NCBI RefSeq assembly: GCF_964355755.1
Contig: NC_092677.1
Span: forward strand, 13,786,101-13,850,100
Source: Antedon mediterranea
Lineage: Eukaryota; Animalia; Echinodermata
Length of the DNA: 64,000 nt
Direction: 5' to 3'
The notes under the pieces: model-generated
What the model was told of the DNA's origin: nothing
Databases searched by the model: none
What the model saw: the letters and a program-made list of their open reading frames with translations, nothing else
Program-made: the position numbers and the translations under genes
Shown: positions 1-64,000 of the stretch, piece after piece
Numbering within the stretch: the first letter of the stretch is position 1
Layout: every line of letters starts with the position of its first letter

Positions 1-264
1 GGTGATCAGATCTAAATGTGCGCTTAAATTTAAACCCTAAAAAAATATATATAGGCTTATGCCAACTTATGAATCTCAACATTTCTTAATATTAGACTGT
101 AAAATAATACTGAATATATTAATTTGACAGTGAACAAGCAAAAAATAAATATTGAGGTACAGATTTTGAATTTAATATTTAAAGTGAACTATTTTGAAAT
201 TTAAATTGCACCATTAAACATAGCATAAAACTTACTGATGGTATATTTGTTTACGTTTGAATTC

Positions 265-455
265 AGGGCCTTTCACACCTGTTCCTGCACAGTTCCGGTC
301 TGGCACCGGCAAATCAAAACGAACGTTGATGTTTTGTTTTGACGCGGCTACGTGCATAACTATTGGTGTATAGCCATGTGGAGTGTCATGAAAACGAAAC
401 ATTTGATTTCAATTTGATTTGCCAGAGCCGGACCGGAACAGGTGTGAAAGACCCT
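265..455. mobile_element. MITE with long TIRs (AGGG.CTTTCACACCTGTTCC)
   Basis: 5' AGGGCCTTTCACACCTGTTCC vs 3' GGAACAGGTGTGAAAGACCCT, with further internal inverted homology. Confidence 0.8.
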
Positions 456-827
456 TTACGCATGAGGCCCAGCCACAAAATTATATAGACATAAGGGAGA
501 CTTAGATCTCACTATCTATAAATTAGGTATATGTCATATCTATATTCTCTACAGTAATAGATATGACACAAAACACATAGTTATTTAAACGCCTTTGGTC
601 AACTTCTTGATGAGTTTATATATACCCACAACCACACATGTCATTTTGAATTAGCATTGCGTAATGAGCCAAGCATCAGCAACATTCGAAGTTTAAAAAC
701 TGGCTTTTTATTAATTGTAGAAAAGATTCTTTGATCTTACAGCATTTTGTAGTATTGACAATTTAGTAAATTGTTTTAATTATGGAATTTGAAAACATCT
801 CTTTCTCTCTTGAATTCTGATGCAAGG

Positions 828-7474
<6,647 letters not shown>

Positions 7475-8140
7475 TATTCATACATAGGCCTATGTACACG
7501 ACAATTCAAAAACCTATTAATTTACAAAAAAACATATGATTTAGTCTTCAATTGTTCTCAACTTTATTTGATTCACCGCCAAGAAAAAACCGTCAGATCA
7601 GTTGTTTTCATTTTTGGAAGGTCCATCCATAAACTTTGACCTGAATGTGACCTTTTCTTCTTTTTTTTAATTATTGCGTTTGACGGCTACTTGCGTTTCG
7701 TTTTTGTATACAAACGCGTCATAGACCAAAAATCCCCTTATAGTTCAGTAATCTTCGAAAAAGATCAGAAAGTGTTGTTGTTATGCATGATGAAGGTCAT
7801 ATATTTTATTTAATTATTTTATATAAAATAATTACTTCCGGTTATAGATAGGTAGTAAACGTCAATCAACCCATACTGAACGCGGACAAAACAGGATTAG
7901 CGAGAAATGCAGGTTAAAGCAATGTATTGGATTGTCTTTGGAGAATTTTACAGTAGGCGGAGGTATTGATGATAAAAGAAGAGAATAAAAAAAAATTGTG
8001 TAAATTGCTGACTAAAAATAAAACGCGTTTTCAAATAAAGGAGATCGAGGAAAAGAAAACGCAATCATCATATGCATTATTCTGAGCAACATGGCCGCGT
8101 TGTGACAAGCAGAAAGTATCTCATAAAAAAGTAAATAATA
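7475..8140. promoter_or_regulatory. Probable bidirectional promoter PHAF1/PIGN with probable non-coding first PIGN exon
   Basis: Divergent genes; ETS-like ACTTCCGG (~7834), YY1-like AACATGGCCG (~8088), donor-like AAAAA/gtaaat at 8131, and acceptor ttcacag ending 8722 just upstream of the PIGN ATG. Confidence 0.55.
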
Positions 8141-8744
8141 ACCTACATTAAAATAAGATTTATTATATTAAATATTGTTTATAATTTGTTGAATAGCCAT
8201 GTTTTAGTCTGCTGGTTTTTAGGTTTATACTTTATTTCATCGACAAAGCTAGGCCAATTACCTGTGTAACTTACCTTATGTAAGCGGCTTAAAACATAGT
8301 TTATTGGGTGCCTTTTTATTACAGGAAGTGATCAATGGGCCTAGCTGTTTTTATACTTACTATGAATTCTTTTAGCCCTATATTTTTTTTTTCAAGTTTC
8401 ATGACGTTTTTTCATATTGAAAGAAGCACTGAATGAATGAAAATAAGTTTTAAAAATGATTTGTCGCCAATCATCCATTTTAATTAATTAATAATATTAA
8501 TACACTACTGTACTGTATACCCTTCTTGGTTTGGTTTCGAGACTTGGAGGCCGCCTATGCTCATTTGTCCCTCCATTGTTTTGTGGGGATTGTAAGGAAA
8601 AACTGGCTAATGCATGAAGTAGTGGCTAATATCACTTCTTAATACTGTACTTAAATTCTGGGCTGGACAACTTTACATAACATTAAATAAATTACAGTTG
8701 TATTTTTTTCATTTGTTCACAGATTTCCCATATAAAAACACAAC

Positions 8745-11700
8745 ATGGACTCATGGTTAGTAATAGTTGGTTTCCTTGTTCATCTTGTTTTCTTCATGTC
8801 GATCTTTGACATATACTTCACCTCACCATTGGTGCATGGTATGACACCAAAGGCTACCAACATACCACCACCAGCTGACCGATTGGTACTGATTGTTGCC
8901 GATGGACTGAGGGCTGATAAACTATTTAAACGGGAGAGTGATAAGCAATTAACGGCTCCGTTCTTAAGGTATGTTGAGTTGACTTTTCATTTTGTCAGAA
9001 ATGTTCCATTTAATTGGTGTCTGTCAAGAAGTAGTATTTAAAAATGTATGTAATCTTTCATCAGTTTACACCATGGACCTTTTATAGGTCCATGGTTATT
9101 ATAATATAGTAAAAACCTACTTTCATTTTTACTTGTGTGTTTTTCTTTGCTTTCTGTAAAAATGCGATTTCTATCCTTTTTTAGCCCCAGTAGCTGTTGC
9201 TATTCCAGCATGAAACAGCATAGTTTAAACAAGATATTACAGTACTTTTAGAGACTTAATTAATATCATTGTGGTTGGCTCTAAATAACAGAGACTAATA
9301 ATAGGTTGATTGATTGATTGAATTTGATTGAATTTATTTGGTTCATACATAAAATACAGGTTATATAGTGCATTTATATTTTGTGCTCTATATTTTTATT
9401 ATGTTTTTTTGTTATCAATTTTTATAGTGCCCTCTCTTGTTTAGTTTATGCTTTTTTCTCAAGATATTTCATTTTTCCAAGTTGAGACCTCTGATATGAT
9501 ATTTTATTTATTGCATAAAGGTGGCCTATCCAGTTGCAGTAAAGGAATTGATCATTATTGAAGGCCCTCAAATAAACATATGAAATATTCAAAACAAGTT
9601 ATTCTAATCCTAATGATTTACATCTGTGTTTAATTTTACATTTTATTAAATTTGGAAAATAATCATTATCAACAGAAAAAAAATTGAACTAGAAGGAAGT
9701 TGGGGTGTGTCTCACACTAGAGTTCCCACCGAATCTCGACCAGGACATGTAGCTCTCATTGCTGGGTTTTATGAAGATGTTAGTGCCATTGCAAAAGGTA
9801 AAATTATTTCTCTTTCAAACAAACAGTTTAGACATATGAAATAGATGTCATAGTCTTTGCATAAAAACAAATCATCTTTTAACTTAGTTCTTTAAAGAAA
9901 TAATTTCTGAGATTGATGATAATTGTTAATTTGGAAGATTTTTAAGGCGAGGCGTTTTTTTGGGTGAAATATGGTACCATAATCAAATAAATATATATGA
10001 AAATTAAAAAAAAAACCAATTAATATCTTGTGATAAAATACAGTAAAAATTATATCAAAATGCTTGAAAAAAATGATAGTGTGTACTTTATATATGTGTT
10101 GCGCATATTCAAGGGAGGTGCGGTGCGTTTGTTGAAGGGAGGTGTTTATTTGAATAAATACTGTATATTTTTAAAAACTTGCCGTAATATTAATGTAAAA
10201 AGTAAAGGTCGGGTTTTTGCTTTGAAATGTTAACTATATAAGACATACAATAATATATTCTGTAGGCTGGAAAGAAAACCCTGTTGATTTTGATTCAGTC
10301 TTTAACCAGAGCTCTTACACCTGGTCATGGGGTAGTCCAGACATCCTGCCAATGTTTGCAAAAGGTGAGTTTTTAAATTATGCAAATCAGAGTTTAAACA
10401 ACTCAATTTTATAAAATACTGAGGAATTATTTGAAGAGCTCTATAAAAGAAGAAGTAGAAGACCTCCTTTGGGACTCCCTAAGCTACTAACACATGTTCT
10501 GTTCACAGAACAAAAGACAGCGCCGTTCAATTGGTATTATTTTTCATTATTTACCCACAAAATGCTATCTTCCTTTCCGTGTAATGGAATAAGAGTAGAT
10601 GTAGATTACCTGTAAAACAAATAAGAGGAAATATATGTTTTAACACTACAGCTACAGTGAACCCTATTCAGGGTACATCTCTCTGACACATTGTTGGTCG
10701 TGAAAATGTTTCGTATATTCTACTGCAGTGAATACAAAAATTTTTATTCTATACACTGTACTGTACCAATTGATCTGTATTTTTAGGAGCAACTGGGGAT
10801 CATGTTTTTACCAATATGTACCCTGCTGAAAGTGAGGATTTTGCAGGATCAGATGCCTCTAAGCTTGACACTTGGGTATTCGATGAAGTCCAGGTACTGA
10901 CAAATGTGTTGACCGTTTTGCTTATTTTAGAAAAAATTTTCTAATGCCCATTTGAAATTTGTCTTTGAATGAGTTTATACTTTAATGATTTGCGATTTAT
11001 GTTTATTTTCTTTTAAAATTATGTTTCTGGTATGGTAATGCTGGTAAATTGTTTTTTTTTTACATTTTTTGACATTTTACATTTCAAAACCAGTCATCAT
11101 TGATTTAACCTGGACATTTCTGGTAACAAGCTGAATTTTTTCAAGATTACTCTAGGAATTACATGTCAGTATCTATAGTATACAATGCTTTCCTTCATAT
11201 AGAATGTGTCTCTCTTTTAACAGAAGTTTTTAAATGAATCCAAAAACGACGAGAACATGCACAAGAAGTTGACTTCAACAAAAGTAGTGTTGTTTCTGCA
11301 TCTTCTTGGTATTGATACAAATGGGCATGGTAACAAGCCATACTCTAAGGAGTACCTGGAGAATATCCAGGTGGTTGATACAGGTGTTCAACAGCTGGAA
11401 CAGCAGGTTGAGGAATACTTTGACAATGATGGCAAGACAGCGTATGTGCTTACAGCTGATCATGGAATGACTGATTGGGGTAAACCTTGATTTATTTACA
11501 AATTTTTACCTAAATATTGTAGTGATATGCCCAAATATGGTAGTGAATATGACATCATCATGTTCATATTTGTGCACATCACATTGTTTTTGTCGCATAA
11601 AGTTTGATAGTGTAGTAAGAGCTTTAGATTCAAAACAGCATAGAGAACAACTACAAAATGTATTGACATGCATTAAGCAATGGCTAACTGTGAATAATTT

Positions 11701-14700
11701 ATACAATAAGCAATTTATCCAATATCTTTGTACCTGATACATTAAAATTGTATTTTCCCTCTCAGATTTAGTATTAGGGAGCTTTTGATTTGCGACTACG
11801 AACCTAGGTCAGGTCAATCGATGTGTCGTCGGTCGGCGTCTGGACCTTAAAACCTTCAAACTTGTGTCAAGGCCAGGAGCGAAGACATGCGTCCCAATAT
11901 TCCCACATGCGCATAATGAACTAACTGACATAGTTTGATCGTCGATTATCAGTCGTCACAAAGCGACAGCTCTCTATTTTGGTACTTAGTATATACAGTA
12001 CCCATCAAATTCAATTCATGCACCCTCTACAGTTTTAGTGTTACATGCATATGCAGTCAACTATCCCAATACCATACTTCGGGTTGGCCAAATATGTCTG
12101 GTATTTGGAATGTGTTTGTAATGGTGAAAATCAATTTGAGACTGTTTTGAAAAAGAAAAGTCCGGTATTTGGAGAGTTTCCGATTTTCAGAGAGTCCGGT
12201 ATTGGGAGAGTTGACTGTACCATAGAACAATGAAAGGATTAATGTGACTAAATTTTAATGTTGCATTCTTTAGGGTCACATGGTGCAGGTCATCCAGATG
12301 AGACATTGACCCCACTTGTTGCCTGGGGTGCTGGAATCAACAAAGCTAGACCAGGCAATAAAAAGGACTTCCAGGACAATTTCATTGAAGGTAATCTTTC
12401 AGTGTTTTTGTTTTTTACTATAAAAATCAACATTTATTATTTTATAATATCATTTTATTTTAGTTACATTTTAGTTTTCATTGAATAATATTGATATTTT
12501 TATATAAAAAATAAATTAAATGAGAATGTTTAAACAAAAGATTTCCATATGTAAACAAACAGGAATCACTTGTCAAGTCCAAATGTTCTATGACTTTATT
12601 ATACTTTATAGATGACATTATAACACACCTAAATAAATTGTTGACATTTGATTGGATGATTGTGGGTCACATGGAATTGAATAGACTGTATTCTATTAAA
12701 CTCTGATGTCAGTGTATATTCTTGTTGTGTCTACACAGTGAAAAAAACCTTGTAGTGTCTGTAAGTGTTTGCCCCATTGCACTCATAAACATGTATTTAT
12801 TTGTATACCTACAGTGCCTTGTAATAACAATAATGATCAATTATGCTTTTTTATCCATACCAAATAAAAGGCAATTTTCCCATATTTGTTTGTATTTCTT
12901 TGTAAAAGCGAACTCATTTATACTCAACAGAATGGAAGATTGAGAACCGACGCTGTGATGTTAACCAAGCTGATATAGCGACTCTTATGGCATCCCTGAT
13001 TGGTATAGCATATCCCATGAACTCAGTCGGTGTCCTACCCATTGGCTACCTTAACATCAGTGAAGAATATAAAGCCAAAAGCTTGTTGACAAATGCTAAG
13101 CAAATCTTAGCTCAATATCAGGTAAAACATTCATTTCTGATGATGATGATGAAGTTTGGTAATGGCCTTCTACTTTCAAAACTGTTTTGTGGTCTAAAGG
13201 TCTGTCTACACTATCAAACTATTTTGACAAAAAAAGTGTGATGTGCCCAAATATGGTAGTGATATGACATCACCATGTCCATATATGGGCACATCACATT
13301 TTTTAGTGTAGACAGAGCTTTAAACGTTTTAGTTCAGTTTTCTTGATAGTTGGATGCTCTGGTGTTTTTAACTGTACATTGTTTGCAGAATTTGACAGCC
13401 TTTGTATAGTTTTTTTTTGAATGAATAAATATACATGAATATGTTTTTCAACAGACAGCAGATTTAAATATTATGTAAATGAAGCTAAACAATTTGTTCT
13501 GCACACTTTGAGAATTCTCTCATATTTCAGTTTTTTATTTTATCTGAAGGTTAAAGAAAACCATATGCGTGACACAACCCTAACTGTGTTCTTTAAACCA
13601 TTCCATTTTCTTACTGACAAACATCAGAAGTCGAAGGTTAAAGAAATTGAGAGGTACATCTTGCAAAAGCAATATGATCTTTCAGTAAGTATAAATAGCA
13701 AATATTATAGATTCTAAATTATACTAAAATAGATTTATAAATGAGGGCGTGTGGCTCACTGTGTTGCACGCTGGATTACCGATCATGAGATTGTGGTTCG
13801 AATCGAACTCTCGCCACATTGCTTATATCCTTAGGCAAGACACTTATATTAGCCTCTCTTCACCCAGGTGTATAAAATGGGTACCCGGTTAGATGAATAC
13901 ACAACTTTGTGCTAATTAATAGCTACATTGTGGGAGTATTCAGTATGTTTCCATATGTGTTAGATCCAAAAAATGATCGGGGTAATAATGCTATGTGAAG
14001 CACCTTTGAGCATAATTGTCTCTACTCCACCTAAGCGCTGTCTACACTATCAAACTTCTTATGACAAAAAAACGTGATGTGCCCATATACAGTATGGACA
14101 TGATGATGTCATATCACTACCATATTTTGGACACAGTTTTTTTGTCAAACTAGTTTGATAGTGTACCCCCAGCTTTAAATTGATCTGCAAACTTTACCCT
14201 CTACTAAATGTTTATTTTTTCTGCAAAAGTTTAAACAAGGAAAGTGATATTTTTTAATATATATTTGTGAGTAAATCGGTTTTATCATTTTCATATTCGA
14301 ATTAATTTTTTAGATGAAAGCCTCAATGGAATTGATTAAAGAATGTCTTGATGGGCTGAATTACTACCAGACTTATAACAGGTTCTTTCTAGGGTATGTT
14401 AAAGTATTGTCATAATCATTGAGATACTATAACGGCTAGAGAGTGAACTATGTGAGATTGAAGTTAAGACTGCTGTATCTGTTCAAAATATTTAGGACCT
14501 AAAAATGACCTAAAATATTACATTTATTTATTTTTGTATTTTATTTGATGTCTTTAGGCACATGTGGCCAAGAATTATCAATAGTAAATTAATCCATGTC
14601 CTATCAGATAGGTGGTAATCACAGGGGTCGTTTTTTAAACCAGTTCACCGGGGTAAACTTCAAAGTGCGCACTGTCAAACTGTGTACACAGGAACTACAT

Positions 14701-17700
14701 TTTATAGTGTATTGGTGTATCTGATTGGTTGATTTAAGTCAGCCATATTTCGTGTTAATGTCATATTTGAGCCTAATGTTGAATTGCTCGAGATACAATT
14801 TATATGTTTTAAATCTGTTGTTTTTATTATATTTTAGGGCTAGCATAGCTTGTGGATACATTGGCTGGATGCTTTACATCTTTCAGCATCTTCTACGTAA
14901 CCATACTAGCATCACTGTCAGTAGGCCTTCCAGCCCTACACGAGTGCTGTCGCAACAAGCTCTGGATCTGTTCTTCGCAGGCCTAGCTATTACCATAGCC
15001 ATTCTGCTCTACTGTCAACATTCTCCTATTGTTTACTATGTGTATGTCTGTCTTCCACTACCTTTGTGGTATCAAGTTCTTAAAAGGTACTGTATCTCAA
15101 TTTTTTTACTGTAGTATCATAGACAGATTCCGTGATACAGTAACACATTGTACAGCATGTGATACCTGTATCATAAGAACCATGTCATATGTGATGATGC
15201 ATTAAAAAAATTATTCCATAATACAGAATTTACATGTGACACACATGTTTATACAGATCTTGCCTATGATACTGAACTATTACAATGTTTTGTAAATACA
15301 TTACCGAGAACCAAAGGATATTGTCATTTAATACATTGAACTATAAAACTTTAATTTGTTTGGGAACACTATTGGGCAATATTTTTCATAGTAGATGTAT
15401 ATGATAAAGAAATGATGTCAATATTATCAACATTTTATCAATATATGAGTTTTTATTTAAATATAAATTATTATTTTTTTTAGAGTTGACATATTGAAAC
15501 AGATGTTTCAGTACATTAAATCCAATAATATGCAATTACAAATTATATGTTATATTGTAATTGCAATTGGGGCTTTGGAAGTGTTGGTGTTGAGTCTGTT
15601 TTATCGTGAAGTCATCTCCTTAGGCTTAGTAAGCCTAGCCGTCTGGGCACTATTGTCTTCGGATGTTCTACAAAAGAAAGTAAGTCTGATATACTGTAGC
15701 TAGGTGGTTAAGATGCTTGGGTAAAATTTTGTCCAGATTTTTTCTCTTGATAAAAACAACTCCACTTTAAAAAAACAATTCAAAGAATTTGTTTATGTAG
15801 GAAATCTTGTATGTACGTTTGTCTTGAATGGATTGTCACCTGTATAGGATATACAAGTGGGTTGTGCATGGTTTTTTTAAACTAGACAAGAGGACCAGTA
15901 AAATTACATTTTTACTGGTCCTCCACTCCATTTACTGGTCCTCCACTCCATTTACTGGTCCTCCACTCTATTTAATGGTCCTCCACTCCATTTACTGGTC
16001 CTCCACTCCATTTACTGGTTCTCCACTCCATTTACTGGTCCTCCAGTCCATTTACTGGTCCTCCACTCCATTTACTGGTCTTCCACTCTATTTACTGGTC
16101 CTCCACTCCATTTACTGGTCCTCCACTCCATTTACGTGTTCTCCACTCCATTTACTGGTCCTCCACTCCATTTACTGGTCCTCCACTCTATTTACTGGTC
16201 CTCCACTCCATTTACTGGTTCTCCACTCCATTTACTGGTTCTCCACTCTATTTACTGGTCCTCCACTCCATTTACTGGTCTTCCACTCTATTTACTGGTC
16301 CTCCACTCCATTTACTAATTCTCCACTCCATTTACTGGTCCTCCACTCCATTTACTGGTCACAGAATATGGGTATAATAGGGAGGCCTTCAATTAACTAA
16401 AAATCAGGTACTAATTTGTTTTTGACATGTTGTACTCCTGATATGTACTTTTTAACAGGTATTGTTAGGATGGATTATGTCATGTCTAATTTTAGCAATA
16501 TTTCCCATGATGCCTGTTGTTGGCAGAGAGCCAAATCTTCAACTTGTGTAAGTGTTCTTTGCTTTTTTTTATAAATGATTAAAACTGATAATATGACAAT
16601 AGAATAATAATTCATACATTGTATAAAGTACAAACAAGTTAGGAACCATACAATATATTGATTTCAGATCCATTCAGAAATTGAACTTCTATTTTAATCT
16701 AAATTTAATTTTTCTTGCTTGTAGATTCCAGCGATATATATTAAATGTATGATTATTGATATGCACTTTAATTACTGATTAAATAATATTGGTTAATTAA
16801 TTTTAAAAATATGGCTGCATGTAAGTGTCTATTGTATTTGTAACATGTGTTTAAATTGCATTTTAAATTATCATTTTAAAAACTATCTACAATAAAACAA
16901 TTTATAAACATATGTTAATTTATGTTTTTTTTTTGGCCTGTTTTCTATTCATTAAAAAAGAAAAACTATCCACAATAAAAAGATGTGTAAGCATGTTAAT
17001 TTATGTATCTTTCAGGTCTTTGGCCAGTTTTCTATGCATAAGTGTATTCATCATCGCTAGTATACTTAAATCCAGGTATTTGTTCATCTCTGGCATTTCA
17101 ACTATCAAAATAGTGCAATTTGTTATACTCTGCCTTGCAATATTCATCGTCCATTCAACAAGTAGAAATATACAAGCGAAGGAAGGACTTCCCGTAATTA
17201 ATCAAGTCCTCAGTTGGATGATTTTATTGTTGTCTTTCGTGCTGCCGCTTTTAACCTCTGACCTCATAGTTGAAAGGTTATTCAGCATAGCATCTGCATT
17301 TGTTTCTGTATATTTGCTGATGACTACAGCGTATCCTTTTGATATATTTTACTAGAAAAGATATATGCATTTTCAAATGTAGTTTAAAACCTTCCCAATA
17401 CCTTTGCAGTCATTTTGATGCCCCATGTAGATTGGATGACGTGTGCAATTACAAGTATGTATATAATAACAAAAACACTCTAGTATAAATCCTGTTTTGG
17501 GACACCCCTATTCAAGAATACACCCCTATTCAAGAATACACCCCTATTCAAGAATACACCCCTATTCAAGAATACACCCCTATTCAAGAATACACCCCTA
17601 TTCAAGAATACACCCCTATTCAAGAATACACCCCTATTCAAGAATACACCCCTATTCAAGAATACACCCCTATTCAAGAATACACCCCTATTCAAGAATA

Positions 17701-20700
17701 CACCCCTATTCAAGAATACACCCCTATTCAAGAATACACCCCTATTCAAGAATACACCCCTATTCAAGAATACACCCCTATTCAAGAATACACCCCTATT
17801 CAAGAATACACCCCTATTCAAGAATACACCCCTATTCAAGAATACACCCCTATTCAAGAATACACCCCTATTCAAGAATACACCCCTATTCAAGAATACA
17901 CCCCTATTCAAGAATACACCCCTATTCAAGAATACACCCCTATTCAAGAATACACCCCTATTCAAGAATACACCCCTATTCAAGAATACACCCCTATTCA
18001 AGAATACACCCCTATTCAAGAATACACCCCTATTCAAGAATACACCCCTATTCAAGAATACACCCCTATTCAAGAATACACCCCTATTCAAGAATACACC
18101 CCTATTCAAGAATACACCCCTATTCAAGAATACACCCCTATTCAAGAATACACCCCTATTCAAGAATACACCCCTATTCAAGAATACACCCCTATTCAAG
18201 AATACACCCCTATTCAAGAATACACCCCTATTCAAGAATACACCCCTATTCAAGAATACACCCCTATTCAAGAATACACCCCTATTCAAGAATACACCCC
18301 TATTCAAGAATACACCCCTATTCAAGAATACACCCCTATTCAAGAATACACCCCTATTCAAGAATACACCCCTATTCAAGAATACACCCCTATTCAAGAA
18401 TACACCCCTATTCAAGAATACACCCCTATTCAAGAATACACCCCTATTCAAGAATACACCCCTATTCAAGAATACACCCCTATTCAAGAATACACCTCTA
18501 TTCAAGAATACACCCCTATTCAAGAATACACCCCTATTCAAAAATACACCCCTATTCAAGAATACACCCCTATTCAAGAATACACCCCTATTCAGGGGGA
18601 CACTTCAAGAGGAAACCCCTATTCAGAGGGACAATCCTATTCAGGGGACACCCCTATTAAGAGAACACTTCCCGACAAACAAGCAAGAAGCAACATATTA
18701 CAATTATTTAACTTTCTTGTATATAAGGTTTTATTGTAACTGTTTGTATTGTATGGAGTGAGTGCAGTTCTTTACTTCTCATTCCTGGTTATTTTTCATT
18801 GATCACCGAATAAATATTATTATTATTATTATAACAATACTCCTATTATGATTACACTTTGTTGGGTTCCGGATGTGTCCTCTTAATAGGGTTCTAGTGA
18901 CATATTTAAAATATATTTTACCCACAAAGTTAAGTTTGATTTTCATGTGATGAAAGTTTTTAATTTACTATATATTTTGAAATTAATATGTACAATAAGA
19001 ATAGTACTGTATATTGATGATAGATTATCCTTTACAAATACCAACAGACATGAGGGTTTATTTTGCCTTGCACTGTGCTTCACTCTTTTTTCATGGCTTC
19101 TTGTGGAACTGGAGCTATGTGGGTCATCCAACAAGGTTTTTATTATTTTAATTTTGTTAACGATGTAAATGACAAACAGGAGCACTTATATTTATAGATA
19201 ATGTATTAAACATGACAAAATGAGTGGATTTAGAGATATTCATGTTGACCCTGGTTCCCCCCTCCTTTTCGGAGGATTCTTATCGGTCAAGCAATTGTCC
19301 ATCTTAACTGATATAAAAATGTGAATTTCCTGAAGAAGCCAACAACACTGCATAGTTTTGAGCCGTTGCTGCCTGCTGCTGATACCTTACCATTAGAAAT
19401 TTTATAGTATTGTTTTTTAGTTTTAGTTAACTCATCTCTCTTTAGAATTATAAAGTCTCTCCTTTAGTTGATTCCTATAGGTTTAAAATAGCCTCCTTGC
19501 TAGACCACCAATCTTAAAGATGTATTGTCCCCCAAAAACCTGAAAGACTTCGAATAGGCCATTTTACAGTTTTAATAAAGTTATTCACTTCTGTAGAAAA
19601 AAAAAATCCAAAAAATTATTTCACAACATAAAAATACAAAAGAAATTCTAACCAAAAAGCAATTGTCTGACAGACAATGGAGGTGTATTTTGCTCTAAAT
19701 TACATTTTTTTCCGATCCAGTTTTTTTAATAACTATTATGTAACATTAAAATGTAGACATTTTTTTAGAAAATAATATTCATGTTTTATAATTCCTTTAT
19801 TTTGTTTTCTTTTTAGCTGTGTCATCTTCAGTTTGAAAGACGAAAGCTTCTTGACGATGGTCCGTCTCGGCATTTATCGCTCAGTGATATACGTGTTGGT
19901 TACTTCTTCATCTTTTTTCTGCTTACTGCTTATTTTGGAACTGGAAATATAGCAAGTATCAACAGGTAACAGATAAACAGTATACATATAGTGTATTTCA
20001 GATTCTATATTTGATTCATTTCAATACCACATTAAAAAAATTTCCCTAACTTTCAGTGCTGTGACAATATTGGTTCCATATCGGATCTTATAGGAATAAT
20101 CGGTAATACAGCATCTCATGTGTATCACATGTTGTGCCTGTCTCATGTAAGGTTTAGAGTTACATATGGTCTATGGTCCTCACTGAGGACAAAATATTAA
20201 ATATTAATATTATTAATATTAATATTAATATTAATACAAAATGATACTAGGCGATACATGTGAAACATATGGAATGCTGTATTATCAAATATTCCTATGA
20301 TACTGGAAAAATATATAGATACAATACCGAGAATCGGGTGTAAAAAATAGTCGAGAACAATGTTTAGATGATCCTATTCCTATCAAAGTTAAGTACTTGG
20401 TTGGTTTAATTCAAATGTTATATTTTAATGTGTGAGCCTCTTCTGAAACATATCAGAGATATATCGGAATTACATCAGTTTTGTCAGAATTAACGACACA
20501 CAGGTATAAGAGAGTTGACCAATCAAACGAGAATTTACTCGTTTTGTTAGCTGTCCTCACGTTTGAGAACATCAGGCCATCATTGACTGTTCACATTTGC
20601 GTGAGAGAAACCAACAATTTATGTGCTTCATATATTTTATTATTTCATTTTACTTTTTAGAAAAATATAATGATTTGGATCATCTTAAGTCTATTGTATG

Positions 20701-23700
20701 CATGATTAAGTCTAACGTGTTTGAACAAAGTTATGGATTGCTCTAAAAATCCCCAGAGGTGCATTCACACCTGAGTGTCCCTAATATTCTGAATGTCTCC
20801 ATCTCATGGTTTTTATTTATGATTCACATCACATCCATATTGAACTGTCTTTTGACCACATAAAGCAGTATAGTGTCTTTGATGACGTCAACAAATTAGG
20901 CTACCATTAAATATTGCAATTCAAGAACCACTCAGGTAGGATGTGGCCAAACAGGTTATGCTGTCTAGGTATTTAACTTTACACAAGGGAGGATGTGATT
21001 GTTTTTTTATGTCTAGGCAAACAATTTTTTTTATAGATATTCTTAACATATCCGATTTTTCATACCATTTCACTAGGCCATCGTAGGCCCTTCTGCACTT
21101 CCTCAAAATGATGTAAATTAAATACCTCGATAATATAGTAATGAGAAGATTTTCTTATAAAAGTTTTCTTTTACTTAAGTATACATAATTTAGAATTTTC
21201 CAAAAAAAAAAGAAGAATCAAGTAAGAAAAAAAGGGAAACAGAAAATGTCATAATACCTTTTTGATCGACCAATATTTAGAATAATAATATTAGAAACAT
21301 TTAAATGTTTTTACTCCTTACAATAAAAACATGGTGTAATTTTAGGTTCATCTACTAAAGCTTGGTTCCCACTAGGTCGCAGCGCAAACAAGTTGAACAA
21401 TGATAAACGACAGTTCCAATTAATTATTAAAAAGTCAACATAATGTTCTTTAATCCCTTGTTATTATCAACAGCCTAGACATTTTACAATATTTTGACTA
21501 AAAAGAAAAATGATATAATTCAGGGTTGAAAAAACAGTATGTACTGGGAAGGCCTAATATACCAGTATATTGTACTGTAAATAGACCATCTACAGTATAC
21601 TGTATAGAACCCATCCTTTCTCGTCTAATGTGCCGCCATTTCAATTGAATTATGTGGTTTATACTAAACACACAGTATTTCAGATAAGAGATTAAATAAA
21701 TACATTTTTTCGTTCACACACAAAAGTCCATTATCATGAGCAAATATTTGAACTGCTTTTAACATCAACAAACATAAACTTTTATCATGCAGATTTCCTT
21801 TTCAGTATTACCATTAACTAAATATTAATATTTAGCCTTTTCTGAGAAGTAGTAAGGGTATCATTCACAGTTATCCTGAAATACATACCATGTCTTACTG
21901 TTCTGTTGCTAAGTATCTGTAGCTGACCGTAAGTCAGCACTTCTACTTCTAAGAGTTAGACTTTATATTGCAATTGGCTTTACTCCAAAGCTCTGTCTAT
22001 CAAACTAGTTTGAATGACAAACAAGTGTGGTGTGCTGAAATATGGTAGTGATATGACATCATCATGTCCATATATAGGCACATCAAATTTTTTTTTGTCA
22101 CAAAGTTTGGTATAGATAGAGCTTTAGCCTACCATTGAAAGAAGTATAAAGCTAAGGTTTAATACCACAGTAATACATTTGTTTCCCATAATGTACTTCT
22201 AATGCAATATGAAAGAATGAAGTTACAGTCATGAAATAATGTTAATGTTTATAATAATTATGTAATAATGCTTCAGTAGGCCTAATGCAATAATATTGGA
22301 GTAATGCAATATTTGTTCAGTAATTCAATATTTGTGATGACCGTACATAATATAATGCAGTCATTTTGCAATTAATGCTTTATATAATAATATCGCAGTA
22401 CTGGAAAATTGCATTAATGTTGACTAATATTGCATAATGTATTAAATTAAAATTAATTTTATAATAGTTTGTCCATCCTGTAATTGGCGAGTTGCTCACT
22501 GATAGATGCATATAAAATAAAAAAAAAAAAATGATAGAGTAATTTAATGGTGTAGTAATTATGGAGTACTATTGTGTGGTTAAATACTGTTGCACATGTA
22601 ATATTGTTGCAGTATAGTGTAATGTAATCTTTTTTTCTTTACAGTTTTGATCCAACGTCCGTATACTGTTTTCTCACCGTCTTCAATCCGTTTGTTATGG
22701 GGATGCTGTTGCTATGGAAGGTATATAGTAATTTCTTGCATCAATTCATATGTTTGTACAACGCAACTCAATGATATAAGGCATAACGTAAGTGAATTGG
22801 CCAATCAAAATCAACAGTTCGGATGATCCATCTCGTTGTGATATGTTAAATCGCTTGCGTTACGATTCCCTTCTTGCGTTGCGTCCTAGTGGGAATCAAG
22901 CTTTAATAATATGTACTTCAAAGTGGTTGTCTACAGGTAATGTTGTCCATACAATCTATAGTGGGAACCAAGCTTTAATAATACGTATGTGTGATACGTA
23001 CATGTTTGTCAATACAATCCATAGTTTAACAAATGACCTACTTTTCGATAAAAAAAAATTAAATTCAACCATCAAAAGAATAAATTTTTCTAGAATCGGA
23101 CAATTACAACCTGTCCTTCAGTATCAGACCATGTCCCATGCGAACCCTGAATTTCTATCGCATACGCTTTATGTCACGATTGAGTTAAGATAAGCGTTGT
23201 GAAATTGCCTTATCATGGCTGGTGCGATGTTGTCAACACCATTTCCAAGATGATTCATGTCCATGCGGTTAGTTTTCAGTCCTTACGGAAAGATTCTTTA
23301 AGATGTGTGGTGACACGATCGCAGGTGACAGTGAATTTTCAGGCAAACAAAATTGAAATACTTTGTTTTTGATGGTTGTACTTTATTGGCAATACATACT
23401 GTTAGAACAAAACCCAATTGGTAATTCGTCTGCTTACTTTCCAGTAATAGATAAAAATATGTACTGACATACTGTATATTCAATTTGATAAAATGTCAAG
23501 CTGATTTTAGTGGTCATTTCTACCCCAGGTGTAACCTTTCACAGTAAATTTACATTTATATAACACAGCATATTACTTCACAGTAAGCCAAGTTCTTTCA
23601 TCACTTTCTCGGAAATAATTGATGAGTTGTAGTTAATATTTAACCACAGTTTGTCATCTTTCATTAATTGAAAATAGAGACTGACAGCATTTACATTTGT

Positions 23701-25467
23701 TGTTAAATTATAAGATTTGCTTTTTTGCAAGTCATTCTAATGAGGTCATTGATGTGTTTAAATATTAGGTGCACCATTGAGTTTTAGGGTATGTTCAGAT
23801 CCATGGAGTTATGCTTTCGTATCGCAAGCAATGTCGTATTATAATTGGCGTCTTAACAGAAAAGGGTTCAGATTTGCCTAACTAACGCTTTCGTTTCAAA
23901 CTGAAGTGTCACCATTGGGGGCGAAAATCTGGTATGCAGGAGTAAATTTGATTGGTTAGAGGTCAAAATCACTGGTGTTCACTAATCTTGTACCTTGAGC
24001 TGTCGTACAAGGTGGCTTCCACTAATCTTTAAAAACTGCTACATAAAACACTGAAAAAAAAACTCCACAAAAACCCACAACACCTATCTATATTGCATTC
24101 CAATCCCGCAGAATAAAAAAAAATTAAATTCATTATTACAGATTGCTCTGTTATTTGTGCTAGTAACTTGCACATTCCAAGCCATCCATCTGGTGCGGTC
24201 AGTTCCAATGTCCAGTCTGTTCCTGCTGGTTCTACTCATGTCAGATGCCATGGCGTTACATTTCTTCTTCCTTGTTAGAGATACAGGTAGCTGGCTTGAG
24301 ATTGGCACTAGGTAAGTTCAGATTTTGGTATTGATTAAAGTAGTCACATGCAGAATATATAATTTAGTTTATAATACTCTTGTACATACAGTTCCCATTC
24401 ATTCATTCATTTGTGTACTCATTGATGCACTCATCGATATACTAATTTTTTCATTTATGCACTCATTCATATATTCATTTTTCATTCATTTATGCACTCA
24501 TTCATATATTCATTTTTCATTCATTTATGCACTCATTCATATATTCATTTTTCATTCATTTATGCACTCATTCATATATTCATTTTTTATTCATTTATGC
24601 ACTCATTCATTCATTTATGTATACAGTCATTATGTACTCATTCATTCATTTATTCATTCATTTACTCATTCATGAACTCATATATTCATTCTTGCACTCA
24701 TTGATTCATGCATTCATTCATGCACTCATTCATATACTCATTCGTTAAATACTTATTCATTCATTAATGCACTTGTTCATGAACTCATTCATATACTCAT
24801 TTTTGTACTTATTCATTCATAAATACAATCATTCATGTACTCGTTCGTGTACTTATTCATTCAATTATACAATCATTCATATACTCATTCATTTACTTAT
24901 TTATTGATTAATGCACTCATTCATGTACTCATTCGTGTACTCCTTTATTCAATTATACAATCATTCATATACTCATTCATTTACTTATTTATTTACTTAT
25001 TTATTCATTCATTAATGCACTCATTCATTTACCCATTCGTGTACTCATTCATTGATTTATACACTCATTCATTGATTCAGTAATTCAATTATGCACTCAT
25101 TCATATACTTATTTACTCATTCACTAGTTCATTTATACACTCTTACTCATTTCATTTTTGTACTCACTCATTTTCTCATTAATCCTTCATTTATTTACAG
25201 AATATTGTAGTTATTACATCTGTAATAAAGCAATGTATTTTATTAACTAAACTAATAATATCAAACTAATAGTGCTAAATCAAGTTGTAACCATTCTAGT
25301 TCTTTTTTTTGTAATCACTAAACTCTCTTTTTTTTTACAGCATCAGCCACTACGTCATCGTAATGACTATGATTCTATTTGTCCTACTGCTTATGCTAGT
25401 ATCGCAAATATTCATAGCGCCACCTATCACTCTGGTTCGATCGATGAGAAAGTTTCATAGGCAGTAA
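8745..25467 (+). CDS. PIGN: GPI ethanolamine phosphate transferase 1 (PIG-N/Mcd4), 18 coding exons, ~929 aa
   Basis: Exons: 8745-8968, 9676-9797, 10266-10364, 10787-10893, 11224-11479, 12274-12390, 12931-13121, 13550-13684, 14314-14393, 14838-15086, 15484-15679, 16459-16547, 17016-17330, 19048-19135, 19817-19965, 22645-22720, 24142-24311, 25341-25467; 2790 nt, phases consistent. Motifs [98 protein letters not shown] and many TM segments. Confidence 0.97.
11508..11623. mobile_element. MITE family A copy (left end missing)
   Basis: Core plus right TIR. Confidence 0.75.
11776..11975. mobile_element. MITE with AGGGAGCT/AGCTCTCT ends and ATT duplication
   Basis: Imperfect TIRs; ATT at 11773-11775 and 11976-11978. 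Confidence 0.55.
12054..12217. mobile_element. Tc1/pogo-type MITE (CAGTCAACT...AGTTGACTG, TA target)
   Basis: TIR CAGTCAACTATCCCAATACC / GGTATTGGGAGAGTTGACTG followed by TA. Confidence 0.72.
13198..13319. mobile_element. MITE family A copy
   Basis: TIRs plus core; flanks TAA/TTA. Confidence 0.85.
13745..14012 (+). mobile_element. tRNA-derived SINE with CORE-like central domain
   Basis: A-box-like TGGCTCACTGTG, B-box-like GGTTCGAATC, then CCTTAGGCAAGACACTT...CACCCAGGTGTATAAAATGGGTACC; homologous to the minus-strand copies at 51222 and 52514. Confidence 0.78.
14034..14174. mobile_element. MITE family A copy (reverse orientation)
   Basis: TIRs plus inverted core; contains a TACAGTA insertion at 14088. 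Confidence 0.8.
15911..16360. repeat. 20-bp minisatellite (TTTACTGGTCCTCCACTCCA)n, ~22 copies, PIGN intron
   Basis: Direct reading; scattered point variants. Confidence 0.97.
17331..19047 (+). other. U12-type (minor spliceosome) GT-AG intron of PIGN
   Basis: 5' site GTATCCTTTT (17331); branch-like ATCCTTTAC (19027-19035) 12 nt before the end of CAG; no polypyrimidine tract; joins TT-A-HEGLF in frame. Confidence 0.85.
17503..18660. repeat. 18-bp minisatellite (CACCCCTATTCAAGAATA)n, ~60 nearly perfect copies, inside the U12 intron
   Basis: Direct reading; degenerates at the 3' end into GGGGACACCCCTATT units; source of the NRGVFL/RIHPYS pseudo-ORFs. Confidence 0.98.
20065..20335. mobile_element. 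Degenerate foldback/MITE
   Basis: ATAGGAATA..TAATACAGCAT..TCACATGT inverted to ACATGTGA..ATGCTGTATTA..TATTCCTAT; similar pieces at ~15115-15310 and ~51800-51970. Confidence 0.5.
21989..22123. mobile_element. MITE family A copy
   Basis: TIRs plus core. Confidence 0.8.
24395..25200. repeat. Degenerate (TCAT/ATTC)n-rich simple repeat
   Basis: Continuous cattcatt/actcattc motifs in the last PIGN intron. Confidence 0.9.
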
Positions 25468-26002
25468 TGAGGTATCAAAGATGTGCTATTTGTGTGTTTT
25501 CACTTTTATATCGTTTTCATACTAACAGCTAATACAATTTAATTAGAAATCATATCAAAATTATTGTACTGCAGTTACTGCAGTAACTGCATTTTTTACT
25601 GCAATATTGTATTGTTTCAATGTATATGTTTGGGGTAGTCACTACAAGTCACTTGGTGCTAGATAATTGCATATAGGAAAGTTTGTAGTAGTATTACTAC
25701 AACTACAGTAGGCCTACAGTATAGTAATTTTGACATGGTCCCTTACAATTCTAACAATTTTTGTATATTTTTTGTTTGTCTTTTGTGGCGTTAACCGCTA
25801 TTTTATTCATTTCATCTTCAACAGATTAATACAATTATTGAATACTTCTGTGATAAGCATAATAATAATAATAACTATTTCATTGTTATTCTTACTTTTG
25901 TTTGGTTTATATATTACAACTGAGGACTAGTGCTGTTCCGCCGTACCACGCCGAGAATGTTAAAGAGTCGCTATCCAATCGAGTTCGAACAATACCATGA
26001 AA

Positions 26003-26074
26003 GCCCCAGTGGTCTAATGGTTAGGATATCTGCATATCAAGCAGGCGGTCCGAGTTCGAGTCTCGGTTGGGGCG
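26003..26074 (+). tRNA. tRNA-like gene, anticodon ATC (Asp-AUC), copy 1
   Basis: 72-nt cloverleaf: acceptor GCCCCAG/TTGGGGC, D stem GTCT/GGAT, anticodon stem TCTGC/GCAGG with loop ATATCAA, T arm CCGAG-TTCGAGT-CTCGG, G73, then T5 terminator. Function unproven. Confidence 0.7.
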
Positions 26075-26366
26075 ACTTTTTCTCATTCTCACAGATTTCC
26101 TCATCTTTATCGTTTCAAATTAATTAATTAAATTTCAGTATATTACCGGGCGGTTTATAATTAATGTTCTTTGCCTGATTTGTTTATATATATATAAGTA
26201 TCTCTTCAGAGATCCCGCCTCGTGAATAAAAATACTGTAAGATGAGGGCGTATTAATTTGATCTCTGATGCGCGTGCGTACAACTGAGGACTAGTGCTGT
26301 TCCGCCGTACCACGCCGAGAGTGTTAAAGAGTCGCTATCCAATCGAGTTCGAACAATACCATGAAA

Positions 26367-26438
26367 GCCCCAGTGGTCTAATGGTTAGGATATCTGCATA
26401 TCAAGCAGGCGGTCCGAGTTCGAGTCTCGGTTGGGGCG
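26367..26438 (+). tRNA. tRNA-like gene, anticodon ATC (Asp-AUC), copy 2
   Basis: Identical to copy 1 by eye; followed by ACTTTTT. Confidence 0.7.
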
Positions 26439-26730
26439 ACTTTTTCTCATTCTCACAGATTTCCTCATCTTTATCGTTTCAAATTAATTAATTAAATTTC
26501 AGTATATTACCGGGCGGTTTATAATTAATGTTCTTTGCCTGATTTGTTTATATATATATAAGTATCTCTTTGGAGATCCCGCCTCGTGAATAAAAATACT
26601 GTAAGATGAGGGCGTATTAATTTGATCTCTGATGCGCTTGCATACAACTGAGGACTAGTGCTGTTCCGCCGTACCACGCCGAGAATGTTAAAGAATCGCT
26701 ATCCAATCGAGTTTGAACAATACCATGAAA

Positions 26731-26802
26731 GCCCCAGTGGTCTAATGGTTAGGACATCTGCATATCAAGCAGGCGGTCCGAGTTCGAGTCTCGGTTGGGG
26801 CG
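26731..26802 (+). tRNA. tRNA-like gene, anticodon ATC (Asp-AUC), copy 3
   Basis: As copy 1 except T25C, which turns G10.U25 into G10-C25. Confidence 0.7.
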
Positions 26803-27581
26803 ACTTTTTCTCATTCTCACAGATTTCCTCATCTTTATCGTTTCAAATTATTTAATTAAATTTCAGTATATTACCGGGCGGTTTAGAATTAATGTTCTTT
26901 GCCTGATTTGTTTATATATATAGGCCTATATATATTTACATTATGTTATTTTATCAATGTTACTGTTCTTAGAATCAGAACATTAATATTTCTTTTCTGT
27001 TATCCACTTTTTTTCATAATTTTCTAATATTTTTTTTTTTATAATAATTCTCAACTTCTAAAATTGTAAATACTTAACAAATAAATAGGCTACAATTTTT
27101 GTATAGTTACAAGTAAAACTTTTCTGCCAATTTCAGGCATGAAAATAAAAGTTGCTTGTTTTCATTTAGTAACCAAGAAATGGGTCACTTGTGTGCTTAT
27201 CTTTTGAGATGACTTTCTAAAAATGTTTTAAACTAATGTTAATTAGCGGTTGAGTACTATTTGTGAAATTATGCCAAAGAGTTTTTTTTTTCAAATAATA
27301 AAAAATGAATAATAGAAAACACTTGAAAGCACAGATAAGACAATATGACACACGATAACAGTTTTGTTTTAAAAGTCACAGATAACTTTTAATTGGAATT
27401 TGTTACTAAACTATTTAATACCTTATTTAAAGACAGATAAATATAGAGGCATGAGTATTTTCACAAGTTTGGTTCTATAATAATTATTGTTATTAATATC
27501 ATCCAAATCTCAAAATGGATTTTAAATTTTAGTCAGCAAATCAGGCCAAACTATTCTATGATGTTTTGTTTGTTCGTGTAA

Positions 27582-27669
27582 AGCTCTGTGTTCATTGTAA
27601 AACTAGTTTGACAAAAAAAGTTGCTCACAAATAAGGTAGTGATATGACGTTATCGTGTCAATATATGGG
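27582..27669. mobile_element. MITE family A copy (right end missing)
   Basis: Left TIR plus diverged core. Confidence 0.65.
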
Positions 27670-30600
27670 TTTCTTCTGCATGTACACAATGGCTGAAACA
27701 CCAACAGACACCTACCTCGTCATCATCGAACTTCGCAAAAGAAGTTCTAAGCGACACTGGTGGTAACATATTGCTAATGTGCTGTGAGGCAGCAAGATAT
27801 ACAAACATATATTCATGTCAAGTACAAGTACTGTATGATATAATAAAACTAACACAAAAACATTCAAGTGCAACTTTACATAGATTTTTGTAATAGTCTT
27901 ATACAATAGAAAAGTACTACAGTAAGTACCTTTAAGTTTTTATTTATTCATACTGTAATTTTTAAGAGCCTATTTTTCTTCTGTATTTGATTATTATTTT
28001 TGATATAAAATACATAAATATGTTTATTTTAGAAATAAATCTTTTATTTCGCTTTCTAGTATTTAAAAAAATACTAATAATAATGTTTGTTTTTTTCATT
28101 TTGAATATTAAAATTTATCATAATGCAATAAGGTACAAAATGTTATAAGAATAAATAATACGTATCTCCACTGCATGCTCCTACTAATAATATGATACCT
28201 TACTGTATATAAGTTATATACGTTTTTATTTGTAAATAAATGAAACAAATTTTATAAATATATATACTGTACTTATTATTAAATATGTATTTTGACAATA
28301 CTTACTCTTCCTTTTTTAGTGCCGTACAGTTAGTAATTAAATACGAACATTTAAATATACAGTATTTAGGTTTAGATATTGATTGATCATTTTTATAATA
28401 AAACAAAATTCAATATGAATACAAAGAAAACGAAAAATCACACTAACATAAAGATATTTGAAACCTTAAGATCATTTTCACTATTCAAATCTCTTACCGT
28501 ATTCTAACACGAATAGACGCACTTGTGGACATAGTCTGGTATTTCTCCTCGTGCCAAACATGTTACTAGCACATACGTGCTACAAGAAATTTCGAACAGG
28601 TGATACTGTATACTGAATATTTATTAATTTTTAAACTATGAAAATATCCGTCGAAGCTTTTTTAATGTTAAAAAGTGTTGAAAATGATCAGATGAACAGA
28701 TCGAACGAAATAAGCCAAAATTTAATCGCAAAAAAAAGTAGAGTGACATTTTAACTGCTATTACCTAAACCAGCAAGTGTATTGAATAGTGAAACGCAGT
28801 GGCATATCTATTATATTTATTTTTATATTCTAAATAATTTTTCAAACGTTTTTAAATAATGAAAATTTCACAGTTTACGAATCACTGTTCAGTAAATTCA
28901 AAAGTGTTTAGTTACAATTTTCACAGAAGAGGTTGTAAAAAGGAAAGAAATTAGGCAAATTGTTATTTTGTAAGATTTACATTAACGTCTATTAGGCCTA
29001 TAGTTTATATCACTGTGAATATAAGCAAAACTCGTCTACAAAAGTTAAATTATATATTCTAATTTTATAAACATTTATAAAAATGCTAATCTTGTAATAA
29101 AAAATTACTGGTAAAGTTAATTCGTAAAAATATTCACAAATTCAAACGAATTCATTGAAAATGTTTCGTTTTATCGTTAAAGTTTTAACTCAGCAACAGA
29201 TAGGCCTATTTTATTTTCGATATGTAACAGCAAAATTCGGTCAAGATACAAATAATAATGGAAGAAGCCTAGGCCTATTTCTGCAAAGTGTTGTCTAAAG
29301 GCGTTTTACACTATATTCAACGCGTTCTAAAGAATAACCACCACCGCAAAATAAGCCTAACCTGACTAGATATTTGACAAAGTAATTAAACCTCTTTAAA
29401 AAAAAAATTTCGATACATTAAAAAAAAATGGGTTTAAGCAATGGCATTCACCCTTCCCTTTCACAAATTTCGATTGGCTAAAATACAAATAAAATAATTT
29501 CCCACATGGCGCGTCAACGGTGTATTGACAGACATCTAGCAAAAACAATCGAGTGAAAGTGATTGGCGGAGAAAATAACAAGTTCGGAAACTATAGAACT
29601 TTGTTATTTGAACTCTGGGAATATTCGTTTAAGGAAGATAACGAAAAAACAAGGACAAGTGATGATATGACCGCCGGTGACCTTGTTAAAATGTATAATA
29701 CAATAACCACAAAAATTAAAAAATCAAAATGTGCAACAACAAAAAAACAATTCGTTATTGAACCTTTGTACTGCTTAATGAGTGGCATGTTACCTTGAGT
29801 TCAATACTACTTAACCAGGGTGTGTTTTTAACGATTATAACACTAATGTTAACTTATCCTTAAACTTAAGTTTAAGTTCAATCTGATGTAAAGTTAAGTT
29901 CAATTATAATGTTCTTTAAACAATGTGCCAGAGCTTGAAAGAAATTCCTCCATGGCCAAGAGAATATGGTTAGCGTGCCCAAGCATCTTATTCGAGTGCT
30001 GTATATTGTTGACTGCAACTTCATCGTATTACTATTAGTATGTGTTCAATGTTCAAACTCTATCTTACCAAACGAAGTTGCAGTATTCATTCCTTAAAAA
30101 AAATTATACATGACAATTATCACGACGTTAGAGGTATTGTCCAAAATGATAAACAATAAAGAAATAAAATAAAATAATAAATTATTACGTGACATTAAAA
30201 TGGCAAAATTAAAAAAAAATTAAATATTAATAATAACAAATTCAGTGGGACAATACAGTAGCCTACAGTAAAATAATAATTAGGTACTAGCATTGATACT
30301 TGTTTTTAAATGTGGTCCTATTACATTACTTTTCACTATAAAAATAATATTTTGTACACATTTTATATTGTTACGGTATATTTATATACCGTTTATTATT
30401 TTAAAATATCAACCTTTTTTTTAAAATAAAATGTATAATAGAATAAGTAGTCGTTGATTACACTTTCTTTAGTGTCTAACTTGAATTTATCTCTATTTTT
30501 ACTTTCCCAGTTTCGTTCTGTGTTGTATTTGTAAATTGTACATTACTTATTTTGTTACACATTTCACTAGAAAATAAAAAGAAATACATTGTATTTACAC

Positions 30601-32920
30601 ATTTCCACTCACTAAATTAATACAATAATATCACTAACAAACTAATTGATTAAAGATGTTTTCAATTTTGCCTTACTGTAGATATACTGTATTTTATTGC
30701 AAGATTCGCCGTGGCCATTTAAACGAATAGTTGTTTTGTAGTTTTTCAAATTGTATAGGTAAAGTCTCTGATTGTAGTGCTATAAAAAGCGCTACAGTAA
30801 ACACTGATAGTCTACACTAGGTTCTATGAAGCGATTTGATGATACAGTTTTTGTATTTAACGAATAAACTGTTTTCTCTCTTGTTTTAGGCTATAGTTTT
30901 TAATCCAAGATATAAACTAAAGCAATAAAGAAATAGGCGGTTTAGTATTTACAAGTAAGTACAATACTGTGTTATACAATTATAATAAAACCAGCATTAG
31001 GTGGACATTTATAGTAGTAAAGCCTTTTTATAATTACGTTTTTGCTTTGTTTTAAAACTAAACATACGCGATGTTGCTGTTTCAAAGTATACCAATAGAA
31101 CGGTTAAACGAACGATTTACCAATAGTTTCTAATCGTTTACCAATATTTCATAGCGGCATGGATTATGAATATGTATTTCTGATATTTGTAATTATTTTC
31201 CAATCAAGTCGAACGGTAATTAGTGAAATCGTTTCTAGTTTTACCAAAACCCGTATTTACGTATATACATAATATTGTATTTACAACACTGTCTTCTACA
31301 ATTGCGTTGTGAAAAATATCTTTGACATAATATAATGTTAAAATTAAGGTGTTATGATGATAGCAAATCAAAACGAGTATTTAGTGATTCAAAATGTAAG
31401 AATTGTCGGGTAAACATTGAGAAAGCAAGTAAAACAAACACAAACCGTAAGTTTTAGGGAAAAATATAGTTTTTATTCACTACTACACAAATACCATTAT
31501 TACCAGGGCCTAATCGGCGGCCCGGCAGTTTTGGAAATGCTTATTATTGTTGGTCGGCACTACTCGGAAACATATTCCTTTTAATCACAGGGGTATAGGA
31601 ATAGGCCTAGATTCATTTACCTCCATGTTCCAAAAACTAGTTTATTTTATTTACCAGATTCTTCAAATACCTGTTGCTTCGTCGTTAACTATTTTTAACA
31701 GGTTTCTGATCTCCGTGAAGTCAAGAATCTTGAGAATGTCTTATGTGGTTTCATCTCAAATCGAGCTTGTATTTAAATGGATATTAAGATGTAATAATGG
31801 GCTGTAGTCGTTAATGAGTAATTCGGTTTCTTTCCTATTTTCTATGAGGTCATTGTATCATTTTGTTTTTAAATGAACCTGAAACAGTGTATCGATCCCT
31901 TGTGTGCCGAGTCCCGTAGCGATTGGGTCATTTGGTGGTTAGGATAACAAGGGCGTGGAAGCGGGGCTTAGAATCTCATTTTATGGTATTAGGTTTAAAC
32001 AAGATGGAACCGCCTTGATTCATGTGTAGGGAACCAACATGACAGATTCGGCTTTCTGGCCTAAGGGGAAAACATCACACTCGGATTAAAATCGCTTTTG
32101 ATTTGATTAAATCTTTACCACTTTAGCCTATTTATCAAAAGCAAGTAAAAATATTTACACAGTGGAGCCCACTATTAGGGGTACACCTTCTAAACCCCAA
32201 AAGTGCCCCCATGAATAAGGGTTGACCGCACTGCAGTGTACATCATTGGCTCTTGACATTTCATGGGAAAGTGTGACCCCTTAATAGGAGTGGCCCATGA
32301 ATAGAGGCTTCCTCGGGGATTACTTTTGCTGTAGGCCCAGTTATTTTGTATAAATACAATTACATCACACCGCCCTCTTTAAAGAATGTGTTTGTTCCGT
32401 GAATTAAACAAATAGATTTAGTGCCGATATCAGGTTTCAGGGTGTGTTGTGTTATTGTATTATTTTTCTGGACAAACCTAGCCATAACAATCAGTTGTAT
32501 ACGAACAATTAACGAGACAGCATAGGATTTTGCCTAGACGCACACATTATAATTACGCTTCCAAAATTCCGAGAAATTCGGTCAAACTGTTTCAACGCTT
32601 CAATTTCAGACTGATTTATCGGGGTCACAAGAGTGCCTTTTTCTCTTTATTATTTTTTTTTATTGTTAACAAAGAGTATTATTTCTCATCGGTCATTGAA
32701 CTTGCCCACTTGCAAAACAAATGTATTTATCGGTACAGTATTTGTCTTTTTAAAGGTACGTAGGATGCGGATCTTTTGATGAAACTCTTCGGTTTGCAAA
32801 TATTATTGATATCAATACAATAATATTTTGGTGGTTGTCAAATCACTTTGCCGCTGTTTTGAAAATATAGATAAACAGTACCGTAAACATGTGGGAAATA
32901 AGATAAAGATTGCTTGTTGC

Positions 32921-32992
32921 CTAACCATTTCTTTGCTAGTTGGCTAACCATTTCTTTGCTAGTTGGCCAACCATTTCTTTGCTAGTTGGCCA
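32921..32992. repeat. 23-bp tandem repeat x3 (AACCATTTCTTTGCTAGTTGGC-core)
   Basis: Direct reading. Confidence 0.9.
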
Positions 32993-35090
32993 TTTTTTCT
33001 TCTTTATATACAATGTATATAATATATATAAATTCCGAAGAAACAACATTAATTTGGAAACTCCACATTTTCAGGTGTTTGACTGAACAACAAAGCACCA
33101 AAATCCAATTGGTTTTATAACTACGACCTTATGCAGATGTTTGTTTTCTCATCATCTTGTTTCTTTTCTCATCTTCTTGTTTCTTTTCGTCCTTAATTAC
33201 CATTCAGTCTTACGACCTGTTTATTCTCGTTGTAGGCCTATAGGATCTTAGATTTGAATTCGTTCGTTGTAGGCCTATTATAGATTCAATGTGCAAGTTT
33301 CGTTCATGAAGTTATTGATCGTTTCAGTAAAATATTGATGTTGCAGTTATACTGCATAGACCACAATTCTAATTTCATTAGGCCTATACCTTTACATATT
33401 ATATACACTATATACGTTTTACAGATAAAATTGTTTTCTTCAATCATGGAAGAAAAACAAATTGTTTTATTATTCAGAAGAAACTATTATAATATTAGGC
33501 CTATCGTTAGTCACTTCTTCAAAAATTATATCGTCTTTATAGGTTTTTTGTACGTTGTATGTTGGATTGAAGTGAGTCAATTACTGTCTCAGATATTAGT
33601 AAATTATTCTTTTAAAAATTGTTATTACTGTTCACATTTAAGAAGAACTATTTGTCGATCATCTATTATTCTAATTTTAAGTAATGTAATAATTTCTCCC
33701 ATAGGACGGAACAATTACTTCCGCTGTAACCCAAAAAATCTCCGGGCATATATTCATTTCCTAAATTTTGTCACGAAGAACTGACAAACTATTAGAATGT
33801 TTTAATAGTATGATTATTATCTACTAATTGTTTTAAATAATAAATGCATACAATAGAGGATGACTAACGTGTTCCGTTATATCACCGCTTATAACTTCCC
33901 CGGCTTAAAATTGCGGCGGCAAGAAGCTAAATATGGCGTTATATACCCGTACTGTTTATATAGATATTGTCTTATATATTACGTCATAATATGGCTAATT
34001 ATATATGCATCGTCTCCTGAAATGCTAAATATAGTCATGGAAATTACTTATATCAAACATAAAAATTATTATAGCCAAAAACAAAACAGAACAGAATCAT
34101 AAGATAGTTTAATTTAAATATTATAAAAAAAAAATATTTAAAAAAATCACATCATCCGTATTTTAGTTGATGCAAATAAATTAAAGGCTAGATGCGGGTA
34201 AAAATGTCTATTGATTCCAATAATTATCGATCTATATTTCCCCCTATGTTTCAAAATTGTTGAGATTGTTGCAAATAAGTACTTTCTTTTTTTTTTTTAT
34301 CTTATGTGGGTTCATCCCACTTTTGTTTCCATACAACTGTTCTCTTTACATATATTTTTCACTATACACTATACATATCATTATATTTACAATGTTTGTT
34401 TAATCATCTGTTTACATATACTTATTTAAAGAGTTTTATTCATTTGTTTACATATTATCACATTGATTACATAGCTTCCTCTTTTTATACATATTATCTG
34501 TAACACATTTTCATTAACAAGCTTATTTTTTTCTTACATAGTTGTTTTTGTTTTTTTCATCTACCACATTTTCATTTAATAATGCATATTCTCTGTTATA
34601 CTCATTACTTACTAAATGTTTACTGTTAACATAATATTGTTCTCATCCTTTAACATTAATATTAATATTTTTGTTCTTTAATGTTTACAAAACTTTTATT
34701 TCCAGCAGATTATCCTTTTTTTGCATCTATAACTTCTTAAATTTTCATTTAACTTTTTTACTTTCTTCTCTTATGTGGATTCATTCCACTTTTTTTTTTA
34801 CTTATTTATAATAAGTACTTTCTTATCAGTGGGAGGATAGTTCAAATTACACAGTAAAATCTCTATTCGTTTGTACAGTTGTAAATAGAGAGGCATTTTA
34901 AAAAAACTAAGGGGGTCTGTTAAAAAGTGTTATGATGAATAAATATAGGTAATATAATATAGTTTACGTTTCTAGTATTTTTATTCAACTTCAGAGTTTT
35001 ATTTTCATGCTACAGCAAAAATTATCCACCGTATATCCACCATCTTTTTCACCTTCTAGGGAGTAACCAGACATGTTATTACATGAGATT

Positions 35091-35165
35091 AAACTACCTA
35101 ACTACTGAAAAAACTACCTAACTACTGAAAAAACTACCTAACTACTGAAAAAACTACCTAACTAC
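35091..35165. repeat. 20-bp tandem repeat (AAACTACCTAACTACTGAAA) x~3.7
   Basis: Direct reading. Confidence 0.9.
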
Positions 35166-37337
35166 TTTTATAGCCGAATTTTTCCAAATTTTGTATTTGA
35201 CTTTTTTTTTTAAAGGGAAATTCATGTTTTTTTTCGCCTTGATTTCTATTACAGATTACAATTTGATTTATGTACAATTAACCTTATATTATATTTAAAA
35301 TTCATGCCTGTACCTGAGCTTTAAATGATTAGTCCTGCTTCGTTTTCAAACAGAAAAAATACGTTTATAATTCATTAGGTCTATATGAAATATTTATATA
35401 GGCTGCAGGAATATAACACGGTAACATCAACAACGTTTGGAGGCCTAATTGTTACACGTTGAATAGTTAAAACATTTCGAAATAATATTTAGGTTATGCA
35501 TTATCAACAAAGTTTTACCATCAAATTTACAAAGACAATGTAACGAAAGTCTTGGTGTACAATATAATAAAATACAGTCAAAACATCAGACATTTAAGTA
35601 AAAGTCACTGATTTGTGCATACAAAATCAACAATATTTTAACCAGATTTTTTGTTTTGGTAATTTGGAGACTGAACCAACGTATACCGTTGTTTTTATAC
35701 ATTTATTTATAATCAATCTGGTTCAGGTTGAAATCAGCGAAACGACATGAAGAACAAATTGTTAAAAACTACAATAATTCGATAACTTTAGCAAACTTTT
35801 ATATTTAGAAATAATGATGATACATGCCTCTGCCGATAGTTGCCAGAGAGAATTGTTTTTAAATACAGTACCACAATCTAACAAATTTCTTTACACAAAA
35901 TTACAACTTTGTCTTATTTTTATAAGACACGATCAAAATGTAGAACAGGTTTTCTTTTACCTTGCTGTGAAATCCAGGATAAATGTGTTTAAATAAATTA
36001 TAAATTATATTTACGTGAAACCTGCAGAATAATTAAATTAAATAAAAGGCCTATGCGAAATCTTCGCCGGGTAAAAGCAATGTATAAGAGGTATGTGTAA
36101 TGCATTACTGTAGCTCATGAAGTCTTTAACAAGTTTGAACAATCCTCTCTATGCTAACTTCAATCGAATTTATACTTTATTAAATAAAAAAATGCTTACG
36201 ATCTTTAAGAAAATTCCAGTTAGTTTTAGACAATGTAGTAGAATAGCTCAAAGCTGTTATCCCACAACACACACGCCATCTATTATATCTGTATTAACTT
36301 CTAGGCTGTTCGTCCCCTCTAATAACGGTTGAATGTCGAAGACAAAAAGACCGTTCTGAAGGCATTTATCCCGCAACAGCTGATCTATTCATTGGGAGAA
36401 TGTTAGCCTAACCGCATGTTCTGCATAGTAATTTATGATATGCGAATTGACTATGAAAATATTTGTAGATAATAGTGGTCAGAATTCTCCATTACATATT
36501 GCATTTGTATTGACTGTGTTTGTAATTAGTTGTGGTTTGGCAAAGATTTTAACGACCTCTAGGCCCTACATGTGAAGATAACTTTATATTACTCTTTGTA
36601 CTGCTTCAACAAAAGACGAGCCTACATATTTTGAATATCATGTTATATTTTTCTCATAAAATGTTTATTACTGTTGTTTTTTTGTTGTAAAACACTAATT
36701 TTCACCGCTATATTATATTTAAACCTATAGTTAACTACGCCAGCATCATGCCGTACACAAGTCCATCGTTAGGTCCTAATATCAAATCAAATTGTTGTCC
36801 TCGAATCAATTGTAATGGTTCTGTGATAACGCTAGTTACAGTCCGTTACGCTTAAATGATTAACAGAATGACGTAATGCATAGGCCTAAACAGAGAAAGA
36901 TTAATTTGTACCCTGGGTTCATTGCATGTACATGAGACCCGATTAATTTATGCTTTTATAACAAGCCTAAATCTGTTGACTATTTTATTTCGTCAAGACC
37001 AACATCAAAGAAAGTTGCCACTTAAAAGTATGAAACAGAAAACCGATACAATTAATACCATATAAAGCAAACTTATATCAAAATATGCTTAATTTAATCT
37101 ATATAATAATAATAATAAATAGTAATAATAATAAATAATATATTTATACAGGATAAAACAATCCGATAACACAGTGTATCTGTTTTACATTGTGGCCCTG
37201 TGGGACAATATCGTATTGTTTTATGTCTATTTTCCTTATTACAAGATAACATAATATAATGTACTTGTTTACTGTTGGTTCTTAAAAGAGCAGTTACGAA
37301 TTAACTGGATTCATGTTACTACTAGACCTATCTTTAA

Positions 37338-37650
37338 AGATGTATTGTCCTCCTGAAAAAATAATTCTTTAAAAAAATTTTTTTAATATGCTATTTTAAT
37401 GTCACAAAATAGTTATCCATTTTGACCAAAAATTGGATAGAAAAAATGAATTTACCTGACGAAACTATAATTTAAAGTAAAAAAGTCAAATTGGCTGCCA
37501 GCCAGTGGTTGAATTTAAATATTTATTTTGTCATTTTTTAAGTGAAACAATAATTTTTTGTAATTTTTTTTTATTAAAACTACAAAATCACCTATCCAAA
37601 ATCTGATTTTATTAATTTTCATTTTTCATGTTTTGGGGGACAATACATCT
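37338..37650. mobile_element. Kolobok-like non-autonomous DNA transposon (TTAA TSD, TIR AGATGTATTGTCC)
   Basis: TTAA|AGATGTATTGTCC...GGACAATACATCT|TTAA; relatives at 19518 (left end), ~39020-39244 (right part), 41016-41233 and 61484-61781. TTAA with AG/CT ends fits Kolobok. Confidence 0.8.
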
Positions 37651-39867
37651 TTAATTAAGATTATTTAGTGACTGCGACTCATTTAACAGGTCATAGTTGT
37701 TTTTTTTATCCATTGTTGACGAATTGTGTCATAATTTCAAGTCGATGTACTTACTTGGCTAAGTATAAGTTGTCTGAAATCTTGAATGGTAATTGAGACC
37801 CGGTAGCATTTGCGCCTTTATATCCGCTAAATGAGCGCAAATTGATCGCATACCGTGCCATTGTACACGTTTGCTTATGACTAACACACTCTTTTGTGGT
37901 TTATAAAATTTCCAATAGTTTACAAAAGATTTAATTTATGACATCATTTTAGAAAATTATTGTATGTAAATGAACGATTAAGTACGTGGCGAAGTATATT
38001 AATACGTTAACAAGCAGTGTTGTTCGGGATTAAAAGTTCAAACGTGTGGCTGTTATATTTATACTACATTCTTCTCTGTGTTATTATTAGATTCGATTAT
38101 ATAAAGTTTATCTATAGGCATAAACTTTTTAATTTACCTGGTTTTATGTTTAAAATGTTGATATTATTAACATTAAACGAATATTTGAACGTTTGCATCA
38201 ACTGTAGGCCTAATTGGTCCGGTACCTACTGTAGATGGACAATTGGCAAGTGTAGACATAGAGAATTATACTAGTTTGGTTTGAACGTTTGAAATTGTTG
38301 AAACTAAAATGGTTGTAGGCCTACATCAACCAAAACAAAGTTTATGATGAACGTTAATAATAAATAAAATAACATTTTATATTTCGTCTAAAAAGAACAT
38401 TAAATTACGCAGACGTACAAACTCGTGGATCGTCTGACCATGTCACGACCCGACGACGTGTCCAGAGATAAGAAATTGCGGAAGACTTGTGCATCCTATA
38501 ATTTTGATCGTATCTATCTATACAGTTTATAAATCACAGTAAATCTAAACTGAATGTTTCAAACTTATTACATTTCGTATAATTGACAAACCCACTGTGT
38601 TATGTCGACACGTCACAAACTATAATAATAAGTCAAGGAGATAAATTATGTTTAGAAGGTCAATTATGCAAATCAAAGCATTCAAAATTCTGTATGACTT
38701 TGTTGAGTTTGAAATACGGGACCAATTAATGTATAAGCAATGATGAGTTGTTTTTGTTTTCTGAAAAAAAAGATCCACTTAAACTTTTTTTTTGTGAATC
38801 TCTGGTCCATAAAAAAGTGAGTATTATGTAATTTTTATTTGAATGACTTTTGAAGACTTTTGTTACTTTCTACTACTAATACTAACACTACACTTGTAAT
38901 ATGGTACCTCTATTTAGGGTAAATCCGGAATAAGGTATTCTAATTGAGTACCGAGGTTCCCTCCTGATATATTTAATAGTAGTGATATAGTTTCTATCTT
39001 AAAATAAATTATTAACATTATTCAGTAATACTTTTAATGTCACTTGCTAGTTATCTACTTTAAACAAAATTGAATCGAAAAAAAAAATTATTTGCCTGAA
39101 AAAATTGAAATTGAGAAAACTATTAACTTTTTTCGGGTTTTTTTGCGGAAAGGATTAACTTTATTAAAACTACATCAAAATAACTATTTCAAAGTCTGAT
39201 TTAATTAATCTATATTTTTCTTGTTTTTGGGGAACAATACATCTTTAAATTAAGATTTAAACCTAATAAAAAAAGAAAGACTTAATTAAATTAACATGGA
39301 AATAATATTAAAAATAATAATAAAATGATAATTTTAATTTCCTAATTCTATAGTTTTTATGTAATGATTGTAGCGAAATTGACAATGGTTTCTTGGGACT
39401 TGCTAGTGCCATTTTTATATTTTTAGAAACTGTTTGTCATGCATACAGTGTTAGTTGATTCCTGATATTAGTCTTAAAGTAATCTCTTGGAACGATAATC
39501 TTAAAAACCACACCTATATTTACTCCAGTTTTCAAGCCGACTTTGATCTTGATTTTAATCTTTTAATCATAGTTTCAACAAACATTATTATTAGTATAAA
39601 AAAACCGCCAATTCTCTATTCATATTATACATTTGCTAGCATTGGCCTTCGAATTTATTTTTCAGCCGTCTCAAGTTGCTGATTTGCGGTGAATTAAAAT
39701 TAAGAACTAGCACGCTATATTGACAAACAAAAATAGAAAAAAATGCTGGTCTTTTAATTCAGGCCAAAACAGGCCTATAGTTTATGTGTATTTAGCTGTT
39801 TGGTGTCACATTACAATACAGATTCCAGTACCTACAGTATTTTCCATTATGTGCAGCGTAAACACTA

Positions 39868-39971
39868 TTTTCCACACTGAGCGAATCTGTTCGCGAGAAT
39901 CGAAAGCGTGAATACGCATGCGTATAAACTGACGCTTTCGATTCGCGCGAACAATTTCGCCTAGTGGAAAA
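39868..39971. mobile_element. Palindromic MITE-like hairpin
   Basis: TTTTCCAC..GCGAA..TGTTCGCG.GAATCGAAAGCGT inverted to ACGCTTTCGATTCGCGCGAACA..TTCGC..GTGGAAAA. Confidence 0.7.
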
Positions 39972-41015
39972 GCGGCTTAAGTTGTTTAAATCTTTTATTT
40001 GACCAATCACGTGATTTTAAAACTTTCACATTAAAATCAAATGGCCGATCAGTACGAAGCGAATGAATACATGATAGGCCTACGTTTTTTATTTAGTTTC
40101 ATTCTTAGTGAACGAAAACACTATATTTTAAATATAAGTACGGTATGCATCATCTGTGAATTCATTTTGATTCATTTTTAAAAAGGAAGCATAAGCCCTC
40201 TTTAAGACTTTGATTATAGGTGTTTTTAGTTCATCCTTTTGAACTTTGCTAACCCTAAACTGTCCAACGAAGAACGTACCCAAGCCAATGGTCTGCGGCC
40301 TTACCGTCATCGCTTGTGCAAAACGCATTTTGTAACGAAAGCTCACTATTGACCAATCACAGTCGACGGATTACCTCAATTGTCGCTTAAGCCTGTTTTC
40401 TAGGTTGAACTGACCAATCAAATAGTTCACAAATTACGTCATCATAGTTTGTGACAAAATCTGTACGCGCCGACAATTCTTTAATTTTTACTACGCGAGG
40501 ATGTTTTCACCTTTTTTGTACATTTTTAAGGTTTTATATTTCAAAATAACAAGCGTAAGTTAAACTGAATTTTAATACAAAAACAATTTAATTTAATCAA
40601 TGTCTTTAAGTGTAAGCCTAGATTAAGAAATCAGTATACACGTGCCCTAGGGCAGGTTGCATAAATAAGAAAACGAAACTTTTCCAATGTTCACTCTTAA
40701 CTGACTTAGTTGTAATGTACTTCAAATTTAAAATTATCTTTTAATACTTACACAAAATATGTGTTTGTTACATCATACTAACCCGGACAAACATTTCTCA
40801 TGGGAACACTGCTAATTCCTAGAAGATCGTATCATCAGAATAAATAGTCTATCTGTTATGTCAGTGGATGTTGGCCAATATTGCGGTAACACAAACGGAA
40901 TAAAGTTTATTACATAAAATTTAAAACACTTGTCAATTACAACAGACAATTAATCCATTGTGTTCATATTTCTGTACAGTTTTATGATTGTGCACAATAC
41001 GGACGTAATATTAAA

Positions 41016-41233
41016 AGATATATTGTCCCTTTTATTTATTCACTTTGACCAAAAATTGGATCGAAAACAAAATAATTTACCTGAAAAAAATAGTTAAGCA
41101 AAAAATAGTCAAATTGGCTTTTAGCTTTGCCAGTTTTTGATTGAATTTAACTGTTTGTGTTTACTTTTTTGTATGTAAAAATAGAAAATTTTAGTAATCT
41201 TTATTTTTCATGTTGTTGGGGGACAAAACATCT
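41016..41233. mobile_element. Kolobok-like element copy (internally deleted)
   Basis: AGATATATTGTCCC...GGGGACAAAACATCT|TTAA; shared internal TTTGACCAAAAATTGGAT. Confidence 0.72.
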
Positions 41234-41438
41234 TTAAAGTTTAGGCTATATCGTTTATATTTCGTTCAATTTTATAACACTCCAAATTCGACTTTGAGAA
41301 CAAAATTAAACAGAGTAGCCGTTAAATAGAACCATTGAATAGAGATTTAAGAAACGAATGAAATAACGCAATCAAATGGCAACGATGGAAACACAATTAT
41401 CCTAACCAGTTTGAGTAATTTAACTTATATATGAAGAT

Positions 41439-41586
41439 AGATTGGTTCTCACTAAGACGCAACGCAAGGACGCTAATCTGACCAATCACAATTGATGGAT
41501 TATTTGAACAATTGATTGTCATTGGTACATCAACTCGCTTGCGTTGCGCTTACGTCCTTGTGTTGCTTCCTATTGGGAACTAAGCT
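41439..41586. mobile_element. MITE family C copy
   Basis: TTGGTTCTCACTAAGACGCAACGCAAGG...TTGGGAACTAAGCT. Confidence 0.7.
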
Positions 41587-42149
41587 GGTACAATTGTCAT
41601 GGGTTGGCAAATACCCCAACCAAATGAAAAGGATCTAGACTAACTTATATAATGTAGTCTTTTATAATTTTCCTGTCAATCACGAACTTCTTACTCTAAA
41701 GCTGAAGTAAAGTAAAAATAAATACAGTGATTAAAACAACAGGATACCAATCCACTCGTATTTATACCCCTTTTATGTGTGTGTTTTTTGTTGTTTAATC
41801 GATCAGGATTTAAATCTCTCTTGTTGTATGTTTAGTGACTGTTGTCCACGGATTCTAATAAATATTTAAATATGATTATGACATCAATGCAATAACTCTG
41901 ACATTTAATTTGTTAACCGTTGCAATTTCCATTTTTTTTCTACTTCAAGAAATCCCTAATTTTAAATTGATTGATTTTATAAAATTTAATTTGTTTTTAC
42001 CAATAAAAAGAGAATCGTTTTAGAGTGGCGTATAATTAGCCTAGGCCCTACTTGTAAATATTTTTATATTTTCAAATATGTTTGATAGACCAATGTTTCG
42101 TAATCGACTGTATCATACCAAAGTTATGCATGTTAGAGTCATGATATGC

Positions 42150-42690
42150 TACTGTGTATGGCGTGATCACGCTACTTATCACTCTTTTACATGGTGAGGT
42201 CACGCTACTATGTCCACGCTTTTTATGGTGAGGCCACTCTACTCTGCACTCTTTGCATGATGAGGTTACGATACTCTGCACTCTTTGCATGGTTAGGTCA
42301 CGCTACTTCGACCACGTTTTTCATGGTGAGGTCACGCTACTCTGCACTCTTTACATGGTGTGGTCACGCTACTATGACCGCTTGTCATGGTGAGGTCACG
42401 CTACTCGCTACTGTTCATATGGCAAGGTCATGCTGCTTTCAGATCTTTGCATGGGTTCGGCATGCTATCTTCTTGTCACTTTTCAAATGACGAGGTCATG
42501 AGGATTTCTATTCTTTGATGGTGAGGTCATGCTACTCATCACCCTTTTTAGGTCATGCTACTCGCCCCTTTTGTATTGTGAGGTCAATTTACGCATCACT
42601 CTTTACATAATGATTTCATGCTACTCGTCCCTTTTTGCATTGTGAGGTCATGCTACTCACTACCATTTACATATAGAGGTCATACCACTT
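42150..42690. repeat. Degenerate ~32-33-bp minisatellite with core ATGGTGAGGTCACGCTACT, ~15 copies
   Basis: Core recurs at 42191, 42225, 42258, 42289, 42323, 42355, 42387 and onward. Confidence 0.85.
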
Positions 42691-43916
42691 ACAACTTACA
42701 TACATACATAGTATGTAAGTATGCTGGGTGTGAGCTTCTCCCCACTCTTAGTGCGATGACGTCATGTTGCTATTTTACCATTCAATATGTGTCATCTGTT
42801 TTTTTCACATTATCACTTTCATCAGGATGTATTATATTGGTTTTATTTATTTATAATTGCGTGCAGGTCGTTAAGTCAGCCTGGAAGCCATCCAGCCATG
42901 TATACACAGGGCTTTATGTCCCGTCAGCGTATGTCCCGTCTAGCGTTTCACACCACAACACCTGTAGGCCAAATGATCACGTAGATAACAAGCAAATCAA
43001 CTAAACTTTTTTTTTATCCGATGACGTAATCTTTCTGTGACCAAATCGCAGTTCGTCAAATTCGTGGAAGATCGTTTAGATATAGAATTCAAAGAGATTG
43101 CAACAATTTCTTAAAAGATTTTGTAACAAAATTAAATTGAATCAGAAGTAAATGTATATCCACAGCGGAATACTTTAAGGGGGTAGTGGGGGGGGGGGGG
43201 GAAGGGCGGTTTCTAACTCAATTACGAAAAAATGGGACTCTACAATTTTCGTTAAGAAATTAATAGGCCAGCTGGCCTCATAATATCAAACGATAAATAA
43301 GTAAGTAGTGCTCTTTGATTGGATACATTTTTAGTATCCGTAAGCCCATTCATGGTTTATGAGACGGTCGTTAATTAGAGGATTGACAACGTGACTTTTG
43401 TTTGTTGTTCGTAGTACCTATTCCTACTCAAGATGTTAATTGGAATCATGCCAACAACATACAAAAATCGTTCATAATATGGGATGATAATTATTATACT
43501 AAATTAAGTTCATCAGCTTTCATTCAATTTGTGTTACTTTTACTTTGTTTTATTTTTACGACAATGTATTACAACAAATGATTTAGGGTCTAGACGTCTT
43601 ATACCAATATTTTATTAGCATATCAGGCGAAAACTAAATGCTTCTACGAATCCAGTTTTGATGCGATACCGGCCACTTCATATCAAGGTTGCGTCTGAGT
43701 ACCTTGAACGTGACTTTAATCTAAAAATTACGTGACAAAAAATTTAAATATGAATTAAAACACATCATCGAATTACTCTATTCGTTAGTCATTTTTTACG
43801 TTGTATAACGTCGTACGGTAAGGTGTTTCAAAGCTACGTTTTACACTGAGCCGGATCCGTTTTTGTGTCTAGAGAAACCCTACGTTCACACGTTTTGTAA
43901 GGAATGCGAAATTAGA

Positions 43917-44778
43917 GTTAGTGTGAACGGTTCTATTCTTAAACACGTCAATAGTGTTAGGCCGACGCATTAGTGTAAATTCGTCAATAGTTTTAATTGT
44001 TAGTGTGAACGGTTCTGTTCTTAAACACGTCAATAATGTTACGTGTTAATTTGAACGGTTCTATTCTTAAACACGTCAATAATGTTACTCGTCAGTGTGA
44101 ACGGTTCTATTCTTAAACACGTCAATATGGTTACGCATTAGTGTGTACGGTTCTGTTCTTAAACACGACAATAGTGTCACGTGTTAGTTTGAACGGTTCT
44201 AATCTTAAACACGTCAATATTGTTACGCGTTAGCGTGAAAGATTCTAATCTTAAACACGTCAATAGTGTTACTCGTTAGTGTGAACGGTTCTATTCTTAA
44301 ACATGTCGATAGTGTTACTCGTCAGTGTGAACGGTTCTGTTTTTGAACACGCCAATAGTGTTACTCGTTAGTGTGTACGGTTCTAATCTGAAACACGTCA
44401 AAAGTGTTACTCGTCAGTGTGAACGGTTCTATTCTTAAACACGTCAATAGTGTTACGCATTAGTGTGTACGGTTCTGTTCTTAAACACGTCGATAGTGTC
44501 ACGTGTTAGTGTGAACGGTTCTTATCTTAAACACGTCAATATTGTTACGCGTTAGCGTGAAAGATTCTAATCTTAAAACGTCAATAGTGTTACTCGTTAG
44601 TGTGAACGGTTCTTCTCTTAAACATGTCAATAGTGTTACTCGTCAGTGTGAACGGTTCTTTTCTTGAACACGCCAATAGTGTTACTTTTTAGTGTGTACG
44701 GTTCTAATCTGAAAAACGTCAAAAGTGTTACTCGTCAGTGTGAACGGTTCTATCTTATAAACACGTCAATAGTGTTAC
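43917..44778. repeat. 46-bp minisatellite (GTGTGAACGGTTCTATTCTTAAACACGTCAATAGTGTTACTCGTTA), ~18 copies with a 322-bp higher-order duplication
   Basis: Period 46; variant GCGTGAAAGATTC at 44233 and 44555 (7x46 apart). Confidence 0.93.
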
Positions 44779-45809
44779 ATTGCACGTGCGTCGTGTCTGT
44801 AAAGATAACGTTGATACAGTACAGCATTTTCAATAACCTTCACCTTTGTCTATTCTCTATTTAACCGCAGCTTGTACTTGCTTTGTTATTTTTGTTGTTA
44901 ATAAATTGTTTATGTATTCTTAAAAATCAAACTGCGTGGAGAATGTTCTTAACAATAAAGTTGAACGTGTTTGGTATATCGTTTCCGGGACCACGTAAAA
45001 TATAAAAAAAAATAATGAAAATAAGATTAAGAGTATAGACTACGTAGGCCTACATAAACATATTGCATTTTAACTAACTAGTGCTATTTATAATGTATAA
45101 ATCGTATATTAATCAAAACTAAACAACATACTTAAGATCTATTACTTTTCTATTCTAAATTATTTAAAACAATACAAATATATTTTCTATAACATAACAT
45201 ATGTTTTTGTGACCTTTTCTTTATTTAGGCTATCTCTTAATATAAATAATCATTTTTGTGGTGAATTATATAGGCCTATTAGTAGTTACCTTTTCTATTA
45301 TTTTATTTTAAAGTAATATTTAATGTCCTTCTCTACTTTTACAATGTTGACTATTACCAACGTGAAATCCATAAAAGAAAGTACTGTAAATTAATGTTTT
45401 AGCTTGTTGTCAAACTCAACCTGTGGTCATAACAATTATCTAATTTTAGAGTTTATGTAAAATGATACTTTTAATTCGTAACCACTCATCAAGCAACCAC
45501 AAACTCTCATATGCGTTGTTGATACTCAACGTGGACTATTAACGAACGGTACTCGTGACCGCACTCACCACAATGACCGCAAATCCTCGCCATCAATAAT
45601 AAGCTTAATAGGCCTTCGAGCAGCCAATTATCGCTTCTATTTCACTATGTTATATTTACAAATCCACGACACACGATCTAAATTGGTGTAAAATTGGTAT
45701 AATTATATATATCAGTTGTTGGTCAGTCCGTCGGTCAGTCGTGTTTTTACGGGTTATTTCGTACGATTTGGTGAGCTTTAAAACGGAGTCACTGCTAGTC
45801 TGTCCAGTG

Positions 45810-46300
45810 TTGGTGTGGTGGGGGTGTTGTTATGGCTTTATTTGTTTGTATGTTTGATTGGTTTATTGGTGATTTGATTGGTTGTTGTTTTTTGTGGTTT
45901 GATTTGTTGGTTGGTTGCTTTGTCGGGTTGATTGGTTTTTGGTTAATCGTGTGGCCTGATGATTGGTGATTTCATTGGTTTCGATTGGTCGTGTGGCATG
46001 GTTGATTGGTGTTGTGGTTGGTTGTGTGGCATGATTGATTTGTGGTTTGGGTAGTTGGGGGTTGGGTCTGTGGCATGGTCGATTGTTTTTGTTGATACGT
46101 GGTCTGGACTATTGGTGGTTTGTGGTTGCTGGTTGGTCGTGTGACCGGGTTGATTGTTTTTTTTGTCGTGTGGCCTGGCTGATTGGTGGTTAAATAGTTG
46201 TGGTTGGTTGTGTGGCTTGGTTTTGATCGTTTAGTTGGTAGTCATGGTAGTCATGGTAGTCATGGTAGTTTGATTGGCTGGTGGTTAGAGGTTGTTAGGG
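45810..46300. repeat. G/T-rich low-complexity repeat (GGTT, GATTGGT, GTGTGGC units)
   Basis: Strong strand bias; recurring ggttgattgg...gtgtggc. Confidence 0.8.
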
Positions 46301-49044
46301 TTTTTATGACTGTTATCTGTATGTATATATAAATTGTATGATAGTATATATATATATATATATATTTAATGTTATGTTATAATGTCGTGGTTCCAATGTA
46401 TCAATTCTGTAAATATTGTGGTATTAGCCTTCGAGCTATTTTACGTTTTATGATGATTTTTGCAATAAAGACCAATTTTTTTCCAATATAATGTAATTTT
46501 TCTAAGGTAAAATTACATGATTGACATTGTGTTCATTCGTATGTATACACTGCTTATACGCATATATTCTGCATTTTATATGGATAAATGAGCAAATAAT
46601 AAAAAACGAAAATTACATTGGTTTCATTTCATCATGAATTGTTTAACAATTATTTTTCCAAATGAAAATATTATTCGAAAGACAAACAAGGCCTAATTTA
46701 ATTGGTCAATAAAACGAAAGTTGTATCTACTAGACTATATGCGTTGATATGGGTTGGTTCATGAGCTAATAGGTTATCAATTACTGCGATTGAAAATGAC
46801 TTCCTTTATTAAGGTTAGTGTAATATTCACGTGAAACCAAGCTAAGTGTGAGACGCTAGACACGCATCCCGTCACACTTGGCGTAAATTAACGTTTTGGC
46901 GAAAGTCAGGAAGATCATAGTCTTACAGAGCGCGACTCATAGGCCTACTGTATGTCCCGAGTAAATCTCCCGCCGTTGTACTTGAGTTAAAGCAAAATGA
47001 GCTCGTGATCGGCGTGGTATACAGCTAATTACGATGCTCTAATTTAGTTAGTAAGCAACAGAATAAAGGAAAGCAGCTTCGTGTGAAAGCGGAAGTGGAG
47101 AAGACTTTGATCGTCTGTTTTCTCTCATTGTCACGTGGGAAGATTCTATAGAAGAATTAATGTTTATCACGTTATATCCCCTGTTAGCGGATTATTGTTT
47201 TTCCTTCATATTTCCTCTCGTTATCATAAGTTTGTGTTTGAAAGACTCCAGATAAACACAATTAAATTATGAATTTGCATTTCCAGGTGTTTGTAATTAT
47301 AAACCCTTTTACAAGAAATGCCGACAATTGTCTGAGAAGAAAAGTTGAGAATAAGGACATCGTGTGAAAATTAAGAGTTGTGATTACATTTTATAAGCTC
47401 GGTAAACTTTGCTAAGAAGAAGCATATAATTTGAAACGTGTGCACAACAATCAGCACGTAGGCCCGTGTTAAATGTGTGTCTATGGTATCTAACTTTAGT
47501 TTTTTAAATGATTGTATGATATTGAAACGACTTTTGAAAATAAACATAAATTTATTCTTTCATACACGTTTTTAAACGTGTTTCAAAACACGTTCGGCAA
47601 ATTGTCAATTTCAAATTAATCCGGGTTTTTTTCTACAGTTAACAAATCCAAAAAGTATCTTTTAAACTTATCGTCAGCCATGTATCATCCGAAATTAACA
47701 TTAAACAATAAAACCTGAAAGTTTTAAAATAGTTTAATAACTATACAACATGTTGAAAATAATATCCCCTCAATAGTAATATTAAATATTGTCAAATGAA
47801 TAACCAAAAGTGTAACAGAACCTCTGATGTTGGATACAGGAGACACTTTCCTGTGAACGAACATATTTTTCACATGTGACCCCTGATGATGTAAGTGGAC
47901 ACTTTGTTTGTCCCCTTAATAATAGGGGTTCTTTTTGTAGGCCTCTTATAACTCATAATCGCATCGAGCAGCTCATCAACGATATTTGTTTCAATCATTT
48001 GATAAGATAAGATAAATCTTTGTCATGACCACAAGGCGAACATGAAATTTGTTTTCCTTAATGCTTTCCTTACACATACAACACAGAAAAATATAACACT
48101 TAACAGTAATAAATATCAATACACTATAATATATGAAGAATAACATTAGGAAACGTACATGGTTACAAGAGGGATAAAAAACTTAACTATCCTTGAAATG
48201 TTGAGTTGGATACATGTATTGAGTTGTGGACAAATGATTTCCTACATCGAGTAGTATTGCATTTTAAAAGGCGGATTCTACCTGAATTATTGACTACATA
48301 TGCCTATTTGTTATTTAACGGATGTGAGCTATCCTCCATTATTTTGTTTTGACAGTATATTAGGCCTATTATAAATTTTACACTGTGCTACGCAACAAAT
48401 TTAATTATAGGCCTAATATAACAAGAAAATGCTTATGTAATAAATAAAATCAGATTTTTATTTAATCTAAACACCTGTAGAATACAGGAACTTGCATATC
48501 ACTTGTGCTTCTAAGTTCAACATATTCAATACGCCCACAGATACAATAGGCATAATAATATAACACTAACAGGTGACTATACTTAGTATAATAATCTTAC
48601 TTAAGTATTATACCTTATGTTTATGCCATCTTGACGATTGTATCTATCCGGATTTAATTTTTTTTTTTTAATGCATTTGTTAAAGCTTAGGAAAAAGGAC
48701 GAGGAAATGAACTCGTCTAAACGTGTAAAGGCAAACGAAATCTTAACTTATTTGAATAAAAATGTTTATTCTACTAATTCTCAGTGATGGAATCACGCTA
48801 CAAACGAAATACTGTATTTATATTCATCATGGTATATGTGATTAAGGCTATATCGTTTTTAGTTTAGTTTTTATTTCGCAAGGTTTCGTAAAATACAGTA
48901 GGCCTACTCTTTCAACTTTGATGTGATCACCAGGACGAGTTGGACGATCCACGTAGCATTCATGCATGTGTACGCATATCGGCTATTTGTTATATAAACA
49001 TGAGACAGCATAAACAAAGAATTAGTTGTATACTCTTAGCCTTA

Positions 49045-49208
49045 AGCTCTGTCTACACTACCAAACTAGTTTGACAAAAAAGTGTGATGTGTCCAAATAT
49101 GGTGGGGATATGCCCAAATATGGTAGTTATATGACATCATCATGTTCATAGGCCTATATGGCACATCACATTTTTGTCACATAAAGTTTGATAGTGTAGA
49201 CAGAACCT
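49045..49208. mobile_element. MITE family A copy
   Basis: TIRs plus core; contains a TAGGCCTA insertion at 49149. Confidence 0.85.
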
Positions 49209-50164
49209 TTTATTCAATTGTTTTTAACAATTTGTTTTTATTCCCTGCACATAACAGCATATTGCATTATAGGGCAAATAATACGATTTTCTATTTATAA
49301 TATCAATTTTTCTAACCAGCGTTCTTTTTGGGGAAGCCCCGTGTCGTATCAGCTTTCATTTTATACGATATTTCCTGACAATCTGTCTACAAGGAAGAGA
49401 TGTTAGTATTTTGTAATTTTATCATTTTTTGTACAGTTTTTTTACCTATATTTTGTGTTATGTGTTGAAGCACCAGCCACCACAAATAAATTAAGAGAGA
49501 CAATTAGGTTCGCCACTAATAATTATCAAGTAAAGTCTATCTGCTGGTCGGATAGGATTTGGCAAAAAAATGTAATAAGCAGCCTACATTTACACGTACT
49601 AGCAGCTTCACCACTGGTCCCCAGTTTGAAAAAGAGTAGGGTACTTCAAGAAAAAATAGGTCTAAGCTTTGGTAAATATTTTTTTACCACACCTGTACGA
49701 TAAATGAAAAGATTTTTATCTTATTTTTTATATTATTATTTTAGAAAAATATAGTAGGCCCTAGCATTTACTAGTCGATATGGCCATATTTGGTCTGATG
49801 AAACATGCATACGTACTGGAATTATGTACAATTAGATAACATATTTCATGGGATGTTATGAACTTGAATTCGTACGGTAATGATGTAGGTATAATGTAAA
49901 TACAGCTGTAGCAATGCATGCCTGTTGAACCAAAGTTCAAAACTAACCTTGCCTCGTTATCACATTATGAAACATATTGCAGTGTTGAGATAATAAGACC
50001 ATAATGATAGTATTATTGAATACGTTTTGTAGTAATTAATTATATTAATTGGAGTCATATATACCCCCATACGTGGAAAATGCCTTTATGCTAATTGCTT
50101 TGTGTAGCTACAGCAGTCAGCAGTGCAGCGCCTACCTGATCAGCACCAGACGATCCCCTACTAT

Positions 50165-50320
50165 TTGCGAATTATGTACCAAGTTATATAACGTGCACTA
50201 CTATACACTGGACCAACGACTTTACATCCCATCCGAAGGACGAGGCAATGAGAGTAAAGCATTTTGCCTTAGGATACAATCAGTATGGTAAGATAGGCTC
50301 GAACCCATGCCTATCAAATG
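50165..50320 (-). mobile_element. SINE fragment, second family
   Basis: Minus strand GGGTTCGAGCC B box, CCTAAGGCAAAATGCTT, CCTTCGGATGGGATGTAAA. Confidence 0.55.
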
Positions 50321-51221
50321 CTAGTCCGATATTATTTTACCTGGAATATACAGCCAGATGGTCTCCCATCCACAGCGCAACCAGGCCCAACGTTTGTGTA
50401 TAATCAATTCCAACGTCAGGCGGACCTGATGTTCTTAAATATATTGACATTTATAAATACTGTAATATATACACACTGTAGTGTACTGTATATTTATCAC
50501 AATGTAATATTAAATGTTGTTTTCTTTTATTTTCCCCCGTATTTTCCTTATTGCGTGTTGTGTAATAACACGTATACATGTTTAGGTCAACAACCCGTTT
50601 ATACGACTTACAAGGTAGGCCTACAGTGGTACTAAGTACCGTACTTAACAGGTTTATGATATACAGTTAGAACAGATACAACATTTAACTTGTTTTAGGA
50701 AATAGTAACGATAATTGTATTGAAGATGGCTTGAAACGGATATTATCTCACAATAAAGCCACTTATATCTTGAAATGCACATGCATTAATTACCTGTAAC
50801 CACTTCACGGTAGCGGTAACCATACTTCCAGGTATAAGAATAAATAACATTAACATTATAATGTGTATCCTTCTATGAAAATTTTAATATTATGTTTGTC
50901 CTTCACCCCTCGCAACCTCTTATACACCACGGATTTACAGAGCTTACCTAACGCGGTTCATGTCCTACATTATAATATACAACCTGGTAATTTCCTTCGG
51001 TTAATCTAGCTGCTTTTTTTTACGAAGCCGGATAGTAATATAATATTGCGACAAAGGTTTTAAGTTAAACACTGATTTCCTTCCTTCCTTCATTTTTTAC
51101 AATTCAGTAACTTATTATTTTCAAACAATAAACAATTAACATGTTTCAGGTACACTGTACATAGATAGTTAATGTTACGTGAGACTTGCTATTATGCAAC
51201 CAGTTCTAAAATCTAGATATT

Positions 51222-51508
51222 AATAATAATAATAATAATATCCTGGATTTATCTAGCGCCTAATGTTGTGAAACCTCTAAGCGCTAAACATTATTACCCA
51301 AGTCATGGGAAACTTACTCCCACAATGCAGATAGTAATCAGTAAGAATTGTGTCTTGATCATAACCGGGTTCCCATTTATACACCTGGTGGGGAAAGGCA
51401 AACGTAAGTAAAGTGTCTTGTCTAAGGATAGAAGCAATGCGGCGAGAGTTAGATTCGAACCTCGATCTCACGATGAGTAGTCGAACGTCCAAGACAATGC
51501 GCCACACC
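51222..51508 (-). mobile_element. tRNA-derived SINE with L2-like tail and (ATT)n end
   Basis: Same head and core as 13745; tail AGCGCTTAGAG...GGCGCTAGATAAAT...ATTATTATT. Confidence 0.8.
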
Positions 51509-52513
51509 AAATTGTTGGCGTCATATTAATAAACCGAAATGAATGCATCAATACATTCCATATTTGGTTGAAATCATGCCAACCCACTGCCAGTCGTCAT
51601 TAATCGCGGATAAAGATAATCGAATGTTCAATGCAAATACTATTTTACGGTACCTGGAGATCAAGTTTAAAGTTCAATAAAATATCTACGATCCTTATAA
51701 GTCCTGCATCATTATTTCAAGTGGGCTGCAGAATCACCCTTTGAAACCCTGGAATAATCCGCCCAATTCAAGTGCTGTATCTCAACTTATGCTAGTGATA
51801 GTGTACAGTATCATAGTCAAATGCCATAATACAGCATTTCACGTGTATCACATGAGCTGCCTGCATATCATTTATCCGGTTAGGGTCTATGATACATTCG
51901 TGGCATGTGAAACACATGTGACTTTGTATCAGGGATTTTGCCTATTGACACATATATAGTATCGTGTATCTATCGACTACAACGTGACTAAGTTGGGCAT
52001 AACTTATATTGGATATATACATATATATTTTATATTTTATTTTTATATATAACATCACCTGTAAGTTGGAACATTGTTGTTGTTGTTGGAATGTTTATAT
52101 AAATAAATAATAAATATGTCTAGTCTTATTTATTTTATGGTTCACTACAATAAATCATTTAATTTATTTTATCGAAAATTCGGTTCGTGTATACGGTACA
52201 TTTTGACAGTGACTCTCGAATAATCGTCGTACCCACCTTCTTCCTCGTTGATACTTCAGACGTGAATTAACTCCTATATGTAAGGAAATGTCGACACATG
52301 CATCTTGAATAAAGTACCGCTTCTTAGAAAAAACTTTAGTCAGATTTTCCCATTTTCTTTTGTTAATCGTGATATTGATAAAGGAATATAGATATAATGA
52401 ATACAATAATCTGCGAACTTGGCCTAGATTTTACAATACTTTGCCAATATTCTGATATCATCATTGTTTCACAGTATTGTAGCCTAATAGACAATTTTTA
52501 ACCAAGCCTACTA

Positions 52514-52790
52514 GTAATAACAATAATAATAGCGCCTCATGTTGTGAAATCTCTAAGCGGTCATTTTTTTGCATCAAACACCTATGGAAACATACTCCCA
52601 TAATGCAGCTAGTAATCAGCGCAAAGTTGTTTCTTGATCTAACCGGGTACCCATTTATACACCAGGGTGGAGGGAGAGAGGCAAACGTAAGCAAAGTATC
52701 TTGCCTAAGACTACAAGCAATAGGGCGAGAGTTGGATTCGAACCACGGTCTCACGATCAGTAGTCCACCGTCCAACACACTGCGCCACAT
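52514..52790 (-). mobile_element. tRNA-derived SINE, same family
   Basis: GGTTCGAATCC B box, CTTAGGCAAGATACTT core, (ATT)n-like tail. Confidence 0.8.
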
Positions 52791-54175
52791 ACCCTTATCT
52801 GAGCCACATACTGTATCAGTATGAGTTGAATAAAGTAATTTGTATGTTTTAAAAATGAAATGCTTTTATTTCTTCATCCATATGATGTATTTTCAATAAA
52901 ATAAAAAAGAAATTTCAAAATTTATGAATCGCTAATTAGTTCTACAGGTATATAGTCTAGGTTAGACCGAAATTAATAAAATGATACATATTTTGTGTGG
53001 CGTTTCATACGTATAATACTTGAGCTCACACTTTCAGACAAAAATCAAAACGCCGACTGGTGTATTCTCATAAAAAAGACAATAACTACAGTCTATTTAT
53101 CACTAGTCTGATTTCTCCAAACCAAGTCTTACAATTTTATAAGCTACCGTATAGTATCGTCAGCAAAAAAACTGGAGCTGTACCAGGATTTGAACCAACA
53201 TGTGTGAGCAAGCATGTCAACCAACAAGCCACAGTGCCACTACAAACAAATCATAACTCAGGTTTAGGAAGAAAATATATTCTAAATTTAATCTTTATTT
53301 TTCTTTAAAAAATATCCTTCATTAGATTTATTTTAATATCATTTGTCAACGAATACGAAGGTCAATGTTGATCTGTAACACTTTCTTCAACTAGTGAAGA
53401 AACGGCACGGGTGTCGTAAATCATTTGTTGATATGTTTCATTTTTTGATAATAAAAGATATAAATAGTTATTTATTTTATCAAAAAGGTATGAAGGGATT
53501 ATGAAACATGGTTATTGCATTCACTGGTGATGAATTAAACAATGGAAATATTGTATATATTTTAACATAAAATATTGTTTTGATTATTGAACATTACATA
53601 AACGATGCAATAAGAATATTGGTGTCATAATTTTAACATTTTGCACATTTTGTTGAGTCATAATAACATAAACTGAGGAGCCCAATATTATAATACAACA
53701 ATTGGAAAGCAAGAGGCTTATGGAAATAAAAGAAAAATATTTTCTCTTTTTTTTGTACTTTGAAAATACAAACAAAGTATATAGAAATGTCAGTATCTTT
53801 GATTTGCTGAAAATAACTATAGATTTAAGTAGTTGAATTATTAGTTGTTTTTTTTTTGGCGAAATTTTGAAATATAAAATGGTTTTAAAGTAATGTTTAT
53901 CTAATTGTTATTACATAATAATGTAATTAATAATAAATATAATTATAAATGTACTATTGAAATGTATTTACAGTGGCAGTGAAGTTATTCATAAATCAAC
54001 ATAACCTAAAAGGTTTAAACCAGTCGAAACGAACCTTGTAGGCCTATTTAAAAGGACGAGACTGGCTTCATTTTTTGAATCGTGGAAAGGGAGAAAAAGG
54101 CCTTTTAGAAAATTTTCCCAATTGAGGATCCATTCTTCATGTTTCTTATCGCTTTCTAAATTTCCACATTTGTCA

Positions 54176-54425
54176 ATATCACGAGAAACATGAGCATGGT
54201 CTCTGTAGGCCTACTTAACTAGATGGAGTAAAGGTTTTTTTAACCCAATAGCTCGTGATTATAGAAATGCTCATAGGAAACATGTATCTATCTAGCTAGT
54301 GAGTTTAAATATCACGGGAAACATGAACATGATCTCTGTAGGCCTACCGTACTTAACTAGATGGAGTAAAGTTTTTTTAACCCAATAGCTCGTGATTATA
54401 AATGCTCAGGAAACATGTATCTCTC
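54176..54425. repeat. ~130-bp tandem duplication
   Basis: ATATCACG.GAAACATG...GAAACATGTATCT present twice (from ~54176 and ~54309). Confidence 0.88.
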
Positions 54426-55801
54426 TATTTTGTGATTTAGAGAAAATGAAAGAGTGAACGAAACATCACGTTGCCTGGATTGATCTCGTTAGAGTTTGAT
54501 TGAAGTGATTTCTAGGCTAATCTGCGCAATAAAAACATAATTGAATGTTTCCTCTTTTGGCTCTTAGGCTACGACCTTTTAAATAGATTCCAATATAGTT
54601 TTCTATGGAACGCCGCGACTGTATTCTATCATTAAGACCCACTGCTTTTTTATCATTAATATTATACTTATCATAACTCGGTGCGATGTACCATTTTTGT
54701 TCAAACTTCCTCCACCCACTTTACGCAGCGCACCGGCGGTAGTACTGTATTAGTATGTTGAACCCCAGCGGAGAGGAAGTTTCTTCACGTTCCGTGGTCG
54801 GAAATTATAGATAGAGATCTACAGGTTGTCTAACCAATTGTTTGGTCAATGTCGATTAATAAAGTTCCATGGGGTCAGGTACCGGTAAGTCATATGTAGG
54901 GTTATCTCCAAATGTGCTCAGATAGTACATTACTTCGTTCATCCATTATCAAAAATAGTCTTGATTCAATAAACCATTTAGTATGTTTCTATATTAAAAA
55001 TAACGCATGGGAATTTACCTGTATACGTTTTCAATTATATTGCCTTTGTTATCACTTTGTTCTTAGCCTTCACGGGACTGCGAGGCAGTAATATAATTAT
55101 AATTTGTGTCTAATATAGCTCGTATGCGCTATAAATATTCAGTCTACTGAGATAGCCATGGACTTATTCCATTGGGAATTATGGATTACTAAGAATTTGG
55201 TAATTCAATATCGCACGCTCGATTGAGCGCTACTACTGTAGTTAGCATAACTTTGAACAAATGCCTACGATACCATAAATAGTTTGATAAATATCTATAT
55301 CGGATTAATATCCCGAACAAATACAATAATTATATACCATTAGATTGTTGTACGCGTTAATAACTTTCGATTTTACGCTGAATTAGACAAATGGTGAAAG
55401 CGAAATCAACATTAACTTCCGTTTTTTCGAAGTAGGCCAACCTACAGGTTTAATAATAGAAAGTTGTAGTGTTGATTTACATTCAGCTCCAATAGTTATA
55501 GTTTTAATTGTAAGATGACGATGATTACTTGACTCGCGGTTTTAAAAGTGCTACTCGTCTGAACGAGTGTTTCCGGAAAATTAGGCCTAAATTGTCTTAT
55601 CTGTTTCATTAATAATAAATAAAACAGTTATATCCATCTTAATACAAACGATATCTATACATCAAAATAAGCAAACATACCAGTATGTTATGTATAAATA
55701 TGAACTTCTGAACCACTGATTTGCGTATTGCTGCTGTTTGTTCAAACACTATGTCATGCTTCATGTGAACGGTCTTCTGTTCCAATAGACTTTGTGTACT
55801 A

Positions 55802-56190
55802 AACGTAACAATTAACCACTGACGCAATTCATCACCAACCTCATCATCAATACCAACGTAACATAAACCTCAAACGTAACACAGGTCAACCACTAACGTA
55901 ACAATTAACCACTGACGCAATTCAACCAACATCATCACCAACATCATCAATACCAACGTAAAATAAACCTCGAACGTAGCACAGGTCAACCACTAACGTA
56001 ACAATTAACCACTGACGCAATTCGACCAATATCATCACCAACATCATCATCAATAACAACGTAACATAAACCTCGAACGTAGCACAGGTCAACCACTAAC
56101 GTAACAATTAACCACTGACGCAATTCGACCAATATCATCACCAACATCATCATCAATAACAACGTAACATAAACCTCGAACGTAACAATC
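55802..56190. repeat. 93-103-bp tandem repeat, ~4 copies
   Basis: CGTAACAATTAACCACTGACGCAATTC at 55804, 55897, 55997 and 56100. Confidence 0.9.
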
Positions 56191-56528
56191 AATTAACTAT
56201 CAATATTTTTTCAACTTGCACAATGGACGTAATAATCGTATGAAGCGTTAGAAACGTTAACATTCTGGTTATTACTTCGACAGGAAAAAAACAGCCTTAA
56301 CGTAAATACCTGTTAAGTTTGTGCGGTAATTTAACAGATTAGTGGTTGATTGTATACGTTAATAGTTAATTCCACTATACAGTGGTTGCTTTTTGTTACG
56401 TTCGTGTTATATATTTAGTTAAGCTGTTGATTTATGTTACAAACTCCTTAGAAAATCATCATAAGTAAAAGAAGATCAACCAAATTAATATTTTACTTTG
56501 TATTTTCCTTCAAATCTATTTGCACTAA

Positions 56529-56659
56529 AGATATGTCTACACTATCAAACTTTATGTGACAAAAAATGTGACGTGCCCATATGGACAGGATGAAGTCATA
56601 TAACTTCCATATTTGGGTGCATCACACTTTTTTGTTAGTTTGATAGTGTAGACAGAGCT
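56529..56659. mobile_element. MITE family A copy (reverse)
   Basis: TIRs plus core; flanks TAA/TAA. Confidence 0.8.
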
Positions 56660-56726
56660 TAAAGGCCTACAAATTTATTTGACGTCAAGAATGTCTTTTT
56701 TCTTATCCAATCGATCCAAGTGGAAC

Positions 56727-57160
56727 TGATTGATTGATTGATTGAATTTATTTGGTTCATACATAAAATACATTATAAAATAGACGATAAACAGTACATC
56801 AAATTCAAAAGACAACACCAGAAAAGTACAAAAAAACAGAAGGTGTCAAACAATGGAAACAGAACAAAATGAACCAAGGATAATTAGATAAAGTTTCACA
56901 TTTTCAGTGTAACTTATTTCCATCTAAGTCCTTATGTACATTTAACTGAGACAAATTGACATCTTTAAAAAAGTTATTTAAACAAAAAAGTAAACGCAAT
57001 TTCATAAGAGAGAAACAAAAAGAAACATTATGAAACACAACTGAAGTTACTTTTCTTGGTCTTGATAAGAAATGTTTGTATGGAGTACAGTATATTTTTT
57101 TTAAATGTTTAAATGTTTTTTTGTATGAACACAGAATAAATTTGTTTATTTTAGACACCT
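56727..57160 (-). mobile_element. Probable LINE 3' end with AATAAA and (TCAA)n tail
   Basis: GATTGATTGAATTTATTTGGTTCATACATAAAATACA is also found at ~9326-9358. Confidence 0.5.
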
Positions 57161-57594
57161 TTATTATATCGGGCCTTTATCGTTCTAAATTTAGTCCAAC
57201 CACACGTCCTTCTATTCGCTACGGTAGCCTTACCACCGTAATTATATAAAACTTCCGCTGTGTAGTTAGCTCTTCACCTATACAACTACTAATTAATCGT
57301 TAACAAATGAATTGCGGTTTTCCCCGATTTCATCAAAAGATACACTAAAGCCAGACTGAAACATTCTCTTACAGGCTAATAAATTTGAAACAATTTAACA
57401 GGGGAGGGGGGGGGGGAGTATAAAGCAAAGAATGAAGTGACTTGAAAACAGGATTAGAAAGAGTATTATTATAGTATTGACGGTAATTTCTATTTTATTC
57501 TTTCAGTACACCCAGAGGAGACGTTATTGACGTTATACTAAATATAAGCATTATAACTAAGTAAGTGTTGATTGATTGGATGTTCTTTAGCTTA

Positions 57595-57712
57595 AGCTCT
57601 GACAACAACATTGTGATGTGCCTATATATGGACACGATGACGTCATATAACCACCATATTTGGACACATCACACTTTTGTTGTCAAACTATTTCGATAGT
57701 GTTATCAGAGCT
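57595..57712. mobile_element. MITE family A copy (reverse)
   Basis: AGCTCTG...CAGAGCT ends, flanks TTA/TTA. Confidence 0.78.
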
Positions 57713-60316
57713 TTAGCGTGAAGAAAAGAAATGTCAAGATATCATAAAGTACGTCAGTGCCGAATTTATGTTGAAAAAGAAGGTTCGAGGTTTTAAAAAT
57801 TACTCAACTTAAACAAATATCCTATCTTTTTGAATGCAAATGTTCGACATTTAGTGGTTGATTTTGATCTGCCTATGAACTAACTACTGCATATGCATCT
57901 ACTTTCTTAGTCTGGGTTCCAGATGAAATTTTGTCTTAATATTAGTAAAAGATAAATATTTTGCCACATATGGCGTTTCAGATGTATACTACTTGAGCTT
58001 GGATGTTTTCAGACAAAAAATCGAAATACAAACAAATAAATAAAAAAATAAAGTCTACTACTTCCTATACATCTGCCTCTACGTCTCCTCAACATAAACG
58101 TATTAATAAACAACATTTCGACTACATACAGCTACTGATACTTTATGTTAGAGCACGTGGAGGAGGTTGGAGAGGGACGTTTCTTTGCCGGTTTCTTAAA
58201 AAATGATAAACGAAAATCATTGTTTTTAATCGTGCATCCGCCATATATCACGTGAATAAAGTATAGCATTTATTCAATATTGATTCATTATTATTGAATT
58301 CGTCATTCGACGAAACAGATCCAGTGTTTAATGGAACTGCTGTTCTGAACTGTTGCGGAACTGTAATTGATAGTCAACAACAACATTTATCTAGAAACAG
58401 AAATAAAAACAACATACATTAATTATAATAAATAGGTAATTGCTATCATTACATTCATATACCGAGGATCCGTTACATGACAAGACCTAACGTAACTTCA
58501 ATTGTATAGTTTCTTATATCCCTACTTGTATTAGTATGCCTATACGGGTTGGATTTTAAATTAGAGGATGAATTACTGATTCATTTACAGTTTGAACGCA
58601 CTTTTGTAATACACAGTTTTTGTGAGGTAAAGGAGGTTACGCGACTGGATTATACTATCAGTAACACGACCTTGATAATAAAGCACAATTAATATATGTA
58701 GGCGTTATTGGTATAAAACCATTTAATACTTTAAATCGCAAGGCAAAATAAAACAATTTGAAGGGATCGTTTTTCGCAGAATATGTTATAAGAAAATATT
58801 CCAGTTAAAAACATGGGTGTATGGTGGGTGTTAATATGGGACAGTATGTTACGGAAAAGATCGAATTGGATTTCACTAGACCCGTGTCCAACAATAATCA
58901 TCATTTGTTGGACACTTCACTTTTACAACAGGGGCACACTTTGATGATAAAGGTGCGTCCAATTAATAACTTAAAATAACATAACAAAAAAAAATACAAA
59001 ACAATAACATGTGTGACATACACAACATAAAAGTCATACAAAAAATATAATATTATTAGGCCTAACTTAAAATGAATTGAAATAATTGTAAAAACAAAAC
59101 GAACAAGAAATCTTCTGTGTATACTGTATTATTAACTATTCAACAATCCTCTTGATTACGTAACTGCAGTATCGGATGTAAGTACTTAATTATCGATTAT
59201 ATGAAATTCAGTATTGATACAGTAGGCCCACTGTAGACGTCCAGTAGGCCTATATATGCGGTAGTATTATCGGATAGGTAGTGCAGTGTGCATCGGTTAA
59301 ATGTACTGCAGTATAGGTACGGTAATGTTATAAGCTATAAGGTACCACACAATATATCGGTTATATACACATACTGTATTAATAAAGGATAACATTCAGA
59401 TTTTCACCTCGCTGTGACGTAAGAATAATACGGAAGTTAATATAATTTTGCGAACGGTATTTTGTTGATCGTGGTTGATATATTGATTGACAATAATAAT
59501 CGATATTTCTCCGGTGCTTTCTCTTTTATCCGCCGTTGATGTCTAAATTAATCTTTGCTTATCTCAGAATGTCTTCCGCAAACCATAATTACATTTCTTG
59601 TTTTCGGACATAAAATTGTAGAATTACTTTGTCAAGTTTGGCATGGTTTTCTTGTCATGTCACTCTTTTTATTGCGGTAATTACTACCTCGATCGGTGGG
59701 CCTAAAATACTAACCCTTGTCAAACCTTAGGGAGAACTTTTCTAAGATTATCACTGATACGCAATTGTATGATTTCCTTCGTAATCAGATAATTCTTCTG
59801 AATCACACATATGTTGTCCCCAGACACGTCGTTCGCTTATTAATAACAACTATTAATTTTAAATAATGTATTTATTGCTGTAATTGCATGGTATCCTAAA
59901 CCACATGACTTGATTTATATTTGTTTTAATCCTACTATTTTTAAACTATTTCTTAAGGAAGTGTTTTTATATCCACCAGGTGATTTTATTTTCGTGTCAT
60001 GAACATTCTGTTTATTTGCATCAGTTTTATGATACAGAATTGTTGGCGTGAAAGGAACTAATGAAGCAGATCCTCCATTTATTTTTAGAAGTTTATTTCA
60101 GTCACAAGATTCTCCTGTTTTAAAGTCTGCAAGCTGAATAATAAGGCCTCGTAACATAAAGCTTAAAATAACATTTAAACTAAACCTACAACAATTTCAG
60201 ACTAGTAAACTCAGATTTTATTTGAATATATATAATTATATATATATATATATAATCTACTAAGTAAATATTAGTATTAATTAATTTAGAATTTAAATGT
60301 TATGGTTTTTATCTTA

Positions 60317-60468
60317 AGCTCTATCTACACTATCAAACTTTATGTGACAAAAAATGTGATGTGCCTATAATGGACATGATGATATCATATAACTACCGTA
60401 TTTAAGTATATCACTACCATATTTAGGCACATCACACTTCAAACTAGTTTGATAGTGTAGACAAAGCT
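60317..60468. mobile_element. MITE family A copy (reverse)
   Basis: TIRs plus core. Confidence 0.85.
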
Positions 60469-60591
60469 TAAGTATTTTTTAGATCTTTGTTTTCTGGACA
60501 CCCATCATTGGGTTGGATCTAGCATATTAAGATCTAAGATATTTTAGTTTAGTACACTATTAGTCTTCTTTCATCGGATCTAGAAAACTAA

Positions 60592-60750
60592 AGCTCTGTC
60601 TACCATATCCAACTAGTTTGATCTGACAAAAAAAGTGTGATGTGCCCAATGGTAGTGATATACCCAAATATGGTAGTGATATGACATCATCATATCCATA
60701 TTGGGAACATCACATTTGTTTGATAGCAGATTGATAGTGTAGACAGAGCT
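60592..60750. mobile_element. MITE family A copy
   Basis: TIRs plus core. Confidence 0.82.
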
Positions 60751-61483
60751 TTAGACTGAAGATATTGTAGTTTTCTAGATAATAGAAACCGAAAATATAT
60801 TTTTTTCTTAGTTTTATATTTTAGTTTTTTAACACTATTTTTCATTTTTGATTGGATTACCAATATTATTTTATTGTGACGGTTCCGTTATGACAGACTG
60901 CATGTGGTTTGACGCGAGGAAACGTAATAAGTTGACACTTATTAATTGCATCCTATCATTTAAATTGATAAGATCACTTTATTAATTGCGAAGACTTTTA
61001 TTTTCTATTTATTAGTCCGTTTTAACATGAATTATCGCTTGTTTTAACTAGGCATAGGCCTACGCATATTTGAATATATCGAGAGTTGAGTAATCCAATT
61101 CGATTTGATACGATGCTACACACATAGGCCTATCACAAGTATTAAAGTATATCAATTTGCCTAATAGACTATATAGGTCCCATTATTGACTTCCTCTCTA
61201 TGAAATCCTTAAGACCTATTAGATAGCATATAGTGTTTCTATCTGAAATCTTGCCAATTTTGTGTTACATTTCTAACGTTTTTAATCATTTTCCATAAAT
61301 TACAAATCTCAAATGTGTAACTCAACACTCTGTGCATGATTCCGCCACTATTACCGCCAGCGTTTGTCTGTCCTGCAATCTTGAAAATATGTCATTCTCA
61401 AAACGAGGGTGACTCATAAATTGGTACGTTAATCGACCGAGCATCCATGCGATGAAAACATGCCACATGTGTCTTTTAAGAAA

Positions 61484-61781
61484 TGATGTATTGTCCCCCA
61501 AAAACATAAAAAGATTAATAAATCAGGTTATACTATATGTAAATAATAATAAAGTTAATCACTCACCGTAGAAAAAACAAAATATTATAACTTATAAAAT
61601 GACAAAATCTCATTGGCTGGCAGCCAATTTGACTATTTTTTGCTTTAAAATTACAGTTTTTTCAGGTAAATAAATTTTGTTTTCGAACCAATATTTGGTC
61701 AAGGTGGATAACTAATATGTGACATTAAAATGGCATATTAAACAACAACAAAAAAATATTTTTTAGGGGGACAATGCATCT
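61484..61781. mobile_element. Kolobok-like element copy (reverse orientation)
   Basis: GATGTATTGTCCCCC...GGGGGACAATGCATCT|TTAA; internal sequence is the reverse complement of 37338-37650. Confidence 0.75.
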
Positions 61782-62279
61782 TTAATAGAATCAACAAATA
61801 TTACGGGTTTAATACTTATAGATCTGATAATAAAGTGCATAATATTCTCAATACAAATTACAACAGGTTTTCATCTCCTGTAAATATAGGCCTAGAACTC
61901 GATAGAACGTTACGACGCCCATGTAGCTTTAAAATGTCTTGCAGACAGCCTAACACTGTATCGTCATAAAGAATTGGATAAACGTATGTTGTAGAATTCA
62001 ACACACGACGTTTTGTATTTTTGTTTGCTGCCATTTTTGTCAAGTTATGGCTTAACAAACCCAACAACATAAAATTAGGCCCACTGGTCCTACTAAGGAG
62101 TGCATTCGTGATAAAATAAATTTTATGTCACATGTTTGTTCACCATTGATTCAGGTTATAATACTTTTTTAACAACTGGTTTATTTTTCGTCATTTCATC
62201 TAGCCTAGCTAGAAAAACTCCACTCCCAAAGACTTTATAAGACTTAATAAGACTTTGTTTATGTAGAGCATTTTGTGTC

Positions 62280-62537
62280 TTTACTCCACTTTTTGAAATC
62301 TCACCACTCGTTTGGAGATTGTGCTTTTTCTATTAATGCTCCGCGTCTGTGGAATGACATTCCTGAATGGATTTGGCATTGCCACACAATTAATTCTTTT
62401 AAAAAATCATTAAAATCATACTTTTTTGCTGAGGCATATAGTATTAATGAAGCATAAACAAACAGTGTTGTGATTAGCGCCTTGAGCACTTTTAGTGGAT
62501 ATATGTGCGCTATATAAATTGTTATATTATTATTATA
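62280..62537 (+). mobile_element. 3' end of L2/CR1-group LINE
   Basis: FGDCAFSINAPRLWNDIP...SFKKSLKSYFF resembles the L2/CR1 ORF2 C-terminus; 3'UTR AGCGCCTTGAG...GCGCTATATAAAT plus (ATT)n. Confidence 0.75.
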
Positions 62538-62959
62538 TATGTTTGTCTTGTGAACCTCTGAGGGTCCCTAATGATCAGCAATTGCTGGATGGATCACCCT
62601 CATGGTTTAACAAAATATATAATTAATATACTGTGTAGGTTGTATATCATGCGTAGTATTAATTATGCTAATTATTCTGAAAACTCCCATATTAATGAAG
62701 CGAATCATCCACCCACCACAAAACACACTTTCAGTTTTCATTGTAAAAAGAATAACATTTTCCGCGAACAGCATCGTAATCAATATACATTATAGCCTAC
62801 TCTCCCACATGATTAACATTTGGATGTATTCGATTAAGATTTTGATTTTAGTAAAGAAAATTACTTCACAGAAGTTAGCCGATCCATAGAACTTAACAGT
62901 GATGTGTATTCTGTGATAATATAATACGCAGTAATATTATGTCGTCATTGCTGCTTGTA

Positions 62960-63504
62960 ACAAGAGTGTGACGTCATCAAGAACTGTGACGTTGTAGTCG
63001 TCACATGGTTTCCTTGAATCATCACGAATGCAAATACTACGCTTGAATGCACTCATAATAAATGGTCGAATCGAAAGATCTTACCGGATCGTTTCGTTTA
63101 GCTAAAAACAGACACTGTACATGTTAAAGCTTACAAGATACGTTGTGATTGAATTAAGTAAGTACTTTAAGTTTAGTCGTCGACAATAACAACCCACGAC
63201 GAACTCTGCCGATTGTTGCTCAGTGCTGTATTTACGTCGCTACAACTACAAATACAAGCGGTCATCGACCTCACTTCCTGATAAAAACGATTAGCCAATC
63301 AGATCTGTACAATGATACTAGTCAGTGGAATGATAATATAAACGCGTTATTTAACAACCAAACACAATCACTTAACCGCAACCGAGCAGGACCAACGATT
63401 ATTTTGTAGTAGGATACTAGCTGCTAGAAGAAGAATTACCACAAAAAGGAACGAAGCGTGCATACCTCGCTACTACACACTACTCCATGAATAGTATAGC
63501 TAAC
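62960..63504 (+). promoter_or_regulatory. CBFB proximal promoter / 5'UTR
   Basis: CRE TGACGTCA 62969-62976, ETS CACTTCCTG 63272-63280, CCAAT 63295-63299, RUNX-type AACCGCA 63374-63380 and ACCACA 63438-63443, CpG-richer than surroundings. Confidence 0.5.
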
Positions 63505-64000
63505 ATGCCGAGAGTGGTTCCAGACCAGAGAGCGAAATTTGAAAATGATGAACTATTTCGAAAACTTTGTCGAGAGTCAGAGGTATACATTCAAGTATAT
63601 TGATTTTTATCATCGTATGGATACATATAAAGTCGATCTGCAGGCTTCTGCTCATGTTTTGTTGTGTATTTTCATCACGATTACGCAATTAAAAGAATTG
63701 TCAATATTTGTTTACGCAGAAGCTTTTACAGAGACCGACATACAATCAACGTTTATGGTTTTCACCGATCGGAAACAAATAGCCTACTTATGGATAATAT
63801 TATTATTTGCTATATTACTTAATTCTTATTTTGTTTTGGATTAGAAATCTACATGCGTATTTTTATTTGATTGTGAATATATACCTTTTCTAAAATATTT
63901 CGGGTTTTCCCCTTTTCAGATTAGGTATACTGGGTTTCGCGACCGATCCATAGAAGAAAGACAAGTAAGGTTTCAATCGGGTTGTAGAGAAGGTCATTCG
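63505..64000 (+). CDS. CBFB: Core-binding factor subunit beta (Runx partner), first two coding exons, 3'-truncated by window end
   Basis: Exon 63505-63582 MPRVVPDQRAKFENDELFRKLCRESE (donor gtatac), exon 63920-64000 IRYTGFRDRSIEERQVRFQSGCREGHS (acceptor ccccttttcag); diagnostic CBF-beta N-terminus. Not in the ORF track. Confidence 0.96.

Follow-up and report, generated by a model that had tools for sequence, protein, structure and literature searches.

Several described systems resemble, in part, the locus analysed here. Animal non-LTR retrozymes are described as protein-free tandem repeats of 150–450 bp with a GC content below 45 %, present in thousands of copies, whose monomer RNA is self-paired and for which dependence on Penelope-like elements and ligation by RtcB have been proposed (PMC7229834; bioRxiv 10.64898/2026.07.22.740005). 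Penelope-like elements (PLEs) of the Naiad type are reported to form partial tandems, 5'-truncated copies and inversions with a (TA)n bias, while non-autonomous Chlamys elements are arranged head-to-tail and short non-autonomous Penelope elements are already known (PMC8557442). Metazoan TSEN, in turn, is reported to act on substrates with a 3-nt bulge and a 6-nt ruler (PMC6614914), and together with RtcB it yields stable circles, the tricRNAs, from such introns (PMC4536317, PMC6614914). Finally, high-copy tRNA look-alikes with A34 in two-codon boxes have been described that pass tRNA finders (PMC8450103, PMC5372738), and the meaning of such prohibited A34 tRNA genes has been called unknown (PMC5372738).

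The window examined here, a 64,000-nt stretch of the Antedon mediterranea genome (NC_092677.1, positions 13,786,101–13,850,100), contains at 25915–26922 a tandem array for which TRF gives a period of 364 bp, 2.8 copies and 98 % matches, as the first-pass annotation had proposed. The array lies 447 bp downstream of the PIGN stop codon at 25466–25468 (about 450 bp in that annotation), and one PIGN exon matches an A. mediterranea protein over 77 residues with 100 % identity, the last exon and stop agreeing with the C terminus of that protein. The unit is short, of low GC content (40.7 %), tandem, present in many copies and devoid of an ORF. Inside every unit, a TA run precedes an 81-bp segment, the B part, which is missing from copy 1; the monomer boundaries (Table 1) were set by joints that lead from the TA end to the start of the B part in contigs of public sequencing runs. 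We read the array as one insertion of a non-autonomous retroelement that was copied into TA microsatellites by Penelope-type enzymes, with a probability of about 0.6. The tRNA look-alike inside it is likely a promoter and RNA-processing signal, not a decoder. The element works like a non-LTR retrozyme, yet it is neither a retrozyme, nor a conventional SINE, nor a canonical tRNA gene.

Table 1. Coordinates of the array, its parts and the neighbouring PIGN exon within the window
Feature	Position	Strand	Basis
PIGN last coding exon (context, outside the element)	25341..25468	+	matches C terminus of a PIGN protein
TA run left of array, likely remnant of (TA)n target	25908..25914	.	sequence
Copy 1, likely 5'-truncated: leader, tRNA-like module, trailer, TA run; without 81-bp B part	25915..26197	+	layout inferred
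Monomer 2, likely full: B part (26198-26278), leader, tRNA-like module, trailer, TA run	26198..26561	+	
Monomer 3, likely full; final TA run 26913-26922	26562..26922	+	
Leader antisense arm (leader bases 39-76)	25953..25990; also 26317-26354, 26681-26718	+	alignment, folding
tRNA-like module 1, anticodon ATC (26036-26038), U25	26003..26074	+	
tRNA-like module 2, same sequence as module 1	26367..26438	+	
tRNA-like module 3, C25 = family majority	26731..26802	+	
Self-complementary ATAT (positions 32-35), predicted central BHB helix with next copy	26034..26037; also 26398-26401, 26762-26765	+	sequence, constrained folding
T5 Pol III terminator-like run	26077..26081; also 26441-26445, 26805-26809	+	sequence
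Predicted "intron" of 364 nt, from A38 (copy 1) through A37 (copy 2)	26040..26403; likewise 26404-26767	+	inferred from folding and PMC6614914

The three modules are called tRNA-Asp(atc) by ARAGORN and score 55.5, 55.5 and 57.9 bits against Rfam RF00005 (E 3e-9 to 7e-10 for the window), with 21 of 21 standard stem pairs formed in copies 1 and 3, copy 2 being the same as copy 1. The first description, of three near-identical cloverleafs with A and B boxes, G73 and a T5 run and with a sole difference at position 25 of copy 3, is thereby supported. The sequence reads A32, A34, U35, C36, A38 and G73. A cloverleaf, A and B boxes and a terminator, as expected of a functional tRNA-Asp, are present, and a GTC anticodon and the Asp identity set are absent, the departures being the ATC anticodon, A38 and a majority C25. 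The yeast Asp identity determinants, the set used for this comparison, include G34, C38 and U25. The earlier argument that G10.U25 acts as an AspRS determinant falls, because C25 is the family majority: it accounts for 99.5 % of depth in run X1, from the same organism, and for 97 % in run X6, from a close relative with several flank differences, while U25 is private to copies 1 and 2. The tRNA body presumably combines Arg-, Gly-, Glu- and Val-like parts. An upstream site considered as a second B box was rejected: it lies within the antisense arm, and position 26714 is polymorphic (C/T).

Abundance was gauged from the summed contig depth of public runs, which overlapping contigs inflate and which gives orders of magnitude, not copy numbers; the contigs came from six of 24 listed runs. 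On this scale, depth in X1 is 2.5–6.5e5 over leader, tRNA and trailer and about 1e5 over the B part, versus 19–25 on the unique flank; in X6 it is 0.7–1.8e6 over the unit versus 176–242. As an order-of-magnitude reading, the unit is present in thousands of copies. Amplification covers the whole 364-bp unit rather than the tRNA alone, and the head-to-tail joint from 26278 to 25915 occurs in three of the four runs compared (X1, X6 and X9). The suggestion of a selfish, amplifying tRNA-mimic element is thus strengthened by the thousands-fold depth and by the tandem and 5'-truncated copies, while that of stand-alone genes is not, the tRNA being a module of a co-amplified unit.

Variation among copies was tabulated for four runs, completely at a threshold of 3 %, and in none of them does an anticodon-loop variant (26762–26768) reach that level. 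Random anticodons, which the first-pass annotation regarded as the mark of an inert repeat, are therefore not a property of the main family. The family is young and homogeneous, so young that the invariance of the seven loop bases is expected without selection. In X6, variable sites number 11 of 72 in the tRNA, a figure inflated by diverged relatives that map preferentially to it, versus 14 of 277 elsewhere in the unit (Fisher p 0.008); the tRNA module is not more conserved than its co-amplified flanks. Four of seven stem variants keep the pair (A24G, G43A, A52G, C72U) and three break it (G23A, U27A, G71A), and no two-sided compensation was found among the seven. A27 faces G43 or A43 in 12–15 % of the depth, and G71A, G23A and G73A also segregate. 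There is no sign of host conservation of a tRNA gene here.

Two subfamilies can be discerned, one defined by the linked variants G24 (26754) and A27 (26757), at about 12 % of X1 depth, and an older one that carries AAGGTTCC after the anticodon stem. Among loose-end strings from diverged relatives, all eight that show the loop have ATAT at 32–35, with C (three), G (two), T (two) or A (one) at position 36, although these strings are mostly low-agreement majorities (0.54–0.63) from overlapping contig sets and therefore weak. Three further occurrences lie near the majority sequence, may be trace DNA and were left out of the independent-species count, namely a single circular contig of 345 letters in X9, at a depth of 3.7, the sequence in X23, where depth is about 10 and one loose end is identical with an X5 loose end, and the part of X21 that covers the unit, at a depth of 6–13.

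These data bear on whether the modules form a working tRNA-Asp(AUC) family maintained by host selection, which would read GAU and possibly misread GAA after deamination; we consider this highly improbable. The intact cloverleaf with its boxes and T5 (55–58 bits) and the loop free of variants at the 3 % level are what such a family would show, but its majority sequence lacks G34, C38 and U25, the pairs at 27–43, 23 and 71 as well as G73 are unstable among copies, and position 36 varies among relatives. A functional tRNA-Asp-AUC has been reported in Streptomyces (PMC9262613), whereas thousands of copies with near-identical flanks are described as marking a repeat, and ATC for Asp is flagged among the unexpected anticodons (PMC8450103). 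The A34 deaminase hetADAT is reported to disfavour a pyrimidine at position 35 (PMC5372738), which makes miscoding through I34 less likely than first supposed. The proposed non-canonical family with Glu-to-Asp miscoding is further disfavoured by a tRNA no better conserved than its flanks, the three pair-breaking variants of seven and the private U25, and the stand-alone reading is also weakened by a leader arm that, by prediction, disrupts the acceptor, D and T stems (below). A transcript ending at the first T5 would lack that arm, so that a mature tRNA-like by-product is possible.

The ends of the copies bear on how the element spreads. The array is preceded by TATATAT and terminated by a TA run, and TA also stands before truncated starts, as expected of the microsatellite targets of PLEs. 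Single-contig joints in X6, among the 15 of 64 listed, lead from the TA end (26903–26922) back to 26562/3, 26652, 26708, 26729 and 26835; at least two of those listed change strand, and at least two lead back from inside the trailer (26835, 26844) instead of from the TA end. In X21, a unit copy begins at 26654 after a TA run. Neither an empty target site nor a duplication of the target was seen. Partial tandems, 5' truncation and inversions are thus all found in the window layout together with these listed X6 joints. Since a fixed (TA)n 3' end with varied 5' starts, partial tandems and inversions is the layout described for Naiad, we favour a Penelope-type mobilization, and a Penelope-type partner is likely. 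The unit shares with Naiad and Chlamys PLEs and the non-autonomous MRC1 the (TA)n target, the 5'-truncated partial tandem, the occasional inversion, the absence of a canonical hammerhead and the multicopy head-to-tail non-autonomous form, and differs from them in having an internal tRNA module and no ORF; these elements are also described as having 3' likeness to an autonomous family and a 30–40-bp one-sided tail (PMC8557442).

The window also holds a 5'-truncated Penelope-type fragment at 2911–3567, with a GIY-YIG-like ORF (3058–3513), flanking inverted arms of 150 bp that are 100 % identical, and a hammerhead-like stretch near 3525–3565. A Pfam search of this fragment returned no match, while the Atlas comparison yielded GIY-YIG clusters (0.94) in which 11–30 % of members carry the family. 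No end shared between the unit and an autonomous PLE was found in a comparison with this one window fragment, whose end differs.

The same amplification pattern could arise at the DNA level, in a minisatellite or a Helitron/Helentron-type central repeat that had picked up the head of a SINE or a tRNA, which would then be a passenger, and A32 and A34 founder accidents spread by amplification. Co-amplification of sequence before the Pol III start and past the terminator is as such a repeat would have it, as are a tRNA no better conserved than its flanks (the difference noted above running in the opposite direction) and the lack of a detected autonomous partner; near the start of the leader there is a CTAG accompanied by a near-hairpin, and a local inverted duplication can create an antisense arm. 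On the other hand, TA-run 3' ends combined with many 5' starts and inversions (among the 15 of 64 X6 joints listed) are not accounted for in this way, nor are a strand-asymmetric fold and G.U-keeping variants, which point to selection on the + strand RNA. At this locus, Helitron/Helentron termini were not found, the CTAG lying off the array ends and bounding terminal inverted repeats being absent. A DNA-level origin is accordingly rather unlikely.

A conventional tRNA-derived SINE, with a tRNA head and a TA tail, that built up the tandem by inserting several times into its own tail, is improbable. A tRNA followed by a trailer of about 110 nt and a TA tail is SINE-like, some X6 joints restart at 26729, beside tRNA +1, and other dispersed repeats occur in the window; however, leader and B part reach the same order of X6 depth as the tRNA and could not be copied from a monomer transcript starting at the tRNA. 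An element of this kind should begin at the tRNA head and read on, whereas here 169 bp upstream are co-amplified and T5, directly after the head, separates it from the body. The earlier statement that this is not a typical SINE head holds, because 88 + 81 bases outside the tRNA travel with it. The A34 two-codon-box look-alikes among tRNA-derived SINEs share with the unit its high copy number and its passage through tRNA finders, but the unit's tRNA is internal, with T5 at once after it and co-amplified sequence before it (PMC8450103, PMC5372738).

The favoured retroelement is closest in its general properties to the animal retrozymes, with which it shares all the traits listed at the outset, the Penelope-like dependence and the RtcB ligation being proposals in both cases. 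It differs from them in carrying a tRNA-like module with A and B boxes and an antisense arm, and no homology of the unit to pLTR was found. Membership fails because the hammerhead is absent: Rfam gave no hammerhead match in the unit, and the CTGANGA found at unit position 6 is not accompanied by a stem II-GAAA within 70 nt, so that a hammerhead element was ruled out by Rfam and the core scan.

The leader contains an arm that is complementary to the T arm, the 3' acceptor strand, T5 and the trailer (26054–26090), with 34 pairs of which 4 are G.U. Its alignment score exceeds that of 2000 of 2000 shuffles in copy 1, 1996 in copy 2 and 1956 in copy 3, although the corresponding duplex-folding test is weak (5, 5 and 77 of 500 shuffles equally good). 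With the leader attached, the predicted probability of the acceptor, D and T stems is 0, while that of the anticodon arm is at least 0.94. The fold of leader plus tRNA has a z score of −5.7 on the + strand versus −2.9 on the − strand, and all four polymorphic antisense-arm sites keep pairing as G.U (weak, about 1 in 16 by chance); this strand asymmetry and these variants point to selection on the + strand RNA. The circular monomer folds at −99.6 kcal/mol, better than 150 of 150 shuffles of its non-tRNA part. For a duplex between the trailer and the B part, 79 of 500 shuffles did equally well, which is not significant.

In a two-copy transcript, running from tRNA n +1 to the T5 after n+1, the single leader is predicted to pair with the 3' half of copy n, and a cross-copy acceptor stem forms with a probability of 0.88–0.91. 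If the anticodon arms are swapped as well, positions 32–35 of both copies form a helix of 4 bp from which C36-A37-A38 bulges on either side, giving a 3-4-3 bulge-helix-bulge (BHB). The predicted cut sites after A37 coincide with the canonical intron position 37/38, and the intron of 364 nt equals one element. The BHB pre-tRNA lies 20.3 kcal/mol below two self-folded cloverleafs and 3.9 kcal/mol below a self-folded first tRNA, and 0 of 30 shuffled spacers reach either margin. The form nonetheless stands 3.6–4.4 kcal/mol above the unconstrained optimum, with an ensemble probability of about 0.01–0.05, and both anticodon hairpins favour local folding in the two-copy prediction. For a transcript of the whole array, the cost rises to 11.5 kcal/mol for the BHB and to 33 kcal/mol with the cloverleaf, so that the splicing model depends on Pol III starting at +1 and reading through T5. 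T5 is normally a good Pol III terminator. It is the only run of four or more T on the unit's + strand; a depletion of T runs was considered as a sign of read-through and dropped as not significant (P=0.13).

The predicted two-copy geometry agrees with the 3-nt bulge and the 6-nt ruler reported for substrates of metazoan TSEN (PMC6614914). It shares with intron-containing pre-tRNAs and tricRNAs the intron at 37/38, the 4-bp helix, the 3-nt bulges, the proximal pair at 32 and, potentially, the TSEN and RtcB route to a stable circle, and differs in that the predicted intron is a whole element formed by two tandem intron-less copies and in that the proximal pair is A-U, where tricRNAs have C-G (PMC6614914, PMC4536317). 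In fly reporters, tricRNA yield fell when the proximal pair was A-U, and also when the helix was fully paired (PMC6614914). If U33 is fixed and 32–35 must form a self-pairing helix, A34 and a complementary 32/35 pair are forced while 36 is free, which would account for both oddities of the loop, A34 and A32. The strange anticodon would thus likely be a splicing signal rather than a decoder. A palindromic 32–35 also occurs in some natural tRNAs.

A possible life cycle can be outlined from these folds. Pol III would start from the A and B boxes and at times read through the first T5, whereupon the 3' half of copy n would be masked by the antisense arm and an acceptor stem would form between the two copies. 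The transcript would fold like a pre-tRNA in which the 3-4-3 BHB closes a 364-nt intron at 37/38, TSEN would cleave after both A37, and RtcB would ligate a unit-length circle, leaving a spliced tRNA-like by-product. A Penelope/Naiad reverse transcriptase priming on nicked (TA)n could then copy round the circle and produce partial tandems, the TSEN/RtcB route standing in for the retrozyme hammerhead. The whole chain including splicing is put forward tentatively, at clearly less than even odds. Similarly doubtful, for now, would be an animal retroelement class that uses the host tRNA-splicing machinery instead of a ribozyme, in which a pair of tandem copies would make up a single pre-tRNA, the intron may be the element, the circle the template and A34 a by-product of the self-pairing splice helix.

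What is new at this locus is a leader that is an antisense copy of the tRNA 3' half and the self-complementary AUAU at 32–35. In a literature search that covered few subscription papers and not Repbase, neither a Penelope-dependent tandem element with a tRNA nor a retroelement processed by TSEN was found. If the splicing is true, it would represent a novel use of tRNA processing by a parasite, natural tricRNA-like circles would gain a role in retrotransposition, and some prohibited A34 tRNA genes would have a structural reason. Even without splicing, such elements likely inflate tRNA annotation counts in crinoids; 11,013 tRNAs are predicted in the feather star Glyptometra (PMC13079724), to which the 364-bp family may conceivably contribute.

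In run X5, guessed to be RNA, the PIGN contig begins at the exon edge 25339 and the intron is without depth, which is RNA-like behaviour. X5 covers the whole unit at a depth relative to X1 of 0.09–0.33, versus 0.97 for a MITE-like neighbour and 1.6 for the exon; contig depth in this run cannot gauge expression and is no evidence either way on the unit. The neighbour, at 25549–25745 in the 3' region of PIGN, is part of a MITE-like repeat that reaches a depth of about 3e4 in X1 and whose loose ends show a terminal motif with its reverse complement near 25735–25745. A scan of metagenomes returned one locus, an unrelated tRNA-Glu(ttc) on a prokaryote-like contig, a genome scan returned four loci without the tRNA, with matches limited to 21–26 bases and in about the number expected by chance, and a viral scan for the unit returned 0 loci. 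A 936-letter contig of X21 (depth 101) matches 26596–26646 with 9 differences and then diverges; these 51 bases are the end of the B part and may be a module common to another abundant repeat family.

Other repeats in the window include very homogeneous minisatellites in PIGN introns, at 17502–18594 (18 bp × 60.7, 99 %) and 15911–16360 (20 bp × 22.5, 92 %). Dispersed copies at 51277–51525, 52461–52865 and 13741–13973, which are 78–79 % alike and unrelated to the 364-bp unit, look like what we take to be a conventional tRNA-derived SINE. One further dispersed repeat of about 130–170 bp with internal inverted similarity has at least 10 window copies, at 4335, 6082, 11510, 13194, 14035, 21985, 49041, 56525, 57600 and 60310–60755.
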